In this document: positions 1 to 20,000 of the stretch, piece by piece | Layout of the letters: each line of letters begins with the position of its first letter | Numbering within the stretch: position 1 is the first letter of the stretch | IMG/VR virus record: IMGVR_UViG_2667527966_000006 | Length of the DNA: 20,000 bases | Origin: an uncultured virus (IMG/VR IMGVR_UViG_2667527966_000006) | Taxonomy: Duplodnaviria; Heunggongvirae; Uroviricota; Caudoviricetes | Direction: 5' to 3' (one strand) | The notes under the pieces: model-generated | Told to the model about the DNA's origin: nothing | What the model saw: only the letters and a program-made list of their open reading frames with translations | The model's database searches: none | Made by a program: the position numbers and the translations under genes

Positions 1-1878
1 GCCGCGACTGTTCAGCTGGCGAGTAAGTACCTCGTCCAGAACCGAGTCACCGGCGAAATCTACGAAGCCCCGCAGCAGCTGTATATGCTGGTGGGTATGT
101 GTCTTTTCCAGAATTGGGAAGATGGTTGTGCCGGCAAAACACGTCTGGAAATGGTGAAGGGGTTCTATGACGTCACCAGTACATTCAAATTGTCTCTGCC
201 CACCCCAATCATGGCCGGCGTCCGTACCCCGACGCGCCAGTTCTCCAGCTGCGTTCTGATTGAGTCCGAAGACAGTTTGAAAGGGATCAGCGCTGCATCC
301 TCTGCCATTATCGATTACGTGTCGCGTCGTGCTGGCATTGGGATTGGTTTTGGCCGCCTGCGTGCATTGGGGAGTGAGATCCGCAATGGAGAAGCAACCC
401 ACACTGGCGTAATCCCATTTCTGAAACACTTCCAGACCGCTGTGAAATCATGCTCGCAGGGTGGCGTTCGCGGCGGCGCAGCGACGGCTTTCTACCCTAT
501 TTGGCATCTGGAAGTTGAAAGTCTGCTGGTGTTGAAGAATAACCGTGGCATCGAGGAGAACCGTGTTCGTCATCTGGACTATGGCGTAATGATCAACCGC
601 CTTATGTATCGCCGCCTGGTACGCAACGAGAATATTACGCTGTTCAGCCCGCATGATGTGCCGGGGCTCTATGATGCTTTCTTTGTCGATCAGGACAAAT
701 TCGAAGCGCTGTACCTGCAATATGAAGCTGATGAGAGCATCCGCAAGAAATCCGTTCCCGCTGTTGATCTGTTCTCAACCCTGATGCAGGAACGAGCCTC
801 TACCGGCCGCGTGTATATTGCGAACGTTGACCATATGAACGAACACGGCGCCTTCGATCCGAAAGTCGCTCCAGTTCACCAGTCAAACTTATGCATGGAG
901 ATTACGCTGCCAACTAAACCGCTGGCGTTTACCGATGACGCCGATGGTGAGATCGCCCTTTGCACGCTGTCTGCGTTTAATCTGGGGGCATTACGCTCAC
1001 TGGATACGCTGAAAGAGGTCGCCTTCTATGCGGTGGCTGCGCTCGATTCCCTACTCGACTATCAGGATTACCCGATGGCCGCAGCGGAAATTCCGGCAAA
1101 AGCACGTCGTAGTTTGGGCGTCGGCGTTACCAATCTTGCGTACTATCTGGCGAAGAACGGATTTAACTACTCTGATCCGGCCGGCAACCAGCTGGTGCAT
1201 GAAACGTTTGAAGCGATCCAGTATTACCTGCTTGATGCAAGTTGCCGGCTGGCGGAAGCCAAAGGCGCCTGTGATTGGTTTTCCCAAACTAAATATGCCC
1301 AGGGACAGCTGCCGATTGACCATTACCGCAAGTCGCTTGACGCTAACCCTGATACGTCCTTTGAGCTGAAAATGCCGTGGGAAGAGCTGCGTGGCCGCAT
1401 ACGCGAATATGGTCTGCGTAACTCTACCCTGACAGCTCAGATGCCGTGCGAAACGTCCAGCCAAATCACCAACTCCACAAATGGTATCGAACCGCCGCGT
1501 GGCCCTGTTTCCGTGAAATCATCCAAAGACGGCATTGTGAAAATGGTGGTTCCGGACTTTGCGGCACTGAAAGATCAGTACGAGTACCTTTGGGATATGC
1601 CGGATAACCGCGGCTATCTGACCAAAGTTGCGATCATTCAGAAGTTCTTTGACCAGGCTATTTCAGCCAACACCAACTATGACCCTACTCGCTTCCCGGG
1701 CGACAAGGTTCCAATGATGAAGTTGCTTGAAGATCTGCTCTTCGCTTATCAGCAAGGCGTGAAGACGCTTTATTACCACAACACACGAGATGGTGCCGGT
1801 AAGCGTGAAGACGATGATCTGGCCTCTGTTGCGTTGGTTGAGCCAGAAGATGAGTGCGATGGCGCATGCAAAATCTAA
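1..1878 (+). CDS. nrdA: Ribonucleoside-diphosphate reductase class Ia alpha subunit (5' end outside window)
   Basis: Frame open from base 1 (AATVQLASKYLVQNRVTGEIYE, NrdA-like). Motifs PTPIMAG, QFSSCVL, SCSQGGVRGG, SNLCMEI, ETSSQITNSTNGIEPPR, KTLYY and C-terminal redox pair ECDGACKI. Confidence 0.97.
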   Translation, partial: AATVQLASKYLVQNRVTGEIYEAPQQLYMLVGMCLFQNWEDGCAGKTRLEMVKGFYDVTSTFKLSLPTPIMAGVRTPTRQFSSCVLIESEDSLKGISAASSAIIDYVSRRAGIGIGFGRLRALGSEIRNGEATHTGVIPFLKHFQTAVKSCSQGGVRGGAATAFYPIWHLEVESLLVLKNNRGIEENRVRHLDYGVMINRLMYRRLVRNENITLFSPHDVPGLYDAFFVDQDKFEALYLQYEADESIRKKSVPAVDLFSTLMQERASTGRVYIANVDHMNEHGAFDPKVAPVHQSNLCMEITLPTKPLAFTDDADGEIALCTLSAFNLGALRSLDTLKEVAFYAVAALDSLLDYQDYPMAAAEIPAKARRSLGVGVTNLAYYLAKNGFNYSDPAGNQLVHETFEAIQYYLLDASCRLAEAKGACDWFSQTKYAQGQLPIDHYRKSLDANPDTSFELKMPWEELRGRIREYGLRNSTLTAQMPCETSSQITNSTNGIEPPRGPVSVKSSKDGIVKMVVPDFAALKDQYEYLWDMPDNRGYLTKVAIIQKFFDQAISANTNYDPTRFPGDKVPMMKLLEDLLFAYQQGVKTLYYHNTRDGAGKREDDDLASVALVEPEDECDGACKI

Positions 1879-1883
1879 TAAGC

Positions 1884-1906
1884 GTGGGGAGATATCCCCA
1901 CCTTTC
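1884..1906 (+). terminator. Stem-loop after nrdA
   Basis: GTGGGGA-GATA-TCCCCAC followed only by a weak CTTTC tract. Confidence 0.45.
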
Positions 1907-2008
1907 ACTTCATTGAATGCCTCATTTTAACCAATAAGATAATAATTTGTTTAGAAGCGCATCTAATTAAATTGTTTAATAATACCGATAACATTCAAAG
2001 GGAAACAC

Positions 2009-3151
2009 ATGAGTTACTCCACTTTCCGTTTGGGCGCTAACGACGCAACCAAAGAGCCTATGTTCCTCGGGCAGTCTGTCAACGTTGCGCGCTACGATCA
2101 GCAGAAGTACCGCGATTTCGAAAAGCTGATCGAAAAACAACTCTCCTTCTTCTGGCGCCCGGAAGAAGTCGACATAACCACCGATCGCATCGATTTCAAT
2201 ACGAAGCTGCAAGAGCATGAGCGACACATTTTCCTGAGCAACCTCCGTTACCAGACTCTGCTGGATTCCGTTCAGGGACGCAGCCCAAACGCAACGCTGC
2301 TGCCGCTTATTTCAATTCCAGAGCTCGAAACGTGGGTGGAAACATGGTCGTTCTCTGAAACCATTCACAGCCGCAGCTACACCCACATTATTCGCGGTAT
2401 GGTGGATGATCCGAGCATTGTCTTCGATGGCATTGTGACCGACGAGGAAATTATCAGCCGGGCTATCAGTATCTCTACAGAGTACGACAAGCTCTATGAG
2501 ATGACCTGCGCGCGCCAGCACCTGGGAGAAGATGAATTCGAACGGCTCTACGTCTCCGAATTTGACGGAAAGCCCTACCCTCTCCAGCGCCAGCTGTTCC
2601 GTACTTTGGTATCCATCAACGCTCTGGAGGCCATTCGTTTTTACGTTAGCTTCGCCTGTACGTTTGCTTTTGGAGAAAGGAAATTACTTGAGGGCAACAC
2701 CAAAATCATGCGTTTCATTGCGCGCGATGAGGCGCTTCATTGCGAAGGCACAGAACGAATGCTCCGGTTTATGCGTACAGGCCGCGAAGGCTTGCTATGG
2801 GCCCAGATCGCTGCGGATGAGGAACCATTCATCTATCAGACCATGATGGACGTTGCCGAACAGGAAATGCGCTGGGCAGATTATCTGTTTAAAGACGGCT
2901 CAATGATTGGTTTAAACGCCGATATCCTGAAAAGCTATGTTAAATACCGAACCAATCTTGCGATGCGCCGTCTTGGCCTGAAACCACTGTACCCGGAGAT
3001 AAAAGATGACCCGCTGGTGTGGATGAACAAATGGCTGTTGTCCGACACCTTGCAGATTGCACCGCAGGAAGCTGAGCAAAGCACTTATCTCGTTGGCCAG
3101 ATTGACTCCGCTGTTGATCGCGCTGGCCTAAGCCAGTTTGCCGATTTGTAA
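2009..3151 (+). CDS. nrdB: Ribonucleoside-diphosphate reductase class Ia beta subunit
   Basis: [30 protein letters not shown] (radical Tyr), [18 protein letters not shown] iron ligands, C-terminal APQEAE..YLVG. Confidence 0.97.
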
Positions 3152-3228
3152 GCCTGGATAAAGATTTTGTGGCCTGGTCGCTCTGGGCCACAATGAACGC
3201 GAAAAAAAGCACTAAGGAAAGATAAAGC

Positions 3229-4104
3229 ATGAAATTAACGAAACTGACCGACCATCTCAAGCTGGCCACCGATAAACTGGTGGGCTTCAAACCAGAGCCA
3301 TATGAGCTGAACCCCGGTTTTGGAGAAGCGACAGAGAGTATTTACAAGATGGTTGACCAGTTCCACGAGCTGTTTCAGCACCCGCGTCGTGTAATGCCCA
3401 CTCCGGAGCTGCTGCGCCTGCGCGCTAAGCTGATCCATGAAGAGGCGGTAGAAGAAGGGCTGCCTGCAGCGAAAAAGGGGGATATGCAGGGATTGCTGGA
3501 TGCAATGGCTGACTTCCTGTATGTGGGTGTCGGGACGATGGTAGCCATCAAAGGTGGGCTATCAACTGGCATGAGCTATTACACTCAGGAGCAAAGCGTC
3601 GATCGCTTTATTCATACCATTATGGTGCCTGGAAATACCGTCTTCGACGATATGGCCATCCCCTTCAATGAAGCAGAAGAAGCTGCGCTTATGTTGGCCG
3701 CGCTGGCCGATAAACTTGAACATAACAAGGTAGGTGATGCTGAGCTGATTCAGGATCTGCGCCGCGTGATGAACAAAATCTATGTGGCGTGCATGATGGT
3801 GTATCGCCTGGCTGAATTCCTTGGCGTCGACGTCGTGGAGCTGGTGGCGGAGATCCACCGTTCTAATATGACAAAGCTGTGGCCGGCGGATGCTGAAGCG
3901 CGTCGTCTTGCCGTTGAGAACTATAAATATGATAAGAATGATCTCGGATTCCGCCATGCTGACGGCACTGACATGATGATCGGCTATCGCCTGTCTGATG
4001 GAAAAATCCTTAAATCGCCGACATATAGCGATGTCGATCTGTCTCGTTTCCTTGAGCAAGCACAGGCATCTTCGCTGTATGAAGTGGTTAAAAACAGCTT
4101 GTAA
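3229..4104 (+). CDS. MazG-like all-alpha nucleoside triphosphate pyrophosphohydrolase (putative dUTPase or house-cleaning enzyme)
   Basis: VDQFHELF, LRAKLIHEEAVEE, DAMADFLYV, EIHRSNMTK and DGKILKSP resemble the DR2231/PRA-PH-like family. RBS AAGGA upstream. Lies between nrdB and thyA. Confidence 0.8.
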   Translation: MKLTKLTDHLKLATDKLVGFKPEPYELNPGFGEATESIYKMVDQFHELFQHPRRVMPTPELLRLRAKLIHEEAVEEGLPAAKKGDMQGLLDAMADFLYVGVGTMVAIKGGLSTGMSYYTQEQSVDRFIHTIMVPGNTVFDDMAIPFNEAEEAALMLAALADKLEHNKVGDAELIQDLRRVMNKIYVACMMVYRLAEFLGVDVVELVAEIHRSNMTKLWPADAEARRLAVENYKYDKNDLGFRHADGTDMMIGYRLSDGKILKSPTYSDVDLSRFLEQAQASSLYEVVKNSL

Positions 4105-4195
4105 GTACTAACTTATCAATATATATTGAAATGGACGTGTGATCTATTGTCCATTTCTATCCTTATCAATCTTTATTTTCGATAAAGTTGAGCGT

Positions 4196-4222
4196 TGGTG
4201 GCCCCGTGGCCACCATTTTTTT
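4196..4222 (+). terminator. Rho-independent terminator
   Basis: TGGTGGCC-CCGT-GGCCACCA followed by T7. Confidence 0.85.
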
Positions 4223-4263
4223 ACTTAATTTCTAGCCTGGATGTCTTCTCTGTGTTTAAAATG

Positions 4264-4283
4264 ATAGGTATGTACTTACTTAT
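4264..4283. promoter_or_regulatory. Palindromic operator family A upstream of thyA
   Basis: ATAGGTATGTACTTACTTAT has 2 mismatches to the perfect palindrome at 9878-9897. It lies just downstream of TAAAAT (4257-4262). Confidence 0.65.
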
Positions 4284-4297
4284 TATTTGAGGTCATC

Positions 4298-5401
4298 TTG
4301 TCTTTTTTACTTAATCGAGAATTCAGTAACGGTCAGCTGGCTTCGAGCTCTTATGGCCGTGTCATTCAGACCGTTGTTGATACCGGCGTTCCTTCCGAAG
4401 ATCGCACCGGCACCGGTACGCTTGGCGTTTCTTATGTGCCTTCCTACTACATGCTTACCGGCGGGGCTGTTCCGCTCATTTCTTCAAAACAGGTAAACCT
4501 TAAACCGCTACTGGTTGAGCTTGAATGGTATTTACAAGGTTCAGGCAACATTGGGTTCCTTAAAGAGCATGGTGTGAAGATCTGGGATGCTTGGGCCGAC
4601 GATAATGGCGATTTAGGGCCTGTATATGGCAAGCAATGGCGCCGATGGGAGGACACCAGGATTGTCCCTTACAGTGAGTATCGCCTTAAGGAGGACATCT
4701 TCATGGAACGTGGTTATCGCGTTGAAGGTTACATTGGGCTGAATGAAGACCGCGTCGTTATCACCCGTGAAATCGATCAGTTACAACGTATGGTTGATCA
4801 GTTGCGCAACAACCCGACCGATCGCCGCATCCTGCTTAATGCCTGGAATGTTGGTGAGCTGGAGGATATGAAGCTTCCACCTTGCCACTTTGTGTTATCC
4901 GTATGGAGTCGTGAGCTCGATTTCCAGACCCGTTTGTCTATGGCCACCGATATTGGCATCCAGCATAACCGGCATGGCTATGAATCGATCTATACCCAGA
5001 TGCTTTGCCTGATAGAGCAGCGAGGCAGTATCTCTGAGCCAATGCTGGATGAGCTTGGTATCCCTAAACGTATCCTGAACTCCTGCCTGGTGCAGCGGAG
5101 TGTCGATACTTTCCTTGGTATGCCATTCAATATTGCCGGTTACGGCATCCTCACGCAGTTCATTGCGAAGATTACGGGTCACATGGCTGGCGCCTTCGTC
5201 CATTTCGGCTTTGATGTTCACATTTACAACAACCACTTGGAGCAGGTTGAAGAGCTACTGGCTCGCGAACATCCGGAGTCGTCCGACCCCATCGTCGTCT
5301 TCCCGCACGAATGGGAAGAGCTGGATGACTTCAAATGGGACGGCGTGCAGATCTTCGGCTACGAACCACTTCCATGGATTAAGGCTCCAGTGGCGGTGTG
5401 A
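4298..5401 (+). CDS. thyA: Thymidylate synthase with insertions
   Basis: DRTGTGT, ELEWYLQG, IWDAWAD, LGPVYGKQWR, RRILLNAWN, LPPCH (catalytic Cys), QRSVD, PFNIAGY, DVHIYNNH, IKAPVAV. TTG start after GAGG. Confidence 0.95.
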   Translation: MSFLLNREFSNGQLASSSYGRVIQTVVDTGVPSEDRTGTGTLGVSYVPSYYMLTGGAVPLISSKQVNLKPLLVELEWYLQGSGNIGFLKEHGVKIWDAWADDNGDLGPVYGKQWRRWEDTRIVPYSEYRLKEDIFMERGYRVEGYIGLNEDRVVITREIDQLQRMVDQLRNNPTDRRILLNAWNVGELEDMKLPPCHFVLSVWSRELDFQTRLSMATDIGIQHNRHGYESIYTQMLCLIEQRGSISEPMLDELGIPKRILNSCLVQRSVDTFLGMPFNIAGYGILTQFIAKITGHMAGAFVHFGFDVHIYNNHLEQVEELLAREHPESSDPIVVFPHEWEELDDFKWDGVQIFGYEPLPWIKAPVAV

Positions 5402-5402
5402 T

Positions 5403-5816
5403 ATGGCCAGAGGCATGTATGTGTTATGTGAAATTGAAGATGTGCTGGCGAGAGCCGGCCATCGTAAAGCCGCTGCTGATGAAAACGCAGACACTCTCGT
5501 TGCAGGTGATGAGCTCATATTCCCCACCAGCCGCATGTTGCGTGGCTTTGCTCGCTCCGGTGCTGAAGTGGTGCTTATCAGCCACCGTCCGGAAGCGCTC
5601 GAAAGCGCAACCAAAAAATGGCTGAGAGATTTCGGCATTGATTATGACTGGCTGCACCTGGCACCACGTGGAGTCAATTACGAAACCCATATAAAGCGCA
5701 CGCTTGCCGCGCATAAAGATGATCTGATGATCGCGGCACTGGTGAGTTCGTCACGCCTACGAGCCGCTCTGTCTGGTTTCCACCAGCGCCCGGTATTGTA
5801 TGAGGTGTCTCAATGA
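5403..5816 (+). CDS. HAD-superfamily-like protein (PNKP phosphatase-like) with degenerate active-site motifs
   Basis: ATG 2 nt after the thyA stop. YVLCEIEDVLA (motif I-like), VVLISHRPE (motif II-like), TKKWLRDFGIDYDWLHL. Overlaps the DHFR start (ATGA). Confidence 0.65.
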   Translation: MARGMYVLCEIEDVLARAGHRKAAADENADTLVAGDELIFPTSRMLRGFARSGAEVVLISHRPEALESATKKWLRDFGIDYDWLHLAPRGVNYETHIKRTLAAHKDDLMIAALVSSSRLRAALSGFHQRPVLYEVSQ

Positions 5817-6289
5817 AGATGATTGCAGCTGTCGGTCGCAATTATGAGATCGGTAGAGGAAACGAACTCCCCTGGCGCTGCCCCTCAGAGTTAAAACTGT
5901 TCAGGGAGCTCACCACAAACGCCACAGTCGTCATGGGCAGAAAGACAATGGAAAGTCTTAAGCGCCCGCTTCCGGAGCGCCACAACGTCGTTCTGACGCG
6001 CTCATCTGGGTTCATGCCCAATGGTTTTTACCCTGCCACTATGGACGATGTAATGCAGCTTGATGGTCCCGTTTGGGTTATCGGCGGTGCGCAGATCTAT
6101 TCTCTGTTTCTGCCTCACGTCGAGGAACTCTGGTTATCGCATATGGGCGTAGACGTTCCTGACAGTGATGCTCATTTTCCGCGGCAAATGATGCGTAATC
6201 TCGGCTTCTTTCCTGTGTTAACGGCTCATACACAACGGGGAACGGAGGATGAGCCCGGCTTCAAACAGATTGTTTACAGAAGGTGGTAA
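5813..6289 (+). CDS. Dihydrofolate reductase (FolA/DfrA family)
   Basis: IAAV..N..IG..NELPW, VVMGRKTMESL..PLPERHNVVLTR, VWVIGGAQIY, DAHFP. Confidence 0.95.
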   Translation: MKMIAAVGRNYEIGRGNELPWRCPSELKLFRELTTNATVVMGRKTMESLKRPLPERHNVVLTRSSGFMPNGFYPATMDDVMQLDGPVWVIGGAQIYSLFLPHVEELWLSHMGVDVPDSDAHFPRQMMRNLGFFPVLTAHTQRGTEDEPGFKQIVYRRW

Positions 6290-6933
6290 TGGATTACCGA
6301 ATTGGGATCACTGGCGCTCAGGGCAGTGGAAAAACAACCCTGGCAAAGTTTATCGACGAGCATTACGGCATTCCGTATGTGGATGCTGGCGTCGGCGCAC
6401 TGATGACAAGGCTTGGAGTCAACGTAGGCGATCCAATGCCGCTCTTTGAGCGTCTGCAGGTGCAGATGGAAGTTGCCCGCCATATTGAGCTGGTAACACG
6501 CGGAGCGGAAGGTTTTGTAATAGACCGTACGCCTGCTGATGTGATGGCTTATACGCTCGATTTGGTAGGCCAGACCAATGACAAACGATGTATTGATCTG
6601 GCGCTGGAAATTGAGCGCTTTTGCCACAAGACCGCGTTGTCCAATTTTAATGCCATTGCGGGGCTGCGCCCGGGCGTGAATTTGAGAGCACAAGATTATG
6701 AACGAGCCCAGAGAGGTTCGCTTGATCGTCTTTATGTCGCTCGTATCGACTCGTTGATGTGTGGCGAGCTGACAAAAATTAACTCTCTGGCCAAATCCGG
6801 AGATCTGCAGGTTTTCGTCCTGTCGGGAACCTGCATTTCCGTTGACGCAAGAGCACGCTCGATCATGCGAGTAATCGACCGCCATGTGGAACGTATAGAG
6901 AGCCGTATCTCAAATCGCGTCACCTTCCACTGA
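6289..6933 (+). CDS. P-loop NTPase, probable nucleoside/nucleotide kinase-like protein
   Basis: Walker A IGITGAQGSGKTT and FVIDRTPAD (kinase DR motif). TAATG coupling to DHFR. Located in the nucleotide cluster. Confidence 0.7.
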   Translation: MDYRIGITGAQGSGKTTLAKFIDEHYGIPYVDAGVGALMTRLGVNVGDPMPLFERLQVQMEVARHIELVTRGAEGFVIDRTPADVMAYTLDLVGQTNDKRCIDLALEIERFCHKTALSNFNAIAGLRPGVNLRAQDYERAQRGSLDRLYVARIDSLMCGELTKINSLAKSGDLQVFVLSGTCISVDARARSIMRVIDRHVERIESRISNRVTFH

Positions 6934-6996
6934 TTCTTGTTCCCCTGTGAAGGAATGCCAGAATAACGTCACCAAAAATAGTTTCAGGAAAACAGA

Positions 6997-7416
6997 ATGT
7001 TAGGCGAAATATCTCTGGCTGATGAGTTAGATCGTAAAACGATAGAGGCGCTTACACGCATCGCAGAAGAGCAGTCCCGATCGTTGATGACAGAACGAGA
7101 GGCCAGGCTGGCTATCAGAGCTGTTTTTGAGTCCGTTCAGGGATTGGTAGGCGATGATGTGGGAGAGGTTCTGAATGTGGCAATGTCCCAGTTCAGCGAA
7201 CGCGGCAAGCGACCTATCTTCCCCATGCATATCAAAATGGCTGCCGGCACGGTTCTGTATGTGTCGATTTGTCTGGATACAAATGAAATTCGCATTCTCA
7301 ACGTCACCACTGGTGAGTGGCATGCGCCGGTAGTGTGCGAATCGCAGGAGGAGACCATCAAAAAAGCAGCTCAATTCGTGCGTAGCGCACTGCTTAAAGG
7401 TGCCAAAAAGCTGTAA
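6997..7416 (+). CDS. Hypothetical protein
   Basis: 139-aa ORF with RBS AGGA, co-oriented with neighbours. Confidence 0.75.
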   Translation: MLGEISLADELDRKTIEALTRIAEEQSRSLMTEREARLAIRAVFESVQGLVGDDVGEVLNVAMSQFSERGKRPIFPMHIKMAAGTVLYVSICLDTNEIRILNVTTGEWHAPVVCESQEETIKKAAQFVRSALLKGAKKL

Positions 7417-7425
7417 GGAGTAGTA

Positions 7426-8220
7426 ATGGGACAACCAGTAAATATAGCAGGCAAACGTTTTGGAAAGTTGGTTGCACTTAAATATTCCGGTATTTCAAAC
7501 AAACAGGGGCGACTTTGGGATTGCATCTGCGATTGCGGTAACACCTGCCAAGTTAGTTACGGGAAGCTAAATCACGGGGCGACAATATCGTGTGGCTGTG
7601 TCTACAACGCACATCGTCGTAGCATAAAGCCTCATGGTATGAGTAAAACGCCAATTTATCGTATATGGCTGGGTATGCGGGAACGATGTGAAAAAACAAC
7701 CCATCACGCCTATAAGTGGTATGGCGGCCGAGGTATCAAAGTCTGTGAGCGGTGGCAAATCTTTGAAAATTTTTATGCTGACATGGGAGAGCGACCAGAA
7801 GGGATGTCTCTTGATCGCAAAGATGTGAATGGTGACTACGAACCTGAAAATTGCAGATGGGCGACTTTTGAAGAGCAGGCCAATAACACGCGTTCAAACT
7901 TAATTTTGGAGCATATGGGGGAAAAGCTGACTCTCTCACAATGGGCTAAAAGAGCTGGGATTCAGGCATCTACTCTTCACTATCGAATCAAGAAGGGGTG
8001 GCCATTAGGTCGCGCGCTTAACGCCAGCGTCGACACATATGCCAACCGAGATAGTAAGCGTCTGATCGAGTGTCGTGGCAGAACTCAGCGGATTACCGAA
8101 TGGGCAAGAGAGGTTGGCTTGACTGCGACCATTATCTCGCAGCGAATTTTGAGGGGATGGGATGTTGAAGCTGCCATTTTCACACCATCCAAACGACCAG
8201 TAAAAGGAGATAAAAAGTGA
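7426..8220 (+). CDS. Free-standing HNH homing endonuclease
   Basis: N-terminal GKRFGKL..W.C.CDCG and SCGC, HGMSKTPIY.IW..M..RC, YGGRGIKVCERW, SLDRKDVNGDYEPENCRWAT, plus two C-terminal HTH-like repeats. Confidence 0.9.
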   Translation: MGQPVNIAGKRFGKLVALKYSGISNKQGRLWDCICDCGNTCQVSYGKLNHGATISCGCVYNAHRRSIKPHGMSKTPIYRIWLGMRERCEKTTHHAYKWYGGRGIKVCERWQIFENFYADMGERPEGMSLDRKDVNGDYEPENCRWATFEEQANNTRSNLILEHMGEKLTLSQWAKRAGIQASTLHYRIKKGWPLGRALNASVDTYANRDSKRLIECRGRTQRITEWAREVGLTATIISQRILRGWDVEAAIFTPSKRPVKGDKK

Positions 8221-8765
8221 TTGCTACAGGGGTGGACATCGAATCTACAGGTATTGATTTTCTCTCAGGCCATAAGATCATTGAAATCGCAATGGTGAAG
8301 TACGAAATTGAGACCCAGGCAATGGTTGATAGTTTTGTAATGCGGTTCAACCCGCGTCGCAGTATCGATCCTAAAGCGCAAGCTGTACACGGTATCTGTC
8401 TTGAAGATTTAGCCGCTGAGCCGTTACTAGCCGATCACGCTTCATCTGTCGCTTCATTCCTCTCTTCTTCCGATATTTGGATAGCCCACAATGGCGAAGC
8501 ATTCGACATTCCGTTTATTAGGCATGAGCTGAAAAGTTACGGTTTTTCGCTTCCAGACGTCCCATTGATTGACACTGTATTTTCCCTGTGGGCGACAGAA
8601 GACGGCAAACGGCCGCGACTGGAGGAACTCGCCTTCTCATTGGGTTTTGTCTATGACAAGACTAAGGCGCACAGCGCGCTCTATGATACCGATCTGATGA
8701 TGCACTGCTTTTTCAAAGCACGGGAAAAATACGGCTTCTATAAGCTCCCATTCGAAAGCGCCTGA
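8217..8765 (+). CDS. DEDDh 3'-5' exonuclease (DnaQ/Pol III epsilon-like)
   Basis: ExoI VDIESTG, ExoII IAHNGEAFDIPF, ExoIII HSALYDT. GTG start with AGGAG RBS. Confidence 0.9.
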   Translation: MIATGVDIESTGIDFLSGHKIIEIAMVKYEIETQAMVDSFVMRFNPRRSIDPKAQAVHGICLEDLAAEPLLADHASSVASFLSSSDIWIAHNGEAFDIPFIRHELKSYGFSLPDVPLIDTVFSLWATEDGKRPRLEELAFSLGFVYDKTKAHSALYDTDLMMHCFFKAREKYGFYKLPFESA

Positions 8766-8890
8766 CGGCGCTTTCGCCCCTCTCATTATCCCAACTGCCT
8801 GTATTTACTTCTTTTCCACCTAATAGGTTTTGACAAAATGCTCTCAACCCAAAAACGTATAAACGCTCACACAACGTAAAGGAGAGAGAC

Positions 8891-9724
8891 ATGAGCAACC
8901 TCAACAATACAGTCAAAAAAGATGATCTGGATGAGCTGACCGCCATGCTGCAACTGCTCGATGAGCCTGAAAAACTGGCTTCGGAGGCCGTTGTAGGAGA
9001 CGAAATAGACGACCTGCTGGCAGATCTTAACGATGAGACGATCGTGCCGGTGCCGGCTGTTGCTGAAACTGTAATGGAAGCGAAAGACGGCGGCGATCTC
9101 ACCGGTGTGTTTGAAGAGTTGGAAAACGAACATGAGTCGCTGAAGGTGGTTGATGTTGAGATACCTCAAGTCGAGTCGATCTCCCCTCTTCCTAAGATCG
9201 ACTCGACACAGGGTGATAAACCTCAGACTGATGAAAAAAAGGAGAAACACGCCAAAGAATCGTCAGTTGCGGCTCAGCCAAAAGAGTCGAAGGCAGCGAA
9301 AAAAGAGCGCGCAGCACCCAAGCCTCGATTCAGTCTGAACGAAAAGGGCGATGATTTTTATGCTGCGGCTGGCCTGAAACGTGAGGTCTTTATCGAAGCT
9401 CTGAATTCGGCGCCGGTCAAGGCAAAAGACAAGATCTCTAACCTGCTAAATTGGTTCAATGGCGGACCGGATATCAGCATCTACACGGTGATTGCATTGC
9501 GGCATCTTATTGACACAAAAGAGGCAAGCAGCAATAGCATTAAGCTGGCGTTAATGAGCTATCCGGAAAAGCCATATCCACTCAGCACCGCGTCGACTCA
9601 GGCTGGCCAGATGATGGCTGTTTTCCCAGTCACGGGAATCGCTACGAGGGATGGTGGAAGATTGCTTCTTAATGAAGAGTCCCCGATCGTAAGGAAATTT
9701 ATCGCGGAGTATTCCATTGGCTGA
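8891..9724 (+). CDS. Hypothetical protein (acidic N-terminus, Lys/Glu linker, globular C-terminus)
   Basis: 277-aa ORF with strong RBS AAGGAG. Confidence 0.8.
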   Translation: MSNLNNTVKKDDLDELTAMLQLLDEPEKLASEAVVGDEIDDLLADLNDETIVPVPAVAETVMEAKDGGDLTGVFEELENEHESLKVVDVEIPQVESISPLPKIDSTQGDKPQTDEKKEKHAKESSVAAQPKESKAAKKERAAPKPRFSLNEKGDDFYAAAGLKREVFIEALNSAPVKAKDKISNLLNWFNGGPDISIYTVIALRHLIDTKEASSNSIKLALMSYPEKPYPLSTASTQAGQMMAVFPVTGIATRDGGRLLLNEESPIVRKFIAEYSIG

Positions 9725-9796
9725 CGATCCGTTTCGCGCTCTGAAGCCCCCTGATAGTTTTAGAGCGTTGGACAGTTATTCGTATGCCCCAACAGT

Positions 9797-9844
9797 AAAA
9801 AACACGCCAGAGCGTCTCCCGTTAAGCAATCTGGCGTGTTTTTT
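9797..9844. terminator. Possible bidirectional terminator
   Basis: A6-CACGCCAGA...TCTGGCGTG-T6 inverted repeat with an 18-nt loop. Confidence 0.6.
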
Positions 9845-9876
9845 CTTTATTTGCCATTCGTAAAATGACATGAAAA

Positions 9877-9898
9877 AATAGGTAAGTACTTACCTATT
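9877..9898. promoter_or_regulatory. Perfect 22-bp palindrome, operator family A
   Basis: AATAGGTAAGT|ACTTACCTATT lies immediately upstream of the methyltransferase start and downstream of TAAAAT (9861-9866). Confidence 0.75.
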
Positions 9899-9908
9899 GG
9901 ATTGTAAA

Positions 9909-10502
9909 ATGATAGCAGCCGAAAAAATCAAAAAGCGAGAGCGAGATGCCTCTCTTCGAGACCTTTGGCGCACACCGAAATGGTTGTTTGTCGCCATTCA
10001 GCGATATCTCGGCATTACGTTTGATGTTGATGTCGCCTGTAACAAAGAAAACGCGCTTCTTCCGAGCTACATAGGTGTGGAACGAGATGCTCTTAAGTCC
10101 AGCTGGGGTGATCCTGGTACGGTGGCCTTTCTCAACCCGCCCTACTCCAAAATAACCCCCTGGATAGAGGCGGCTATCCGAGAGCAAGCGCGTGGTGTAA
10201 CCACCGTTATGCTCATTCCGCAATCGCTCGACACGATGTGGTATGAGCGCGCCACCGAGTGCGCAAACCAGACGGTAGTTCTGTCTGGCGGCCGCGTAGC
10301 GTTCATGGAACCAGACGTCACTTTGGGTTTGGTTGAGGTCAATATCAACCCTGGCGGAAGTATGCTGGTGGTCTTTCGCGGATTCTGTCAGAACGCTGGT
10401 CACTTCATGAATAAAGTCCCGCTGACGGTGATGAAAAGTCTGGGTGGTTACGATCCTGCCAAAGTGATCAGGAAAAAAAGACCACGGAAACAGGCTGCTT
10501 AA
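9909..10502 (+). CDS. Phage-type DNA N6-adenine methyltransferase
   Basis: DLWRTP.W, FDVDVAC, FLNPPYS catalytic motif, VMLIP, GRVAF. ATG at 9909 chosen over TTG at 9897. Confidence 0.88.
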   Translation: MIAAEKIKKRERDASLRDLWRTPKWLFVAIQRYLGITFDVDVACNKENALLPSYIGVERDALKSSWGDPGTVAFLNPPYSKITPWIEAAIREQARGVTTVMLIPQSLDTMWYERATECANQTVVLSGGRVAFMEPDVTLGLVEVNINPGGSMLVVFRGFCQNAGHFMNKVPLTVMKSLGGYDPAKVIRKKRPRKQAA

Positions 10503-10526
10503 TCCGAGTCTGGGAGCGTTTCATAA

Positions 10527-10583
10527 CCTGCTTTCGTATATATAAATAACTAAGTACTAATTATAAACATATACGAAAGCAGG
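10527..10583. repeat. 15-bp perfect inverted repeat enclosing an AT-rich family-A-like site
   Basis: CCTGCTTTCGTATAT (10527-10541) and ATATACGAAAGCAGG (10569-10583), followed by CTTTT. Confidence 0.8.
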
Positions 10584-10699
10584 CTTTTCCTTGTCGATTC
10601 CAGACCACTCCCAGACCGAAACAAGACGCCCAGACCACTCTGGAACCCCTTTCCAGACGCTATAGAATCGTTTTTGTGAAGACAAGTAAGGAAACCATC

Positions 10700-10933
10700 A
10701 TGGCATACCCGACCAACGTTGTAGCGCTCGTTGAGAGCGATTTTTTGGCTAACGCTCGCGAACTCATGAAGGATCGTGAAAAGGCATTCAGTCTTTACGA
10801 GTGGTCACTGAAATGTTTGCACACTGGCGAACACAAAGACCTGATTGAGCAGCTCCTTGGCGAGCTAATCAACGAGGTTTTTGCTCTGCAAGTTCAGCTT
10901 CATGGTAGACAAAATGATCAGTCAGGAAAGTAA
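10700..10933 (+). CDS. Small hypothetical protein (77 aa)
   Basis: ATG at 10700 after AAGGA. Sequence MAYPTNVVALVESDF... looks helical. Confidence 0.75.
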   Translation: MAYPTNVVALVESDFLANARELMKDREKAFSLYEWSLKCLHTGEHKDLIEQLLGELINEVFALQVQLHGRQNDQSGK

Positions 10934-10947
10934 GTAAGTAGTTACCG

Positions 10948-10976
10948 TTTACGATGTATCATAGTGGTTGTAGAAT
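10948..10976 (+). promoter_or_regulatory. Sigma70-like promoter abutting a family-A operator (10930-10949)
   Basis: TTTACG-17 bp-TAGAAT. Predicted start ~10983 coincides with the first hairpin. Confidence 0.6.
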
Positions 10977-10982
10977 GATGTC

Positions 10983-11467
10983 GATTTCGACCTGAGTCGA
11001 AATCTCGGTCTGGTGGGTGGAGGATAGCGTCACTGGCACCAGACTTAAAAAAGCCCACAACCAGCGCAGAACCAGCCCTTTTGGGGTCTGGGGAAGGGGG
11101 AACCAAAGTGGGCAGAGAGAAGGGTCACTTTATGATTGTCGAGTCTGGGTATTTTGAGAGGTTGAATCCAGTACTCCCCTTCATGAAGTGTGGGAAGATC
11201 TCGGTTCTGGGGTGCTGTCATCCATAACTTCCCAAGCCTAAGCTGGCAGTAGACTTAGGTCATAACTTTTCAGGTTATGAAACGACCAGGTTGGTGAGGA
11301 TTTTTTACTCACCTCCCTGGGAGAGTATTACCTGAAAAGACAACCTCTCACTTCGTTCGAGGTGAACTTCACTCACTTCGTTCGCTCAGTTCAGGTAAAA
11401 ATAAACCCGATCTGGGAAGTAATTCATTGAAAATAAATATGTATAAACACGCGTGCGCACACGCGCG
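10983..11467. other. Highly structured non-coding region (candidate ncRNA, primer RNA or replication origin)
   Basis: No credible ORF. Many inverted repeats, GTCTGG repeats, a G-tract, tandem G.A hairpins and an alternating RY tract. Confidence 0.5.
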
Positions 11468-11505
11468 AGGAAAAACGGGCGGCGGCGCACGCTTTGGAGT
11501 TAGAG

Positions 11506-12093
11506 ATGACGACAAGCACACACGCCAGACGAAAAACGGCAGCCGGCCGTGCGCAGCACCAGTATCAAAAACACCCCCGCAAAAACTTCAAAACGCCAGT
11601 TGTCGAATTTAATCCCCGGTTTAAGACGGTCAAAGTTTTCAGTGATGGCTCTTGTCTCAGAAACCCAGGCGGGCCCGGTGGATATGGCATCGTCTTTCAG
11701 TTCCGCGGCGAAGAACGCGAGTTTTCCGACGGCTTCCACAGCACCACAAACAATCGCATGGAGATGATGGGCGCCCTGATAGCTTTGGAACGCCTTAAAT
11801 TCTCCTGCAACGTGATCCTGCACTCAGATAGCCAGTATCTCAAAAATGGTATGACCCTCTGGATGAAGGGGTGGAAACAAAATGGTTGGATCACTGCTGA
11901 CAAGAAGCCTGTTAAGAATGTCGACCTCTGGAAACGACTCGATTTAGCCGCCAGTCGCCACAATGTCAGGTGGAACTGGGTAAAGGGCCACGCCGGGCAT
12001 CGAGAAAACGAAATATGCGACAGGCTGGCCAAGATCGCAGCATATGCGGCAGCGGATACTCCACACAAAAAAGATGCTGGTTTTTTGGTATAA
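11506..12093 (+). CDS. rnhA: Ribonuclease HI with basic N-terminal extension
   Basis: [51 protein letters not shown]. All four DEDD catalytic residues present. Confidence 0.95.
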
Positions 12094-12137
12094 AATGATA
12101 AGTAAGTATTTACCTATCATTTTGTATCATGTATCTT
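12092..12137 (+). promoter_or_regulatory. Family-A operator (extended 32-bp imperfect palindrome) overlapping a promoter -35
   Basis: AAAATGATAAGTAAGTATTTACCTATCATTTT. TTTACC (12109-12114)-17 bp-TATCTT (12132-12137). Confidence 0.65.
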
Positions 12138-12250
12138 ACCCATCGTCAGGATGACAACGTGCTGGTTAGGCACGGTTCCAAGGATGGAACGCAAAAAACG
12201 GCGGCTGGACATTCCAGCCGCAACTCTTTCTGACATTGAAAGGATTTCAA

Positions 12251-12790
12251 ATGGCACATCAAACGCCTTCCTCTTCTCTTAAGAAACACCCCCGTTCGCT
12301 ACGACTCATCCTGGCGGAGTTATTCTCCGGCCGTGTGTCTGCACGCCTGTCCGAACTGGAAGAGAAAGTAGGTCAAATGGAGCATCGTCTGGATGACCAT
12401 GCGGTGGCCATCTCTAACCTGGGGGCTCGTGTGGCAATGGGGGAAGTGATGAAGACCCGAACCGCAAAAATCCTGCGAGACACCTGGGGCGTGCGAGCCA
12501 ATCAAACGCGCATGGAGAGCTCAGATGGATCAATTTCAACGAAAAAGACTACTTCCAATGGCCTACGTGCTGATCACGATTTGTCTGGCAGCCGTAGCAA
12601 TACCGTCGACTCAGGCGTTGCTGATGCCGGACTCATGCAAAACGGTTTCGCAGCATCCGCCGGCACCAATCACGGAAAGCACACCCAGCATCACCACCAT
12701 GCCCCGGTCTGCCACTCTGGATGGGATGCGGTTGGATTCGATTCCTCAAGTTTGTCCTGCGACTCCGGATCTTCCTCCTGCTGCGACTGA
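12251..12790 (+). CDS. Hypothetical protein (coiled coil plus Ser/His/Cys-rich low-complexity tail)
   Basis: ATG after AAGGA. Ends in DSSSLSCDSGSSSCCD, a tail type seen in phage proteins. Confidence 0.65.
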   Translation: MAHQTPSSSLKKHPRSLRLILAELFSGRVSARLSELEEKVGQMEHRLDDHAVAISNLGARVAMGEVMKTRTAKILRDTWGVRANQTRMESSDGSISTKKTTSNGLRADHDLSGSRSNTVDSGVADAGLMQNGFAASAGTNHGKHTQHHHHAPVCHSGWDAVGFDSSSLSCDSGSSSCCD

Positions 12791-12799
12791 GGTGATGGC

Positions 12800-12988
12800 G
12801 TGATCTTCTTACTCAAAAACTGGTCATTCATTTGGATAGCCATTCTGCTTTTGGCGGTGGGTGGCTGGATCTCAAACATCGTTAAGCTGGCACTACACGG
12901 TGATTTATTTCTTCACTCAGGTATGACGATCGCTCGTGTTGTGGGGATTTTTGTCCCACCGATCGGCTCTGTTCTCGGGTTCTGTTAA
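12800..12988 (+). CDS. Small membrane protein
   Basis: GTG after GAGGTG. Two hydrophobic segments (...GWISNIVKL...ARVVGIFVPPIGSVLG). Confidence 0.7.
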   Translation: MIFLLKNWSFIWIAILLLAVGGWISNIVKLALHGDLFLHSGMTIARVVGIFVPPIGSVLGFC

Positions 12989-13090
12989 TGGGCGTAGGGG
13001 TTGAAGCCTTGGAGGCTCTCTTTGCTGCCTTAATGTTTATTTCTATACGAAAACAATTTGTTTAAGCACATAACATATAGGGAAAAACAC

Positions 13091-13516
13091 ATGTTAGGTT
13101 TCTTCAAAAAGAAAACTCGTAAAGCGGTTATTGAAGTTAAAAAAATGGAGAACCGCGATGCGGTCGAAGCTACTGTCTGGGGCGCATACATGATCGCTTA
13201 TGCAGACGGCAACTGTGATGCAAAAGAAATCGCTATTCTGGAGAAGACCATCTCCGCATTGCCAGCTTTCTCACCGTTCGCGGGTGAGATCGCCCAGATG
13301 AGCAGCAATATTCGTGCTCGCTATGAAGCTTCTCCTCGTTCCGCCAACGCACAGGCTCTTCGGGAGCTGGCTGATGTCGCCGGCACTCCAGAAGCCGTTG
13401 ATGTGTTGTGTCTCTGCCTGGATATTGCCGATCAGGATGGCATCGGCGAAGAAGAAGAGGTTGTGCTGAAGAAAATTGCTCAGGCGCTGCAGTTATCTCT
13501 GGATGCGTACATCTAA
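13091..13516 (+). CDS. TerB-family protein
   Basis: MIAYADGNCDAKEI and DIADQDGIGEEEEVVLKKIAQAL are TerB-like acidic metal-binding motifs. Confidence 0.8.
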   Translation: MLGFFKKKTRKAVIEVKKMENRDAVEATVWGAYMIAYADGNCDAKEIAILEKTISALPAFSPFAGEIAQMSSNIRARYEASPRSANAQALRELADVAGTPEAVDVLCLCLDIADQDGIGEEEEVVLKKIAQALQLSLDAYI

Positions 13517-13671
13517 TGGCAGAGAAATTAAGGCTGGCCGTCGTCGCCATTCTTCTCGTGCTGGTCGTGCTGGTGGACTTCACTGGCAAACTGATGTCTA
13601 TCGCGGCAGATGGCGTGTTGGTTGGATTGGCTATCTACTTTGCCCAACCTCTACTTAAAAAATCGAAGTGA
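13516..13671 (+). CDS. Small two-helix membrane protein (51 aa)
   Basis: TAATG coupling to the TerB-like gene. MAEKLRLAVVAILLVLVVLVDFTGK... Confidence 0.75.
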   Translation: MAEKLRLAVVAILLVLVVLVDFTGKLMSIAADGVLVGLAIYFAQPLLKKSK

Positions 13672-13675
13672 TCGC

Positions 13676-13703
13676 CGAGGGCCACCTGGCCCTCGATTCT
13701 TCT
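13676..13703 (+). terminator. Probable terminator
   Basis: CGAGGGCC-ACCT-GGCCCTCG followed by ATTCTTCT. Confidence 0.55.
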
Positions 13704-13798
13704 GGTTTAACCGTTATGACGCGTTTGCCCCCCTCTTCTGAATTGTCAGAATAAAGCCACCAAGAAAACAAATTATTTTAACAATTAAGGAAAAACAC

Positions 13799-14393
13799 AT
13801 GTGTGATAAATGCACCGCCGCTAACGCTGAAGTAAAGAAGATCATTAATGAAGTCGGGGCTAAAAAACTCGTAGGGATGCTTGATTCTATAACTGGTCAT
13901 GGTGACGCTCATCCGCTGGAACGCATCATGGCCATCGTCCAGGTCATGGACTTATTTGACGAACCAATGAAAATCCTGATGCTTGCTCGTCACTTTGGCG
14001 GGGCGTATGTGGAAGAGCATGAACGTGCCAATAAACTGCAGGCAACTCTGGACATGATGAGCGAACCAAAATGCGCGCCGGCGCCAGATCTCTCCGGCGC
14101 CAGATCTCTCCGGAGACAATATCGGCATTGAAAGCAAAGAGCGGGAGATCGCCAGCCTTAAGTCTTCTTTAGGCATGTTAATTACCGCCTTTAAACTAAT
14201 GGCAACCCATAACGGGTTCAAAATGCCAGAGCTAACCGGCGATGAACATCCCGCTGCTATTCGCCAGCTGCTTGGTGCGATGGCGGATAATATGGATGAA
14301 GCGAAGAGCCGTATCGAAGACATGATGCGAGAACTTGCCCATCGCCACGATCTAAATGACCAGCCGCACAAGATGCAGCAAGTCAGCCACTGA
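13799..14393 (+). pseudogene. Hypothetical gene frameshifted by a 16-bp tandem duplication
   Basis: CCGGCGCCAGATCTCT occurs twice at 14078-14109. Removing one copy joins ORFs 13799-14131 and 14175-14393 into one 192-aa frame. Confidence 0.85.
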
Positions 14394-14405
14394 ACCTGAA
14401 ATAGC

Positions 14406-14425
14406 AAGGGGGCGAGAGCCCCCTT
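14406..14425 (+). terminator. GC-rich stem-loop
   Basis: AAGGGGGC-GAGA-GCCCCCTT with a GNRA loop and no strong U tract. Confidence 0.45.
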
Positions 14426-14521
14426 CCCCTCCTCCGTAGCCCTCTGTATAGATCTTTTACGCCTTTTCTTGTCTGAGATAATAAAACCAACAAGAAAACA
14501 AATTGTTTATATGGTGAAATT

Positions 14522-16207
14522 ATGAGTACAGCGCTTTCTGTCCTTGAGTCTTTTGCTTCGAACACCGGTATCGACCACAGCAAAGAGATGAACGTCATCC
14601 ATGACATCGTGGCCGAGTGCGAGAAAGAGATTGCGTTCATGCACCAGGTTCACGACTTCGTTTATGGCGATGAGCGTCACAATATGATTAACCGCCTGCT
14701 TCGACTCAACCACCGGCCGGATGACGAACGCACTCGTTTCAACAGATCCTGGCTGGATAAGGTCGATCTTGAGTGGGTGAAGCAGAATATCTGGGCCGAA
14801 TACTGGAAGAAGGTCACGGATATGACAAACGTTCTGCTGATCATGCCAGCTTCCCGCCGAGATGAATGGCGCGAACAGTTCATAGAAGGCAAGCAGGAAA
14901 CCATCAAGACTGACAGAACCGGCTACCAGATGAAGGTTAAGGAGTTCGTTGGCGTACCTGAGTTCAAAGCAGAGACGGTCATCCCCACGATGGTCAATCT
15001 GCTGAATGACAGGCATAAATATCTCTCTGAGCGCGTGTACGGTTTGTTTAAGGCGCTGAGCCCTGCGCACAAGACCAATAAAACGAACGGCTTTAGCGAG
15101 CGGCTGATCATCGCCAGCTGCATTTCAGAGTTCTGGCGGGATAGTGTCAGCGTGAACTATCGGAAAGAGGATTACATCGATGACCTGCGCGTAATGCTGC
15201 ATTTCTTTGCGCATAAGGAGTTCATCACCATTAACCGCACAACAGAGATGCTATCGGCTGCGTACCGGGCAAATGATTGCCAGACGGGTGATTGGATCAA
15301 CGTGGATGGTAACCTCATGCGCGTGAAAATGTTCAAGAACGGTAATGTGCATTTTGAGATCCACCCAGATGTTGCCTGGAAGCTTAATGAGGTGCTGGCG
15401 TACAGTATGCCGGCCGCTATACCAGCCCCCTGCCGAACAGCCCCAAAAACCAGAGCTCCTAAGGAGTTTGGCCTCATTCAAAAGACCATCTCTGAGCCCG
15501 TTCGATCCACTTTACGTGACGGGCGATTCAGCAAAGACAAGGGGGTTTGGTACTTCTCTGATTCCAGTCTCCAGAAGTCGCAGGTTGAAGAATTGGAGCG
15601 CACATTGAGCTTCATTGGCGGCGTACAGGATAAAAAGCACTGGCAGTTCCCGTATGAGATCGGTCAAACACTCAATACGATTGTGGCGACAGGTTTGATC
15701 CCGGATGCAAAATCACATCAGTTCTACCCTACCCCTCGCGTAATCGCGGAATACGTGGCCAAGGTCGTTGACTTGAAATCTGGCGAAACATTGCTGGAGC
15801 CGGAAGCTGGTCGCGGAGATCTGCTTACGTTTATTGAGGCGAATCCTGAGGACGTGACCTGTATTGAGGTTGCGCCGCTATTTGCTGACATCCTTCTTGG
15901 AAAAGGCTACGTGAACACAGTCTGCTGTGACTTCATGAAGTGGTCTGCTGAGAATGAAGGATACCTCTTCGACAAGATAGTCATGAATCCACCCTACTCT
16001 CTCGGGCGCCACAAAGAACACACGCTGGCTGGGCTGGGACATCTGAAAGTCGGTGGGCGCCTTGTTGCTGTTTTGCCGGGGGACTCACCAACACTGAACT
16101 GGATGATGCTGGATAATTTCGTCTACGCCAAAGGTAAGTCGTTCACAGGCGAGTTTGATGACACGGGGATAACTGTCAGTGTGTATGTATTCAAACGAAC
16201 AAAATAA
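14522..16207 (+). CDS. DUF4942-like domain fused to a C-terminal SAM-dependent amino-DNA methyltransferase
   Basis: QFYPTP, LLEPEAGRG (SAM binding), IVMNPPY (catalytic), LKVGGRLVAVLP. The N-terminal KTN..F..RLI and KMFKNGNVH motifs are DUF4942-like. Confidence 0.8.
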   Translation: MSTALSVLESFASNTGIDHSKEMNVIHDIVAECEKEIAFMHQVHDFVYGDERHNMINRLLRLNHRPDDERTRFNRSWLDKVDLEWVKQNIWAEYWKKVTDMTNVLLIMPASRRDEWREQFIEGKQETIKTDRTGYQMKVKEFVGVPEFKAETVIPTMVNLLNDRHKYLSERVYGLFKALSPAHKTNKTNGFSERLIIASCISEFWRDSVSVNYRKEDYIDDLRVMLHFFAHKEFITINRTTEMLSAAYRANDCQTGDWINVDGNLMRVKMFKNGNVHFEIHPDVAWKLNEVLAYSMPAAIPAPCRTAPKTRAPKEFGLIQKTISEPVRSTLRDGRFSKDKGVWYFSDSSLQKSQVEELERTLSFIGGVQDKKHWQFPYEIGQTLNTIVATGLIPDAKSHQFYPTPRVIAEYVAKVVDLKSGETLLEPEAGRGDLLTFIEANPEDVTCIEVAPLFADILLGKGYVNTVCCDFMKWSAENEGYLFDKIVMNPPYSLGRHKEHTLAGLGHLKVGGRLVAVLPGDSPTLNWMMLDNFVYAKGKSFTGEFDDTGITVSVYVFKRTK

Positions 16208-16268
16208 TAGGTAACTACATACTTATTTTGTGTAAGAATGATGACGCGAAATTAAGAGGGGAACACAC

Positions 16269-16997
16269 ATGGAAAGCAGGAATAAAGCCACTTCTATGGA
16301 TATACAGGCTGTATCACCGATGAGCACGGACACTCCTTTCAGATTTTGTCTTCAGGGCAACAACCCAACCGCCGTGGGCACGATTATTGTCGATAAAGGT
16401 AAGGTCTCATTTGAAGGCGACGCCGACGAATCCGCGCTGATTTTTATTGAGTACCTGGTGCGTCGAAATAGTCAGCAGTGGGCAGAGCTGGAGAAACGCG
16501 CCAGACATTATGATGAGTTTATGAATGTCATAGAGGCTGCGCGTGCCGCTCTTGCTGCTGGCACTCCTGTAGATCTGGAGTCTTTGTTTAACGGAGAGCT
16601 GGCCTCTGCCATGTTCGCCACCATGTTCGCCGGCGAATTTGTTCGACACGGTGCAAAAAACTATCTGGAATTGAGCTACGACGTTCCTGAACTTGGATAT
16701 TTCACTGTTACGACTCAACGTAAGGGGTGCAAAACGCCAGGCGATCGCATCGCAGAGCTGGAGGCTGTAGTCGACCAACGCAATGGAGAATGCGTGCGGC
16801 TTATGAAAGAGCGCGACGAACTGCTCAGTGATCAGCTAACCAAAGGCTCAAACATTCGCGCGGCAGCCGACGTTTACTTTCAACTCATGGAAGAGTGCCA
16901 AATACCGCCAGGCGGATCTCTCGTTGAGTATGTGCGTGAGCTTGAAGAACAGGTCAAGACACTGCAGCGGCAAAACCTACACGCCACCGCATCATGA
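16269..16997 (+). CDS. Hypothetical phage protein, Ead/Ea22-like mosaic
   Basis: VSFEGDADESA..F, GAKNYLEL and TQRKG.KTP..RIAELE modules of lambdoid-type accessory proteins, plus coiled coils. Confidence 0.6.
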   Translation: MESRNKATSMDIQAVSPMSTDTPFRFCLQGNNPTAVGTIIVDKGKVSFEGDADESALIFIEYLVRRNSQQWAELEKRARHYDEFMNVIEAARAALAAGTPVDLESLFNGELASAMFATMFAGEFVRHGAKNYLELSYDVPELGYFTVTTQRKGCKTPGDRIAELEAVVDQRNGECVRLMKERDELLSDQLTKGSNIRAAADVYFQLMEECQIPPGGSLVEYVRELEEQVKTLQRQNLHATAS

Positions 16998-17021
16998 TGA
17001 GGTCGTAACTGGTTTCACCAA

Positions 17022-17060
17022 TTTAAGGCTATATCAATAGCCTTAAACAACTTGTTTTCT
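17022..17060. promoter_or_regulatory. Hairpin plus operator family B composite
   Basis: TTTAAGGCTAT-ATCA-ATAGCCTTAAA overlaps AAACAACTTGTTT. The same layout occurs at 19003-19038. Confidence 0.55.
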
Positions 17061-17112
17061 GCCTTTTCTTATCTGTGAAAATAAATAAGTTAAGTAAACA
17101 ATGGAGATAAGA

Positions 17113-17754
17113 ATGTCGAGTGTATCTAAAGCTTTCATGTTTGCTGCCGGCGCTCATGGCGGTGTTGGTCAGAAACGGAAATATACAGGTGAGGATTACA
17201 TCCACCATCCAGACTCAGTCCGATCAATAGTTGCCTGGTATGGCGGTACTGTTGAGATGCAGATTGCAGCATTACTGCATGACGTAGTGGAAGATACCCA
17301 TGTAACCATTGAGATGGTTCGGGAACACTTCGGTGAGCGTGTCGCTGAAATGGTGCTGGCCCTCACCAATATAGCCAAACCAGAAGACGGAAATCGGGTG
17401 CAACGTTTCGTTATTAACGTTCTGGAGCTGTCACAAAGCCTTGATATGCAGACACGCATGATAAAGCTGGCTGATCTGCTGGATAACACGTCGTCTATCG
17501 TCGACCGCGATCCTGAGTTTTCGGCTATCTATCTCGCTGAAAAAGAGTTAATGCTCAAGGTCCTATTTGAGAATAAGGAAATTGGCGCCGACGAGCGTGT
17601 CGTTGACCTTCTGGAGAAAAAAGGTATCGAGCATGCATTACTGATTAAAGCTCGTGATGTGGTAGTGGAAGGTATAGCCAGTCTTCAGCCAGTACACATG
17701 AAACGTTTTGAAAAGCACAAGGCGCTGATTTGGGGCGCATGGGAGAGCGCATGA
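17113..17754 (+). CDS. Stand-alone HD-domain hydrolase, Mesh1/SpoT-like (small alarmone hydrolase family)
   Basis: AH..Q.RKY.G..YI.HP, AALLHDVVEDT, IKLADLLDN. ATG at 17113 follows GGAG. Confidence 0.82.
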   Translation: MSSVSKAFMFAAGAHGGVGQKRKYTGEDYIHHPDSVRSIVAWYGGTVEMQIAALLHDVVEDTHVTIEMVREHFGERVAEMVLALTNIAKPEDGNRVQRFVINVLELSQSLDMQTRMIKLADLLDNTSSIVDRDPEFSAIYLAEKELMLKVLFENKEIGADERVVDLLEKKGIEHALLIKARDVVVEGIASLQPVHMKRFEKHKALIWGAWESA

Positions 17755-18287
17755 AAGTAGAACTAATGGACGTTATGGCTTTCACTATTACCAACGTCGA
17801 TCGCCTCGACCCAATCAGGGTGATGATTGAAAACTACGAGCCCGGAAAGGGCCGTATCACAATCACCTGCTTCGGCAAGGCATGGACAGCTGCCTGGTTC
17901 GCCATGGGTGGTGATTCTGTTCAGGCCTTTATTAAGCGCGTTAGCAATGACTATCTGATTGGTTGCTTAGATCCTCAACTTGAAAGCTCGGTTGACGACG
18001 ATAACGAAGCAAATCTAGCGTTCGTTAAGGCACATATCATTAAGCTTCGTCGCGAACGGGAACTTGATGCTGAGAAAGCTCGCGAAATGTGGAATGAGGC
18101 TGAAAATGCTGATGACGTTAAGGCATGTTGCTGCGACTACGGTATTGGCAACGAACTTTTGGAGCTTTTTGGCGACGACCCATGTTACGCACGATGGCCC
18201 TCTGTGCCTAACCCTAATTATCAATACTTCGATCGCATCCTGAATGCGGTTCGTGTCGGGCTGGTAGAAATAGAGCGTGCAGCATGA
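17751..18287 (+). CDS. Hypothetical phage protein
   Basis: ATGA overlap with the HD gene. LDPIRV..E....GKGRITITCFGKAWTAAW.AMG is a phage-type motif. Confidence 0.75.
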   Translation: MKVELMDVMAFTITNVDRLDPIRVMIENYEPGKGRITITCFGKAWTAAWFAMGGDSVQAFIKRVSNDYLIGCLDPQLESSVDDDNEANLAFVKAHIIKLRRERELDAEKAREMWNEAENADDVKACCCDYGIGNELLELFGDDPCYARWPSVPNPNYQYFDRILNAVRVGLVEIERAA

Positions 18288-18742
18288 CTGATATCACCGA
18301 ACTGGCGCAGCAAGAGCTGGCTCAACTGCGCGCTGAGCTTTCAAATCAGGCAATTGGCAGTAAAGACCATCTGCGAAAAATCGCGTTATCGTTGGTAGAT
18401 AAACTGGAGAAATGTCGAGATCGGGAGATTAGGTGGCTGGCCTTGTCAGACGAGAAATCAAAAATCATCACCGATCAAGAAGAGGCGCTGGAGAAGGCGC
18501 AGGCCAAAGCAGATGTATATGACATGCTTAGGGATGACTACGGTTTGCGCAAAAAAGGTGTTGGGCTTGCAGATTTCGTTGACTGGCAGGCTAATCGCAT
18601 CGCCGAGCTGGAGTCCCGCATCGTGAAGCTGCCGCTACCATCGTGTACTTACGCTGACCACAGCTATCCGGCATACTCAAAGCGCCAGGTTATCTCTCTT
18701 CTGGAGTCACTGGGCATCACAGTCGTTGAGGGGGATGTATGA
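18284..18742 (+). CDS. Ead/Ea22-like phage protein
   Basis: Starts MTDITELAQ. Coiled coil, RIAELESR.VKLP and a GITV.G terminus. ATGA coupling. Confidence 0.6.
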   Translation: MTDITELAQQELAQLRAELSNQAIGSKDHLRKIALSLVDKLEKCRDREIRWLALSDEKSKIITDQEEALEKAQAKADVYDMLRDDYGLRKKGVGLADFVDWQANRIAELESRIVKLPLPSCTYADHSYPAYSKRQVISLLESLGITVVEGDV

Positions 18743-18996
18743 CCAAATCAACCATAACCAGAAATGAGCTTAACGAAGTGATTGCCACATACGGAAAGAG
18801 CCACCTCGCACATCGAATGGCCACTGTATTGTTGGCCGCAATGGACAACGTGCCTGGTAAGATCATCGAAGTCAATGTCGGCGGCAATACTTGGGTGCAA
18901 TGCTCTGAGAAAGCCTTCGAGAATGCAAAATCCAAAGGGGAGCTCACACGAGTACTTTATGAGTATCCATCGGCAGCTGTTTTCTTGAAAGGTTAA
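18739..18996 (+). CDS. Hypothetical phage protein (Eaa-like N-terminus)
   Basis: MTKSTITRNEL...MATVLLAAMD. ATGA coupling. Confidence 0.6.
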   Translation: MTKSTITRNELNEVIATYGKSHLAHRMATVLLAAMDNVPGKIIEVNVGGNTWVQCSEKAFENAKSKGELTRVLYEYPSAAVFLKG

Positions 18997-19068
18997 CAGT
19001 GATAAGGCCATTATTATGGCCTTAAATAATTTGTTTTCACCAATAAGTTATTACCACCACCGTCAAAC

Positions 19069-19111
19069 TTGACCGCATTTCATCAAAGAAATACTGTTTA
19101 AATATACAGTA
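19069..19111 (+). promoter_or_regulatory. SOS promoter with LexA box
   Basis: TTGACC-17 bp-TACTGT, where the -10 lies inside TACTGTTTAAATATACAGTA (CTG-N10-CAG). Confidence 0.85.
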
Positions 19112-19127
19112 TTTGGGGGTGATCAAA

Positions 19128-19391
19128 ATGGGCGGAAAAGACACCAGTTATCAGATCGTCTACAGAGGCGAGACACTTAAACATTTCAAACCTGGCCAGT
19201 GCGTCTTTTTCCAGCGAGAGAGACAGTATGGTGGCGGCTATTGGTTGGGCAAGACACATGTGGACGGTTTTGAGTTCCTGCTCGAACAACCAACCTCTCT
19301 AAGAGAGGGGATGTTGTTTCTGCTCACTCTTGCAAAGGTGGAAGCCAGACATATGGAGTTCGTCGATTTCGATGACTTCAATTTAACGTAG
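19128..19391 (+). CDS. Small hypothetical protein, probably SOS-inducible (87 aa)
   Basis: ATG after GGGGGTG, directly downstream of the LexA box. Confidence 0.75.
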   Translation: MGGKDTSYQIVYRGETLKHFKPGQCVFFQRERQYGGGYWLGKTHVDGFEFLLEQPTSLREGMLFLLTLAKVEARHMEFVDFDDFNLT

Positions 19392-19571
19392 TCACTGCTT
19401 GGGACAGACTATGTGCAACAGCAAAGTTGTAATGTCCGCTTTGAGCGATGAGCGGATATTCAGACCGACTGATAGCTGATTTTGAGTTGCCAAAAAGAGC
19501 GCTCCTATTCAGTACAAAAAAGATGGTAATGTTTCATAAAATCTCTTAGACCTTGCAGGAATGGTTTTGAA

Positions 19572-20000
19572 ATGAATGGATCTTGTTTGTGTGGAACAAT
19601 TGAATTTGAACTTACTCATAAACCAGCAGTGTTTTATCGTTGTCATTGCTCGCTTTGCAGAAAGCAGAGCGGTGTGGGTTACAATCTCGCCACACTAGTC
19701 AAAGACAGTGAGTTTCGCTGGATTAAAGGGGAAAACTGCATTGCTTCATGGTCTAAGCCAACGGGGTACCGTACAGATTTTTGCAATGTATGTGGCTCAA
19801 CTGTGCCTAACAGTCTGCGAGACGTACCTTATGTCTGGGTTCCTGTTGGTTTAATTGACGAACGTCTTGAAATGGAATGTGCAGGAGACTTCTGCACTGA
19901 TGATGCAATGCCCTGGGATGAACCCCGCTCACCTAGTTGTCACGCTGGACCTGTCGAGTCGCTAGCCTCGCTTTTAAAGTACCTGAAACTCAATTCCTGA
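19572..20000 (+). CDS. GFA/CENP-V family zinc-binding protein
   Basis: GSCLCG.I, CHCSLCRK, FCNVCGS. Complete ORF ending TGA at 20000. Confidence 0.88.
   Translation: MNGSCLCGTIEFELTHKPAVFYRCHCSLCRKQSGVGYNLATLVKDSEFRWIKGENCIASWSKPTGYRTDFCNVCGSTVPNSLRDVPYVWVPVGLIDERLEMECAGDFCTDDAMPWDEPRSPSCHAGPVESLASLLKYLKLNS

Follow-up and report, generated by a model that had tools for sequence, protein, structure and literature searches.

A structured non-coding RNA joined to origin-type DNA hairpins at a candidate lytic origin of SSU5-type phage-plasmids

Lambda-type origins sit in the middle of O-like initiator genes. The origins of phage T4 are promoter-driven R-loops, which are very likely processed by RNase H (PMC3016281). 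Structured RNA also occurs in plasmid replication regions: the ARRPOF RNA (255 nt, four pseudoknots) maps to a region on which plasmid replication depends (PMC12990946), and we take it as the closest earlier example of a pseudoknotted RNA at such a place. In DNA, only GNA loops give the very stable mini-hairpin, which has been found at the G4 origin, at ssiA of RSF1010, and in the N4 promoters (PMC13037366).

The stretch of DNA that we analyzed (the window, 20,000 nucleotides of the uncultured virus IMGVR_UViG_2667527966_000006) is part of a Klebsiella phage-plasmid of the SSU5 supergroup, a type widespread among gut bacteria, where Klebsiella, E. coli, Enterobacter, and Salmonella often carry it. 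Positions 10400-12200 match 780 plasmid records (in 603, the match spans at least 80% of the length), as well as the phages pJN2-26, SSU5, and Cyrano. The local gene order is Dam methylase, ORF77, a non-coding gap, and rnhA. We used pJN2-26, which is 99.7% identical at the locus, as a whole-genome stand-in for the element in the window. It encodes a DnaB-like helicase, a primase, a gp32-like SSB, a 5'-3' exonuclease, a RecA-like recombinase, Pol III alpha, and a ligase, and the Cyrano annotation adds UvsY, an SbcCD-like nuclease, and RuvC; the replication and recombination genes of the SSU5-type family thus form a T4-like set. RepB is separate from the element in pJN2-26 and is flanked by eight iteron copies, and a scan of 44 pJN2-26 proteins returned no O-like or RepL lytic initiator.

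The structured RNA in the non-coding gap is real and, as far as we could find, new to the literature, and it is joined to an origin-type DNA module. Listings and abstract openings of largely open-access literature on SSU5/pHCM2 origins, phage-plasmid ncRNAs, and the motif itself gave no description, although the supplements of large candidate-RNA screens might include it. The features on the 5' side are as follows.

10508..10617, no strand: long AT-rich dyad preceding ORF77, with 26-bp arms at 10527-10583 and TATAAATA inside
10700..10933, + strand: ORF77, a 77-aa three-helix protein (phrog_5343)
10930..10949, no strand: degenerate copy of the genome-wide 20-bp palindrome (operator), 5/20 mismatches to the consensus, abutting the -35 box
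10948..10976, + strand: sigma70-type promoter TTTACG-17-TAGAAT, spacing kept, spacer variable

The AT-rich dyad has a second copy, in front of the gene that immediately precedes the large terminase, and the dyad is probably a late-type promoter or operator; we take the TATAAATA within it to be a T4 late-promoter box. ORF77 stands directly upstream of the RNA in all 89 distinct upstream contexts, and it is a candidate protein partner or regulator of the RNA. Its predicted model has a pLDDT of 80.5, with no match in Pfam and no fold match in the PDB; the first Atlas match, at 0.90, is probably its own cluster. Position 1 of the record PQ492289.1 equals window 10700, exactly the ORF77 start codon, which may be an arbitrary rotation or a hint of a terminus. 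The operator-like 20-mer overlaps the -35 box by 2 nt, and pJN2-26 has 21 other operator sites at up to 5 mismatches. The promoter that the sequence-only reading placed beside the operator is present, and its -35/17/-10 spacing is kept in 8/8 relatives compared while the spacer sequence changes. Taken alone it is weak, as four promoter-like sites were found against 2.6 in shuffles. No minus-strand promoter matched within the element.

Downstream of this promoter, 10983-11349 is a structured non-coding RNA of about 365 nt on the + strand, with the following parts.

10983..11349, + strand: structured ncRNA, from alignment, covariation, and expression
10983..11004, + strand: H1, 5' hairpin, free in sequence
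11008-15/11037-44, + strand: helix P2
11053-58/11108-13, + strand: helix P3
11121-23/11331-33, + strand: helix P0
11126-32/11184-90, + strand: helix P4
11191-97/11228-34, + strand: helix P5 (P5b is also named as a helix)
11236-42/11254-60, + strand: helix P6
11261-66/11274-79, + strand: helix P7
11286-90/11316-20, + strand: helix P8
11099-104/11203-08, + strand: pseudoknot PKc, covarying, two-sided change in 1/6 pairs
11268-71/11334-37, + strand: pseudoknot PKd, covarying, two-sided change in 2/4 pairs
11156-64/11341-49, + strand: candidate pairing PKe, invariant

The alignment was reduced from 237 full-length loci to 96 distinct sequences and 29 clusters, from which two near-duplicates were dropped to leave 27 representatives, including eight from a clade that is about 69% identical (pCP102 type). 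Over these 27 sequences, 98.9% of the cells of the 49 named pairs can pair, and 19/49 pairs change on both sides, compared with 13.1 in shuffles and at most 3 when the partners are slid; the alignment of relatives and covariation check that had been proposed thus favored the fold. Since most of the two-sided changes stem from the single split between two clades, they are not independent events, and P2, P3, P4, and P6 vary within the main clade too. With the gaps moved in the eight divergent rows, P2, P3, P0, P4, P5, P5b, P6, and P7 all show two-sided changes. The candidate pairings PKa, PKb, and PKe are invariant and show no compensatory change; in PKe, a single pair is broken in one sequence, and the end pair is A·C in eight. 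P0 and PKd draw 11331-11337 into the fold, so the structure extends to at least 11337.

The region 10980-11505 folds with a z of -5.4, and 0/100 shuffles were as stable; two adjacent gene controls gave +1.4 and -1.9. Energy alone does not choose the strand (z of -3.7 on the + strand and -4.9 on the - strand, and -1.7 for CP102), and it is the occurrence of G·U in 16 columns against A·C in two that indicates the + strand. The core, 11046-11397, is 94% identical to SSU5, compared with 79% for Dam, 80% for ORF77, and 76% for rnhA. No conserved ORF covers the element: the 44-codon frame of CYRAN_81 has no ATG in 10/27 sequences and amounts to 31 or 36 codons from an internal ATG in the remaining 17. 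The Rfam covariance models, including those of large phage ncRNAs, gave no match at gathering score or E-value thresholds.

Much of what the sequence-only reading had described in this gap holds up. The hairpin at the predicted start near 10983 is H1, formed in 27/27 sequences; the stems listed between 11008 and 11320 are all present in the sequence; and no credible frame precedes rnhA. The structured region of about 520 nt was right as to stable folding, but its extent is revised: the conserved unit is about 10983-11470, and the folded-RNA part ends near 11349, followed by an opposite-strand module. The Rfam comparison it had suggested brought no match.

Published RNA-seq data cover the element in Cyrano, where an annotated 135-nt "gene," CYRAN_81, sits within it at about window 11108-11240 and is listed by the authors as a hypothetical moron protein (PMC9928086). 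CYRAN_81 was 12-fold above the prophage background in uninduced lysogens after overnight growth in LB. In log2(FPKM+5) over 10 samples it reached 6.8-10.35, with 6.4-10.35 for the repressor, 6.6-8.3 for repA, 3.1-5.8 for ORF77, and 2.6-5.0 for rnhA, and the signal dropped 10- to 90-fold from the RNA to rnhA; helicase, primase, and rnhA were near background and ORF77 was low (PMC9928086). The report has stranded profiles, and the strandedness of its FPKM counting is unstated in the text consulted. On these data, uninduced lysogens make the RNA as a discrete transcript that does not run on into rnhA, and expression and covariation together uphold the earlier call of a structured transcript. Unless the RNA is simply very stable, its level in lysogens speaks against a tight hold by the neighboring operator, and it makes the description of the locus as repressor-controlled doubtful as stated. 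The element was absent from three raw-read RNA runs, and one contig run attests to presence only.

The RNA fold closes at 11333-11349, where two template-strand hairpins begin, with an AT-rich stretch after them.

11343..11363, - strand: HP-A, a 5-bp stem, tandem G·A, 2 bp, and a C(GNA)G triloop
11364..11393, - strand: HP-B, repeated tandem G·A pairs and a GAA loop
11396..11469, no strand: AT-rich stretch with a conserved TCTGGG (AT-rich part 11396-11447), then an alternating purine-pyrimidine tract ending CGCGCGAG, the right border of the conserved unit
11506..12093, + strand: rnhA, RNase HI (PF00075, E 1e-43)

In this second module (11343-11393, minus strand), Watson-Crick steps alternate with tandem G·A pairs, and both hairpins have C(GAA)G caps. 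The HP-A loop base at 11353 is A, G, T, or C in the divergent clade, while the flanking loop bases are fixed. In the CP102 clade the HP-B stem is replaced with the pairing kept, and its loop is 4 nt. Standard DNA folding parameters, which lack G·A pairs and GNA loops, gave HP-A and HP-B no support. Because of the GNA signature, and because pairing is kept on the minus strand, we take the module to act as single-stranded template DNA. The RNA and the hairpin module are never apart in the 237 full-length loci.

HP-A also recurs well outside the family. Pattern scans of viral contigs, together with one further locus (L199), gave at least 140 loci, of which at least 67 belong to the SSU5 family and at least 73 others fall into at least 31 context clusters; 41 of 72 ORFs nearby were scanned against PHROG. 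Among the matches listed, HP-A lies inside a PHROG-annotated replication-initiator gene, O-like or other, in 8/31 non-SSU5 contexts (L374, L388, L199, L458, L500, L503, L508, and L511, the first two of which are related). Against an assumed background of 2.5-5%, the binomial p for these matches is 7e-7 to 1e-4. Its orientation to transcription is the same as in the window in 8/8 of these listed clusters, and in the contexts printed it comes after repeats and an A-rich tract that resembles the window 5' flank, often with a CGCG tract. Among the other 23 of the 31 clusters listed are repeat elements, ORFs without annotation, and non-coding sites, three of these being integrase-terminase gaps; HP-A is therefore enriched at origins and not exclusive to them. 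Diverse phage initiator genes carry this GNA/tandem-G·A hairpin in their linker region, which makes it a possible general marker of lambda-type origins and one by which phage origins can be searched for.

Two non-coding settings of HP-A have features of their own. In an Acinetobacter phage-plasmid (L517:1650-3000, NZ_CP061518.1), the one exact HP-A copy of the record lies in a large, repeat-rich gap between divergent genes, an origin-like setting. In a cluster of at least 35 loci (L380), HP-A follows an AT-rich dyad and a purine-rich tract in non-coding DNA, and the neighboring ORFs have no PHROG match.

The 45-nt double hairpin of the window recurs at 91-93% identity in some AT-rich phage contigs, in a non-coding gap whose flanks we presume from their translations to be uvsW with an Sm-like gene and gp55/gp47. 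These T4-looking contigs (L026:1400-2310, L074:1156-1770, L365, L370, and L372) have a promoter, a conserved non-coding segment of about 240 nt, and GNA/tandem-G·A hairpin pairs, and in L026 two hairpin pairs face outwards around an AT-rich center. The segment between the uvsW/Sm-like and gp55-like genes is a candidate origin. We rejected the regions as structured RNAs, as they are conserved among three sequence types but have z values of -0.2 to +1.0 against shuffles. On another contig (L071:690-1150), some 370 nt of non-coding sequence fold with a z of -2.75 and, together with a sense-strand hairpin pair, stand directly upstream of a gene that we take to be uvsY-like.

The link to rnhA is frequent but optional. 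The gene is downstream in 67/93 distinct contexts, and the element is unchanged where unrelated genes, opposite-strand ones included, replace it. Four whole element-bearing records gave no RNase H family match, and the host enzyme could substitute. The suggestion that the element carries its own RNase H thus fits most contexts, but not those four records. In a third, more distant Klebsiella clade, known from 30 records and with a helicase 69% identical, the layout of the slot is retained with a different RNA: a small ORF similar to ORF77, an operator, a promoter, a variable 5' hairpin, and a near-invariant folded region, listed below.

L513:6940-7470 (CP018360.1), also in L519-L521: clade-3 RNA, about 480 nt

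This RNA has a folding z of -5.6, with 12/162 predicted pairs changing on both sides in four sequences, and no Rfam match. The clade-3 match reaches into the rnhA start in 26/30 records, and the slot holds no exact or one-mismatch copy of HP-A. Homology of the window RNA to the clade-3 RNA, the T4-like regions, or L071 was rejected, since HMM, alignment, and covariance model showed none; the window element, the T4-like regions, and L071 have the hairpin module alone in common, and the clade-3 slot is without HP-A. The clade-3 RNA is unrelated and is still mostly followed by rnhA. Across the contexts compared, the slot outlasts both RNA sequence and rnhA, yet rnhA tends to remain near. An unrelated RNA at the same position suggests that position matters.

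The element alone was found in 687 plasmid records at 689 places (684 over at least 80% of its length); it is near-universal in SSU5-type phage-plasmids and single-copy. About 29 records have a close helicase match but no element (714 vs 685), and the one inspected, an E. coli plasmid with IS-interrupted tail genes, carries a deletion in which IS100 takes the place of the whole nrd-to-methylase block, and it persists with RepB; a pMT record has neither element nor helicase, yet is a plasmid. The element is dispensable for plasmid maintenance, and the maintenance origin is elsewhere, given RepB with its iteron copies and the persistence of element-less records as plasmids. Among distant relatives, an Aeromonas phage-plasmid has RepB and iterons at the syntenic position, and in an Acinetobacter phage-plasmid an IS5 gene lies about 360 bp downstream of that position.

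Set beside T4 oriF (uvsY) and oriG, the locus has a similar plan, in that a promoter is followed by an AT-rich stretch, here 11396-11447, and that it serves a helicase/primase/SSB/UvsX/UvsY-type gene set; the RNA-dependent opening and RNase H processing described for T4 are proposed likewise here (PMC3016281). The minimal T4 origins, by contrast, are about 100 bp, and their R-loop formation is not sequence-specific (PMC3016281), whereas the window element keeps a 365-nt pseudoknotted RNA and specific template-strand hairpins. Lambda-type origins share the HP-A hairpin with its orientation, A-rich 5' flank, and frequent CGCG tract; they differ in that the element has no initiator gene and no iteron array, with an RNA in their place. 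The C(GNA)G loops, whose middle base is free to vary, are as in the mini-hairpin signals of the G4 origin, RSF1010 ssiA, and the N4 promoter (PMC13037366), but here they are coupled to an upstream RNA in a double-stranded phage-plasmid. Like ARRPOF, GOLLD, and ROOL, the RNA is a large pseudoknotted ncRNA of a mobile element; unlike them, it has no Rfam match and belongs to a different host group and fold.

The sequence-only reading had likened the locus to a ColE1-type primer. There are resemblances to ColE1 RNA II: a long folded transcript, a sigma70 promoter, G·A/GNA hairpins nearby, and a link to RNase H. Kinship was nevertheless rejected, as the likeness at the level of words was lost when 68/100 shuffles scored as well in local alignment. 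The covariance model of the window RNA had no match in the ColE1 RNA II region, no Rfam RNAI match fell at the element, and Rop was not detected. The ColE1 hairpins are on the RNA-sense (displaced) strand, about 120-170 nt past the origin if its position is as we assumed, while those of the window are on the template strand at the RNA end; the window element is also probably lytic rather than for maintenance. By sequence and layout, then, the element is unlike ColE1, and what stands of the earlier origin reading is the origin-type hairpin signature at the RNA 3' end.

Folded RNA next to phage-origin-type DNA hairpins suggests that an RNA rather than an initiator protein starts lytic genome copying. 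On balance, we lean towards reading 10930-11470 as an RNA-activated lytic origin of SSU5-type phage-plasmids, which would feed the T4-like replisome with no O-like initiator protein. The folded nascent RNA would keep the duplex open at 11330-11400, either through a persistent 3' RNA-DNA hybrid, trimmed to a primer by phage or host RNase HI, or through pairing of RNA loops with the non-template strand. With the duplex open, the template-strand hairpins might hold it so or show where priming is to start, and loading of the phage helicase/primase on the freed + strand would give a rightward fork. In the lysogen, the RNA would be made and the origin would be idle because the replisome genes are silent. 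The RNA loops that pair with 11334-11349 might alternatively pair with the same sequence in non-template DNA, two states that covariation cannot separate.

Several lines of evidence point to this origin. HP-A lies in initiator genes, in one orientation, in the clusters listed above; the GNA signature matches known single-strand mini-hairpins; the T4-like gene set is present without an O-like or RepL initiator among the proteins scanned; plasmid replication is served elsewhere by RepB and iterons, with element-less plasmids persisting; the element is single-copy and near-universal; and rnhA follows the slot in two clades with unrelated RNAs. Other findings weigh against it. Uninduced lysogens have much of the RNA but little more than background signal for helicase, primase, and rnhA, which would fit a function in the lysogen just as well. 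The hairpin motif is generic, with 23 of the 31 contexts listed not shown as initiator genes and several of them repeat elements, and clade 3 has no exact or one-mismatch hairpin copy at its slot. In ColE1 it is the displaced strand that bears the hairpins, and here it is the template strand. GC skew has no switch at the element site, and there are the roughly 29 helicase records without the element. A novel protein initiator is possible, and many proteins of the family have no assigned role.

A broader proposal, which we offer tentatively as a possibility, is a class of "initiator RNA" in which a pseudoknotted transcript has replaced the O-like protein and its iterons. The loops at 11268-71 and 11156-64 would open the duplex in cis on the non-template strand at 11334-11349, the template would fold into lambdoid-type hairpins, and the sister clade, perhaps with certain T4-like phages at their uvsW/uvsY genes, would use unrelated RNAs to the same end. 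The locus is a 500-bp origin candidate with base-level predictions, and if the lytic-origin reading is true, it represents a new variant of RNA-activated origins. Even if that reading fails, there remains an expressed, covariation-supported class of large ncRNA missing from Rfam, which is a good structure target.

As the main rival reading, the same RNA might act in trans as a free large ncRNA, a scaffold, decoy, or regulator like GOLLD, ROOL, or ARRPOF, made in the lysogen and perhaps bound by ORF77, with the 3' hairpins serving as a separate single-strand signal or a transcription stop. Its lysogen expression, on par with the repressor and repA in the data consulted and falling before rnhA, would suit such a role, and a core that is long, hardly varies, and holds several pseudoknots points to compact tertiary folding. 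The pseudoknot pairings could even be intermolecular, as in ARRPOF, ROOL, and GOLLD (PMC12990946). We nevertheless find this reading doubtful, though worth serious attention, as the fold closes flush on origin-type hairpins from which it is never separate in the full-length loci, and as an unrelated RNA at the same position suggests that the place itself counts. A role in packaging or the late stage, as a pac region or packaging RNA, is improbable. The dyad before ORF77 does recur before terminase genes, and one phage record starts at window 10700, but that start is an ATG and may be an arbitrary rotation, and the RNA, served by a sigma70-type promoter of its own, is abundant in lysogens in which ORF77 stays low.

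Readings that tie the RNA to its neighbors or to plasmid upkeep fare worse. A cis leader or attenuator of rnhA, the alternative named by the sequence-only reading, could account for the fall in signal ahead of rnhA and for the frequency of that gene downstream; it is very unlikely, given that the element is unaltered when rnhA is swapped for unrelated genes, even on the opposite strand. We judge a second, ColE1-type plasmid-maintenance replicon just as improbable: expression in lysogens and a size near that of RNA II speak for it, against the missing RNA I and RNA II similarity, the presence of RepB and iterons, and the maintenance of element-less derivatives as plasmids. The layout also recalls the msr-msd arrangement of retrons, with a folded 5' RNA, hairpins stable on the complementary DNA strand, and rnhA adjacent as a possible helper, so that the 3' part would be reverse-transcribed into hairpin DNA. 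This is the most far-fetched of the readings, since the reverse transcriptase family PF00078 (RVT_1) matched in 0/4 element-bearing records (pJN2-26, SSU5, Cyrano, and pCP102) and no conserved inverted repeat was found joining the two ends.

Two further observations concern other parts of these genomes. At window 7426-8220, between a 139-aa gene and the exonuclease, there is a 264-aa ORF that is absent at this position from pJN2-26 and SSU5; by eye it resembles an inserted gene of the homing-endonuclease type, but a Pfam search gave no match. In the Cyrano lysogen data consulted, CYRAN_43 (40268-40822), a hypothetical gene beside the integrase, was 723-fold above the prophage background.
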